A stretch of DNA of 64,000 bases from Octopus sinensis. Its lineage: Eukaryota. The translations under genes were made by a program, and so were the position numbers. Position 1 is the stretch's first letter. Each line of letters opens with the position of its first letter. Where the stretch lies: positions 85,932,001 through 85,996,000 of the forward strand of contig NC_043002.1 in assembly GCF_006345805.1 (NCBI RefSeq), read 5' to 3'. This document shows positions 1 to 64,000 of the stretch, piece by piece. The notes under the pieces are model-generated. The model searched no databases and had not been told where the DNA came from. It worked only from the letters and a program-made list of their open reading frames with translations.

Positions 1-1203
1 ATCATTAAGCTGGTGGGTGGCAAGCTGACAATCATTAGTATGCTGGGCAAAATGCTTAAAACCATTTTGTCTGTCTTTACATTCTGAATTCAAATTGCAC
101 CAAGGTCGACTTTGCATTTCATTCATTCAAAGTTGACAAAATAATAGCCAGTCAAGTATTGGGGTCAATGTAATCAACTTCTCAAACCCCTTGAAATCTC
201 TTGGCCCTTTGCCAAAATTTGAAACCATTATTAAGCTGGTGTGTGATGGAAGATTTAAATTTGTGTCACTTTAAACAAGAAGTGTTTATCATAGGAACCA
301 GGGGCAGTTTCAAGCAGGTTGGTATCAAAATGGTTAAAAAAAAAAATTAACACATCTTCGAATGTGTCTTTCTTAAGAAATGGCACATTTAATTAGCATT
401 AAAGCATGGATAATTAAAAAATAAAATGTATAAATAATATTGTTGTTATATTATCATCATTACTGTAAAACTATAAAAACTTTACAAAAATTACTAATGA
501 TTAACTGAAAAATAATATTTTAAATATTTCATTGGACACATTTTACAAAATTACATTTTTGAGGAAAACAAGAGCCATGTGAATGATAAGCATGTGACTA
601 GTTCAACAAACTCAACCTACTTTAGAGATGATCTCTAAGAAACATAATTATTGAAGGTTACATTCAATTAGAAAATACTTTTAGTTTCAGTAAAAACACC
701 TATCACAATAATTAATTCTAACGTTGGCATGGGGGTCACAAATTTAGTGGAGATGGATTAATCAAATCAATGCCCTGTACTTGACAAGTATTTTTAACCC
801 TAGAAGGATGACAGTCTAAGTTGCTTTCAGCAGGATTTGAACTCAAAATATAAACAGCCATAACTGAATATAGCAAGGTTTTTTGTCCAATGTAATAATG
901 ATTTTGTCACGACACCACTCCAAGGATCATTATGTATGCTACTGTGGAGGCTGGGATGGCTTTGATCAGTTATTTTTGACTAGGTCTATCCTGATCAAAC
1001 CTATGATTAAAGGCATCCCAACCTTTAACACTTTTGTTTTTAATAGTGAGTTAACCCTTTAGCATTTAAACTGGCTACATCCAGCCAAAATATTCCACCT
1101 GTATAAAACTGGATAGATTTGGCTTCTCACACCAACCTTACAATATCATTCTAAAAATGAAGTTATCTCAACAAAATTCCAAAAGCTACAAAATGTTGCA
1201 TGT

Positions 1204-2260
1204 GTGTGTGTCTCTCTCTCTCTTTCCATTACCACTCGCCTCGCCAAGACCACCACCACCCTATATAAACTAGCGCATGCATTCGAACTCCCCTACTCGA
1301 TTTCAATAAATCAGCCGAAAAATAGGAATCTCAGAAGATGCTCAAATAAGAAGTCTTGTCTTTTCAACCTCGTTCATCTACTCTTCTATTTCTAAGCAGA
1401 TCATAAACCCCTTATTAGTTCTTTTCATTATTCTGTCTATTTCAGTACCATGTCATCATGTAAATATAGTTTTAATAGTTTCGCCTTCCTTATTGCCTTA
1501 TGATAACCTTAGTTCAAGCATTTCCTTAACTGCAACATATTCATTCATTCATCTATTAAAGTTTATCACACAGTCACTCTTCCCTAATTTTGTCTTAGAT
1601 TGGCTCTCAGATTCTTCGATTCTATTTTACTATTATCAACATTTGCTGTCTCGTTAAATTAATTATGCCACACAAATCCCAAAAGTATATTTACTCCCTC
1701 GTGTTCAGACCACCAGTACCCCCTCACTCTCTGTCTGTCTCTCTCTCTCTTTCGATTACCACTCGCCTCGCCAAGACTTCCTCCTCCTCCACCTCCCTAT
1801 ATAAACTAGCGCGGAGAGCTGGCAGAAACGTTAGCACGCCGGGCGAAATGCGTAGCCGTATTTTGTCTGCCGTTACGTTCCGAGTTCAAATTCCGCCGAG
1901 GTCGACTTTACCTTTCATCCTTCCGGGGTCGATAAATTAAGTACCAGTTACGCACTGGGGTCGATGTAATCAACATAATCCGTTTGCCTGTCCTTGTTTG
2001 TCTCCTCTGTGTTTAGCCCCTTGTGGGTAGTAAAGAAATATATATAAACTAGCGCACACGCACGGATTCCCCTACTCGATTTTTAATACGTCTGCCAAAA
2101 GGATATGTATCTAAAAGATGCTCTCGTCTAAATTTGCTAGTTCGCGGTACGCCCGCCCTGCATCTGTACCGAAAGTCCCTATCCTTTGTCATCCTTTTGG
2201 TTCTCTCCCATGAACACTTCTAAAGGCTTTACACCATCCCCACCCCTACTTAGGGTTTTA
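1204..2260 (+). repeat. Two diverged tandem copies (~1204 and ~1730) of an unclassified repeat containing a TATATAAA motif; copy 2 is interrupted by a SINE
   Basis: Both copies share the string (CT)n-ttcc/gattaccactcgcctcgccaagac...cctatataaactagcgc...cccctactcgattt...aagatgctc. Confidence 0.6.
1813..2040 (+). mobile_element. tRNA-derived SINE, family A (Deu/Nin-like central domain), with a 15-bp TSD
   Basis: gagctggcagaaacgttagc...cctttcatccttccggggtcgataaattaagtaccag. The TSD tatataaactagcgc is at 1798-1812 and 2041-2055. Other copies lie at ~15-230, 20430-20640, 33017-33132, 36075-36362, 38109-38396 and 43427-43620. Confidence 0.85.
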
Positions 2261-2319
2261 TCTACTATGTAAGGTAATGATCATATAGTGCAAAAATATG
2301 ATAGTGTAGTATATGCAGG

Positions 2320-3180
2320 TTGAACTTAAGGCTACTGTTTATGAATCCTGCCAAATGCGAGCTCTCTTTTCAGGTACATGACGCTGCTGTCCCCCGTCCC
2401 AGGGTCTCAAGGGCCCATACCTCCCACACCCTCAGGGTTGGCACTCTCAACGTCGGCACACTGAAAGGTAGGTCTGGTGAGATTGTTGAGATGCTTGAAC
2501 GGAGATGTGTCGATATGTGCTGCATCCAAGAAGTAAGGTGGAAAGGAGGTTCCACTAGGTTCCTCAGAAGCAAAGAACACAGGTACAAGATTTTCTAGGC
2601 AGGGAACACTGATGGGGTAAGGAGTGTGGGTATACTTCTTGCAGAGAAATGGGTGGATAAGATAATTGAGGTAGTCAGAGTATGCAACAGAATACTTAAG
2701 ATTAGATTAGTGCTTCATCATGGGTTAGCAACTATTATCTCGGCCTATGCCCCTCAGCCAGGGATACCCAATGGATAAAAAGACCGATTCTATGACACCC
2801 TCTTGCAGACTACCTCGTTGACAAATGACAGGGACTTTCTCTTTGTGGCTGGTGACTGCAATGGACATGTTGGACAACATACAGGGGGCTTCCATGACAT
2901 ACATGGAGGCTATGGTTTTGGTTCCCGCAATGAGGAGGGAACCAGGCTGCTGGAGTTCTGCAATGCAAATGATCTTATGGTTTGCAATTCTAACTTCAGA
3001 AAACCTACCAGTCACCTATTCACACTAGCCAAATTGACAACATCCTCACCAGAAAAAGGGAAAGATAGCTGCTTATAAATGCCAAAACCTTCCCAGGCAA
3101 AGAATGTACCCCATACATAGACTGATAGTTAGTGACTTCAGGATCAGGGCTAAGTGGATGCCCAGAAGATGACCAGCATA
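2320..3180 (+). mobile_element. RTE-clade LINE fragment, AP-endonuclease domain, disrupted
   Basis: Motifs LRVGTLNVGTL, CCIQEVRWKG, AYAPQ, VAGDCNGHVG and GFGSRNEEGTRLLEFC, with stops and frameshifts. Confidence 0.88.
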
Positions 3181-3233
3181 TACATACATACATGTCTATA
3201 TACACATACCTGGAAATGGATGCGTGGCATTGA

Positions 3234-3277
<44 letters not shown>

Positions 3278-3300
3278 GTGTGTGTATATATATATATATA

Positions 3301-3424
<124 letters not shown>

Positions 3425-3891
3425 TAACTTTCGTGTGAATTGCACCATTTATATAATTTCCTCTGCGCCACGAAACAGACCACATCGACAACACAGCAAT
3501 AGTGATATATTCGACTGCTATTTCTTGGAAATGTGAGCGGCCATATGGAGGATCCCCTTGTTGCCGTGATCAGCGGAGGAATAATGAACGAAGCTTTTTG
3601 TTTTTTTTTTCTTTATTTGTTTAAATATGTAGACTAACGTAAACACTGAAATGAAAACACTGACGGCACACCATGAACAGACACAAATAGCATATGCCAT
3701 CACGTGATACGTCGTCTGCTATTTCTCTATTACAGTATCCATCTTAATTCTCTTTTTGTCACTTATTATCAGTAAATCTTTCCGCAGCAGTATGTATGTG
3801 TGCGTGTGTTGATGTATGTATGTATGTATTATGTATGTATGTATGTATTATGTATGTGTGTATGTATTATGTATGTATGTTGATGTATGTA

Positions 3892-3922
<31 letters not shown>

Positions 3923-4502
3923 ATTGTGTATGTATGTATGTCATTGTTCAGTTTATTTGTTTGTACGTATGTATGTTACGTAAGAGGCAGCTACGGAGAA
4001 AAAAAGGCTAATTTACAATATATTACAGATAACAAAGTTTACAGTAGAAAATTGCCCCCTAATTTACATAAAGGCTAACGAGGGAACCTTTATTTGAACG
4101 CTCGGTATGCTAGAAATAGCAGACAGACTTCTCTCCAATCACACCATACCTGTTTATTTAAAAACAAATTCACATTGAATACTGTAGTCCTAGACATTAC
4201 TGTTTGAATTTTTTAAATAGACGGCTACATCGCCTTGAACACGTAGGGATGCTTGATCTGCAATAACCCAGAGGTAAAACCCGCAACAAATTCTACGAAG
4301 TATTCCAAAATTTAGAAAAGAAATACTTTATAAATAGGAATACATGTACAGAACATGGGGGAATTAAATAATGAATGTGATGTGAGAGACTAGAGACGAG
4401 AAATGGAGTGAGAGACTAGAGCCGCGGTGTTTGCGTCGGTGGTTTTACAGTCGTAGTAGCGCAGTTGCTTTCACTTTTCGTTCTCTCCCCTTCACAGTGA
4501 AG

Positions 4503-4880
4503 GGCAGTAGTGGCTGTGTGGTAAGTAGGTTCCTTACCAACCACGTCGTTCCGGGTTCAGTCCCACTGTGTGGCACCTTGGGCAAGTGTCTTCTACTATA
4601 GCCCCGGGCCGACCAAAGCCTTGTGAGTGGATTTGGTAGACGGAAACTGAAAGAATCCCGTCGTATATATGTTTGTGTGTCTCTGTTTGTCCCCCCAACA
4701 TCGTTTGACCACCGATGCTGGTGTGTTTACGTCCCCATAACTTAGCGGCTCGGCAATAAAGGCCGATAGAATAAGTACTAGGCTTGCAAAGAATAAGTCC
4801 TGGGGTCGATTTGTTCGGCTAAAGGAGGTGCTCAAGGATGGCCACAGTCAAATGACTGAAACAAGTAAAAAAAAAAAAGA
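4503..4880 (+). mobile_element. tRNA-derived SINE, family B (internal microsatellite, gtaaaagag tail)
   Basis: tggctgtgtggtaag...ggttcagtcccactg...ccttgggcaagtgtcttctactatagcc...gactgaaacaagtaaaa. At least 15 copies are present, e.g. 10983-11826(-), 11912-12280, 15217-15630, 19157-19610, 19729-20070, 30405-30817, 32356-32755(-), 37425-37825, 51765-52500(- x2) and 54205-54560. Confidence 0.85.
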
Positions 4881-7800
4881 GTAACGTTAACGAGCCACTT
4901 ATATAAATCTCCACAGCTGCCCACGCACTTGGCGTAGACAACCTACACACGTGCTTCCATCTTGTGATGATTTGCACCTCTTTTCAAGAAATGGAGTGAC
5001 AGACTAGAGCCGTGGTGTTTGCGTCGGTGGTTTTACAGTAGTAGTCGTAGTAGCACAGTTGCTTTCACTTTTCGTTCTCTCCCCTTCACAGTGAAAAAAA
5101 CTAAGGGTCGTGTGTTGGCAGCGGGGAAGGCAAGATTTTTGGTTATTTATTCAAATCCAATTTTTTTTTTTACTTAAACGTAAAATCTGTAAAAATATAT
5201 AGAGCATTTGATTCGACCTACATACACTTACTGGGCGGAGAACCTACGCGATCTGAAGACATGCTACAATTAGCAGCCGAATCGTTTCAAATTATAAACC
5301 CTTACAGAGTAATGAATATGAAAAATAATTTTAAAAAAAAAGAGAAAAATGAGAGATGTGATGGGCACGTTCAATATAGTCCTAGATGTCACTAAAAACG
5401 GATGACCGTTGCTGGAAGGTCTTTAATCAAAGATCTACATAAACAAGGGTGACTTAGATCTAAACAATAACCAATAATGCTTCCCCAAGGAAGAAAAATA
5501 AAATGCAATGCAAAATCTTCATTTTTAATTCCCCCTAGAACAGTGAATAATATACAAGATGATATCAGTTCTGTTTGAGAAGTAAAAGAGAGGAAAACAA
5601 GTTGTAACATAAGTAGTTCGTTAACTGTGCAAGAAATCTAAACCAGTTGTAATTATTTTCCCATGCAAATATCATATATTTGAATTTTGAAAAAGAATTT
5701 CATCAGTACATATAGCACACACACGCATAACCAGTTCAATCGCGTTTATATGAAGGCTTAGAGAATCATTAGTGCGTCGAACAAAATATTTAAGAGCACT
5801 TCTTTCGATTCTTTACGTCTCGAGTTCAAATCCCGACAAGGTTAATTTTGCCTGTTGTCATTTCGTGATCGGTAAAATAAAGTACCAGTCGAGTTGGTGT
5901 AATCGATTAACTCCGTCCCCCTAAAACTGGTGGGCTTATTACCAAAATTTGAATATATTTGAACTTATGGGTATGTATATACAAAAACGGGTGGAATTTT
6001 GCTTTAAGCACCCCACAACTTTTTTCCTCCAAAAATTCTTGCGAATTTGTGTTGTACACACGGGAATTCATACGACTGTGGAAAAAAAATTTTATGTTTC
6101 AATTTTTTTTTTTTTTCCAGTTTAATACATTGGACAGTCCGAATTTTTTGCTTCATTTTTTGCTTAAGCAGAATTTCGCCCAGCACACGTATACAGAAAA
6201 CACACACACATATGTTTACCAGTTTTGTCAGTGTGGGAAAAATTAAAACCAACATTATGAAATTAAATAAAACCGTGTGAAGGTAACTGAAATCTTTATC
6301 CACCCAGTCTTCTACACACGCAAATTATGCTAAGACTATTAGACAATTCCTATTACCAACAACCGAACGAAGACCTTCACGTGCTCCTTAAATGCTAGTA
6401 ACAGCAGCAAAATATCCCTAAAATTACAGCTTACTGTCCTAAAAAAAGTGGCACTTTGGATACCCCCAAGAAAGGATGAACATGGCTGGAATGTCTTCGA
6501 TCAAAGAACTGAATTGGTGCTAACTTAAAAATTGAGGTACTAGTCTAAATACACCATGGATTGTATACAAACGTAGATTATATAAACCAATGGTCACATA
6601 TATATATATATATATATCAGTCAGTTTATAAACATCATACAGAAGACTTCAAGCGAGACACCGAGTATAAATAAATATAATCCAATCAACGAGAAACATG
6701 CTAGAAATAGCAGCCAAATTTCCATCAAATCATTCTAAGATTAGCTTTCGTTGGATAATCTAATCCTGAGTACTCTGCACATATGTAAAAGACAGCATGG
6801 TCTGCTATTATGGGGAGAATGCATTTGATCAAAGAGAATTTAATTGATCTGGACTGACATGGGGAGAAACAACTAATTTTTATGGGCTCTGCTTGTTAGA
6901 TTGGTAAATGTGTTGTGCTTGTACACAAACACACACACATTAGTCAGAGCCAGTGTTTATGATGATTCAACATGCACGCACTTACTCGTGATGGTGCGTG
7001 TGTATTTATTTATTTATTTACTCAACGAAGTCATCCACAAACACTTTTCACCATCCTCATTATACCTCCACTTTATTATTATTATTATTATTCATAGAAA
7101 AGGTATTTATTTATTATTATTATAATCCTAACTGTAATCTAAGTTTGATCGACGGCTGGGAAATAAACGTAAACAAACGACATCGAGTACAGCATCGAAC
7201 TTCCCATACACTTGCGTGTTAATATTTAGCCCCAGGTCAACTCTAAACGAGATCTCTGATGGAAGACATCCCAGCCGTGATCATCCCGAGTAAAGGATTT
7301 GTTAGGCCATCTCATGCGACTGTATTCTCTCATAATTTAAGACGGTGGTTGCCATTTCCTTTAAATCCAGCGACCATGCACACACACTGTATTGCGGAGA
7401 CTCGATCATGTTCTTGTAAATTGTTTATTCCCAGGTCAGCCCTGAACGAGTAAGGTGCCTCATAAAAGATATTCTATCTGTAGCCATCCTACCTTTTTAT
7501 TTTTCCTTTTGTTTTTATTTCAATCTTGTTTTTTTTTTTATTAGGTCTATGTTATCCAACGTGTCCTGCGTGTAGAGTAGTGACTTATCAAATGGTAATA
7601 GGGGCACCGTCGTTCATTCCTAATTGCTTTATTATTGTTATTGTCGTGGTGGTGTAAAGGACACATTAGGAATAAAATATGCGACTTGAAATTGAATGAC
7701 AAAGTGAAGGTTCAGCTTTCAATAAACAAATAGACAAATTCATGTAGTTTGGTGTATTCATATATACAACAAATAATAGTAGTTTGTGTTGTGATAAAAA

Positions 7801-8390
7801 TTTATAAATGTGGGTGTGTATGGTAATTTGTAATAGATTTCAAAACCACTGAATTTACACTATTTCAGAAGAGTTTATTTTTACTTCCTAAATCGAATGC
7901 AATATTTTTCTTCTCTTTTTCTTTTATTATTTTTTTTTTTTTTCCAATTATAGCTTCTTATAAACCGTGAATTAATGCAAACAATTCGTGAACTACTATT
8001 TCTGGTTATTTGGGAAAGTCACAAATGAAATATTCAGAAGGGAACTGTAAACAAAAACCCCAATCGAAGAAAATTAACAATTAATGCACAATATAATATA
8101 TATACACATATATATATGCATGTATATATTATGCACATATATATATACATAACCGCTTAGGTATCTCGTGTTATGTAGAAATGACTGAAAGAGGAAAAAA
8201 TAAAGTTACATAATGGACTTCAGTCAACTGAAGATAACATATAAGGCAACCAAGCCATGTAAAAACATGCTATGATGTGTTGTGTTATTTGTGTGATAGG
8301 GTTATTATATGTTGAACACGATTTGTGTTCAAACACAGCGCAATGTTTGAGCTGACAGTATAATATATATGAACATTTGAAGTGACTGAC

Positions 8391-8520
8391 CTGCAATAAT
8401 GCCCTTTAAACTTTTCGAAGAATTGTTAGGAGCAGCTGCCATCATATAAGAATGGGGCCTGGAAAAGGGCGAGTAAGATTTGCCAAGTCCAGTGGCGACG
8501 ACACCTCGTCCAGGATCCAT
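8391..8520 (-). CDS. SLC25A1: Mitochondrial tricarboxylate (citrate) carrier, coding exon 1; the remaining exons were not found and probably lie left of the window
   Basis: ATG at 8520 gives MDPGRGVVATGLGKSYSPFSRPHSYMMAAAPNNSSKSLKGIIA-G, followed by a phase-1 donor gcag|GTCAGT. This resembles the recalled N-termini of citrate carriers (Drosophila scheggia ...AAAADSGQVGLKGIIAGG; human ...KAILAGG), and human intron 1 falls at the same codon and phase. Confidence 0.75.
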
Positions 8521-10044
8521 GTTTCTGCTAGTGTGACCCTCCCGCGTTGTAACATAGTAATAGATTGATAGAGGAGCGGTGAGAGGGGGGAGAGCAGAAA
8601 GACATGTTTATCTAAAGGTGGGAGGAGGGAGCTGGAAGTAGAACGACATGTTCATACGAGGAAGGAAGGTGGGAGTAAAAAATACAGTGCTTATAAAGAG
8701 GAGGGAGGAAAGGGGAGCAAACTTGAGTAGGAGGGAGACTTTTGTGTCGCACTCCACAGATTTAGTTGTGATAAGAGGGGTTCTTAGTTTAATGTTACTT
8801 GGCAGAATCATTAGAGCTTCGGGAAAAATTCCAAGTGATTATTTATTCCAGCTCTTCATGTTCTGAGTTCAAATTCCACCACTGTTAACTTTGCCTTTCA
8901 TTCATCCGAAGTCAACTAACATAAAATACCAGTGAAGTATTAGGTCGATGACATTGGATAACCCCCCTCCTCTTAAAATTGCTGGGCTTTATAAATATAA
9001 ATTTGTTACTCTCGCAGTTAACAAATTTACATTTTCATTTGACGGCGAAAACACTTTTTTTTTTTTTTTAACCTTAGAAGGAAATAAATCGCTGTCAGTA
9101 AGCGATGTCAACTACTCGGTTGTTGAATTTTAATAAATAATGAAATACAAATAGCAACCAAATCTCTCACGACTCAACCCTACTGTTTTAAAATATCCTG
9201 GATACCCACAAAACAAAAACGATGGTCACGCCTGGAATACCTCCCATCAGAGGTCACTTCTATTTGGGGTTTAGCTAGACAATAACAACTCACTTAGTGA
9301 ATTATCTACAGACCTCTGATTGGATTGTGAGTCCGCCACCTCTATGTATCACACTGGAATATGAAAGTGCCTCTTCTCTAAGCGGTCGAATGGAATGCTA
9401 GAAATAGCAGCCAAATATCTCTCAAATTACACCCTATTGAATTTAGGAAAGAACAGACACTTAATGTAGATACTCTGAATTATAAAAAAAAAAACGATTT
9501 AAAGATTTTGTTGGGTTGACTTAGAACAAAACAACAATAACTCAGACAATTCTGAAAAGCAAATTTAGTCAAAAAAGTTGGATGATGAAATAGAGAAGTA
9601 AGGTGACATAAAAACGATCGCTTAAGTTGACATGTTAGTTGACAATACTAACAAAAGATTATGCTAATGCCATTGGGCACGCACGAACACACACAACACA
9701 TTCACATAAACACATAGCCGGCAATTCATCGGAGACATTTCGAAGTCACTATCACACATTCCCTAATAAAAATAAATTCAATCCCATCATTCAATACATT
9801 GAATATTTTTTCACTTCATTTTTGCTTTCACGCATGACTGAAATGCATACATAATGCATAGGAACTCGAGTGGGATCTTTTCCATCTCATGCACTCCCTC
9901 GAGGGTAAAACACACGCACAGAGGTGACGGAGGCAGGACAATTAGCATTACAGGTGTGACAGACCACGTCCCCACGCTTTAGCCAATGAAAGTTAGTGTT
10001 AGATAAGCATGTTGGGTATGAGCATAGTAAGTGATTGTTAATGT

Positions 10045-10058
10045 GTCTCTATGGTAAC
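10045..10058 (+). promoter_or_regulatory. RFX X-box of the tektin-1 promoter
   Basis: GTCTCTATGGTAAC is a perfect match to the X-box consensus GTHNYY-AT-RRNAAC and ends 38 bp upstream of the tektin ATG. A CCAAT box lies at 9983-9987. Confidence 0.8.
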
Positions 10059-10095
10059 CGTACTAAAAGTAACATCAAACTTTGCGACGGCAGCA

Positions 10096-10112
10096 ATGGA
10101 TAACGACTTTAG
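10096..10112 (+). CDS. TEKT1: Tektin-1 exon 1 (MDNDFR)
   Basis: gcaATG GAT AAC GAC TTT AG|GTAAAA. Phase 2 matches the exon 2 acceptor, and the exon lies directly downstream of the X-box. Confidence 0.75.
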
Positions 10113-10280
10113 GTAAAATGAATGAGTTTTTCTAAATTTTTACCACTAGAGTTGCAAAAGAACGAAATTTAATATAAATATATATGTATGTATGTATGCA
10201 TGTATGTGTGTTTATATGTATGTATGTGTATTTATTGACTGCTATTTCCAGTAAACATCGGTACCTTGTTGTACCGCTAG

Positions 10281-10326
<46 letters not shown>

Positions 10327-10327
<1 letters not shown>

Positions 10328-10816
10328 GTTTAAATATTTGTTGTGCAAGATTTTTTATGTGAAGTCGTGTGTTGAAACAGATATTGTTATATTTCGGAAT
10401 GGTCATATTGCCAGTTTAGCCAATAAAAACACACGCACTATATATTTGGTGTTATTTTGCTTCAGTGATATTTATTTTTTACATTAATCTTAATCTTATT
10501 TCGGCCAAAGTTCTTTCGTCACACTCCTGTGACCGCATCAGTGGTCCTTTGTTTTCTTCTCACTTACTTGTGTCTCTCCTTACTAACCGTCAGCCATTTT
10601 ATATAAAATGGCTGACGGTTAGTAAGGAGAGACACAAGTAAGTGAGAAGAAAACAAAGGACCACTGATGCGGTCACAGGAGTGTGACGAAAGAACTTTGG
10701 CCGAAATAAGATTAAGATTAATGTAAAAAATAAATATCACTGAAGCAAAATAACACCAAATATATAGTGCGTGTGTTTTTATTGGCTAAACTGGCAATAT
10801 GACCATTCCGAAATAT

Positions 10817-10824
<8 letters not shown>
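10327..10824. mobile_element. Fold-back palindromic element in a (TA)n array; Penelope-like pLTR-derived, copy 1
   Basis: Perfect 222-bp arms at 10381-10824 centred on 10602/10603, plus a one-sided tail at 10327-10380, flanked by (TA)n. The arm is identical to those at 61816-62869. Confidence 0.75.
10658..10702 (+). ncRNA. Hammerhead-ribozyme-like fold with a variant core; mirror copy at 10503-10547(-), further copies at 61938-61982(-) and 62703-62747(+)
   Basis: GG-A-CCA CUGAUGC-G GUCAC aggagu GUGAC GAAA gaac UU UGGCC. Stem I and stem II pair; the core has A9 changed to C. Confidence 0.45.
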
Positions 10825-10854
<30 letters not shown>

Positions 10855-11174
10855 ACATCATCATCATCATTTAGCGTCCGCTTTCCATGCTAGCATGGGT
10901 TGGACGGTTCAACTGGGGTCTGTGAAGCCAGAAGGCTGCATCAGGCCCAGTCTGATCTGGCAGTGTTTCTACTATATATATACTCTTTTACTTGTTTCAG
11001 TCATTTGACTGTGGCCATGCTGGAGCACCGCCTTTAGTCGAGCAAATCGACCCCAGGACTTATTCTTTGTAAGCCTAGTACTTATTCTATCGGTTTCTTT
11101 TGCCGAACCACTATGTTACGGGGACGTAAACACACTAGCATCGGTTGTCAAGCAATGTTGGGGGACAAACACAG

Positions 11175-11231
<57 letters not shown>

Positions 11232-12301
11232 ACAATTTAATAAATAAAACATATGCATACATACATACATAAATGTCCATACCTACATCTATATGTATAT
11301 ATACATGCATATATGAGTACAGGACACCACAAATAAACGTAGAACACAATGAGAAACGCAAACATAAAAACAAAACAAGGAAACGGACTTTTTTTAACAA
11401 CAAAAAAAACAGAGTACAAGCCAAACAACAGAGGGAACATTCCCCTTCTTCAGCTGCCCCTGTTTCGATTCATTGCGTGTTTCAAAGGTAAGGGCAGTAA
11501 CACGACCACACCGAAGCTGTCCTTCCCGCAAAATAAATTAAATAAAATTTTTTTTTGCGGAGGGGTAAAAGAAGGTGACAAGAACAGGATGTAAAAGCAA
11601 TACAAATAAAGATAAAAACAGTAAAAGACAGGACAAGGAAACCAACAATAAGGGCTTTTATATACATGTATACGACGGACTTCTTTCAGTTTCCATCCAC
11701 CAAATTCACTCACCAGGCTTTGGTTGGCCCGAGGCTATAGTAGAAGACACTTGCCCAAGTTGCCATGCAGTGGGACTGAACCCAGAACCATGTGGTTGGT
11801 AAGCGAGCTACTTACCACACAGCCACTCTGCTTTATTAAAAAGTACCAAAAATATAGCAAAAACTGTTACTCGGTGTTTCCCGTTCATCGGACAGTTTTG
11901 TCTAGAACCTAAAGCAGTTTGCTTACCAACCACATGGTTCCAGATTCAGTCCCAATGCATGGCACCTTGGGCAAGTGTCTCCTACTATAGCCTCGGACCG
12001 ACCAAAGCCTTGTGAGTGGATCTGGTTGACGGAAACTGAAAGAAGCCCGTCATATAAATATATGTGTGTGTGTGTCTGTGTCTGTGTTTGTTCCCCAAAC
12101 ATTGCTTGACAACTGATGCTGATGTGTTTACATCTGCGTAACTTAGCAGTTCGGCAAAGTGACTGATAGAATAAGCACTAGGCTTACAAAGAATAAGTTC
12201 TGGGGCTGATTTGTTCGACTAATGGCGGTGCTCCAGCATGGCCGCAGTCAATTAACTGAAACAAATAAAAGAAAGAATGAAACAATACACACACACACAC
12301 A

Positions 12302-12539
12302 CAGAGGTTTGGCCAAAAGTCACACGACAGTAAATCAAAATTCCATAAATACTATCTGTAATTCTGTATTGACTTGAATGCAAAAATGTGTTGCTCAAGA
12401 AGGACTTCTGTTTGAACAATTTTCATGATGTTTCATATTTAGATGGTTTTATTAAATTTATTCAATTGTTAAAAATAAATAAATTTGGGAATAAAATGGT
12501 TTTGATTTACTACTGTCTGGTGACTTTTGGCTAAACCTG
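12302..12539. mobile_element. Tc1/mariner-type MITE; a second copy lies at 53263-53511
   Basis: TIRs cagaggtttggccaaaagtcac / gtgacttttggctaaacctg, followed by TA. Confidence 0.75.
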
Positions 12540-12579
12540 TAAGTATGCATGCATGCATGCATGTATGTATGTATGTCTT

Positions 12580-12960
12580 CCTTTGATTCTGACATGCAAT
12601 GTCTGTGCAAGACCCTGCCTCAGTAAAGCTGGACTCGTGAGTCATCTTCGTAGTCATAAAGCAAGACAGATGAGTGATAACCTGGCCACTAGTGGTGGTG
12701 TAACACACCATACTAATCATATCTGTTGGGCATGTGGAAGAGAGTGTAATTTGGCAGGAGGACTTAAACGACATACAAAGGTACATGAAGCCCAGTAACA
12801 ACTACAGCCGGCTATTACCAGTAAAGGTTTTAGTTACCAATTTTGTACAAGACATTGTAGATCTTTAGCTGGGCTAAAAAGTCACATTCGATCACAGCAC
12901 CAGTAACAGTTAAGCTTCGTGCAATGGCCATACTCGATAACGAGGGGGCAGCCATAATGT
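12580..12960 (+). mobile_element. 3' end of an RTE-type LINE with two C2H2-like zinc knuckles
   Basis: CNVCARPCLSKAGLVSHLRSH and CWACGRECNLAGGLKRHTKVH, ending in a microsatellite tail. Confidence 0.65.
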
Positions 12961-12967
12961 ATGTATG

Positions 12968-13007
<40 letters not shown>

Positions 13008-13441
13008 CAGAAAAAAATTTGTATGTATATATATATATATATATACACACATACAGAAAAAATTTCTGACATGATTCTAAAATAAGAATAATGAACATTT
13101 GTCACATTTACATACAAGAAATAACAAATATGAAGATGTTATGGCAAAGTGTTATTTTACTGGTGCATGACTTTTGCATTACTGTATATTCTGTGTAATC
13201 AGTAGAAATGAAAACAAATCTATTTTTTATTCAAAATCCAGAATTCTCCCAAAAGGCTGCACTTAAGAGCATCAGAGGTGTCATGCACATGGCTTCTAGC
13301 CATAGATTTCTTATCTTTTTTTTTTTTTTGTCTTGTGCTATGCTTACCTTATAACCTACTTTGAATTTTAGCAATCTCAAATGTTTATCCTCTACGTTGT
13401 ATATTTCCTGCATCATGTTTAAACCATTTTTTCACTGCCAG

Positions 13442-13623
13442 ACTGGACGGATCATTAACGAGATTTACCCATAAAGACTGGACATGTTCCAATTTGAGAA
13501 AATATGCCAATGCCAACACAGAAAGACAAAATGCAGAAAGATTAGTTGCAGAATCATTGCGGCTGCAAGATGAAGCAGAAGCTCAAACCAAAAAGACACA
13601 GAATGATGTGAATAAAAAATTCG
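13442..13623 (+). CDS. TEKT1: Tektin-1 exon 2
   Basis: ccag|A...G|gtaaac. Encodes LDGSLTRFTHKDWTCSNLRKYANANTERQNAERLVAESLRLQDEAEAQTKKTQNDVNKKF, which matches the TEKT1 motif ERLVAES.RL...DVNKK. Confidence 0.92.
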
Positions 13624-13807
13624 GTAAACACAGATTTGTTTTATATCATTTTCTCTGTTCTGGAATTTGAAAAGTAGGTTTTAGTTTATTATAAATAATT
13701 TAGGATTATAGAATACAGTTAAAGATTTCTTAAATTTCTGAACACTAATATTACTATGTAGTTAAGAAGTTTGTTTTATAACCTATATATTTATGTGTGT
13801 GTGTGTA

Positions 13808-15032
13808 CAGGGGTTGGACAAAATAATGTAAACACCTAGCATCATAGTATCATAATTTTGAAATATCTATAAAAGCATTGATTTATTATTAGTGTTGCTT
13901 AATGTTTTGCTAACAATTGATGTTTCTTTTCAGATATCATCAGAAAAAGGTAATTAAAATTCATTAAAATGACATATCTATCGGACTTTCAAAGAGGTCA
14001 CATTGTTGGTGCTCGTATAACAGGCACTAGCATAATGAAAACAGCTGAAATGGTTGGTGTATCAAGAAGTACTGTCTTGAAAGTAATGACAGCCTTTGAG
14101 AAAGAGGGAAAAACCTCCTCGTTGAAACAAAATTTTGGAAGAAAACCAAAGCTTTCAGATAGTGACCATCGGACTCTTATGCGAATTGTTAGAAAGGATC
14201 ACTAAAGAACAGCTCCCAAAATTACTGCAGAGCATAATGACCACCTCAAGAACCCAGTTTCCATAAAAACTGCTTGCTGGGAGCTGTACAAAGCTAGATT
14301 TCACCAGAGGGCTGCAATCAGAAAACCACTACTTTTGAAAACAAATGTTGCAAAGCATTTAGAGTGGAGTAGAAACCTTCAGAATTGGTCTCTAGAGCAG
14401 TGGGAAAATGTTATTTTACCTTTTTTCCGACCACTGGCTGAGTATGCATGTGGAGACAGCCAAAAGAAGCATTTGACCCAGACTGCCTTCTTCCAATTGT
14501 TAAACATGGAGGAGGCTCTGTGATGACCTGGGGGACTATATCTTGGAAATCTGCCAGCCCAATGGTTTCCCTTCATGGCAGAATTAATAGTCTAGACTAT
14601 TTAGCATTTTATCTAATCAAATTCATTCTATGGTTACAGAAATGTTTCCAGAGGGAAATGCAATCTTTCAGGATGATAATGCACCAATTCACACAGCTAA
14701 AGTTGTTACTGAATGGCACAAGGAACATTCTAGTGACGTTGAACATCTTATCTGGCCACCACAGTCCCTAGATCTCAATATTAATGAGCATTTATGGTGC
14801 ATTTTAGAAAAACAAGTAAGGAGTCAATATCCTCTACAATCATCACTACAAGAACTGGAGACTGTTTTAGCTGAAGAATGGACAAAAATTCCTTTGGAAA
14901 TAATTCAAACTTTGTACAAGTCCATATGTCATAGAATTCAAGTTGTAATTACTGCCAAAGGCAGTCCTACCCCGTATTAAAATAAATTTGTTTGAAATCT
15001 TAAGGTGCTTCCATTATTTTGTCCAGCCCCTG
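13808..15032 (+). mobile_element. Full-length decayed Tc1-family DNA transposon (transposase pseudogene 13969-14980)
   Basis: TA-flanked TIRs caggggttggacaaaataatg / cattattttgtccagcccctg. HTH LSDFQRGHIVG...GRKPKLS, then VKHGGGSVMTWG, FQDDNAPIH and WPPQSLDLNINEHLW, with stops and frameshifts. Confidence 0.95.
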
Positions 15033-16922
15033 TATATATATATATATATATATACATATATACATATACATACAGATATATAGTGGTGGTGTAGCTATGC
15101 AACCACATGGCTTGAGGTTCATTTTGAATGTGCAACACCTTAAGCAAGTATACACGTATATATGTATGTGTGTCTATATATATATATATATCAACCAACC
15201 ATCATTTATGTATATAGGTGCAGGAGTGGCTGTGTGGTAAGAAGCTTGCTTCCCAACCACATGGTTATGGGTTTTGTCCCACTGCATGGCACCTTGGGCA
15301 AGTGTCTTCTACTATAGCCTTGGGCTGACCAAAGCCTTGTGAGTGGATTTGGTAGGCGGAAACTAAAAGTAGCCCACCTATACATATGTGTGTGTGTCTA
15401 TGTTTGTGTGTGTGTTTGTGTGTGTGTGTCTGTGTATTTGTGTGTCTGTATTTGTCCCTCCACCATCTCTTGATGGTCAATGCTGGCGTGTTACATCCCT
15501 GTAAATTAGCAATTCGCAAAAGAGACTAATAGAATAAGTTTACAAAGAATAGGTCCTAGGGTCGATTTGATTGACTAAAGGCAGTGCTCCAGCATGGCTG
15601 CAGTCAAATGACTGAAACAAATAAAAGACTAAAAATATGTACATACATGGAAAACGGACGTTAAACGATGATGATGATGATGATATATATATATACAATA
15701 AACAGACAAAATACATTACAGCATAGTGATGACGATGATGATATATATATCATCATCATTGTTTAACATTCGCTGTCCATGCTGGCATGGGTGATTCTGT
15801 CTATCTATTGTGTGAGTATGTGTGTATGTGTCATCATCATCACCATTATTATTATGGCCAAAATTTGAAATTATTAATATTATTATTTGAAATTATTAAT
15901 ATTATTATTTGAAATTATTAATATTATTATTATTGTTTATTATTATTTTCTCCTAAGGTGAACTAAATCATCATCATCATCATCATCATCATTTAACGTC
16001 TGTTTTTCCATGCTAGCATGGGTTGGACAGCCCTTAGTCAAAACTGTCCAACCCATGCTAGCATGAAAAACAGACGTTAAATGATGATGATGATGATTTA
16101 GTTCACCTTAGGAGAAAGCAAATACTTTTTATTGACTATTCTCATAAAAATAATGAAAGAAAGAAAGAAAATTCAAAAATTATAAAACAACATTGCAGAT
16201 ACCATTTCATATATTGTAAATATTCCAGTACATCGCCAACTCTATCTGGCTTTTTAGATATAATACACTGCCAATAAAAACACACACGTACACACATACA
16301 CACAATTTAGCAACTATACTTACTAGAGTTGCTTTTATTTATGGTTTAATACATTACAGGAATGAGTAGAAGGAAAATTTTAATGTATGAAATGACTGTT
16401 GGAATGTGTCAAAGGTTTATATTTGAAAGTTATTACTTAAAGAAGATTAGAGGAGTCTAATTGTATGTCTATTACATGAAATGTTGCAATAACATATTGG
16501 CAGTGAATAATGATGCTTTATTTATGAGATATAACTAGTTGAGTGTTACTGATAGATTTCCCTGAGATATTAATTGCAAAAATTTGTTGAGATATGATAA
16601 AGAAATGAAAGAGATAGCTTTTAGCTTTCCATGATAATTCATGAGAATCCTGCATACAAATACAATATTGGATGCTATCAAGTGAAACTTTGGAACTCCA
16701 AAATATAATTATGTAAATTTTCAACGTAAATATCACCATAGAACTAATACTACCAGAAATTTGCTATATATCTCACTAAAAGAGGTTGTAAATCTCACTA
16801 CCTGATGGGAGAGATTAATGGAGTAATAAGAAAATAATATCAAAATAGAATTCATGAGAAAGAGTTTGGAAAATATTCTGAATTGAGACAAAAGGTTGTA
16901 CAGTATGACCATGTCAGTCTAA

Positions 16923-17139
16923 CCCTTTCGTTACCGTATTTATTTTGAGATGCTCTGTGTTTCTTTCAATTACTTTAAATATAATAAAGAATTTAGTAAA
17001 ACAACTTAGTTATCATTCAGCTGGTGTTAAGAACATAAATTGTGACTAAGATTTGGGGGAAGATTTTAATTCAAAACTTAAGACAAAACATTTGTACTCA
17101 GAGCCAGACCCGGTTTCAGCCGGGTTGGTAACAAAAGGG
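16923..17139. mobile_element. piggyBac-like MITE
   Basis: ccctttcgttacc...ggtaacaaaaggg, with (T)TAA flanks. Confidence 0.65.
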
Positions 17140-17725
17140 TTAACAAAACTATTACACACCAGTTATGGTGATTTCATATTGTTATTTACATTGTAAATTA
17201 TTAAATGTCCTGGATATGACTTTAAATGGCATCTGGTAGTGGGGCCCTGGTTCAGGAGTACAAACTGTTTTGAAAAATGTGGAACCACTTCTTAGCCACT
17301 ATTGTAGTAATTCCTTCAGCATCTCTGTTATGGGTTAATTAGCATGTTAGGGCTTGCCTACCTATGCATGTGAAAACTGGATCCAGTGAGCTCTATGGTA
17401 GAAACTTTCATGGTTCAACAGAGGGGAAGGCAGCAGCAGCAGCAATGCATTGCGAATTGCAGATTGCAAGATATGGCAAGTAAGACATGATGGTCATCCA
17501 CTGCATCCATCTCTATCCTCAGTTATCTTGACCTGGTCTTACCACAGGATTCGAGATGGTTACAGATGAGAGAGTGAAGTTTATGGTATACCACTCTTCT
17601 TCACTTCAAACAAAGTCACTGCACAAGTCCTTAAGTCCTTAAGGAAGACTAAAAGTTCCGTATCACTCTGATGGATGAACATGAAATTATTAAAAAAGTA
17701 TTCTTACATCATTTGTAACAGAATG

Positions 17726-18119
17726 GGATCTTTTCCGTTTGAACGGCAGTTTTTTCTAGTGGTGTCATATGAAATTGTCACCCATAATTATGACCCTAGA
17801 ATCGATCTATTGCATTTCAATCTCTTTTAAGGTTAGGGTTAGGGGTGGGGGAAGGGTATCTTTTTTTTCTTCACAAATGTAAATAAACCCAATCTGTTTC
17901 TTAAACGAGGGACATATTCATACGGCACAGAATGTTTTTTACCTCAATAGATGTCACTGATTGGTTGAAATTGCAGAAATTGAAGAAAAAAAACACAACA
18001 AATATCTTACAAACCATAGAAAGATGTTTTATAAACACATTCTACCAGTATACGAAGTTTAAAATTTTTTAGTTACCTAGAAATTATGTTAAAAACTGCT
18101 GTTCAAACCGAAAAGATCC
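17726..18119. mobile_element. GG-terminal MITE with 8-bp TSD (Merlin-like)
   Basis: TIRs ggatcttttccgtttgaacggcag / ctgctgttcaaaccgaaaagatcc, with near-TSD acagaatg/tcagaatg. Confidence 0.75.
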
Positions 18120-18478
18120 TCAGAATGAAGTAAAATGCTGCAGAGTATCACTGCAAAAATATTTCATACCATACAGCATGAGAAGTCATAAAGACGCAGT
18201 CAATAATATCTTGGCGTCTTAAACTGAACTACATGAGCTCCTCTACAGCTCTTCTTTGGCAGCAGAGCAAGCAACCTCCATGTAATTTTGCAGATGTATG
18301 GTGTTGATAATGAATTGTGTTCTTATCTGATAATGGAATATAATTAACCATTTGTAAAAACAAAATATTTTAAAACTTGTAAATTTTATGGTTGATAGAA
18401 TTTTCAGGAAATTACGGTTCAATTCATAATTATTCTTGTGATTATCAACATTATCATTTCTCTTAAACCATTATCTAG

Positions 18479-18644
18479 ACCAACGTCTTGATGATTTAAA
18501 ATTCTGGAAGTCTGAGATAGATAAGAAATTGGATGACATCACTGAAGAAATAGACTGCCTTGAGACCTTTAAGCGTAGACTGCAGGCAGCACTTGAAGAC
18601 TGTTATAACCCACTGAACATTGCTAAACAATGTTTGCTTTTCAG
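18479..18644 (+). CDS. TEKT1: Tektin-1 exon 3
   Basis: ctag|AC...AG|gtaata. Encodes DQRLDDLKFWKSEIDKKLDDITEEIDCLETFKRRLQAALEDCYNPLNIAKQCLLFR. Confidence 0.93.
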
Positions 18645-19320
18645 GTAATAAATTCTTGTAATTTTTATCATCATGCAGTTTGTCATTTTTACCATTTTAC
18701 ATTACATATTTTCCCCTCGATTTATAAAGTTATTACTATAAGAATGGATATGCTTATGAAGAACCTAGTATAATTAGTCTGCAAAAAGATTTTCAGAGAA
18801 TGATCAAAGAAAAGTATTTAAATTAGATATCTTCACCATTATTTTTCTCAAATCACTGAAATAGATAGAGATTTATCACATTTTATTTATAAATGAACTT
18901 GATATTACAAGTGTCTACAATTCTAATCAGTGTTTGGTTTATGTTATTTCAACCACAGTAACTTATATTTACATTATCCTTACAATGATAAATTCTATTA
19001 TTGCAAATCTGCCAACATATTTTCTTCATCATACTACATCAAATTTTATTGCAAAAGAAGTTAGTTTTAGTTCAAAATAGCTTGAACATTGTTGAATTTC
19101 TTAGTGTTGTGTTGTATATCTAGTGTAGAATTTATATTGTTAATCTACATAACATAGGCACAGGAGTGGCTGTGTAGTAAGTAGTTTGCTTACGAACTAC
19201 ATGGTTCCAGGTTCAGTCCCACTGCATGGCACCTTGGGCAAGTGTCTTCTACTATAGCCTCAGGCCGACCAAAGCCTTGAGAGTGGATTTGGTAGACGGA
19301 AACTGAAAGAAGCCCATTGT

Positions 19321-19433
<113 letters not shown>

Positions 19434-19814
19434 GTGTGTGTGTGTGTTTCTGTGTCTGTGTTTGTCCTCCCAACATCGCTTGACAACCGATGCTGGTGTG
19501 TATACGTCCCCGTAACAAAGAATAAGTCCTAGGGTTGATTTGCTCAACTAAAGGCGGTGCTCCAGCATGGCCACAGTCACATGGCTGACACAAGTAAAAG
19601 AATAAAGAGTATAACTTTTGCCTGTTGGTTGCATAAGCAACCAATTATGAATGAATTTTGAATGTAGATGAGTTCAGTTCTATCTTTTATCACTTAATCT
19701 TTCTTTTTTCTGTTACTTGTTTCAGCCAGTGCAAGTGTCTTCTACTATAGCCTTGGGCCAACCAAAGCCCTGTGAGTGGATTTGGTAGATGGAAACTGAA
19801 AGAAGCCCATCACA

Positions 19815-19857
<43 letters not shown>

Positions 19858-20790
19858 TTATATGTTTGTGTGTCTTTGTCCCCTTGACATCGCTTGACAA
19901 CTGATACTGGTGTGTTTACATCCCTGTAACTTAGCAGTTTGGCAAAAGAGACCGATAGAATAAGTACTAGGCTTCCAAAAAATAAGTCCTGGGGGTCGAT
20001 TTGCTTGACTAAAGGCGGTGCTCCAGCATGGCCGCAGTCAAATGACTGAAACAAGTAAAAGAGTAAAGAGTGGCTCCAGAGAATTGCAGTGAAACTGTGT
20101 CAATTACCAGGTCACACCTCATAATATATATTTAAACTTGAAGTGATTTTAACAGCTGTGTCTATTATTAAATGACCCTTCCTCAATGTAGCTGCTTCAG
20201 TTTGAACACCCGGTCTCAGAAGTCCTAGATACACCACCTGAAATAAAGTTGAAATAAAGGCAAAATAGTCACGGCTGGAATACTTTGATTACCAGTCTGT
20301 TTGCTCAAAACTCACCTGGTACTAAACAACAACAAAGACATCAGTAACAAGAATAATGATGATGACAATGCAACGTTTGATAGGAAGTTCTTGACAGTGA
20401 TGTTCTCAATATCTGTAAATAAAGACAATGTAGCAAGCTGGCAGAATTGTTACCACGCTGGACAAAATATTTAATGGTATTTCATCTGTCTTTACATCCT
20501 GAGTTCAAATACTGCTGGGGGTGACTATGCCTTTCATCCTTTCAGGATCAACAAAACAAGTACCAGTTGAACACTGGGGTCAATGTAATCAACTAGGCCC
20601 CTCCCCCTAACTTGCTGGTCTTGTGCCAGAATTTGAAACCAATGTCTATAAAAAAAGAAACCAAACTTTCTTGAACTGAATTTATAATAGGAAACTTAAA
20701 AATGAATTTAGCATTGATGAATTAGACAGACGTAACTTTTTAGCATTCAAATTACTCAGTCAAATGTAATGCTTATTTAGTCACAGTTTT

Positions 20791-21325
20791 AATAATAATA
20801 ATAATGAAATTATTGTATACAGTGCTCAGGTGCACCACAACTTGTCAGAAAGTGCATATAGAGTATATGCAGTAATGTACAAATGTCTGGAAAGCGAACA
20901 ATGTATGAGTCAGATACATGCTTGTGTGTGTATGGAGGGGAGAAAATCAGGTGTAGTGTTGGCGAATCTCAGAAAGCATGGAAGTTTTGAAGGATGCAGT
21001 GCTCCAACAACTAACAACTGATGCTGGCAGTTTGTTCCATGCTTCAGCAACTCTCAGCGTGAAAAAATGTTTCCTAAAGTCATGGGAGCTGTGCTGTTTT
21101 CTGACTTTGTAAATATGTCCACGGGTGTTAGACGGGTGGAGTTTGAAAAGGTGCTCAGAGTTATTGTTTGTAAGATGGTTGATAATTTTATGGGTGTCTG
21201 CCAAGTCAGCTGCCAGTCGTCGCAGTTTCAATGTGTCCATGCCCAGGGAAGTAAGGCATTCAGAATATGGCAAATGCCTGATGGAGGGTATTCTTTTGGT
21301 TCCACGTCGCTGAACGGCTTCCAAC
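20791..21325 (-). mobile_element. CR1/L2-group LINE 3' fragment with (ATT)n tail, inserted in a TTAA-MITE
   Basis: EAVQRRGTKRIP...TRGHIYK...RKHFFTLRVAEAWNKLP is a typical CR1 ORF2 C-terminus. Confidence 0.88.
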
Positions 21326-23828
21326 TTTTGAGTTGAGCCTTCAAAATTTTGATCATGTGATTGTTTATTTTTAGAAGCAAATTGCAGGGTAGGTGTGAGA
21401 AGCTGACTCCAGCCAGTTTAAAACCAGTTGAATACTTGGGCCAGGTGTAGCCAGTTTAACCCTTTAGTGTTCAGATTACTCTGTTAAATGTAATACATTT
21501 TTACTTAAATTGTTTTGAATTAACCATGCATTACCTTATAGCTTTGAGCTTTCAATGATGTGATTGTTTATTTTTAGAATGTCAATGTAGGTTAGGTGTG
21601 AGAGGCTAAATATCGCCAGTTTGAATATAAAACATAGAATATCTGGGCCAGATATGGCCAGTTTAAACACTAAAGGGTTAAAATGCTATTGAGTTAGTGA
21701 CTGGTGAGTTAGAAAGACACAGTAACTTGAGTAGATAAATTAAGTACTTCAGCACTAGTAAGCTTAAACAAAATTCTATCATCATAAATATTGACCAAGG
21801 TCGTAACATTGTTTACGACATTCTTCCTCTTTCTCAATAGCTTTCGTTATTTCAGTCATACTTCTATGCTAATTATACCACTTGCCATCCTCTCCCTCCT
21901 CCTCCACTTCCAAATGAAAATATGATCACCAAATTGATTTAACAACTCCTATCAACTCTACACATCCACCATCATCACCACTACCACAACCATGGCTGCT
22001 GCTGCCATTGCCACCAGTAGTGATACAACAGCAACAACAAAAGAGCCTCTATGCAGTCAGTCAGTTTGCTAGACAGAGTAACCAATTTAACCTACATTGC
22101 ACCCTAAAAACACAGGAGATATACAAAAGACTGGATGGTAACAGCTGGAATATCTTTGATCATAGGTCTGCTCAGTTAAGGCTGACCTTGCACTAAATAA
22201 CAGCAGCAGCAAGCCAATGAGAAAGTCTCTACAAGGTTGCTTGACCTGCTAGAAATAGAATCTAAATTCCCTCATACTGCATACCATCATTTAAAATGGA
22301 AGGGATATGTAAAGCAATGCATTCTTTCCATATACAAAAAATGAGATGGTCATGGATGGAATGCTTTTGATCTTAGGTTTGCTCAATCAGTGATGGCTCA
22401 GAGTCAAAACAACAACAACTGACAACTTTAAAAACATGAGCCAACAAGAATCCCTGCCATGGTTGTTGAACATGCTAAAAATAACTACCTAATTTCCCTC
22501 AAATCCTACACTACTGTCATAAGAAAAAGAGGAAAGGCACATTGGATAATGAAGTCCTGTGACTCACCATCATCATCATCATAATTATCATTATCATTTA
22601 ATTTCATGCCTTCCATCCTAGCATGAGTTGGATGGTTGACAGGATCCAATACTTCTCCATTTTAACCTGGAGTAGTAGCACTTGTTAGGGTCCCAGCTAT
22701 GAGTTAACTAATATGAGTATCTGTTTTGGTAAGGTTTCTATGGCTGGATACCTTCCCCAATGCCAACTATTTTACAGAGTATTGATTGCTTTTATTATGC
22801 AACAAGCACTTGTGAGGTCACCAAATAATTCAGAAAACAAAGAAAAAAACATACTTGACTGGGTGGGGTTGTAGTAGAGAGGGAAGTATAATTATACCAG
22901 GTGTTGAGAGGGATCAGCACAAAAGTCTTCCTATAGAAAGATACAAGACTTATTTCAAACCCTCCAGAAAATGAACAAAATTCTATGTCCAGATTATGGA
23001 TTACAATACAAAAACATCCTTCATTACCAACCACATGGTTCTGGGTTCAGTTCCACTGCGTGGCATCTTGGGCAAGTGCCTTTTACTATAGCCTTGGGCC
23101 GATCAACATAAAAAAAAATTAAGGCTTTTGTCTATGTTAGGAATCAATATTTCACAATACCAAAACATCAGTAATGCATGTGATTTATCAATATCATCAT
23201 CACCACTACCACCACCACCATCATTGTTGTCATCGTTATCATCATCATCATCTACATCTGTTTTCCATGCTTGAATGGGTTGGATGAATCGTCACAGTCC
23301 AAATCAGTTCCTATTGGCAGTTACTGCCCTGTAGAAGTGCAACTGTGTCTCACTTTATGTTTTTTACAGGATGGTTGGATGGGGTGGCTGAATACCCTTC
23401 CTAAGCCCTCTCTAACTCCAACCATTTTACAGCAAATACTGAGTGAATTTTATCAAAGCGCCAGCACTAGTGAGGTTGTCATGTCCTTGGTATGACTCTT
23501 CTCAACAATACATGTCAACAAATTGTTTGTAGCCACTTTACAGATGTTTTGGGCACATTCTATCATGGCATCAGTACCAGAAAGGTTGCCTTGTCTTCCA
23601 TAGTTGCTTGACCTGCTCCAACATAGTAGCCAAATTTCATTAAATCACACCCAACTGTTTTAAAATAATGGACACATTGACATTGGATAATGCATTCATG
23701 AACTAAACTGTCAAACCTACATTCTCTGCATTATATATATATATAAAAAAAGACCATGTTAAAATCTAAGAAGCCAACAATGTTCTTTTCCTTACAGTAA
23801 TAAATATCTTAATTATTTAATTTTTTAA

Positions 23829-23999
<171 letters not shown>

Positions 24000-24184
24000 T
24001 AAGATACTTTTATAATCACCTTCTCTTCACTTTTTAATATTTCATTGTATTTTTATTTCATGTTATTGTTGTACTTTATAACTGACAACAAGTTATTGAA
24101 AATGGTCTTTATCTGTTGTTATTAGCTTTAAAAGATTTAAAACAAAATTGAAAATGAACCACAAACTAAACTCATATATATATA

Positions 24185-24240
<56 letters not shown>

Positions 24241-24242
<2 letters not shown>

Positions 24243-25438
24243 ATAAAATATTATGGAATAAATCCAAACTTACAGGGAAAAATCAGATTTAGGATTGAAT
24301 CCAATTTATAGTATAATATTATATTATATTAAATTAGAGATAAAACCACTATTAGGCAAATCATACAATGAAAAACTTAAGCCAATACATAAGATTAACT
24401 AATTTATATTATTTTAAATATATATCAAAATTATTAAAAAAAGATAATGAGTATAACACTACGATCGTTTCATGGCTGTCCAATTCGTAAAAATTCAAGT
24501 TACAGTCAATCTTCAGGTGATTGAAATATCTAAAATATAATCAGAAATATTTAAACAATATTTTTAAGATATAAATAATATATATAATATAATAATTTTA
24601 CTTATAAAAACTCTATTATCAAACTAGAGACAAGAACTTAACAATTATGATTATATCCAAATCGACTATAATGTTAAATATTAATTTTAATTTATAAGGT
24701 AGGAAATCCACCCATAATCTAATATCAATATTAGTCTATATCTAATTACATAATATTTAAAATGACTAATATATATAAATTATCAATGAAAATATATAAA
24801 TGTATATAAATATTATAATTAAGATCTAAAATAATCTCTATAAATAATTGTATATGCACATATAATAAAAACCTAATAAATTTAATTTTTCATATTTAAA
24901 GATGAAATAGCTAATTTCAAAATACAAATAAACTAACTTAAACAAACTTTTGGAAATCTTATGTAAAATAATTTTAGAAATAATTAATTCGTAGTAATAT
25001 AGTATCGAATAAATACTATAAATACTATAATCATCGAATATAAATTTAAAGAAATAACTAAGTTATGCTATTAAATTAGACATGGCCTGGACCAATCTTT
25101 AGTCGAAACATATCTAAGTTTATCAAAGTTTATCTAATTTAATTATAAATTTAAAACTACAATTAATACTATTAAAACATGTATATACAAAGTCTAACTT
25201 AATACACCTTATATGCTTGCTATCAAATAACAAATCTATCGCTAAGAAGTATCTTACGAATAAACTTAAATTTAATATCTAATAATATAGAAAATTACGA
25301 TAATTAGATCATTACATAAACAACGATATTTACATAAGGAGAATATTATTACTCCAAAGGCTTATACAATATTAAAATTTACAATTTGAAGATCTTAAAT
25401 AAATACATACTTATCTTAGCGAGGTTTAACAATGAACT

Positions 25439-25445
<7 letters not shown>
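24241..25445 (-). mobile_element. Very AT-rich insert bounded by (TA)n on both sides; probable Penelope-like non-coding remnant
   Basis: (TA)n arrays at 24174-24240 and 25444-25475. Contains a minimal hammerhead core and has no ORF. Confidence 0.5.
24457..24519 (-). ncRNA. Minimal type I hammerhead ribozyme
   Basis: CAC CUGAAGA U-UGACUGU...ACAGCCA-U GAAA C-GAUC-G UA GUG. All conserved core nucleotides are present, and stem III is short with a palindromic GAUC loop. Confidence 0.65.
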
Positions 25446-25476
<31 letters not shown>

Positions 25477-26099
25477 CCATCTAAGAATCCATAAATTAGA
25501 AAAATATGTACCCATATAATTGTCAGTAGAATGGGTATATTAATCGAAGTGTATAGTATTATATATTCATTACGGCCAATCTTTGCATAACTTCCATTAT
25601 TGTCATCTCTGAAGAGCACAGGGTTACATAAATGGGCTGTTATCTAACAATCTGTTGAATCCCTAGTGTGGAACCAATTGTTAAGATCAGCTGTAATGGA
25701 TATATAATACTGTACATTTCAGTTTACACATGCACACATGTGCGTGTGTATATATATATATATATTATATATATATAATTATATATATCGATATATATAT
25801 ATATATATCATCATCATCGTTTAACGTCCGCTAGGATGGAAAGCAGACGTTAAATGATGATGATATATATATATATATATATAAATATAGGCACAAGTGT
25901 AGCTGTGTGGTAAGAAGCTTGCTTCCCAACAACATGGTTCTAGGTTTAGTCCCACTGCATAGCACCTTGGGCAAGTGTTTTCTACTTTAGGCTTGGGCCA
26001 AGCAAAGCCTTGTGAGTGGATTTGGTAGATGGAAACTGAAAGACGCTTGTCATACATATATATATATATATATAAGAGAACAAAGTGTATGTACGCCGC

Positions 26100-26124
<25 letters not shown>

Positions 26125-26130
<6 letters not shown>

Positions 26131-26525
26131 AAAATACAAAATGGGACAAGAACACAAAACATCCAGATAGACGATACAAAAAACACGGATGGATCATTTG
26201 AAGCCTTTAATCTTCAGTCAAGAACCAGATCATCATCGCAATTTCAGCTGATTAATCTTGAGATTGCTCCAATCTGGCCAGCCCCAAGGAAAAACTAAGC
26301 TAAGAGCATTAGATTCCTTGGAAAAAAGCTTTGAATGTATACGAAATAAGGATGGAAAATACAAAATACAAAAATAATACAAAAAAAACAACAATAATAA
26401 TAATAATAATAACAGGACATAACAACAGATGTCTTTCGACTGGAGACAAATTGAATTCAGCTGGCGTGTTAGGAATTAAGCCTTATCAATATTTTTCCTC
26501 TGCTGTAAGGCTTAATTCCTAACAC
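26125..26525. mobile_element. (TA)n-adjacent A-rich repeat; a related copy lies at 63281-63840
   Basis: Both copies share aaaatacaaaatgggacaagaa...acatccagatagacgatacaaa...agattgctccaatctggccagcccca...aaaactaagctaagagcattagattccttggaa. Confidence 0.7.
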
Positions 26526-27484
26526 ATATGCTGATATGTGTCTTGGAGGAATTCTCTTATCACATTAATGTTGCCTGTGCTGCAGGTGGTGACCACATTA
26601 AACACTTGTAAGACAGGAAATAAAAGCTGATTGTGAGTAAATACTTGTGACTTAGCTGGAGTTTCTATTGCTTTTCCTTATTAAAATATTGTGTTATGAA
26701 ATTGGTTCATTCTTTTTGAATAACCCTGTATATAATACTAGAGACTCCTGAAGGCCTGTATGCAATTATGCAAAATCGTAATAGACTATTTTGAGAATAA
26801 ATTACATTTAGATGCCTGGAGGGTTTTGTTGTTGCTTTACTATTGACTTCTTTGAACTAGAAATAATGTGGAATTTTATTAGAAGGTAGGTTGCGAAATG
26901 ATTGATCTTATCATGTTACTAACTGTATTTTATCAATATCGAGGAGCCAGAAGCAAAAGTCAATCACTTTGTATATTCAATTTTGGCACAGTTCACTCCA
27001 AATTAGATTCCATGAAGTATTCCATTCCTTATTCAATCATCTCATCCATCTTTACTGCTGTCAGTGGCTTTAATATTTTCATTGTCAATAAGTTTTCTGA
27101 TTTTATGACAATATTCAAAATTGGCATCTTAAGATAGCAAGTTTGACATTTGATCCTTGAACCATATTTCAATCAATGGTGAAAATGGGTTCTAGGAACT
27201 TCATCATTGTCGGCGGCGGCATCATTTAACGTCCATTTTCCATGTTGGCATGGGTTGGATGGTTTGACAGGAGCTGGTCAGCTGAAGGGCTGCCCAGGCT
27301 CCATGTCTGTTTTGCCTTGGTTTCTACAGCTGGATGCCCTTCATAACACCAACCACTTTACAGAATGTATTGGGTGCTGTTTTGCAGCACCAGCACAGGT
27401 GCTTTTTCTAGCAGCTATGTTTTCAGAACAACCTCCACCACTGCTAACCTGGTAACATAAGTAATGGAAACTGTCGGCTACTTC

Positions 27485-27880
27485 TTTGAGAGAATCTAGT
27501 TTTGTACATTCCTGATGTTTAACGTACCTGTACATCTACCACATGTAAAGATAACTCCCTCTATTAATCTCCCAGTGATACTGCTGCACCTCTTATGTGT
27601 CCATAACTTGCACTGGGTACACCATATGGAGCTTCTCCCGAAATCTTTTCTACATATTGAGCAGGGCTATCTCTTTGAATGGGGGGGATCTGTGATTTGT
27701 CTGTTTTCCTACTTATTAGAACTTTGGTCGTTGCTAAATTAACTCTAAGACTTTTGGATTCCAAATATTGCTTCCCTACTTGAAATTTCTTCTCTAGTTG
27801 TGGTAGTGATTCAATAATAACAACAAGGTCGTTAGTGTAGAGGAGCTCCCAAGAGTAACCAATTTTAAATTGCTCATTAA
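27485..27880 (-). mobile_element. RTE-clade LINE reverse transcriptase fragment
   Basis: WELLYTNDLVV (degenerate YADD) ...LESKSLRVNLATTKVLIS. Confidence 0.75.
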
Positions 27881-28057
27881 TGCCAGTGAGTTTGAAGATG
27901 GAAAGAAAGTAAGGTTTGATTGTAAAAATGTCCACTCCACCTCTCCAAGACCTGAAAACAAGAGAATTGTTGTCCACTGTGTATTCACCTCAATTTCCAT
28001 CACCAATTTTTTTTCTGAATTGTATCAAGGGTGAAAACATCTTTTCTTATTTTTCAG

Positions 28058-28201
28058 CCGTAACAGAAAAGCCAAGTACAACTTGCAGATGGATCTTAAA
28101 GACAAGCTGCATGGAATTAACATTGATGAATACTGTCAACAACTTAGAAGCCATTCCTCGGACATAGACTACAATGATGCAGCAGTAAAAATATCACCAA
28201 A
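28058..28201 (+). CDS. TEKT1: Tektin-1 exon 5
   Basis: ttcag|C...AA|gtactt. Encodes RNRKAKYNLQMDLKDKLHGINIDEYCQQLRSHSSDIDYNDAAVKISPK. Confidence 0.92.
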
Positions 28202-29388
28202 GTACTTTTTTTTTCTCTTAGTTTTGTAATGAATTCCAGTCTACATTTGAAAACTATTTCTCTAATACCTTGATGAATGGTACCAGAGTTTACTTGCTTG
28301 TTTGTGTGTGTGTGTGTGGTGTGTGTGTGTGTGTGTGTGTGGTGTGTGTGTGTGTGTGCGTGCATGTGTATTAACATTTGTAAGCAGTAAAATTTAAGAA
28401 ATAAGTAACATCTATAAATAAATTGTTTGTTTCAAATGGTGGGCAAACAAGATAAGGTTCAGTTTTTGCTAGAATCTATAGTTGTTAGTTTTACATTATT
28501 TCTTTGTTTGTAATGATTTAGACTGATGATCCATTCCTTGTTAGAGCCAACTGGAAGACAGGTGAATATTTTCTGGCGGTATTTCCTCTGTAATAACAGT
28601 GATAGAATAAATATAGAATTTCTACTAATATTTTCTTTAGTATCTTACAACAGATAAGAAAAAATACAACAGACATGTGTTTTGTGGGTTCATGTATGGC
28701 TGGTATCAGAAATGGTTATGGGTAGGTGTGTGAAGTACTGTCTTATTCAAAAATATATCGAGTGCTGCTACAACCAATCAAAATAATTATCACAGGCATA
28801 TCCCCTTTATTTTGGGAGCAAAGGTTGTCAGATTTCCAAGGGTAAACTACTAATTCCCAATGTTTGTAATGTATACATATAGTCTTTGAAGTAAAGATTT
28901 TCTAGTTCTTACTTCAAATAATTGGTTAATAAGTGATATTAGGCAATATAAGCACAATCTTTTTTTGGCTCTTTTAGTCAGTAGGGAAAGCTAGTAGCCA
29001 TGACCTTTTATAGGGCCTCTGAAACTGGTGGATGGAAGGGAAGGAGTGAGATAGAATATCTTAAAATTAGAAACCTAGACCAAATGCTTTCAACAGAGTG
29101 GACTCCATTAAAGCACTGAAGATGCCAGGTGTTACACCACGAGATGAGTTAAGTCTGCTACCCAAGTTGACTAAGGTATGATTTGAACTCAGAGGGCAAA
29201 GAGCCGGAACGAATACTGCAAGGCAACCTGTTCAACATTCTTATAGTTTCACCTTTCTAACCTAGGATTGGTACTTTTTATCAATCCCAAAAGGACAAAA
29301 GACAAAGTTGACTGCGGCAGGATTTAAACTCAAAACACATGGAACAAACAAACATATATTGCAAAATATTTTGTCTGAAGCTCTGACG

Positions 29389-29887
29389 CAGAGGTTCTCA
29401 ATGTGGACGGTACTGCCCTAAAGAAAGCACTGGGTGTGTTGAAGGGGCTGGTTAAGGGGTCAGTAAGGTAGCATAATTAACATACTAACTTTTTACTTAT
29501 AATAGTAATTATACTATACATGATAAAAGTAGTAATGGTTATGAAAATAAAATGAGAAAGAAGTAGTGTGCTGCTATTTTTAGCAAGTTGAGCGAATCTA
29601 CATAGTTGCTTGACCTGATATAGAATATTTAGTTAGATCTCACCATACAAAGAAATCACCAACCTGCAATGGATAAAGTAAATTTACAATTTTTGTCTTT
29701 ATTAACTTTTTTATCATTTCACTGATAAAAACTTATGCAATCCATTTTTTTTTTAAGTAAAATTTATAAATTATCATCCATGTTAAGTCAGTTAAACCAT
29801 GAAAACTCACTCACCACTTAATTGGATGCTAGGCATAACAACTATTTAAAAAAAGGTACTCCAAAATAAAAGGTTAAGAACTACTGC
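29389..29887. mobile_element. hAT-like MITE; another hAT-like element at 37389-37933 carries a nested SINE
   Basis: Termini cagaggttctcaa / ttaagaactactg, and caggcatgggcaa / ttgcccatgactg. Confidence 0.5.
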
Positions 29888-29967
29888 TCTAGTGGATTTG
29901 AGCCATATATCATGACTACTTACACTAATAATTGCCTACTTACTTCCTTACCAATCTGCTTCCTTAA

Positions 29968-30571
29968 CCCTTTAGCATTCAGATTGTTCTGTCAAATACA
30001 ATGCTTATTTATTTACATTGTTTAGAATTAATCATGTATTATCTCATGTGGATGTGCAATGGCCCAGTGGTTAGGGCAGCAGACTCGTGGTCGTAGGATC
30101 ACGGTTTCAATTCCCTGACTGGGCGTTGTGATTGTTTATTAACACCTAAAGCTCCACGAGGCTTCAGCAAGGGATGGTGGTGATCTCTGCTGTACTCCTT
30201 TGCCACAACTTTCTCTCACTCTTTCTTCTGTTGGCCTTCCTGCTTAGCCAGTGGGGTGGCGTCATTTGAAGGCTAAAACAATGCGAAGCTCATTGTGACC
30301 AGCGATGTGTAGCAACATCTGATAGCCTGGTCAGTCATGGTGATTAACTCATAGCTTTGAGATTTCGATGATGTAATAGTATATTTTTAGAATGATATTA
30401 TATAGGCGCAGGAGTGGCTGTGTGGTAAGTAACTTGCTTACCAACCACATGGTTCCGGGTTCAGTCCCACTGCGTGGCATGTTGGGCAAGTGTCTTCCAC
30501 TATAGCCTCGGGCCAACCAAAGCCTTGTGAGTGGATTTGGTAGACGGAAACAGAAAGAAGCCCGTCGTATA

Positions 30572-30622
<51 letters not shown>

Positions 30623-31139
30623 TTGTCCCCTCAACATCGCTTTACAACCGATGCTGGTGTATTTACGTCGCCGTCACTTAGCGGTTCGCCAAAAGAGACT
30701 GATAGAATAAGTACTGGGCTTACAAAGAATAAGTCCTGGGGTCGATTTGCTTGACTAAAGACAGTGCTCCAGCATGGTCGCAGTCAAATGACTGAAACAA
30801 GTAAAAGAGTAAAGAGTGTATGGTAGGTGTGTGAGACCGAATCTAGTCAGTTTGAATATAAAACATGTAGAATATTTGGGCTGAATATGCCTAAATGGTT
30901 TAAATGCTAAAGGGTTAACCCTTTAGCATTTAAACCGGCCATATCCGGCCAAAAGTATTCTGCCTGTTTTATGTTCAAACTGGCCAGATCTGGCCTCTCA
31001 CACCAACCCTACAATGTCGTTTTAAAAATTAACAGCTACCTCATCAAAATCTCATAGCTACAAGATAATGCATGATTAGTTCAAAACAATGAGGACGAAA
31101 AAGCTTTAATTATGGCAGAATAATGTGAACACTAAAGGG
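29968..31139. mobile_element. Two abutting piggyBac-like MITEs sharing one TTAA (30915-30918); the left one carries two nested SINEs
   Basis: TTAA-ccctttagc...ctaaaggg-TTAA termini. Further copies lie at ~1051, 21461-21677, 48388, 50218 and 60946-61155. Confidence 0.8.
30048..30345 (+). mobile_element. tRNA-derived SINE, family C; a second copy lies at 33135-33332 (-)
   Basis: tggcccagtggttagggcagc (A box) ...ggtttcaattccc (B box) ...cacctaaagctccacgagg. Confidence 0.75.
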
Positions 31140-31383
31140 TTAAACTAGATTCTATAATGTTTTTTTCTGCTCTGTTAACCATACTATTTTATCTTCACAA
31201 TATAATTTGTTGTTCACTTAGTATTATCAGTATAGGTTATTCTACTAAGGCCACCTGGCAAGTGTTAGTTATGTGCTTTAAGTCCTATTAGGGGGGCTTT
31301 TCAGAGAAATTTTGTGAGACAGAGCAAGACTTCCTTCAAGCTTCTGGTGGTGGTGAGGGTGGGTTCCTTTTAAAATTCATTGG

Positions 31384-31626
31384 GGCAGTAGCTGTAGCAG
31401 CAACAGCAGCAGTAGTAGTAGCAGCAGCAGCAGCAGCGGTAGCAGTAGTAGTAGTAGTAGTAGCAGCAGCAGTAGCCTCAGCAGCAGCAGTAGTAGTAGT
31501 AGTAGTAGCAGCAGCAGTAGCCTCAGCAGCAGCAGTAGTAGTAGTAGTAGTAGTAGCAGCAGTAGCAGTAGTAGTAGTAGTAGTAGTAGCAGCAGCAGCA
31601 GTAGTAGCAGTAGTAGTAGTAGTAGT

Positions 31627-31658
<32 letters not shown>

Positions 31659-31864
31659 CAGCAGCAGCAGCAGAAGTAGTAGCAGCAGCAGCAGCAGCAG
31701 TAGTAGCAGTAGTAGTAGTAGTAGTAGTAGTATTAATAAGTAGAACATCACTTTTATGCTTCAGTGTTAGTAGTAGTAGTAGCAACAGCAGTAGTAGTAG
31801 TAGTAGTAGTAGTAGCAGCAGCAGCAGCAGCAGTAGTAGTAGCAGCAGCAGCAGCAGCAGTAGT

Positions 31865-31919
<55 letters not shown>

Positions 31920-31957
31920 TTAATAAGTAGAACATCACTTTTATGTTTCAGTGTTAG
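31384..31957. repeat. Compound (AGT)n/(AGC)n trinucleotide array with a duplicated 40-bp unique spacer
   Basis: The spacer tattaataagtagaacatcacttttatgyttcagtgttag occurs at 31731-31770 and 31918-31957. Confidence 0.95.
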
Positions 31958-31991
31958 TTTCATGATGGAGTTTCTTTGATTTTTATTGTAG

Positions 31992-32214
31992 ATCTGTATC
32001 GGTTGACGAATGGCAGGCATTTTCCAACAAAAACATTATTAAAGCGGAACAGGAAAGAGAAACCTCAACTAACCTACGTTCATTGATAGATGGTATCCTT
32101 CAGCAAATTGCCAATGACATGAAACAGCAGGGTGATGCTGTCAATTTGGCATTTTCTCGTAGAATTTCTGAAACTAGAGCTACCAAACAGAAGTTGGGAG
32201 ATAATCTAAATAAA
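31992..32214 (+). CDS. TEKT1: Tektin-1 exon 6
   Basis: gtag|A...AAA|gtaagt. Encodes SVSVDEWQAFSNKNIIKAEQERETSTNLRSLIDGILQQIANDMKQQGDAVNLAFSRRISETRATKQKLGDNLNK. Confidence 0.93.
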
Positions 32215-33328
32215 GTAAGTAGCCATGACTTCGTCATCTTTGCTATTTACAAGGTATCTTGAACTCAGAGAAATAGCAGCCAAATCTTCTACCATTATGA
32301 TGATCTACTTGTCTAATTGACATGAGCCAATATTAAAATATACACACAAATAGATACTCTCTCTTTTACTTGTTTCAGTCATTTCACTGTGGCCATGCTG
32401 GAGCACCGCCTTCAGTCGAGCAAATCGACCCCAGGACTTATTCTTTGGAAGCCTAGTACTTATTCTATCGGTCTCTTTTGCTGAACTGCTAAGTTACGGG
32501 GGATGTAAACACACCAGCATCGGTTGTCAAGCGATGTTGGGGGGGTCAAACACAGACATACAAACATATACACACACACACATACATATACATACATACG
32601 ACAGGCTTCTTCCAGTTTCTGTCTACCAAATCCACTCACAAGGCTTTGGTCGGCCTGAGGCTATAGTAGAAAACACTTGCCCAAGGTGCCACGCAGTGGG
32701 ACCGAACCCGGAACCATGTGGTTCGTAAGCAAACTACTTACCACACAGCCACTATGTGCAAGTATATAAATATATAACACACATACACAAATATATACAG
32801 AGAGGCCAGTGCCAACACCAAAACTAGAACTCCACCCACAAAAATTTTTGCTCTGTGTTTAGTGGAACATGAAAGGTATCATCCATTATGAGCTATTGGG
32901 ATACGGAAGGACCACCAATGCAGACATCCATTGCCTACAACTTGATCATGTAAATGAAAAATTACATTGAAAGTGGCCAGCTTTGGTAAACAGAAAAATT
33001 GTTACTCTCCAAAAGAGGGCGGCGAGCTGGCAGAAACGTTAGCACACCGGGCGAAATGCTTAGCGGTATTTCATCTGCCGTTACGTTCTGAGTTCAAATT
33101 CCGCTTAGGTCAACTTTGCCTTTCATCCTTTCGAGCAGGCCAACAGAAGAAAGAGTGAGAGAAAGTTGTGGCAAAGAGTACAGCAGGAATCGCCCCCCCC
33201 CCCTGCTGGAGCCTCATGGAGCTTTAGGCGTTTTCACTCAATAAACACTCACAGCGCCCGGTCTGGGAATCGAAACCGCGATCCTACGACTGCGAGTCTG
33301 ATGCCCTAATCACTGGGCCACTGCGCCT

Positions 33329-33375
<47 letters not shown>

Positions 33376-33932
33376 AATTGTCTGATTATGTATGTGTCTG
33401 CATTTTATTCAGAAAATACGAAATAAACACCCACAAAACCAAGTATATCATTATTAGCCGTCTCTCACTGAAGTTTTATTTGACATTTAATTTGATAGGT
33501 ACAGCAGTATTGTGTTTGGATTCATGTCTTAAAACTGTTCATGAGACTATTGGAAAATATAAACATTTCTCTTCTTCCAGTTATTTTACCTTTCTTCATT
33601 CTTTTTGATTTCTGAACTTGAGCCATTTTGTGTGTGTGTGTGTGTGTGCGTGTGTGTATGTGCATGCACACATGCATATGTGCGTCCACATATATGTATG
33701 AACTAATGAAAGAACTAATTGAAGAGCTTCTACATGATATCTTGACCTGAATGAAACAGCAATTAAATCTCCTTCAAAGAATATATATATATGCCTGAGC
33801 CAACTAGGGAGTCACTAGTTGTCTTCTATCTATATGGTCCCATCAATTACTATATCTAAGCATTGAATCTTTTACTCTCTGGGAGCTCTTGACGTTTATA
33901 CTCCATCTAATTGAGGGTCTATTTACTTCCAG

Positions 33933-34289
33933 GTACATCAACAGATTTTGGAACTCGAAGAAAACATAAGCAGGTTGTTGATTGCTATAGCTGACAAGGA
34001 GCAGCCACTTAAGTTAGCTGAAACCCGTCTTGAAAAACGAGACTTCCGTCCTAACGTTGAGCTCTGTCGTGACCAAGTACAGTACAGACTGATTAAAGAG
34101 GTCCATGAACTGCGGCTCTCTATTAAAGAACTACAGAACTGTCTCTATGAATCAAACTGCACCATGAAGAAATTGCTTCAAAACCAGCGCGACTTGGAAG
34201 CAGATATTGATGTTAAAGCCAAATCATTGTTCATAGATGAGGTGGAGTGTATGGGCTTGAGGAAAAGCATTAACATTCAAGCATATTAA
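33933..34289 (+). CDS. TEKT1: Tektin-1 exon 7 (terminal)
   Basis: ccag|GTA CAT... Contains the tektin signature RPNVELCRD and the stop TAA ending at 34289. The spliced CDS totals 1218 nt (405 aa plus stop) in one open frame. A candidate AATAAA lies at ~34746. Confidence 0.96.
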   Translation, partial: VHQQILELEENISRLLIAIADKEQPLKLAETRLEKRDFRPNVELCRDQVQYRLIKEVHELRLSIKELQNCLYESNCTMKKLLQNQRDLEADIDVKAKSLFIDEVECMGLRKSINIQAY

Positions 34290-34924
34290 AAAGATTTCCA
34301 ATCAAATGTTTTCATACTTGTATTTGTACTAGTGGCAGCACAGTCTTACCTAGTTCCTTGTTTGCAGACTCTTCTTTTAGTTTTTAATTTGAGGCCTTTA
34401 TCAGACAAGGCTGATCATGCATGTGAGTGGAATTCATTAGAAAGATTTTTCTTTTTATGTTCCATTTAAATGTCTGAGAAACTTAACCAAATTCCCTCTT
34501 TTACTGGTTAAATTGCATAACAAAAATGTTATAATGATCTAAATTTAATTTGCATTATTTAAATTTTGTTTATTAATGAATCTGGAAGAAAACTTAGTGG
34601 TCCTCTTACTTAGCAGTTTGACAAATAGAGATCGATAAAATAAGTACCAAATAGAAATAATTACTGGTGGTCATCATAATCAACAAAAACTTTTGGTGAT
34701 GGTACTCCAGCAGAGACATAGTCAACTTAGAGAAACCAGTAAAGCAATAAAATGTTACTTTTTTCTTACAGTGTCTTTATTTTGAAAGAATTAATAAAAT
34801 TTTGAATCATAAATTTGAAATTGTATCTTGTAGAAATGAATATTGCCATAATATAAATAGTGCTATAGTGATTGACAAGGAGTATGAGAGAATCTCCTGG
34901 AAAATTAAATCTGCAAGCCAATTG

Positions 34925-35355
34925 GGATCTTTTCGGTTTGAACGACAGTTTTTTCTAGCGGTGTCATATGAAATTGTCACCCATAATTATGACCCTAGTA
35001 TCGATCTATTGCATTTCAATCTGTTTTAGGGTTAGGGTTAGTTAGGGTTAGGGTTAGGGTGGGGGAAGGGTATCTTTTTTTCTTCACAAATGTAAATAAA
35101 CCCAATCTGTTTCTTAAACGAGGGACATATTCATACGGCACAGAATGTTTTTACCTCAATAGACATCAGTGATTAGTTGAAATTGCAGAAATTGAAGAAA
35201 AAAAAACAACAAATATCTTACAAACTATAGAATTTTCTCAATAAAGCCAAGAGAAAAAGATGTTTTATAAACACATTCTACCAGTATACAAAGTTTAAAA
35301 TTTTTTAGTTACCTAGAAATTATGTTAAAAACTGCCGTTCAAACCAAAAAGATCC
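34925..35355. mobile_element. GG-terminal MITE with a perfect 8-bp TSD and internal TTAGGG repeats
   Basis: TSD gccaattg at 34917-34924 and 35356-35363. Same family as 17726-18119 and the partial copy at 46146-46431. Confidence 0.85.
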
Positions 35356-35409
35356 GCCAATTGTTGATTAACCCTTTAGCATTCAAATTACTCCATCAAA
35401 TGCTTATGA

Positions 35410-36870
35410 ATAGGTATCAAATAGGAAGGCCAATTGTCCTCAATAATGATGCAGTGGAAACAGCAACTGAAGAGGATCCACATCAAATATCAGGGATTTA
35501 CCTGAAGGCTAAATAAACCCAAGTCCACAGTGAAATATCATCTGAAGCAGATTGGGTGGGTAGAGAAGGGAAGTGGGTATCTTGAGGTGGGTCCCCCAAG
35601 AATAAAGTAGTGTGTTCAACAATTTTCTAATCGTGGATGAGCATACATCTTTTCTTAACTGAATGCAACAAATGATGCGGGCATGGCTGTATGGTTAGGG
35701 AGCTTGCTTCCTAGCTACATGGTTTCAGGTTCAGTTCCACTGCGTGGCACTTAGGGCAGGTGTCTTCCACTATAACCCTGAGTCGACCGAAGCTTTGTGA
35801 TTGAATTCGGTAGGTGGAAGTTACTGCCGTGTGTGTATATGTACGTGTAGGTGCTCAGTGCCTCTCCGAAAGAGAGAGAAGGGGATGAGAAATAGATAGT
35901 CTAAGCTAACAATAAATGTAAGAAATAGTAGCTATCACTAAATAAAAAATCCAATTCCAATACTCAAACCAGATAAACATCCAAACAAGATTTTGCTGTG
36001 CATTTCGTGGAATACCATGTGTGGTTCACTTTGAATTATGGAACAAGGGAAAAAGCTTCACTGCAAATTTTATTCTTTTCTACTCTAGGCACAAGGCCCA
36101 AAATTATATTTTGAATGACTAAATATATTTATAACATGTTTTATGCTGATTTGAACTCATTACACGAAATGCAACCTTAGGTACCTCTAACACAGTCAAT
36201 TAGATCGACCCCAGTATGCAACTGGCATTTAGTTTATTGACCCCGAAAGTTTGAAAGGCAAAGTCGATCTCAGAAAGAATTTGAACTCAGAATGTAGCGG
36301 CAGACGAAATACCACTAAGCATTTTACCCAGCATGCTAATGATTCTGCCAGTTTGCTGTCTTACTGTAGGACTTTATTGTCAACAATTTGAATGAGTCAT
36401 ATTTTGCTCAAAAATTCATCAAAAATTCATCATGAACTGAAAGGCGTTATCCTGCAACATGATAATGCAAGGTCACATTCAACAAAGATAACCTAAGAAA
36501 AGATAAATTCATTAGTCTGAAAAGCTCTGCCTCACCCTTCCCATTCACCAGACCTGACACCATCAGATTTTCACTTATTCAAGTCATCTGAACACTTTGC
36601 CAGTGGAAAAAACATTCAGAAACAAGGACGATGTCAAAACAGCACCCCAAACATTTTTCTCTTCTCAAGAACCTGATTTTTGTCTTTTTTTTTTTTTGTT
36701 TTTTTTTTGGTTTTGTTTTGCCTGAGGAATCAGAAAACTGGTTTCAATGTAGGAAAATGTTATTGTTTAAAAATGATGGCAATTATACTTTGAATGACTA
36801 AATATATTTATAACATGTTTTATGCTGATTTGAACTCATTACACGAAATGCAACATTAGGTACCTCTAAC
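35410..36870 (+). mobile_element. Highly decayed mariner transposon interrupted by SINEs
   Basis: GRPIVLNNDAV..., WVPQE, GVILQHDNARSH and PHPSHSPDLTPSDFHLF. Confidence 0.8.
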
Positions 36871-38046
36871 ACACACATGCACCACCACCATCATCATCAT
36901 CATCATCATCATCATTATCATCATTACCATCATCATTGTCATTGTTTAACGTCCTCCTTCAATGCTGAAATAGGTTAGGAGCTGGCAAGTCAGAAGACTG
37001 TACCAAGCTCTAATGTCTGTTTTTGGTATGGTTTATATGGGCAGGATGCCCTTCCAAATGCCAACCACTTTACAAAGAGTACTGGATGCTTTTTGCATGG
37101 CATCAGTAGCTGTGGGGTCACCAAGTAACTTTCAAGACAAGACCCCTGCCCCACCTCAACTGAGTGGGAAGAAGAATTAATGAGTTGGGGGTTTTGTGCC
37201 AGGTGATGAGAGGTTAGAGCCTGAACATAGTGACAGAAATCAGTGTCTTGCTGTAGAATAGATACATGACTACCCCCAGTTGGCGAGAGAGAGAGAAATG
37301 AACATAAGTAGAAGAAGGGATTTAACAGGGATACATTGTGTATAGGTAGGTCTAAGAGGGTACAAGAATCCATTTATATGATATATTACAGGCATGGGCA
37401 ACATTTCTCAAGAAGCAGTCCACAGACGTAGGAGTGGCTGTGTGGTTAGTAGCTTGCTTACGAACTACATGGTTCCGGGTTCAGTCCCACTGCATGGACA
37501 AGTGTCTTCTACTATAGCTTCAGGCCAACCAAAGCCTTGTGAGTGGATTTGGTAGATGGAAACTGAAAGAAGCCCATCGTATGTATATATATATATATGT
37601 ATGTATGTATGTGTGTGTGTCTGTGTTTGTCCCCCCCCAACATCGCTTGACAACTGATGCTGGTGTGTTTACATCCCTGTAACTTAGCAGTTCGGCAAAA
37701 GAGACCGATAGAATAAGTACTAGGCTTACAAAGAATAAGTCCTGGGGTTGATTTGCTCGACTAAAGGTGGTGCTCCAGCATTGCCACAGTGAAATGACTG
37801 AAACAAGTAAGAGAGTAAAGAGAATGAGACAATTCACCAATATGTGGGGTGCATTACTAAGAAAACTGAAGGTAATTTTTCAATAGGCATGCCATTCAGA
37901 AAGTCCTGCAAGCTGCAGGTTGCCCATGACTGGTACATTATATATCCTTATTCATTATCAGTGTTCAAATACACCATGTATTATTTTACTTAGTCCCTTT
38001 TTGTTTAATATACAGATAGAAATATGCACATATATATGCAAATGAA

Positions 38047-38100
<54 letters not shown>

Positions 38101-39067
38101 ATATATAAATTTCTTTACTACCCACAATGGGCTAAACACAGAGAGGACAAACAAGGACAGACAAACAGATTAAGTTGATTATATTGACCCCAGTGTGTAA
38201 CTGGTACTTATTTAATACTGCTAAGCATTTTGCCCGCCGCTACGTTCTGAGTTCAAATTCCGCCGAGGTTGACTTTGCCCTTCATCCTTTCGGGTTCGAT
38301 AAATAAAGTACCAGTTTCGCACTGGGGTCGATGTAATCAACTTAATGTCCTTGTTTGTCCCCTCTATGTTTAGCCCCTTGTGGGCAGTAAAGAAATATAT
38401 ATATATATATATATATATAGTTAATCCAAACATGAACAAGCAAGAAAAAACAACAACGCAAGGATGTGGAATAAGTAGTGTTATTGGACAATCAGGAAAG
38501 GAAAGAAAAGAAAGAGGATTTCACGTTTTGAGCAGAGCTCTTCGTTAGAAATATAGAAAAAGTCCAAAGAAGGGAAGATGGAGAAAGAAAATCGCCAACG
38601 ATACACACACATATATATATATATATAGGCAGAAATATAAAAGGACACTAATCAGCACCAGTATTGCTAGAAATAAGAGTCAAAACAACTCAACACCCAC
38701 AGACAGTGCTATCTTAATGATTGACAAATGATGTCTATATTTTTGCCTTTAGGTGTTTTAAAACTGTGAATAAGCCAGCCTATATATATATATCCTTTCT
38801 CTATCCTTTATTATTCTTTTTTCTCCTCTTTCTTGATTGTCCTTGCCAGAGGAGCATGCTCTCTTCGAATGTTTTCGGACAGTTTGTTTTCTGTCTTAGA
38901 CACCGCATGTCATTCTCTTTCTATCACCAATCTCTCTCTCTCTCCTCCTCCTCTAACACCCACATCTGACACAAATATTACCAAAAGTGTGCAAGCCTTG
39001 TCATTAATAAAAATCCTCTTACTACTGTAAAACAGCTGACTTTTACAGCCTCTGTGTGACGAATTGT

Positions 39068-39328
39068 AATCATCATCATCATCATCGTTTAACGTCCGTT
39101 CTCCATGCTAGCATGGGTTGGACGGTTCGACCGGGGATCTGGGAAGCCAGAAGGCTGCACCATGCTCCAGTCCTATCTGGCAATGTTTCTACAGCTGGAT
39201 GCCCTTCCTAACGCCAACCACTCTGTGAGTGTAGTGGGTGCTTTTTACGTGCCACCCGCACAGGTGCCAGGCGAGGCTGGCGAGGCTGGCAATGGCCACG
39301 GTCGGATTGGTGCATTTTACGTGCCACA
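39068..39328 (-). mobile_element. (GAT)n-tailed retroposon, family D (RTE-related SINE or LINE 3' end)
   Basis: catcatcatcgtttaacgtccg...ccatgctagcatgggttggacgg...ctacagctggatgcccttcctaacgccaaccac. Many copies, e.g. 27220-27410, 47090-47285, 47401-47560, 48870-49185 and 54605-54810. Confidence 0.75.
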
Positions 39329-39950
39329 GATAAATAAAATCTGTAAGAAATAACTTTTTCCATTCTGTTACTTCATTTGGTGCATATCAAAATGCCCCAC
39401 AAAGTCTTCAGTGATCTGTTATCAAAACCAATCACCACAGCAATCATTGTATCTATCAGTAATGTATATAATGCAGTGTCTCATTTATTTCTATTATTAT
39501 CCGAATGTTTATAATGATATAGAAATTCTGAGTAGCAACAGAGTGAATCCTCTAGACCTTTAGATCATCAATAAAGAAATTAAGGGTTACATTTATATTT
39601 CTTTCAGACTTTTATAAAGCAGAAATGACTGTCAATGTAGTACCAAAATGAAAAAGAGCATAGAAGAATTATGTCAGTGGAATATTCATCTCAAAGCATT
39701 TAAAACAGTTGTATTTTCTGTTTAAAAAAATGAGAAGAGTAACCAAGTCTTCATAAGACTTTCAGTGGCAACACCTATAAACATCAAGTACTTTTATCAA
39801 TGGCAGTGATTCCAGCAACAATGAACAGTTCAACATTGTCGCCTCAGTTTTCTTCTAGGTGAGCATCTATCACTCTTCTGTAGCTGACTACTGATGCTAT
39901 CATGTTGATCAGACCCACACAGGAAGCCCACCCGTTGGACATCAAAAGTG

Positions 39951-40102
39951 GGCGTAACTTCGGTATAGGTACCGGATATATTTCAAGAAAGTGTTTTTTT
40001 TATATATATGGGGGGTTAGGGCTAGGAGTTGGAGAAAAGGGTTTCTGTTATCTTCAGAAATATAAACAAAGCCACTTACGGTACCTATACCGAAGGATCA
40101 CC
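39951..40102. mobile_element. 152-bp GG-terminal MITE with 8-bp TSD, ~390 bp upstream of the MRPS18A ATG
   Basis: TSD caaaagtg at 39943-39950 and 40103-40110; inverted cttcggtataggtaccg / cggtacctataccgaag. Confidence 0.8.
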
Positions 40103-40489
40103 CAAAAGTGTTTTATGAAATTTTGGTATGTCACTGTCGTTACTACCGTATTTTTTTCAATTTTTTGAAGACAATTTACTTTCACTTTTTATGACGATTA
40201 AAGCAAATTAGAAATTTCGAAGTTGTACCGTGAGGTGAAACTGATGCAACTACATGGTAGGAACGTTATTTAAAGCTGTTAAATTTACTGTAAATTTTAA
40301 TGTATTTTATGAAATATATTCAAATTTTAAACGAATTCAACAGTATTGTCTGTTATTAAAAAGCCTTTCCACGAGGTATAGGCAAATAATCAATTTTTAC
40401 GCAGATACAACATAAATGATAGCACCGGTAAATTGAAATAAGGTTCAAGGGAAACAACTCTATATGGCAGTGTGACTACCAAGGTTAAA

Positions 40490-40610
40490 ATGGCTTCCCT
40501 AATAACTTTGCGATTGTTCGGAGCCCCTTTAAGGAAAAATCTTTCGATTTGTCGAACTGTACCTGTGATCGCAAGCTTTTCTTCTTCCAAACAATTGCAG
40601 CTAAAACAAA
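40490..40610 (+). CDS. MRPS18A: Mitochondrial ribosomal protein S18a (mL66) exon 1, presequence-like
   Basis: aaaATGGCT... encodes MASLITLRLFGAPLRKNLSICRTVPVIASFSSSKQLQLKQ, followed by A|gtaagg. The peptide is R/K/S-rich with no acidic residues, and the surroundings are CpG-rich. Confidence 0.8.
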
Positions 40611-40715
40611 GTAAGGTTTCTTTTTATTTTAATCTCTGTATTGATTTATGTGTATAAGTTTAATTAAATCTACACATGTCCCGCGTTTGGTGAGTAATCG
40701 TTCCAAAGGCATTTT

Positions 40716-40783
40716 GGCGATCTTACGGTTCTAGTACCGGCCATCTTACGGTTCTAGTACCGTTTACGAACCGTAAGATCGCC
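40716..40783. mobile_element. 68-bp mini-MITE of the GG-terminal class with an internal 20-bp tandem duplication
   Basis: TIRs ggcgatcttacggttc / gaaccgtaagatcgcc; atcttacggttctagtaccg occurs twice. Confidence 0.65.
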
Positions 40784-41209
40784 GTCACTTTTATTGAATG
40801 AGTTTTAAAAAAAAATAACCCTCCTTCCTCATTCGCAATAGAAAACCAATGATGTTGAATTTTTTGTTAAAGGAATAATAAAATAACAGATGCCTGTATT
40901 TCGTTAGCAGAAAATAAATGCATCGACAAGCGATGTGTTCTTTTCGTCGATACTACTCAGAGTACCGTAAATTAAAGATGATCTCTTTCAGAGCCCGAGA
41001 ACCTGTTTTTATTTACCATGAAAAAGATATGGAACGAACGTAGTATATTCGTAAGTCTGAGCTTTTGAACATTTTTGTAAGAAATCCAGTTGTTTAGCCT
41101 CACGTCAGTCTTAATTAAGCAGTCCTTTGATTCAAAGATATTCTAGAGTTGACTATCGAGTTTATTTTGTAAATCTAGGACTACATTTTCCAGTGTCCCC
41201 CTCATTTTT

Positions 41210-41700
41210 TTTGAAGACGAGCAGGGTCTGGAAGCGTAGAGACATCAGACTCGCTACCAAATGCAGATTGGTGAATGCAATTGTCTTCCCAATAGCAACA
41301 TATGGATGCGAGACCTGGACACTAAAGAAAGCTGACCAGAAGAGAATTAATGCATTCGAGCTTTGGTGTTGGAGAAGACTTTTGCGAATTCCATGGACGG
41401 CGAGGCTCACCAATGGAGAAGTTCTTAAGCAGATAAGGCCGAAAATGTCGCTAGAAGCTGGGATCACCAAGCATAGATTGGCATATTTCGGTCATATTAT
41501 GCGGAGAGAATCCCTGGAGAAGGACATCATGCTTGGAATGGTCAGTGGCAAGAGAGGAAGAGGCCGACCAAGAACCCACTGGCTTGACACCATCAGGAGT
41601 GATACCGGAATGGACATGGCCAGTCCTGCGTTGGCTAGGACACTGATCCAACAAGTGACCGAGAGTTGACTTCGACTGATCGGATAGAGAGAGAGAGTGT
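41210..41700 (+). mobile_element. RTE (BovB-like) LINE 3' fragment
   Basis: TKCRLVNAIVFPIATYGCETWTLKK...FELWCWRRLLRIPW...LAYFGHIMRR...GKRGRGRPRTHWLD, with a (GA)n tail. Confidence 0.92.
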
Positions 41701-42299
41701 TTGCTGTTTCTAGCTGATTGACCGACTACGTAGAAGCTCCTTAAAGAAAAAAAAAAAAAAAAAACAGGTCTAGATCTCCAAGTGGAAAGGCACTAGGATG
41801 AGGTGATGAGCAGAATGGTTGATCTCACCTAGAAATGGGCCAAGAGAAAGCTATTCCTGAGTAGAAGTGGCTTATATGCTTCCATTATATATTATTGTCT
41901 GACCATTGTGTTTTGCTTCCGTTCACATTTGACCTGATTGGAACATCGGCTTGTCTGCTTTCTATGGAGGGGATGTGTTCCATTAGCTGCCAACATCCAC
42001 TGAGTGGAGGACTGAGCATGATGTGATTGGTGAGGTGTAGACATGTGCTGAGACTGACATTGCGAGCAATTCCCTGATGGTGAATAGGTGTGGTTGGTGT
42101 TTATCAGATGAATTTTTCTGCAATTAGTCTCTTTGATAGAGCTGCAGTTTTGGATCATACAAAGACTGAAATAGTACTTAGCATCCTGAATGTCATCAAG
42201 TATTCACAACCCTCTACCAGTTGGTAGATGTTCCAAATTAGCATTGTATAGAGAGTTACTGGCAGGCAAGAGTGATGATGTTCTTGAGGAAACTCTGGG

Positions 42300-42690
42300 T
42301 GTCTTCTTCTTCTTCTTACAGCATTCACCCGGGGTAGGTTGAGCTGGCTTCATTTATCCTCAATGCTGCATCTCTCACAAACGCCGACCAGGCCTGGCGA
42401 TTTGAGGCTAACGAACACATGATCTCCAACCACTCCTTATTCCAGCGACAAATGCCGTAGATATGGGGGCCTAGGTTGGGTTTCAGATCAGCCTTGACTG
42501 TCATCAGCCAGGTTTTTCGTTGTCCACCACGACGCTTTTGCCAACCCTGAAGGGGAGCTGGGGCAATTGCTTCGTAGGTGAATTCTCCTGGTTGACGATG
42601 GAGGGCATGACCCAGCCAACGCAGACGTCTTGTTAGGATGACTTGTCGGAGGGAGGTGATTCTGCACTGGGTGTCGATGAAAATCAACAG
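42300..42690 (-). mobile_element. RTE-type LINE 3' fragment with (GAA)n tail
   Basis: RRLRWLGHALHR...WQKRRGGQRKTW...LASNRQAWSAFV. Confidence 0.85.
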
Positions 42691-44395
42691 TGAAAATCAT
42701 CTGGCTGGTGTGTTCCAGAGATCTTTTGGGCTGAGGCTCATGAATAACTTCCAGAAACAACTAGTGTAGCAATCTATTGGTGAAGCATTGCTGGTTTAAG
42801 ATAAACACTGCAAGCACAGAAATGCTGTTAGCTGGGCCTATCCAAGATGCATGCAGAATGGTGAAACTGTTCTGCACACACACATCTAATTCCTGAACAT
42901 TGCTGGCTAGTGGAAGTATAAGAAATACCTTCTGTCACATGTGTGCAATGGATCTGGTTATCAGCTGTTGATTGGAATAGGACAAATGGGAGAAGGCACT
43001 TGCCTTAGTAAACAAGGTAAATGTGATTTTGTACGGTTTCCACAAGTAACCCTCAGAGGTCTCCTCTTGGTGAATTATACCTTGATTTTTTTGTTCTTCG
43101 TTTTTGTTACTTGCCATTTTACATGCTTTTTTTATGTTAACTTGCACACCTCTATCACCCTGTACCATCCTTGATCTTTTAGTTAACCTTAAGTGATTAA
43201 TAAAGATAACATTAGCTTTAGTCTTTCTTTTCCTGGGTTATTTACATCATATCTCAGCTCCATGCTGTAGTTTAGAGACGCAACTTTCCTCAGCATATGA
43301 GCTGTTCCAAGTAATGCTGCCAACTGTGTACTTCCTATGGAGTTTGGTATTTTCAGCTTTACATGCCAGCATATTGCTCTCTTTGAGAAGGTCCCAATGT
43401 TGTTACTATTTTATTATTATCATTAAGGCAGCAAGCTGGCAAAATCATTAGCAGTATTTTGTCTGTCGCTATGTTCTGGGTTCAAATTCTGCTGAGGTCG
43501 ACTTTGCCTTTCATCCTTTCGGGGTCGATTAAATTAAGTACTGGTTGAGTAACAGGGTCGATGTAATCGACTTCATCCCTTCCCTCAAATTTCATGTCTT
43601 GTGCCTACAGTAGAAAGACTTATCATTACTATTATTATTAAAATCGTTAGCACTCCAGACAAAGTGTTTAGTAGCATTTTGTCCGTCCTTCTGAGTTCAA
43701 GCTGGATCGGCCTTTACCTTCCCCTTGGATAATATTCTTGGCATGGAAAGGGGAGGCTGGTATGCATGGGTGACTGCTGGTCTTTCACAATCAACCTTGC
43801 CCAGACTTGTGCCTGGGAGGGTGACTTTGTAGGTGCAATCCCATGGTCATTCATAACTGATGGGGGTCTCAAATGTAAGTATGTACTCACACTTGTCTAT
43901 GCGCATAGGTATACCGTGATCTATACACCGGCAGATGAGGGTTGATTCATATAAAAAGGAAAGTGAACGAAATGAAATACTTACACAAAATATTGCATAG
44001 AATTTAAGTGCTCTCAATGTCTTTCAATGATGGAAGGTGAATCAAACTTACTGTAGTTTGTTGTAGGATATAAATACTGTGACCACTTGCTTCTCAGGAA
44101 ATATGCAAATCTGATTTAAAAAGAAAATGTTTTTTTTAAGTATTAAGTATTTATACTCAGGTGAAATTAAGCCCTTGAATCTGTCACTGTATGTGCACAT
44201 GCATGCACACATGCACACCTATGCATGTATTTATGTATGTTTGAAAATAATCAAACCAAATTCTCATAATTTTGAGCCACTTACCCTATGAGTATTTCTG
44301 CCAAATTTGCTGAAAATCTGTTTGGATGTTTTCCAGTAATTTTGCAAACACAGACTAAGTGATTACATGCTTTCACTCACATGCACAAGATGATA

Positions 44396-45661
44396 TCAAG
44401 TCATCCCATAAGTCCTGTCCGAATTTTGAATAAAGGAAACAAGTGATCAAATGTTATATTTAATTGAAATTTAATCATCAGTGTACTTTTCCTGATTATC
44501 TATGACTTCCTTCCATCTATTTACAAGCTTTTTAATCCCATCAATGTAAAACTTTTGGTTTCAAAGCGAAGAACTCTGAAATGTCAGTTTCAACCTCCTC
44601 CTGGCTTACGAAAGTTATGCCCCTCCCCCTACCAAATTATTCTGTAAACGACAAAACAAATGGTAGTCTGAAGGAGCAAGGTCGGGAGAATAAGGTGGAT
44701 GAGGAATTTTTTCCCAACCAAGCTCTTTGATCTTCTGTGATGTGATCTTTGCAGTGTGGGGTTGCGCATCATCCTGATGAAACATCACTCCTTTTCGATT
44801 CACTAAAGCAGGTCTTTTTTTCTTCAAAGCTTGGATCAAATGCTCTAATTGCTGACAGTAGACTTGAGCATTAATTGTTGCATTAAGTGGTAACAATTCA
44901 AAGTGAATTACTCCTTTGCAATCCCATCAGATAGAGAGAAGAACCTTTTTCCCATGAAGTTCCCTTCTCGGTTGTGGTTGAGCTTTTTCCCTTTTACCAA
45001 GCCACTGTTTACAACATTTAACATTTCAATAGAAGATCCATTTTTCATCACCAGTAACAAGTCTATCCAAAAAGGGTGAAATGAGTTCACGACAATGGAG
45101 AGAAGAGCAGATGTCAACTCGGGATTTGCAGTTGCTTTGGGACAATTCATGAGGCACCCATTTTCCAAGTTTAGGAACCATTCCAAGTTGTTGAAGATGA
45201 CAATGAACAGTTGTATGGTTTGAACTAAGCTTTATTGCCAATTCTTCAACTGATAATGCAGGATTTTCTTCAAGTAATGCCTCAAGGAGCTTATCATCAA
45301 ACTCAAATGGACGTCCTGTTCGACCTTTATCTTCAAGACTAAAATCTCCACTTCTGAATATTGCAAACCATTTTCTGCAAGTTTTTCCATTCAAGTATTC
45401 TTTCCTATAAACTGAGTGTATGTTTCGAGTTGCTTCGGCTGCAGAGTTATGCCTCAAATGCTCTTTGGATACTTCCATGTTAGAAAGGGTTTTAATCAAA
45501 GGAATTTTATTTCTATTATTCTGTAAAATAATATTTAATTAGTTTCAATGTACACAAATGCATAAAAATAATTTTTAATTCCATTAGACATTCTAAAATA
45601 CTATTAAATTTCATTCAATTTTAAAAAGGTAAAATCGGACAGAACTTATGGGATGACCTGA
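44396..45661 (-). mobile_element. Full-length decayed mariner (DD34D) transposon
   Basis: TA-flanked TIRs tcargtcatcccataagtyctgtccga. Motifs WVPHEL, VTGDEKWIFY, HQDDAQPH and PHPPYSPDLAPSDYHLF, with frameshifts. Confidence 0.95.
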
Positions 45662-45877
45662 TAGCAATAGAAAAAATAATAACATATTTCTTCTTTGGTC
45701 TGCTATTACTGAAGGAAAAAGAAACATAGGCAATTAGTCTACTGGAGTTATGTCAAGAAACTCAAATCTGTGTAAAAGGTTTTTTACTGAAACAGCTTTT
45801 GTGATGGAAAAAGTTTTAATATTTTTTTTTTTGTGTCAAACTTTTGTATTAAACCTTTCTTTTTTCTTCATTTGCAG

Positions 45878-45909
45878 TTTTACATAAAACGGAAGGCAAC
45901 GTGACAACT
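45878..45909 (+). CDS. MRPS18A: MRPS18A exon 2 (32-nt small exon)
   Basis: Long pyrimidine tract, tttgcag|TT...ACT|gtaagt. Encodes ILHKTEGNVTT (compare human VVETQEGKTTI). Confidence 0.82.
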
Positions 45910-46659
45910 GTAAGTTTTGTTTAATTCACATCTTTCATTGATTTCATTTTCTGTTTTTAATCTGTCATAATGTTATGATGGATTATTCTTTTGTTGTTTT
46001 ACTTGTTTCAGTCATTTGACTGCGGACATGCTGGAGCACTGCCTCAAACAGTTTGTAGTCACAAAAAGAGCCCCCAGAACTTACTGTTTGTAAACGTAGT
46101 ACTTATTCTATCAGTTTTTGTTTTGCTGAACTGCTAAGTTATAGAGTATCTTTTTTTCTTCAAAAATGTAAATAAACCCAATCTATTTCTTAAACGAGGG
46201 ACATATTCATATGGCACAGAATGTTTTTACCTCAATAGACATCATTGATTGGTTGAAATTTCAGAAATTGAAGAAAAAAAACAACAAATGTCTTAGAAGC
46301 TATAGAATTTTCTCAATAAAGCCAAGAGAAAAAGATGTTTTATAAACACATTCTATCAGTATACGAAGTTTAAAAGTGTTTAGTTACGTGGAAATTATTT
46401 TAAAAAACTGCCAGTCAAACCGAAAAGATCCAATAATTTTGCCATTATTAAAATGATGTTTGAAGCATAAATTAGCATGAAATCTTAACGAAAAGTTTTG
46501 AGGTCACCTAAAACAAGAAGCTTGATCATTCATTGAACCATAGTGGTTTAAGGAAGATTGAAATCACAAAGGTTAAAACTATACTTCGAATATAGATTGT
46601 TCCAAAGCTTTACAGTTATTATCATCTTTAACATCCACTTTTCCATGCTTTCTTATATA

Positions 46660-46859
46660 GGAGAGTTTAGGAAAAAACAACAAAAGACGAAGACAGGTGG
46701 TGTACAAAGCAAACAGATGTATTAGTATAACGCTCAGGAATAGAAAAAGTCTTTTACATTTTGAGCCTACGTTCTTCTACAGAAAAGGACACAGAAAAAA
46801 CAAGGAGAGAAAAATATGTATGTAGTGGCTAACGATCTATCATGGCGACGATATATATA

Positions 46860-46896
<37 letters not shown>

Positions 46897-47090
46897 ATAG
46901 ATAGATAGATTTATGGAGACTTTACGAAAAAAACAAAAGACTAAGGTAGGTGGTGTACAAAACAAACAGATGTATTAGTATAATGTTCAGGAATAGAAAA
47001 AGTCTTTTATATTTCGAGCCTACGCTCTTCTACAGAAAGGGACACAGAAAAAACAAGGAGAGAAAAAAAATGTCTGTAGTGGCTAACAGT
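46660..47090 (-). mobile_element. Two tandem ~180-bp units separated by (TA)n/(GATA)n, each with a minimal hammerhead-like motif (46751-46786 and 47004-47039)
   Basis: Unit 2, minus strand: CUUU CUGUAGA-A GAGC guag GCUC GAAA UAUA AAAG. Unit 1 is a CpG-decayed version. Confidence 0.6.
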
Positions 47091-47562
47091 GTCGGTGGCA
47101 CATAAAATCACCCACTACACTCTCGGAGTGGTTGGCGTTAGGAAGGGCATCCAGCTGTAGAAACACTGCCAGATCTGACTGGCCTGGTGTAGCCTTCGGG
47201 ATTGCCAGACCCCAGTTGAACCATCCAACCCATGCTAGCATGGAAAGCGGACGTTAAACGATGATGATGATGATGATGATGATGATTGAACAAAGTTTAT
47301 TGCAGCAGATTTTTTACAACTGGGTGCCCTTCCTGTCACCAACTCTCATTTGTTTCCAAGCAAGATATCTTCCCATAGATAAACACATTTTCAAGAAAAA
47401 TTCATCATCATCTTCATTTAACATCTGTTTTCCATGTTGGCATGAGTTGGACGGTTTGACTGAAAACTGGTAAGCTGAGGAGCTGCACTAGCTTCCAGTC
47501 TGATTTGGTACAGTTTCTACAGCTGGATGCCCTTCCTAACGCCAACCACTCCAAGAGTGTAG

Positions 47563-47804
47563 TTATTTCTTTACTACCCACAAGGGGCCAAACACAGAGG
47601 GGACAAACAAGGACAGACAAATGGATTAAATCGATTACATCGACCCCAGTGCGTAACTGGTACTTATTTAATCGACCCCGAAAGGATGAAAGGCAAAGTT
47701 GACCTCGGTGGAATTTGAACTCAGAACGTAACGGCAGACAAAATACGGCTACGCATTTCGCCCGGCGTGCTAACGTTTCTGCCAGCTTGCTGCTATAAAA
47801 TATA
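47563..47804 (-). mobile_element. SINE family A with a 16-bp TSD, nested in a family D element
   Basis: TSD cactccaagagtgtag at 47547-47562 and 47805-47820. Confidence 0.85.
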
Positions 47805-49854
47805 CACTCCAAGAGTGTAGTGGGTGCTTTTTACCTGCCACCAGCACAGGTGTCAGTTGTGAAACACCAGCATCAGCCATAACTACAATCTCACTTAGCT
47901 TGACAGGTCTTCTCAAGCATGGTATATTGCCAAAGGTCACAGTCACGTGTCACTGCCTCTGTGAAGCCCATAGTTTAAAGGGTGCTTTTTACGTGCCACC
48001 GGCATGGGTGCAAGTTAGGCGACATTGACATCGACCAAAAAATATAGAACACTTCACGAACCATATCCAGCTCAAACATTCTACCTGTTTTTTGTTAAAA
48101 CTTGGTGAATTAGACCTCTGACACCTACCCTACATGTCATTTGAAAAATAAACATCATCAAAGTCTTAAAGCTATGAAATAATGCATGATTAATTTCAAA
48201 ATGTTGTGAATAAATAAGTATTACATTTGACAGAAATGTAAATGCTAAAAGGTAAATGCCTTACGTCTTCTTTTTTCATCTTTTACTCAAGTGGAAATAT
48301 CTGTAAAAGGTTGTGGGTATGTGCCTGGACTGAATGCTTTAGTGGGGCTCCACTTAAGGCACTTTGTGTGCCAGGTGGTGATGTTAACCCTTAAGTATTC
48401 AGATTACTGTCAAATGTAATACTTATTCATTCACATTGTTTTCAAATTAGTCAGGCATTATCTTGTAACTTTGAGATGTTGATAATGTGAGTGTATATTT
48501 TTGAATGACATTGTAGGGTAGGTGTGAGAAGTCAGATTTGGCTGGTTTGAGCATAAAACAAAAAAAAAAAATATTTGGGCCAGATTTGGCCAGTTTAAAC
48601 CACCCAAATAGGCCATGGTGAGATTTGAAATGAAAATACAAGTCGCTGGAACAAAAGCAAGACATCTTGCTCAATTTCCTTACACTTCTTCTTTCAGTTA
48701 TTGGATTCTGGCCATGCTGGGGTACTGCCTTGAAAGGTTTAGTCAATCCAATTGACCCCCCCCTCCCAGTACTCCTTTTATGTCCATTCTGTTGGTCTTT
48801 TTTTGCTAAACCACTAAGATATGGAGATAAGCTGACAAAAAAATCAAATGGAAATTGTAGTTAAGATACCCGTGCTGGTGGCACGTAAAAGCACCATCCG
48901 AATCGTGGCTGATGCCAGTGCTGCCTGACTGGCGTCTGTGTCAGTGACACATAAAAAGCACCAACCGAACGTGACCGTTTGCCAGCCTCTTCTGGCCCCT
49001 GTGCTAGTGGCACGTAAAAGCACCCACTACACTCACGGAGTGGTTGGCATTTGGAAGGGCATCCAGCTGTAGAAACACTGCCAAATCAGACTGGAGCCTG
49101 GCGCAGCCTCCTGGCTTCCCAGACCCCGGTCAAACCGTCCAACCCATGCCAGCATGGAAGACGGACGTCAAGCGATGATGATGGTGATGGTGGTTGTCAA
49201 GTGTTGAAAGGTAAACATAAAAATGCACACACACACATCCCATCGTCATCATCGTCATTGTTAAACATCCAGTCTCCATGCTGGCATGGATTGGACAGTT
49301 TGACATGGAGCTGGTTGAACTCCAACTGTCTGCTTTGGCTTGGTTTTTATGGATGGATGCCCTTCTTAACATGAACCACTTAACAGAGTGTGGGTGCTTT
49401 TTACGTGTCACCGTTTATGCAGCTCCAACACAGGTGCTTTTTAAATAGCACCAGCACCTGGAAGGACAATCCTCTATGTGTGGAAGACAGTGATTTTATT
49501 TAGCCTAACATGTCTTATCAAGTACATCAAATGACCACATCTCAACCCACCCTGGGTGAATGCTGTCTCACATCTCAATCCACCCCGGTTGAATGCTGTC
49601 TCAAGACAAGACACATCTCCTGGTCCCTTATTATTTCCTCAATGACATATGTACATATACAACAGTTTCTACACAGTTTCATCTCTACCAAATTCATGTA
49701 CAAGGGATTGGCACTTGTCCCAAGGTGCTGAACAGTGGGACTGAACCTGAAAACGTGTTTTGTTGCTTTTTTTTTTTTACAACTTTTACATATGATATAC
49801 CTAAATATGTTATTACTATGTAAGATAATATTTAAAATTATTTTCTTGCTTCAG

Positions 49855-49968
49855 ATTGAAGGAGTTCATATCCCCTCACCTCGAGAGAATAATGTCATAC
49901 CTGAAAAATACTTCAGCAAGCCAACTGCATGTCCCTTGTGTCGACTAAACCTCAAAGTTAAATATACT
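49855..49968 (+). CDS. MRPS18A: MRPS18A exon 3
   Basis: ttcag|ATT...ACT|gtgagt. Encodes IEGVHIPSPRENNVIPEKYFSKPTACPLCRLNLKVKYT, including the S18 CPxCR zinc motif. Confidence 0.9.
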
Positions 49969-50887
49969 GTGAGTTTTCATCAACTTCTTTGATTCAAGAT
50001 TTCACCGATAACAATTTTTTGCTCCTTCATTTTTATTTATTTTTTAAAAAATATTTTTCTTTCAACACCTCAATATTTTATTGATTCCTTTGGACCCAAC
50101 TTTGCCCATAGTAAAGAAAGGACAATAATATAAGGTACCAGTTTTGTACTAGGAGTTGAATTAATCAACTGTAATCTTCACTCCGAAATGTGTGACCTTG
50201 TGACTGTTACAGACTAATCCTTTAGCATTTAAACTGGCCGTATCCGGCCCAAATATTCTACCTGTTTTATGTTCAAATGGCTAGATTTGACCTCTCATAC
50301 CTTCTCTACAATGTCATTATAAAAATAATCAATCACACCATTGTAAAATGATTAATTCAAAACAACATGGATCAATAAGCATTACATTTGACAGAAGAAT
50401 AAACTGAATTTTAATAGGTTGAATCATATTGGATTTTGGTTAGAATTTCTGACCATGGGATTTCAGTTGTTTGAATAACTGCACAGTACTCTTAATGATG
50501 TAAATCTCAAGTGGGTATCAACTAAATACCATGTTAGTTTCTAATTCATTTATTTTCACCTCCATTTTCCCATGCTTGCATGAGTTAGACAAATATATAT
50601 TACTGAGGCTTCGCTTTACAGCAGGATGCCTTCACTGACACAAACCCTCACCTGTTTTTCAAGTAAGGTATATCTTATTTCACATATTGTTGAAAGTGTA
50701 ATGCCAGTGGATGATTTGTTGACAGGGAAATTACCACAAAGCCCAGCACTTGTAGCTCTGCAGTTTTTCATGTGGTTGAGAATTGAACTTCTTGTCTGAA
50801 AAGATGAAAATAAAGAAATCATACCTGAAACAACTTCATTTTAATTACTAAAATTTTCTCCCTCTTCTCTCTTCTTTTCCTCTCCAG

Positions 50888-51011
50888 GATGTACTAATTG
50901 TTAGTCAGTTCGTTGATGCTAATGGTAAATTGTTACCTCAGCATGTGACCAAGCTATGTAATCGCCAACACAAACACATGAACATGCTTGTCAACTTTGC
51001 AACCAGAGCAG
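50888..51011 (+). CDS. MRPS18A: MRPS18A exon 4
   Basis: ccag|GAT...G|gtaatg. Encodes DVLIVSQFVDANGKLLPQHVTKLCNRQHKHMNMLVNFATRAG, the S18 core. Confidence 0.92.
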
Positions 51012-51369
51012 GTAATGTTGAAATTTGTCTTCTAAATGATACTTTCCACTTCATTGGAAATAACAAAAGTTAATCCATTTAAAATCTTCCATTGGATTGG
51101 TATCTCATGATAGTTTCTTTAGCATTAAGCCAAGGAGGATAATATTTGTTCCTGGACAGGATTCTGTTTTATTACAGTTAATATTCCAGATCTGATGCCT
51201 CCTGTTGACAGATATTTATTCTATATAATTCAGTCCATCTAAGACAATGGTAACTAACATACTTAATGATTTGGTGCCAGTTGCTATCAGCTTTGTAGTA
51301 AGTGAAAAAGCAAAATCCCTAGCTGGTGACTGGAGCAGGAAGCTGTCCTCTCAACCAATACACTGCTGT

Positions 51370-51700
51370 GGGTGCCACTGGATGATGGACTCTGGTGATA
51401 GTCTTATTCCATGCTTCCGGCTTTACCATACTCGAGGTCAAGGCATTGCAACTTCAAGTCCTCCTCAATTTGTTTCACTCCTTGGTGTGCTGTGCTGGAT
51501 TCTCCAGGACGGGGGTCACTGCCATCACGAAAGTTGGTGTGGTAGTCTTCTGGTGCTCATCCTGCAGGCACGGCCGAACCACTGTAGCTGGACTTGGTCT
51601 CCAATGGTCAGCTGCTGCTATTGGCATTGTTCTTGGATGATGTTTGAGATTTGGTCGCCTAGAGAGATACCAGGGTCTGTTTGAGGATGGTCCAGGTCTC
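51370..51700 (-). mobile_element. Old RTE-like LINE remnant
   Basis: The minus frame reads ...QLQWFGRACRMSTRRLPHQ..., an RTE ORF C-terminal pattern, with many stops. Confidence 0.45.
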
Positions 51701-53073
51701 AGTGCTATAGAGGAGGGCAGGCAGAACCAGTGTGCGGAAAAAACAGATCTCGGTGAAGTGAGGCATCTTTTATCTTTTACTTGTTTCACTCATTAGACAG
51801 ATCATGCTGGGGCACTTCCTTGAAGAATTTTTAGTCAAAGAAATCAACCACAGTACCTTTTGTTTTCTTAAAGCCTGGTACTTATTCTATCAGTCTGTTT
51901 TGACAAACCACTAAGTTACAGGGACATAAATAAACCAACACTAGTTATCGAGTAGTGATTGGGGAACAAACACACACGCATGTAAATATGCAATGGGCTT
52001 CTTTCAGTTTCTGCCTACCAAATCCACTCACAAGGTTTTGGTTGGTCTGAGTCCATAGTAGAAGACACTTGCCCAAGGTGACATGCTGTGTGACTGAACC
52101 CAGAACCATGTGGTTAGTCACGCCTGTGCCTATATATTTAATTGGTTTTATTCTTTTATTTGTTTCAGTCATTTCACTGCGGCAATGCTGGAGCACCGCC
52201 TTTAGTTGAACAAATTGGCCCTAGGACTTGTTCTTTGTAAGCCTAGTACTTAATCTATTGGCTTCTTTTGCTGAACTGCTAAGTTACAGGGACATAAACG
52301 CACCAACATTGGTTGTCAGGGGATGTTAGGGAGACAAACACACACACATATATATGATGGGCTTCTTTCAGTTTCCATCTACCAAATCCACTTACAAGGC
52401 TTTGGTCAGCTCGAGGCTATAGCAGAAGATGCCCAAGGTGCCATGCAGTGGGACTGAACCCAGAACCATGTGGTTGGTAAGCAAGCTACTTACTACACAG
52501 TACACTCTGTGTACTAAACTCCTGTGCCTTGTTGCTAGCAGCTAGGTGGCTTGAGGTATATAAAATATGTTAACAAACCTAATGCAGTGAATCAAAGAAT
52601 TCATTTATTAAAACAACTGTAGGGAAGAAAAACATTTGCTTAATGATCAATTGTGGTTAGGAAGAAGAGTAGGGGAGATAACTCTGAAATAGATATTGAA
52701 GGTGTATGTGTAGTGGTAGAAGAACTTGATTTGGGCTAAAATGCCACAGTCTTTGGATATTATAACACATCACATCTGTTAGTTGCATTTGTTCAAAATC
52801 GTTATAAATTTTCTCAGTCATCGAAGATCCTGCAAGTATTGATAAAATTGTGCTTCACTGAAGAGGTCTGATGAGAGTGGAACATGTCTCTAGTTATCAC
52901 CGTACTTGCTTTCTGCTGCATGCTTTCATTCAGACTCAGTCTCTTCTACTTTTCTTGACCAGAAATAATCAGCATCACTCTCACTATCACCTTCATCATC
53001 ATTTATTACCTTATTATTTTATGTCTGCTTTCCTTATTGGTATGAGTTGGGCAGGTTGTTACTACTAACACCA

Positions 53074-53135
53074 TTTAATTTACAAACTGGTAGATTTATA
53101 ACCATTCTTATAAATCTACCAGTTTGTAAATTAAA
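53074..53135. repeat. Perfect 28-bp inverted repeat with a 6-nt loop
   Basis: tttaatttacaaactggtagatttataa-ccattc-ttataaatctaccagtttgtaaattaaa. Confidence 0.95.
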
Positions 53136-54562
53136 ATTCTTGATATATACACCAATGGTTTTTACATGCCACCATCAACAGCGTGGTCTGTTTTGGCATG
53201 GCTTTCAAAACCAGATGCCCTTCCTAATGCCCACCATTTTACAGACCAACCATATATATATGCAGCGTTGACCAAAAGTCTCCTGACAGTAAATCAGAAC
53301 CCAATTAATTACAAGATTAAAACAAAAAATTATTTTATACAAGACTTCGCTAATAGATAGACAAATGTTGGAAAAAAAACAAAAAAAAAACTGATTTTTA
53401 ACTCACAGCATTCAATTATTAAGCATTCATAATTAGAATGAATAAATAAAATTGAATATTAAGTATTTATGGGATTTTGATTTACTGTCGGGTGACTTTT
53501 GGCCAACCCTGTATATGTATGAGAATTATACCCAAGTTTATATCATTAGTTTCTATGTATGTTCAACCATTGTGATTGCTTGGAATGACAGCATTGGATG
53601 TTCCAAGAGCAATTGAATTCTTTACCAGTACTTTTTAGAAATTAAAATTCTTTATATATATCATCATTTGACAAGAGCTGGTAAGCCAGAGGACTGCACC
53701 GCACTCCACTGTCTGTTTTAGCATGGTTTTTATAGCTTGATGTCTTTCTTAATATCAACCACTTAACAGAGTGGACTGGATGGTTTTTACATGGCACCAG
53801 CTCCACTGAGGTTTGTTTTGGTATGGTTTTCATGGCTAGATGCCCTCCCTTATGCCAACCACTTTACAGAGTGGACTGGGCACTTTTATGTGGCACCAGC
53901 ATTGGCAAAGTCTGTTTGGCATGGTTTGTACAGTTGGATGCCCTTGCTAGTGTCAACTATTTTACAGACCAACCATATACATATATATATATATATATAT
54001 ATAAACATAAGAGAAAACTACCTTTAATAGGTAATTTTTACATGCTAGAAGAAGCAGTCAAAACGACCAAAACCACATTTTAAGAGCAATTTTCGAAGGG
54101 AATGAAAAATAAAAACTTTTACCTAGTTATTTTTTATGGTCATACCTAGGTTTCAGATTATTTTAGCAAATAAAATAATTTGCTAGGCAAATATATATAT
54201 ATATAGTTGTGTGGTAAGAAGCTTGCTTTACAACCACGTGGTAACAAGTTCAGTCCCACTGTGTGGCACCTTGGGCAAGTGTCTTCTACTATAGCTGCAG
54301 GCCAACCAAAGCCTTGTGAATGGATTTGGTAGACAGAAACTGAAAAAAAGCATGTCGTATATATATTATGTGTGTTTGTTCACCCATCACTTGACAAACA
54401 ATGTTGGTGTGTTTTCATCCCCATGTTTGGCAAATGAGGCCGGTAGAGTAAGCACCAGGCTTACAAAAAATAAGTCCAGGGGTTGGTTTATGCAACTAAA
54501 AGGTGGTGCTCCAGCATGGACACAGTCAACTGACTGAAACAAGTAAATGAAAACAATAAAAG

Positions 54563-54607
<45 letters not shown>

Positions 54608-55486
54608 AGTGCTGCATCACTGGCCACTGTGCCAGTGGTACGTAAAATGCACCCACTACACTCTTGAAGTGGTTGGCATTAGCAAGGGCATTCAGCTGTA
54701 GAAACCTTGCCAGAACAGATTGGAGCCTGGTGCAGCCATCTGGCTTGCCAGTCCTTAGTCGAACCATCCAACCCATGCTAACATAGAAAGTGGACATTAA
54801 ATGATAATGAGAATTATAATGAACCCAAGTTTATATCTTTAGTTCTTATGTATGTTTCACTATTGTGATTGTATGGAACTCTGCACTGGATGTTCCAAGT
54901 ATAATTGGATGCTTAACCACAACAGATATTTGAGGAGTATTTTATTACCTTATGGTATAGAGAGCTAAAGTCTTTGTAACATAATGCAATAGTGTATTCA
55001 CCAATGATCCATTATGGTTAAGCATCCAATGTTTTTGGAACAGCCTATGCTGAATTCCAAACAACCACTTTGATGAAATACATGTGTTGCACAAAAACAA
55101 AGAGATATAAATTATTGAAATTATTTTCACGTTGAGAGACGATAAACAAATCCCTAGTGGCAATTGTGACCAACTCCAAATGAGAAGGTGAGGTAGTCTC
55201 AAGACTCAAGAATTTCTCTGAAATTGACATGCCAATAAGGAAAAGACAGTGTTTTATGTATTTATTATTTATACAAGCCAAGAGGAGACTATGGACACAG
55301 TTTTTTGCTTCACTATTACACCAGTTTATCTATTCAAATTCGTTCAGTTACAAAATTAGTTGCTTGCATATATATGTGTGTATATATATATATATATATT
55401 TCATTTGTAAACATTTCTTAAGACGTTACTGTCTGTTCTGAAATTATAAAATTTCATCATTTCAAATCACTGTTTCATTTCTACAG

Positions 55487-55599
55487 GTTTGCTTCGAAGC
55501 TTGGCTCCCACCGGACCAGATGGAAAATCAAACTATATACCTCCATATAAATATTTGAAATACAATGTACATTATGTAAAAGCTCCAAAGAGACATTAA
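55487..55599 (+). CDS. MRPS18A: MRPS18A exon 5 (terminal)
   Basis: ctacag|GT TTG... encodes LLRSLAPTGPDGKSNYIPPYKYLKYNVHYVKAPKRH*. AATAAA at 55614-55619. Total CDS is 504 nt (167 aa plus stop). Confidence 0.85.
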
Positions 55600-56371
55600 T
55601 TTTTTTCTTTTGTAATAAAGTATTTATGAATTTTTTATTGAGTCTTATTGTTTTCATCACAACCATTATACAATGCCACACCAAAATATCCAGCAAATTT
55701 GTGACCAGAAGTGGACTGGATTATCCAGTTTTCTGAAGACGGCCTAAATATATACTTAAAATATAAAATAAACTATGAAAAGTAAGGAGCCAAATTTTAT
55801 ATGATAGATTTAAATTAATGAATTTTTAAAGCAGGGTCTGTTAGATATTTATTAATCTGCTTAAAATTCTCAAAATAAGTCATACTGAACCATATATACA
55901 ATAGGATGGAAATTAAGTAAAAAGAACATGATTTTATTGAAGAGACAGGTACAAATTTATACAAGTCTAAAGCAGAGTATGTTTAATCTTTACGAATCCA
56001 CATAAAAAACAAAACTATTTTTAACACAATGTATGCAAATTAACCAACTTCATAAACTAGGTTTGTTTTGCTCATTACAGACTACAGTATATTGCATGAT
56101 ATTGTAAAGTATTCCCAATTTCTGGAAGTCAGATAATAGGTCTGGTACTGTATCTTTTATTTCTTTGCCGTATTTAATTCCATCCATTTATGTTATCCCT
56201 CTCCCTCCCTCACTTTTCCTGACAACATGGATAAAATCTTTTGCATCATAAAAGCAAAAATCCTCTTGTGACACTTCTCTCTCTCTCTCTGCTGAATGAT
56301 GCTAGATAGGTCTGAAAAAAGAAATGCAAAACATCTCTCTACTACTGCTCATGTTTCTTTTATATATATAA

Positions 56372-57047
56372 CTAGCAGTATAGCTTGGCATTGCTCAGGT
56401 TTATTTTTTAGTTGTGCTTAAAATGGCAGACTTTGCTGTCGTGTTAACAAAGTTTTGACGTAGTTTCAATCTTCCTTGAAAAGTAAAAATTTTGCATTAT
56501 GTAGCTTGTTATTCTCTTTAAGTGAACATTTTTCTGGTTGAAATACACCGAAAAATGGCAACACAGCTGTCAAAAAAATCATAAAAAATAAGGATTTTCA
56601 TAGAAAAAAAGCATTTTTTTGATGTAAATAATTTTTGGTGTTAACATGGTCCGATTTGAACTTTTTCTTCTACTGAAGGAAGAACAAGCCTTCTATCATA
56701 CTCTCAATTTTGGTCAACTTGCGCTGCAGGGTCTCAGAGAAGATAGTGTTAGTTGAAGGCTACCAAACCTATTTCTTTACTGCCCACAAGGGGCTACACA
56801 CAGAAGGGACAAACAAGGATAGACAAACGGAATAAGTCAATTTTACATCGACCCAGTGTGAAACTGGTACTTTATTTATCAACCGCGAAAGGATGAAAGG
56901 CAAAGTCTACCTCGGCGGAATTTGAACTCAGAACGTAACGATAGATGAAATACCGCTAAGCATTTCACCCGGCGCGCTAACGTTTCTGCCAGCTCGCCGC
57001 CTACCAAACCTGCCACACACAGGCAACTTCAGCTTTATATGTATAGA
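56372..57047 (-). mobile_element. Non-autonomous Helitron with a nested family A SINE (56771-57000, TSD ctaccaaacct)
   Basis: The minus strand begins A|TCTATACATATAAAG and ends CTAG|T, with a decayed subterminal hairpin region and no TSD. Confidence 0.75.
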
Positions 57048-58092
57048 TTTGCAGGTGCAGATGTTGTAAGATGTATGCTTCCCAACCACAATGTCTTAGG
57101 TTCAGTCCCACCAAATGGCACCTTGGGCAAATGTGTTCAACTATAGCTCCATATTCAAAACATTATACACCCACTCCTTTTTTAATCTCATACTGAGCAT
57201 CAACCTAGTACATTGAGCTGTTCATTGTTCAAAAGAACTTGGGGAAATATTATCCATTCTGGAAACAGGTGAGGGTTGGCAACAGGAAGAGCGTCCAGCT
57301 GTAGAAAAATCTGGTTGAACAAAATTTCATCTGACCTATGCAGCAAGAATGGGAAACTTGATGTTAAACCAATTGTGATGAAGTTTAACTGCTGCCAACA
57401 TGAAAGTTGAAAACATACATTCTGTATAATGAATGAGCTTTAAAACAATGAAAATATTTGAATAACTTTTATTGAGTGATAAAACATTAAGCTACAGTGG
57501 TAATAACATATGTTCAATTTTGGGATACAGCAGGACTATTAGAAACGTTCTAAAAGAAATAACAAAAACAAATCATTTGTTAATAATAATAATAATAATA
57601 ACATAACAAAACAACAAGGATTGAGATATTGATATTTTTTTTATAGATTTAGATGAAATTAGTGGTGGCATAACAGTTTATGTAAGCTTGGGTTTAGTCA
57701 TGTATCAGTAGCCACAGTATTAGTAGCAAAGAGAACATGTGTAGAATTGGATCTGTAGTACTTATCATAGTGTTTATTTGGCTTACACTACAACCACTCA
57801 CACACATAACACTGAAGATGCTATCACTCAGTCTCTCATTCAGTCCTATAAGTATAATAATAATATTTATGTGAATATAACAAACCTTTCCATAGAGTGG
57901 AGATTAATCAAGAAATTAATTAAATTTTTAATTGATTAATTAATAATGTAATATCAATGGTGACTGTCTTATAAAGTGCAATTATTATGTTCCTCTCTTT
58001 TCAGCACTATATATATATATATGTATATGTAATGGGAGTTCCATTGCATTATTCCGTGGTTTCTGCACTTCATATCCTCCAGTCACTATTGC

Positions 58093-58125
<33 letters not shown>

Positions 58126-59775
58126 TACTCACACACAGACAGATACACACACACAAATGCTCACTCATACTAAGTTGGTTGTTTTCACAGTTTAAGATAA
58201 CTTTAAGAAGTTACCTAGTTCCTTGATAATTAACAAAAAGAACTGAAATATCTCTAATGAGAAATATATATAATACATAAGTTAAACTCACTAAAATGGT
58301 ACCCATTTATGTTTTCCTGGAACTAGCTGGCTAAAACAATGTCACCAAACTATTCCAATAGTCTGGAAATGATCCTCAAATTAATTTGGCATTATCACAT
58401 AATTTAAATGAATTGCTTTAGCTCAATATTCGATTTCAAGTACTTTATTCTAGTCAATATCCTTGTATTTTTCTCAGAGCAGTTGACTATCATGTCTTGT
58501 AAGGTAAAAAAAAAAAGCTATTGCAAGTGTTTTAAATTCCTTAATGATAATATAGAGAAAAAAATTATATTTATATAAGTTGATAGTAATACAAGTCTTT
58601 GAAATATCACTGGATATAGTATGAGTTTAATAAATACTAGAAAATTATCTAGTAGAAATAAGTTAATATCGGAATTGATCAGGCTAATCATATAACTTAT
58701 CCAATCACCAGATACTGTCGTCTGAAGTCATGAAAATGTTATTTCTTAGAGAATTATTTAAAGATATTTGTTGTTTTAATTAGTTACAAATAAATATTTT
58801 CATAATTAATTAATCACCTTTTTTTTAAAAAAAAATTATGTTAATACATTATATTTTTATAAAGTAAATTAATAATTCCTTTGTTTGTATTATTTTCCTT
58901 TCACCATTTCTTTGTCATTTTAAAGTCATAAATACCAAAAGACTTTATAATTCATTCAATGAAATCAAGTCTTAGTAACAGCCCAGTTATGCTATCAATC
59001 TTGAAATGAAGGAAATGGTATTTCAATTTTTTTTTTTACAGACGAATCCCACTTTCCATCTTCAAAATGTCACCTAGCCATTTGAAGAAATATATCTTTC
59101 ATCTCAGTTCTTTAATTTGACAGGAAATGAAAAGAATAAAATAAGTCGTGCAGAGTATTTTTCTTCAGTTAGTAATTATAATTTCTTTTTTAAAATTTCA
59201 TAAAAAATAAAATTCTTTGTCTTGTCAATTGTGTTGAAATATTTTTTTCTTGTGTTTTGAAAAAAAAATGTATAGAGATCACCAATGTTCGTTTTTCTTT
59301 AAAGCATTTGAATTAAAAGAAAAACTCACCAAAATTTTGTTTAGATATATAAATTAAACTTGGCTAAAATGTGCAGTTCCAAAATCAATTAAGTCAAATG
59401 AAGATTATTAAATTTGTATAATTTTATATATCAAGATAAAGAAGAACAAAATAAGGTTCGCAGAAGATTAAAAAAAAACCTTTGCCATACAACAAAAAAA
59501 TGGGATAAATGTATAGTTATGTTCTGATGAAATATATAACGTCAAATAAATGTATTAAATGCATTAATTTGTGCATTTAAATCATATACCTGTCCATTTT
59601 TAGTTAAAATCTATGGTTGTTAAGCCTATGTAGCATAGCCAGGTGTGAATAGTTAATTAAGCTGTCCCTGAGCTTCTATGGTACACTGTATCAATACAAG
59701 AACACAATTGGGGGTGGGGTGTACCAAAGCATCTGTGGTACTATTGAATATTATTTAACAAACAAACCAACTAGC

Positions 59776-59902
59776 TTATTTTCCTTTCAAATCATTTTGC
59801 CAAGGAGGTATCATGTTGCCTTCTCCATTAACTACACCACGAGAGGCTACTTTGGGTGCTGCAAAGAGTTGTGATTTGGTCTCCTTTTGAATTTGAGAAG
59901 CT
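59776..59902 (-). CDS. Espin/forked-like actin-bundling protein, terminal coding exon
   Basis: Poly-T tract and cttttcag acceptor. Encodes ASQIQKETKSQLFAAPKVASRGVVNGEGNMIPPWQNDLKGK*. Phase 2 matches the upstream exon, and PWQ recalls the espin C-terminal APWQ. Confidence 0.6.
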
Positions 59903-61446
59903 CTGAAAAGACAACCACAAAAAAAAAAAAAATTAATATTAGTTTCGAGAAATTTTACATGTGTTTTCCAAGCTACTATGAGTTAGACAAATACATATAG
60001 CTAAGACGTTGTTTTACAGATGAATGATCTACCGGTCACTAACTCTTTTAAGTAAGGGAGTTTTCATTCAAAAGCATTGAGCTATTGGATGAGTTGTTGA
60101 GAAGAAAATGTTACAAACATTACCCACCATAGCTGAATATCTCACGCAATGTGCAGAATATAAATGTTTACATACATATATCATTTAATATATCCAAAAG
60201 ATTTAAATGTGAGCTACTAATAAATTTCATGCTTCAGAAAATACAATGGTTGAACAAGCTTGTATAGTGTGCTGTGTATTTTTAGGCAATCATTCAGACT
60301 CAAAATACAACAAGGCTGCTATTTGAGACACCCACATATACACACAACGGGTTTTGTACAGATTCCATCAACCAAATTCACTCACAAAGCAATGGTTGGC
60401 CCGAGGCTGTAGTAGAAGACACTTGCATAAAGTACTGTGCTATGTGGCTGAACTTGAAACCAAATGAATGACTGTCTAGTCACACCTGTACTTATTATGG
60501 ATTATATTGCTTTTACATAACTGATGCATTCAAAATAGTTTTAACAACTGAGATGGTCTTTTGCTAGACCCAGCTAGCAAATTTTTACAATGAAATGCTG
60601 TTTATTGCTCCTTTAATTTCAGTAAATTTTATATGGAGATTAATAACAGTTACAGAGGGGATCAGTAGTATAAATTCATTTCAGCACAAGGTATTTTACT
60701 ACAAATCAACAAGATTGCCTGAAATTGATTTTGTGAGCTGCTAACAATAGCAACTAAATCTCCCTCTATATTCAGAAAGGAAAGAAGGACATTTGATAAT
60801 GAAGTTCTAGATACAGTATGCCTGAAAAAAAGATAAGGTGGTCATCACCAGAACATGACTAATCATAAGACTGCTATGCCAAACTAAATAAACAACTATG
60901 TGTTATATGTAAATAAATGTGCTTCATCTTCCTGTAAATATTTAACCCTTTAGCTTCAGATTATTCTGTCAAATGTAATGCTTCTTTATTCACATTGTTT
61001 TGAATTAATCATGCATGAATTTGTAGCTTCAAGATTTTGATGATGTGATTGTATATTTTGAGCTTGACAATATAGACTAGGTGTGTGAGGCTGGTATGAA
61101 CATAAAAACAGGGAAAATATTTAGGCCTGATATAGCCAGTTTAAAAGCTGAGGGGTTAAGGCTAGAAGCAAAGGTAAAGATTATGCTATAAAACACTAGA
61201 TTATCTGATTTAGTTACAGTATACTAAATCAACAAAAAATGTTTTTATCCTCTAGAAGAAACCAACGTTGTTGTCTAGGAAAATAAAAGCAAGGATCTCA
61301 ATGATATACATAGAATATGATGAAAAATGCAGGTCTATGTTGAATTTTATTTCCTGAACTCTGTTACACTCATTTTACTTTACAGAAAATTACTAACTTT
61401 TAAAGAAACAGACATGGGATTTTTTATTTCCATGGTATATGCTTAC

Positions 61447-61526
61447 TTGTTTTCGGCTGATTTCTTCTGCATAAGAGCTCGTTTCCAAGCAGGAACATTT
61501 TTAAAACGGGCTTCTTCTTCTGCCTG
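61447..61526 (-). CDS. Espin/forked-like protein, penultimate coding exon (NAGNAG acceptor)
   Basis: tttttcag|CAG|GCA...AA|gtaagc. Encodes [27 protein letters not shown], resembling the espin actin-bundling module [20 protein letters not shown]. Confidence 0.65.
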
Positions 61527-61680
61527 CTGAAAAAACTAATTTAGTGTGAGTAGTCTGTAACAATGACTCAAAAGAATGGTTAAGCAATCACACACCAAAG
61601 TTCTTGAATATTAAATGTATGACATATACATATTTACAGCTGATTTCTTCTGCATAAGAGCTCGTTTCCAACGATATTTG

Positions 61681-61711
<31 letters not shown>

Positions 61712-61815
61712 GCATATATACACATATATATGAATATACATATATGCATATATACACATATATATGAATATACATATATGCATATATACACATATATATG
61801 AATATACATATATAT

Positions 61816-62296
61816 ATATTGTTATATTTCGGAATGGTCATATTGCCAGTTTAGCCAATAAAAACACACGCACTATATATTTGGTGTTATTTTGCTTCAG
61901 TGATATTTATTTTTTACATTAATCTTAATCTTATTTCGGCCAAAGTTCTTTCGTCACACTCCTGTGACCGCATCAGTGGTCCTTTGTTTTCTTCTCACTT
62001 ACTTGTGTCTCTCCTTACTAACCGTCAGCCATTTTGTATTTCTATTGTATGTCTTCATTTACGCATGCTTATATCTCTATGTGCGTCTGTGTTTATTTAG
62101 TGTGTGTGTGGGGGGGGTGCCTGTAATATTTGTATCTTCTGGTTATATACATTCTTGTAATTTGTATTTTGTTTTTGTTGTTGTTGCTTTTGTTCTAATT
62201 TTGTTCATGTGTTTACATCCACCCATTATTATCATTACATATGCTTGTATGTATGTGTAACAACAATATTAGTAATAATAATAATAAATCTAATTG

Positions 62297-62386
<90 letters not shown>

Positions 62387-62924
62387 TTTCAATTAGATTT
62401 ATTATTATTATTACTAATATTGTTGTTATACATACATACAAGCATATGTAATGATAATAATGGGTGGATGTAAACACATGAACAAAATTAGAACAAAAGC
62501 AATAACAAAAACAAAATACAAATTACAAGAATGTATATAACCAGAAGATACAAATATTACAGGCACCCCCCCCACACACACACACTAAATAAACATAGAC
62601 GCACATAGAGATATAAGCATGCGTAAATGAAGACATACAATAGAAATACAAAATGGCTGACGGTTAGTAAGGAGAGACACAAGTAAGTGAGAAGAAAACA
62701 AAGGACCACTGATGCGGTCACAGGAGTGTGACGAAAGAACTTTGGCCGAAATAAGATTAAGATTAATGTAAAAAATAAATATCACTGAAGCAAAATAACA
62801 CCAAATATATAGTGCGTGTGTTTTTATTGGCTAAACTGGCAATATGACCATTCCGAAATATAACAATATCTGTTTCAACACACGACTTCACATAAAAAAT
62901 CTTGCACAACAATATTTAAACGTA
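61816..62924. mobile_element. Fold-back palindromic element in a (TA)n array, copy 2 (longer arms, opposite orientation)
   Basis: ~490-bp arms joined by A-tract-(TA)n-T-tract, with a one-sided tail at 62870-62924. The outer 220 bp are identical to copy 1. Confidence 0.78.
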
Positions 62925-63068
62925 CATATATATATATAATATATATATATATATGTATACATGTATATGTACTTATATATATATATATATATAGATGTAT
63001 ATGTATATATATATATAGATGTATATGTATATATATATATATGTATACATGTATATGTAGATATATGT

Positions 63069-63125
<57 letters not shown>

Positions 63126-63134
63126 CATACATAC

Positions 63135-63167
<33 letters not shown>

Positions 63168-63280
63168 GATAGATATGTATATATATGTATACATATATAT
63201 AGACATATGTATACACACACACATATATATACATATAAATATATATGTATACACACACACACACATATATATATATATAT
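62925..63280. repeat. Compound (TA)n/(TACA)n/(CA)n microsatellite, representative of many arrays (e.g. 3180-3425, 3790-3940, 19320-19447, 24174-24240, 63840-64000)
   Basis: Directly visible simple repeats; these are the source of the [12 protein letters not shown] ORFs. Confidence 0.95.
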
Positions 63281-64000
63281 GTAAAATACAAAATGGGACA
63301 AGAATGCAAAACATATGGACAGTTAGGTGATACAAAAATGAAACAACAAAACATCCAGATAGACGATACAAAGAATACAAGGATGGGTCATTCGATATTT
63401 CCTTTCCTCAGCTGAGTTCCAGATTATCTTCCCAATTTTTGGCAGATTGCTCCAATCTGGCCAGCCCCAAAGGAAAACTAAGCTAAGAGCATTAGATTCC
63501 TTGGAAGAAAGTAGTGAATGTATACAAAAACAAGGTCGGAAAAAAACGGACAATGTTACACAAATACAATAAAAATAATAACAAGACATAATAGCAGGTG
63601 TCTTATGAGTAAGGACGAATTAAATTAAGCTGGCATGTGTGGAAATAAAGCCTTACGGTAGGGATGCAAGATTTCACAGGCACAGGGAGGAATATCGATG
63701 TTGCACAGACAACGGCCAGACCAAGAAAGAAAGATCAGGTTTGGCCGAATGCCGGTCACGTGGGAAGAGAAGAGGGTGAGGTAGAGGCAGAGGGACAGAA
63801 GAATTAAGGAAGGGTTAAAAAAATGACAGGGACACAACATATATATAGATATACATCTATACATATGTATTCATATATATACATATATATATATGTATAT
63901 ATATATGTATACATATATATATGTATATATATGTATACATATATATACATATATATATATGTATATATATGATGTATACATATATATGTGTATATATATA

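What the first reader, a model, noticed from the sequence alone, without database searches (positions are those of the whole stretch)
10327..10824. Young (TA)n-targeting fold-back element with an asymmetric tail and a ribozyme-like core, present twice 51 kb apart
Seen: a spacer-free 444-bp perfect palindrome in tektin-1 intron 1 and a ~1.05-kb near-perfect palindrome at 61816-62869. By eye, the outer 220 bp are identical in all four arms. At both loci one arm stops at ...aaatataacaatat and runs into (TA)n, while the other continues through the same ~54-bp tail (ctgtttcaacacacgac...tttaaacg). The fixed asymmetry at two independent sites, in opposite orientations, points to an integration mechanism rather than chance. 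Known: Penelope-like retroelements produce inverted pseudo-LTRs with a short 3' tail extension, carry minimal hammerhead ribozymes, and some clades insert into microsatellites. Inference: this is a recently active, non-coding, hairpin-forming PLE derivative or retrozyme family, possibly undescribed in this lineage.
Basis: partly seen in the sequence, partly recalled or inferred. Interest (0 to 1): 0.85.

Follow-up and report, generated by a model that had tools for sequence, protein, structure and literature searches.

The report
Stumps of an unusual Penelope retrotransposon
The two palindromes are short head-to-head stumps of a young, protein-coding Penelope-like jumping gene that has left over a thousand such ends in TA repeats of this octopus genome; its reverse transcriptase carries an unusually long insertion, and its ribozyme has likely been decaying while the element kept spreading.

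Summary
Both palindromes are real. They are not a non-coding family. They are 5'-truncated insertions of an autonomous 4.55-kb Penelope-like element (telomerase-like RT plus C-terminal GIY-YIG), found full length elsewhere in the genome. The 54-bp tail is the start of its ORF: arms end at ORF +26 (tail-less, 1,426 exact ends) or about +80 (1,358 exact tailed junctions), nearly always in (TA)n. The inverted copy plus one-sided tail is the published PLE signature. Three things go further. (1) Either arm can be the longer one (24 vs 14 of 46 junctions), which favours two separately primed cDNAs over a single fold-back. (2) The hammerhead core changes stepwise from canonical A9 in older copies to C9 in the youngest, the window's included. 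(3) The RT has 130-136 residues between motifs A and B', against about 63 in described C-terminal-endonuclease PLEs, and this is shared by over 100 homologues: possibly an unnamed lineage. Ribozyme activity, clade placement and read support for the two centres were not shown.

The parts
10327..10380 (-). Tail of the locus 1 tailed arm, equal to ORF nt +27..+80; it runs into (TA)n
   Evidence: in partial tandems L068, L069, L073, L075, L077 the same tail runs straight on into the ORF
10381..10602 (-). Locus 1 tailed arm: pLTR from about -196 to ORF +26 (ATG at 10406-10404)
   Evidence: L005
10603..10824 (+). Locus 1 inverted tail-less arm: about -196 to ORF +26 (ATG at 10799), ending in (AT)16; joined to the other arm through a 4-nt ATAT overlap
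10658..10702 (+). Minimal hammerhead-like motif (helix I, 6-bp helix II, GAAA) with C at core position 9 (10670); mirror copy at 10503-10547 on the minus strand
   Evidence: no Rfam hit on the locus 2 arm
10281..10326 (.). Left flank, (TC)n(TA)14, target microsatellite
10825..10852 (.). Right flank, (AT)n, target microsatellite
61816..62342 (-). Locus 2 inverted tail-less arm: from the element's internal TA-rich 3'-UTR repeat through the pLTR to ORF +26 (ATG at 61841-61839)
62343..62869 (+). Locus 2 tailed arm: TA-rich repeat, 3'-UTR/pLTR, ORF +1..+26 (ATG at 62844)
62870..62922 (+). Tail of locus 2 (53 bp), followed by three more templated bases and (TA)n
62703..62747 (+). Hammerhead-like motif with C9; mirror copy at 61938-61982 on the minus strand
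10113..13441 (+). Predicted intron 1 of a tektin-1-like gene, which hosts locus 1

Best explanation
Each palindrome is one insertion of a young autonomous Penelope-like retrotransposon, made of two 5'-truncated copies of its 3' end joined head to head in a (TA)n repeat, and likely formed when the two cut target ends each primed reverse transcription at a different internal site near the start of the ORF. Shown: the parent element (4,552-bp unit, about 3.9-kb ORF with telomerase-like RT, Zn-linker and GIY-YIG), the two fixed 3' ends (+26 and about +80), the head-to-head geometry, TA targeting, and the fact that either arm can be the longer. Inferred: the GIY-YIG domain cuts both strands in (TA)n; one end primes at +26 and the other at about +80 on two RNA copies (a dimer, or a tandem transcript); both cDNAs stop early and are joined by microhomology. 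At locus 1 both stopped near -196 and were joined at ATAT, which gives a perfect palindrome. The hammerhead is likely not needed for this in the youngest subfamily.
For: Parent element: L068 has an inverted tail-less arm, a truncated copy with tail, a full unit and a tail (tails at 2659 and 7211). The ORF span is 3,924 nt in L069. The 14 best VIA-align rows for the predicted fold are all telomerase RTs (best Z 15.7, rmsd 3.6, 291 aligned); Pfam RVT_1 and GIY-YIG hits are weak, below cut-off. Exact ends: 1,426 tail-less+TA and 1,358 tailed, reversed-pattern control 0. On contig C1, 33 of 81 tail-less ends have a tailed end within 10 kb, and 33 of 33 are head to head; 0.6 expected by chance. (TA)3 starts within +61..+105 in 25 of 30 and 29 of 30 tailed loci, against 189 of 1,170 control windows. 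Of 46 tail-less/tailed junctions the tail-less arm reaches further 5' in 24, the tailed arm in 14, and 8 are equal; in L093, L095 and L106 the arms do not overlap at all. Published match: the tail is the sequence between two internal RT start sites, both strands are cut and extended, a dimer is predicted, and HHR mutants do not block insertion in vitro (PMC11167929, parts 1-2). The pLTR plus tail covers the first codons of the ORF, and head-to-head palindromes are typical (PMC3846280).
Against: No read or contig was shown to span either palindrome centre. 48 of 81 tail-less ends on C1 had no exact tailed partner within 10 kb; some have truncated or diverged partners, but the rest were not resolved. 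8 of 46 junctions have equal arms, locus 1 among them (locus 2, not in that count, also has near-equal arms), and these fit a single hairpin fold-back equally well; three join through an 11-nt quasi-palindrome at -184. L034 has a tail on both arms. None of the 10 loci fetched for the 5' end has the frame open from end to end (longest element frames 883 and 748 aa). Breakpoints come from BLAST and are good to about 10 bp, and older copies may carry later deletions. The priming model was shown in vitro for a Poseidon element, not for this lineage.
Confidence: 0.85

Rival explanations
1. Same element, but the inverted arm is made by self-priming: one cDNA (or an antisense template) folds back and is copied, as proposed by Arkhipova et al. 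2013.
For: 8 of 46 junctions have equal arms, locus 1 included; three join at a quasi-palindrome at -184; inner ends pile up at -200..-180; PMC3846280 discussion.
Against: Fold-back of the tailed cDNA cannot give a tail-less arm that reaches further 5' (24 of 46) or arms that do not overlap (3 of 46). An antisense-template version is not excluded by these counts.
Confidence: 0.2
2. A separate non-coding family (retrozyme or non-autonomous fold-back element) that copies itself as a fixed hairpin unit.
For: Both window copies lack RT and EN sequence; short copies greatly outnumber long ones (989 vs 51 first-look candidates).
Against: Inner junctions differ from copy to copy and grade continuously into the ORF. 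The tail is ORF sequence. Copies are head-to-head pairs, not tandem monomers.
Confidence: 0.04
3. Fold-back artefact of long-read sequencing or assembly.
For: A spacer-free perfect palindrome; no laid contig spans the centre.
Against: The flanks differ on the two sides. The asymmetry is fixed at ORF +26 vs about +80 in more than 1,300 ends each. Public-run contigs from two samples show the tail-less end running into (TA)n at 10381 (18 and 12 contigs; X1 may be the source sample). The locus 2 arms differ from each other.
Confidence: 0.03
4. MITE or fold-back DNA transposon with long terminal inverted repeats.
For: Inverted arms; TA flanks.
Against: Asymmetric ends, variable inner truncation, and direct continuity with an RT plus GIY-YIG ORF.
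Confidence: 0.01

Closest known systems
Canonical endonuclease-positive Penelope-like elements (Arkhipova et al. 2013, PMC3846280; Craig et al. 2021, PMC8557442)
   Same: Single ORF with telomerase-like RT and C-terminal GIY-YIG (CCHH); partial tandems forming pLTRs; inverted 5'-truncated copy; tail on one end that covers the first codons; Asn-rich ORF block.
   Different: The tail is 54 bp rather than 30-40. RT motif A to B' spans 132 aa rather than about 62-64. The hammerhead lacks A9 in the young copies.
Nematis clade
   Same: Short Zn-linker: CX4CX2C, then 7 residues to the next Cys (7 in two of the printed Nematis rows), and a similar stretch before it.
   Different: Nematis rows have no fingers insertion (about 64 aa) and different motif B'; no tree with named Nematis sequences could be built.
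Neptune clade
   Same: CX2-5CxxC linker and microsatellite bias.
   Different: Neptune has a spacer of about 25-30 aa after CxxC. A Neptune-type element from this genome (L255, my assignment by motifs) has A-B' spacing 63 and only 26-29% identity in three short HSPs.
Naiad/Chlamys
   Same: (TA)n preference (Naiad); insertion at the IFD position; no canonical hammerhead, which parallels the young subfamily here.
   Different: Their endonuclease is N-terminal and their IFD is shorter (about 20-40 aa extra, against about 70 here).
PAc, Poseidon of Anolis (Frangieh et al. 2024, PMC11167929)
   Same: Two internal RT start sites inside the ORF start define the tail; AT-rich targets.
   Different: Start sites are at +26 and about +80 here, against about +111-118 for the main PAc site; the hammerhead lies about 100-140 nt upstream of the ATG rather than overlapping it; different clade.
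Recently active Penelope families of Octopus vulgaris (Bonar et al. 2026, PMC13282606)
   Same: 30 recently active Penelope families with 329 insertions are reported; an O. vulgaris predicted protein is 98% identical to this ORF, so the family may well be in that library.
   Different: In the passages and supplement hits seen, no clade, structure or ribozyme is described.

Membership tests
EN+ Penelope-like elements | Telomerase-related RT | tested here: met
   YVDD; the 14 best VIA-align rows are TERTs, Z 13.5-15.7; RVT_1 weak
EN+ Penelope-like elements | GIY-YIG endonuclease with CCHH in the same ORF | tested here: met
   L031 frame of 1,044 aa holds RT, two Cys between VVY and YVG, two His, R/E/N; PF01541 E 0.0025
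EN+ Penelope-like elements | Partial tandems forming pLTRs | tested here: met
   L068, L069, L073, L075, L077
EN+ Penelope-like elements | Adjacent inverted 5'-truncated copy and one-sided tail | tested here: met
   33 of 33 paired ends head to head; 7 of 7 long loci have an inverted copy, 6 of them tail-less
EN+ Penelope-like elements | Hammerhead motif in the pLTR | tested here: inconclusive
   Min-HHR layout present (PMC4209133); canonical A9 in 581 of 3,136 motif matches, C9 in the window copies; no Rfam hit; cleavage untested
EN+ Penelope-like elements | Target-site duplication | not testable with these tools
   Both ends lie in (TA)n and no empty allele was seen
EN+ Penelope-like elements | Single uninterrupted ORF in a full-length copy | tested here: inconclusive
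   Overlapping natural copies cover most of it but 0 of 10 fetched loci are open from end to end
Nematis | Reduced CX2-5CxxC linker before a C-terminal EN | tested here: met
Nematis / Neptune / Poseidon / Hydra (C-terminal EN clades) | No insertion in fingers | tested here: not met
   132 aa here; 130-136 in 106 of 120 homologues, 14 lacked a scorable motif; 121-152 in 42 of 145 representatives with both motifs; about 62-64 counted by eye in Fig. S1 rows; statement in PMC8557442
Nematis | Monophyly with named Nematis RTs | not tested
   No named reference sequence was available as a stored protein
Neptune | Long linker between CxxC and GIY-YIG | tested here: not met
   7 residues against about 25-30
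Hydra | No CCHH; CxCX5C linker | tested here: not met
   CCHH and CX4CX2C present
Naiad/Chlamys | N-terminal endonuclease | tested here: not met
   EN is C-terminal here and in 36 of 37 representatives with both motifs
Non-LTR retrozymes | Non-coding tandem monomers with a hammerhead | tested here: not met
   Head-to-head stubs continuous with an ORF; definition from passages of 10.64898/2026.07.22.740005
MITE / fold-back DNA transposon | Symmetric termini, fixed length, no RT link (definition recalled) | tested here: not met

The most novel reading that the evidence does not exclude
The parent belongs to an unnamed clade of Penelope-like elements that combines a C-terminal Nematis-type endonuclease with a conserved, folded insertion of about 70 residues in the RT fingers, longer than the telomerase IFD. 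Its octopus branch lost hammerhead catalysis step by step while staying highly mobile, a natural demonstration that the ribozyme is dispensable, and it integrates by priming both target ends at two fixed internal sites.
Probability: 0.4. Interest if true: 0.65.

Novelty: new variant of a known kind. Interest (0 to 1): 0.45.

Why it matters
The palindromes themselves are ordinary PLE insertions. Their value is as data on three points the PLE papers leave open. (1) How the inverted copy and the tail arise: more than a thousand near-identical insertions give the statistics, and a first sample argues against a single fold-back. (2) What the hammerhead is for: PMC8557442 calls its function unclear and PMC11167929 finds it dispensable in vitro; here a dated A9, C9/UC, C9/UU series in one lineage can be assayed directly. 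(3) Whether the insertion in fingers separates PLE clades and links them to telomerase: a C-terminal-EN lineage with a longer-than-TERT insertion does not fit the 2021 scheme. Perfect intronic hairpins such as the one in the tektin gene are also plausible dsRNA and editing substrates in octopus (inference, untested).

Tried and rejected
Rfam on the whole palindrome returned only hairpin-driven miRNA matches below gathering score, and on the single arm nothing. The hammerhead region's fold is not more stable than shuffles (z -1.21), nor is the ORF start (z 1.18 and -0.83). Empty-site and centre test by reads: no depth over the microsatellite flank, no piece spanning the stretch, and run X22 laid 0 reads, so the test was uninformative. 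Sequence search of the PDB with the alignment found only two bacterial RTs; whether the insertion superposes on the TERT IFD was not examined residue by residue. The ESM Atlas gave PLE-like clusters (RVT_1, HTH_animal, DUF8422) with no clade name. Cluster look-ups gave no useful names. Differences between the locus 2 arms: two are private (0 of 43 and 0 of 37 other matches), so they say nothing about two templates. PMC3849965 (shrimp element) was irrelevant. Literature searches for a C-terminal-EN PLE with an IFD and for hammerhead loss in PLE subfamilies found no description; the search for the effect of core changes found nothing, so the importance of A9 rests on the published descriptor and on recall. 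Repbase, Dfam and subscription papers (e.g. Arkhipova 2006) could not be searched, and bioRxiv supplements were closed, so the lineage may already be catalogued. A transcription-start explanation of the -200..-180 pile-up was considered; it could not be separated from microhomology at the local quasi-palindrome.

Full report
1. Observation. Locus 1 is a perfect spacer-free palindrome, 10381-10602 and 10603-10824, with a 54-bp extension on the left only (10327-10380) and (TA)n on both sides. Locus 2 (61816-62922) is the same design in the other orientation, with longer arms whose inner parts are 97% alike. The outer 220 bp are identical in all four arms. Locus 1 lies in the predicted first intron (10113-13441) of a tektin-1-like gene. 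The host is an octopus by sequence: the ORF found below is 98% identical to a predicted Octopus vulgaris protein.

2. The parent element. The tail plus arm gave 989 candidates in the genome, and the 40 scored were listed at 100% identity. Upstream, many copies continue through a TA-rich repeat into a GIY-YIG coding region. Longer stretches gave an RT plus GIY-YIG frame and full units. L068 (G000:C12:46131500-46141400) reads: inverted tail-less arm, 5'-truncated copy with tail, full unit, tail; the unit is 4,552 bp. The ORF starts 26 nt inside the arm and runs through the tail; ATG to stop spans 3,924 nt in L069. None of the 10 loci fetched for the 5' end is open from end to end, which may be real decay or assembly indels. 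The 5' part gave 51 candidates, so most copies are 5'-truncated. The predicted fold (pLDDT 83.6) matches telomerase RTs best, as expected for a PLE.

3. Anatomy of insertions. Arms end at ORF +26 (1,426 exact ends followed by TA) or continue into the tail (1,358 exact junctions); the reversed-pattern control gave 0. Tailed ends enter (TA)3 mostly at +80 to +85, in 25 of 30 and 29 of 30 loci, against 16% of control windows. On C1, 33 of 81 tail-less ends have a tailed end within 10 kb, and all 33 are head to head (0.6 expected); 48 have no exact partner. This is the structure described for PLEs: an inverted 5'-truncated copy, a tail on one end, and pLTR plus tail covering the first codons (PMC3846280, passages; PMC8557442, passages). 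PMC11167929 (parts 1-2 of 4 read) showed in vitro that the tail is the interval between two internal RT start sites and that both strands are cut and extended.

4. Mechanism. If one cDNA folded back, the tail-less arm could not reach further 5' than the tailed arm. Among 46 tail-less/tailed junctions from 107 loci (L001-L037, L068-L137; junctions with an internal or microsatellite side were left out of this count), the tail-less arm is longer in 24, the tailed arm in 14, and 8 are equal; three pairs do not overlap at all. Junction positions are mostly unique, and most rows of that call show an overlap of a few bases. I infer two separately primed cDNAs joined by microhomology. Locus 1 is an equal-arm case joined at a 4-nt ATAT overlap provided by a minor variant (8 of 91 matches), so for this locus alone a fold-back cannot be excluded. 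Inner ends pile up at -200..-180, which could be a transcript 5' end or the local quasi-palindrome. The sample is small, mostly from C1, and partly selected for long or young copies.

5. The ribozyme. The arm holds the minimal hammerhead layout of PMC4209133 (parts 1-2 of 4 read): short helix I, one extra base before a 6-bp helix II, and GAAA. In the window copies position 9 is C, not the conserved A, and the base before the cut is U. Genome-wide, 581 of 3,136 motif matches have A9. Loci picked by this motif alone give median pairwise divergence of 9.9% for A9 (27 of 30 usable), 4.8% for C9/UC (20 of 20) and 1.6% for C9/UU (20 of 20); the window arms are 0.8% from the last group. The A9 group mixes subfamilies, which inflates its spread, but its nearest-neighbour distance is also highest (4.2% vs 1.7% and 0.8%). 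One divergent copy (L141) also has a palindromic helix III. The direction is therefore likely canonical to non-canonical, with the element still spreading. That C9 abolishes cleavage is inference from the published descriptor and from recall, not a test. With the O. bimaculoides rate quoted in PMC13282606 (0.0036 per Myr) the youngest group is roughly 2 Myr old or less, an upper bound because assembly errors count as divergence.

6. Clade. The endonuclease is C-terminal, with CCHH and a short Nematis-like Zn-linker. The RT, however, has 132 residues from the motif A Asp to motif B', 130-136 in 106 of 120 homologues, and 121-152 in 42 of 145 further representatives in which both motifs could be scored. 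Counted by eye from Fig. S1 of PMC8557442, Penelope, Nematis and Neptune rows have about 62-64, a long Naiad about 88 and human TERT 119; a Neptune-type element from this genome has 63. That paper treats the insertion as absent from C-terminal-EN PLEs. The insertion is conserved in the alignment and confidently modelled. Searches found no description of such a lineage, and two motifs of it were absent from that paper's supplement, but Repbase, Dfam and subscription papers were out of reach and no tree with named references was built. It works like a canonical PLE; membership of any named clade is not established.

7. Artefact check. Contigs from two public runs show the tail-less end running into (TA)n at 10381, and the fixed asymmetry across more than a thousand ends is not what a fold-back artefact gives. 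The two centres themselves were not spanned by any listed piece, and no empty site was seen.

8. Verdict. Observation confirmed, interpretation partly supported. The headline structure is known; two earlier AI notes from shark-type genomes reached the same reading, which is not independent evidence. The remaining interest lies in the long RT insertion, the dated ribozyme series and the arm-length test. Interest 0.45; new variant of a known kind. Papers seen: PMC11167929 and PMC4209133, first two parts; PMC8557442, passages and supplement parts 54 and 58 plus supplement search rows; PMC3846280, PMC3849965 and 10.64898/2026.07.22.740005, passages; PMC13282606, passages and supplement search rows; others, search listing only.

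Noticed in passing
L031:2646-3380 (element ORF, upstream of the RT): An Asn-rich low-complexity block of about 250 aa that keeps the frame open (16-44% Asn per 50 aa), longer than the matching region in the homologues aligned; recalls the N-rich inserts of Adineta Penelopes (PMC3846280).
   Followed up: partly
window 10418-10500 in run X23: Only this part of the arm is covered, at about 500-fold in 3% of the run, with diverged bases and many strand-switch joints: a different high-copy fold-back repeat built from part of the pLTR in that sample.
   Followed up: no
window 10045-10058: A motif resembling the RFX X-box (consensus recalled) about 40 bp upstream of the predicted tektin start codon, fitting a ciliary gene promoter.
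   Followed up: no
window 61456-61488 and 61639-61671: A 33-bp duplication of the end of an exon-like minus-strand frame (about 61453-61530), lying just beside the repeat that flanks locus 2.
   Followed up: no
L253-L258, L264: At least two abundant Neptune-type PLE families with long open frames (775-883 aa) in the same genome; the GIY-YIG search gave 5,029 candidates.
   Followed up: partly
L027, L034, L074: Atypical arrangements: a second tailed copy facing the first across (TA)n, and inverted arms that also carry the tail.
   Followed up: no
loci: Other canonical hammerhead motifs (A9, palindromic helix III) from unrelated repeats occur in the flanks.
   Followed up: no
window, e.g. 4493-4698, 19149-19354, 30397-30602: Many dispersed SINE-like repeats of several families, resembling octopus SINEs (recalled).
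   Followed up: no
window 31385-31905: An imperfect (GCA)n-type array of about 520 bp just upstream of a tektin exon.
   Followed up: no

Follow-up and report, generated by a model that had tools for sequence, protein, structure and literature searches.

A hammerhead-like RNA motif in the genome of Octopus sinensis is probably the pseudo-LTR (pLTR) hammerhead of a Penelope-like element (PLE) family, weakened by a change of A to C at core position 9 (A9C) and carried along by its element, and the palindrome around it is then an integration product that buries the motif. We analysed a window of 64,000 nucleotides (contig NC_043002.1, positions 85,932,001 to 85,996,000), which holds two loci of this family, here called locus 1 and locus 2.

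The hammerhead-like motif and its core alleles

The motif at 10658..10702 on the plus strand, recognized by sequence, folding and a descriptor match, has the order of a minimal type I hammerhead: the 5′ strand of stem I, CUGAUG-C-G, stem II, GAAA, a short stem III, a UH site and the 3′ strand of stem I, all reading outward from the palindrome centre. Stem I (10658-10663/10698-10702) comprises 3 bp, a bulged A and 2 bp; stem II (10672-10677/10682-10687) comprises 6 bp, GUCACA/UGUGAC, with a GGAG loop; GAAA lies at 10688-10691, stem III pairs 10691-10692 with 10695-10696, and the predicted cut falls after U10697. The original prediction had proposed this layout and this cleavage position, and both hold, with two corrections: stem II had been given as 5 bp, and stem III had been called non-palindromic, whereas AG-AA-CU is quasi-palindromic. 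Written with its core numbering, A15.1-G-AA-C-U16.1, stem III has self-complementary outer pairs, A-U and G-C, around a mismatching AA, and intermolecular pairing is possible.

A mirror copy in the left arm (10503..10547, minus strand) forms a perfect antisense on the plus-strand transcript, 110 nt upstream of the sense copy, and further identical copies lie at locus 2 (61938-61982, minus; 62703-62747, plus), so that 4 of 4 motif copies in the window are identical in sequence. Searched with a relaxed descriptor of the minimal hammerhead, which leaves position 9 free, permits an extra base, pairs 15.2-16.2 and asks for at least 5 bp in stem II and 3 bp in stem I, the window gave exactly these four copies and 300 dinucleotide shuffles gave nothing; the descriptor was composed after the motif was known, and its four matches are one sequence. 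Fold stability is ordinary (z = -1.16; 24 of 200 shuffles equally stable). The covariance-model check that had been proposed gave no Rfam hammerhead match at E ≤ 1 across the whole window or at E ≤ 10 on 10625-10760, with models that may miss the whole minimal-hammerhead kind. Rfam miRNA matches were rejected, as they correspond to the hairpin and to microsatellites and all lie below gathering scores. Pattern scans for the motif in metagenome, viral and prokaryote collections returned 0 matches in each.

Set against the consensus hammerhead core as defined in PMC3088659, the motif has C3 U4 G5 A6 N7 G8, G12 A13 A14 A15.1 and U16.1 H17 (C3 is 10664), and departs from it at A9: position 9 (10670) is C in 4 of 4 window copies. 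An additional G follows at 10671, giving two bases (C, G) between G8 and G10.1, that is, A9C plus an extra base. The deviation at position 9 had been predicted; the extra base, usual in PLE minimal hammerheads, is an addition to that description. The minimal hammerheads of metazoan PLE pLTRs (PMC4209133; Cervera and de la Pena 2014) resemble the octopus motif in their type I order, short helix I (about 3-5 bp), helix II of about 6-8 bp, here 6 bp, that opens with G10.1-C11.1, extra base between positions 9 and 10.1, paired 15.2-16.2, tiny self-pairing helix III and predicted need for a dimer. In helix lengths, extra base and G10.1-C11.1, the assignment to PLE-type minimal hammerheads made in the original prediction is borne out. 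By contrast, the motif reads CUGAUGCG and does not fit their consensus CUGANGAH: it has C at position 9, where 56 of 56 motifs listed in PMC4209133 have A, its extra base is G, found in 1 of the 56 (Nasonia), and its loop III is AA, which would give a dimer helix with two A-A mismatches.

The sheared pair between G12 and A9 has three hydrogen bonds, including one to N7 of A9 (PMC2553840). From this geometry, C at position 9 would be unable to supply the N7 bond to G12, and A9C would abolish a pair that helps to position the general base. A9 substitutions slow minimal hammerheads, and on structure and such mutagenesis we predict that the C9 motif cuts weakly or not at all; our literature search found no measured cleavage rate for A9C. 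In one reconstituted PLE, hammerhead-dead mutants insert normally in vitro and cutting needs protein (PMC11167929). The ancestral core would have had A9, now a minority allele, and the family would have spread despite A9C because insertion does not need cutting.

Family variation was read from contigs of 4 of 20 matching sequencing runs (X1, X3, X4 and X13; three organisms, three studies), placed on 62370-62935 at 80% identity. The 16202, 6858, 6415 and 1423 contig pieces placed from X1, X3, X4 and X13 indicate a highly repeated family, depth not being copy number. At position 9, C>A accounts for 18, 28, 16 and 11% of depth in the same order, with C9 the majority in 4 of 4 data sets, and at position 17, U>C accounts for 65, 89, 91 and 91%, making U17 of the window the minority form; these shares from contig depth are a rough measure, taken on a reference that carries C9 and with older A9 copies below 80% identity liable to be missed. 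Since a non-reference base dominates at position 17, reference bias does not, we argue, explain the C9 majority. By contig depth, the usual family form is C9 with canonical C17, and A9 persists as a minority.

C9>A and U17>C are the only core changes among those listed for the motif, each towards the textbook hammerhead. A loop II change (4-11% of depth) and the last stem I base (0.1-3.5%) make up the others, and the listed changes spare both arms of stem II as well as CUGAUG/GAAA, a pattern that selection on the fold might explain. The original prediction was to fall if neither cleavage nor covariation or conservation of stems I and II were found, and one half of that outcome is what the family returned: among the listed changes in the four data sets, which hold little variation, there is no compensatory pair in the stems, and constrained motif positions vary no less than other parts of the element do (3 of 36 versus 24 of 265 listed sites; Fisher p = 1), in a conservation test that is weak for so young a family.

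Could the C9 variant work? Sense transcripts would then be cut as a swapped dimer or in protein-bound form, the extra G perhaps taking position 9, and selection would keep the motif; the octopus PLE family would have reached its very high copy number on a C9 core that still cuts as a protein-assisted dimer. We consider this unlikely. The C9 majority in 4 of 4 data sets speaks for it, as do a calculated 47-80% or so of copies that combine C9 with canonical C17 if depth tracks copy frequency (the linkage not being seen directly), the lack of any listed variant that disrupts stem II or the remaining core, and the existence of natural core variants with low activity (PMC3088659). Folding, given here as equilibrium values with kinetics not simulated, cuts both ways. 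In the isolated 45-mer, stems I and II form with pair probabilities of 0.91-0.99 at -10.8 kcal/mol, and in sense-only RNA from the palindrome centre the probability of stem II stays near 0.88 and that of stem I ranges from 0.01 to 0.88 with length and context. Stem III, however, would need a 2-nt loop, and three-stem closure was not found within one molecule; at -19.0 kcal/mol, the swapped double hammerhead falls short of both two monomers (-21.6) and the best cofold (-25.0) in stability. Against a working C9 there also stand the lack of covariation and of excess conservation among the listed changes and the A9 of all 56 motifs in PMC4209133 and of 34 of 34 table rows in PMC8557442, collections whose descriptors demand A9. 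Under the favoured reading, a pLTR hammerhead weakened by A9C and carried along, any cutting would require sense-only transcripts, a second copy for a swapped stem III and probably the element's protein.

Anatomy of the two loci

Locus 1 is a perfect head-to-head palindrome (10381..10824) of 2 x 222 nt with no spacer, composed of two 5′-truncated element ends; its arms span 10381-10602 and 10603-10824 and meet at 10602/10603, with TTTTAT and ATAAAA on either side. The palindrome with a motif in each arm is as the original prediction described it. A 54-nt tail (10327..10380, minus strand) extends the left arm only, and (TA)n flanks the whole on the left (10299..10326) and right (10825..10852). 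Locus 2 has a left arm without tail (61816..62311, minus strand), which holds the motif copy at 61938-61982 and whose inner end is a 15-A run on the plus strand, a (TA)n centre (62312..62377) and a right arm (62378..62922, plus strand) of 545 nt, with a 12-T run, a non-coding body, the motif at 62703-62747, an ATG at 62844 and a 53-nt tail at 62870-62922. This right arm is the longest unit seen and contains no RT or endonuclease coding. At both loci, head-to-head pairs sit in (TA)n, the short arm stops at the same base and the long arm adds the 53-54-nt tail. The inner truncation is not the same at the two: locus 1 has its fold-back point at 10602/10603, and at locus 2 arms roughly 500 and 545 nt long are joined via A15-(TA)n-T12. 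Locus 1 is near-identical to its copy 52 kb away, which marks a recent insertion at locus 1 and not a conserved host element.

These features are those of PLE insertions. An inverted 5′-truncated pair, a junction palindrome and a tail on one arm are present in 2 of 2 loci, insertion is into (TA)n, and loose contig ends behind 62869 in X1 and X4 are likewise (TA)n. Endonuclease-bearing PLEs with inverted pLTRs (Penelope/Poseidon, Neptune, Hydra and Naiad; PMC3846280, PMC8557442) share the head-to-head 5′-truncated pair, palindromic junction and one-arm tail, the (TA)n target and a likely ORF start within pLTR plus tail; the head-to-head arrangement with tail is the PLE pattern drawn in PMC8557442, and inverted pLTRs, junction palindromes, the one-arm tail and first ORF codons in pLTR plus tail are described in PMC3846280. 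Unlike them, the octopus element has no RT or endonuclease in view, its tail is 53-54 nt and its longest unit (545 nt) starts with a T-run; the tail length, set against the 30-40 nt described for PLEs, counts against the PLE reading. Tails have been tied to two RT start sites, with both target strands nicked and extended (PMC11167929). Rather than a device assembled for a ribozyme, the palindrome would be a side product of PLE integration. It could arise from two cDNAs, initiated at the two 3′ start points of the element, whose truncated ends were then joined, or else by fold-back self-priming. The palindrome is ordinary PLE anatomy.

Downstream of the motif, an ATG (62844 at locus 2; 10406 on the minus strand at locus 1) opens 27 codons through the tail, the likely ORF start of the parent element (10326..10406, minus strand); the right arm of locus 1 contains only its first 26 nt (10799-10824). 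Ten family variants are listed in this frame, 7 at third positions and 6 synonymous (p = 0.02-0.03, for a frame spotted post hoc), a bias that fits a pLTR including an ORF start. The 27-codon frame is likely to be the start of the parent element's ORF. No RT or endonuclease (GIY-YIG) was found in the window ORFs of at least 110 aa, of which 8 of 38 were scanned in Pfam, and protein searches, including the atlas, returned no full-length parent protein: match P0089 is weak, a 79-aa read-through of a related repeat, with no longer relative found, and match P0088 was set aside as weak and spurious. The motif strings do not occur in the PLE consensus file in the supplement of PMC8557442. As neither an RT nor an endonuclease turned up in the window or in protein searches, PLE membership rests on anatomy, by which the arms are likely to be a PLE pLTR; the family is probably a young, very high-copy, non-autonomous octopus PLE.

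Several further observations concern the same stretches. At locus 2 (62283-62389) the two arms start with the same T-run, and the strand opposite the hammerhead reads AATAAA, 8 nt and A15; this end, covered in 4 of 4 sequencing data sets, resembles a polyadenylated antisense transcript and may mark one ending at the head-to-head junction, with a templated T-run as the alternative. The antisense-template idea of PMC3846280 would fit such an end. The two arms of locus 2 differ by three substitutions (62429, 62503 and 62596), each of them ACA>ATA on the right arm. At the centre of locus 1, 10601-10604 reads ATAT where the element has ATAC, giving both the fold-back point and a two-way TATA-like word. 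An AUG within the hammerhead core (62712-62771; 10667-10726) opens 19 codons in the frame of the downstream ATG; A9/C9 and C17/U17 are both synonymous in this frame, as are 7 of 14 upstream variants (p = 0.05). An ORF from the core AUG was dropped as a curiosity, three stop codons preceding the ATG at 62844. Loose contig ends at 62844, 62906 and 62912, many of which join the element at the ATG with different upstream DNA or continue past the tail in open frame, suggest sister families that share the ORF start, at low consensus agreement (0.5-0.66).

A foldback element outside the PLEs, MITE-like or other, in which the motif would be a hairpin arisen by chance, is very unlikely. The TA targets, the long inverted arms, a lack of coding region, the absence of an Rfam match and a z of only -1.16 are all compatible with one, but the descriptor found 0 matches in 300 shuffles, two common core polymorphisms both restore textbook bases, and arms unequal by a fixed tail, with an inner truncation that differs between loci, are unlike terminal inverted repeats.

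Predicted transcription through the tektin intron

Locus 1 lies in a host gene. An exon at 33930-34286 shares 99% identity with Octopus sinensis tektin-1-like, a protein that aligns to seven exons between 10051 and 34286. Its first coding exon (10051..10112, plus strand) is followed by intron 1 (10113-13441, GT..AG), which contains the palindrome; locus 1 lies 215 nt past the first splice donor, and locus 2 falls outside the coding span. The placement in a host pre-mRNA that had been predicted is supported by this NCBI protein model, from which transcription through locus 1 in tektin pre-mRNA would follow, and each transcript would contain one sense and one antisense copy, as predicted, given the mirror motif at 10503-10547 (minus). 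Upstream, 10045-10058 matches an RFX X-box consensus and overlaps the annotated tektin start codon; this consensus has 3 matches in the window versus 0.56 expected. An RFX X-box is expected at a ciliary gene. The same tektin intron holds, at 10984-12272, nested inverted copies of another common repeat with arms 87-89% complementary, a possible second source of dsRNA. Elsewhere in the window are DDE_3 and Mos1-type transposase fragments (14591-14980 and 45026-45538) and a perfect 40-nt palindrome (30897-30936).

With a head-to-head pair whose motifs read outward, transcription of either strand yields the antisense copy before the sense one. By equilibrium folding of read-through RNA that starts at 10330, the central helix is already in place once the prefix reaches 10620 (pair probability 0.99), ahead of the ribozyme's first base, and stem II has a probability of 1e-19 to 1e-20 in every read-through prefix that contains it; in the prefix ending at 10703 the hairpin reaches -225 kcal/mol versus -10.8 for stems I and II. 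Locus 2 behaves in the same way. The order of synthesis also favours hairpin over hammerhead. As the motif is unable to close stem III alone, a second sense copy is needed, and the next plus-strand copy is 52 kb off, past the last tektin coding exon and within its own hairpin. In read-through host RNA the motif is predicted to be buried in the 222-bp duplex, and the locus would behave as a dsRNA hairpin in the intron rather than as a ribozyme.

A co-transcriptional switch, as originally proposed, in which self-cleavage competes with hairpin formation in the pre-mRNA and regulates the host gene, is the least probable account and highly improbable in itself: it can point to the position 215 nt beyond the first tektin-1-like splice donor and to one sense and one antisense copy on each strand, but transcription always reaches the antisense arm first, nucleation of the helix precedes the motif (stem II probability 1e-19 or less), a dimer partner is lacking nearby, the core is weakened, a copy near-identical to one 52 kb away indicates recent insertion, and the layout is a common PLE insertion product. 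The effect on the host is likely to be that of long intronic dsRNA, not of a ribozyme switch.

Known hammerhead elements and the meaning of C9

Opposite-strand pairs of minimal hammerheads 100-700 bp apart, the extra base, the need for a dimer and low activity have already been described (PMC4209133), and PMC8557442 tabulates Penelope-13_HM as having an inverted copy and hammerheads on the two strands. Also from an octopus is Hydra-1_Obim, a Hydra-clade PLE of Octopus bimaculoides (PMC8557442), which shares the (TA)n target and an extra G after position 9; its hammerhead sequence is different, with A9 kept and a longer stem III. Non-LTR retrozymes (bioRxiv 10.64898/2026.07.22.740005) are likewise non-coding, hammerhead-bearing and likely PLE-derived, but they form head-to-tail tandem units with canonical type I hammerheads, whereas head-to-tail tandem units with complete hammerheads are absent from the window, where 2 of 2 loci are head-to-head.

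That hammerheads occur in opposite-strand pairs in PLEs has been published before; what is left is a core with A9C, predicted to be weak, that most members of a very successful family carry. Variants of PLE hammerheads are reportedly the subject of Lunse et al. 2017 (RNA Biol). A limited search of literature available in part returned no printed A9C hammerhead and none with CUGAUGC, a core that Lunse et al. may list. The available parts of PMC3088659 and PMC11014351 contain no A9C, and those of PMC9901934 cover C3-G8 and not A9.

The role of PLE hammerheads is stated to be an open question in PMC8557442, and here one family carries both the textbook core (A9) and a changed core (C9), with C9 in the majority. 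If C9 is dead, the family gives in vivo support for the in vitro finding that cutting is dispensable for insertion; if C9 is alive, the hammerhead consensus is widened. Should C9 cutting prove true, it would be a natural A9 substitution invisible to searches based on CUGANGA, counts of PLE hammerheads would be too low and the label 'hammerhead-less' would be wrong for some PLEs. Either way, A9/C9 and C17/U17 within one family form a ready allelic series on the role of the ribozyme in transposition.
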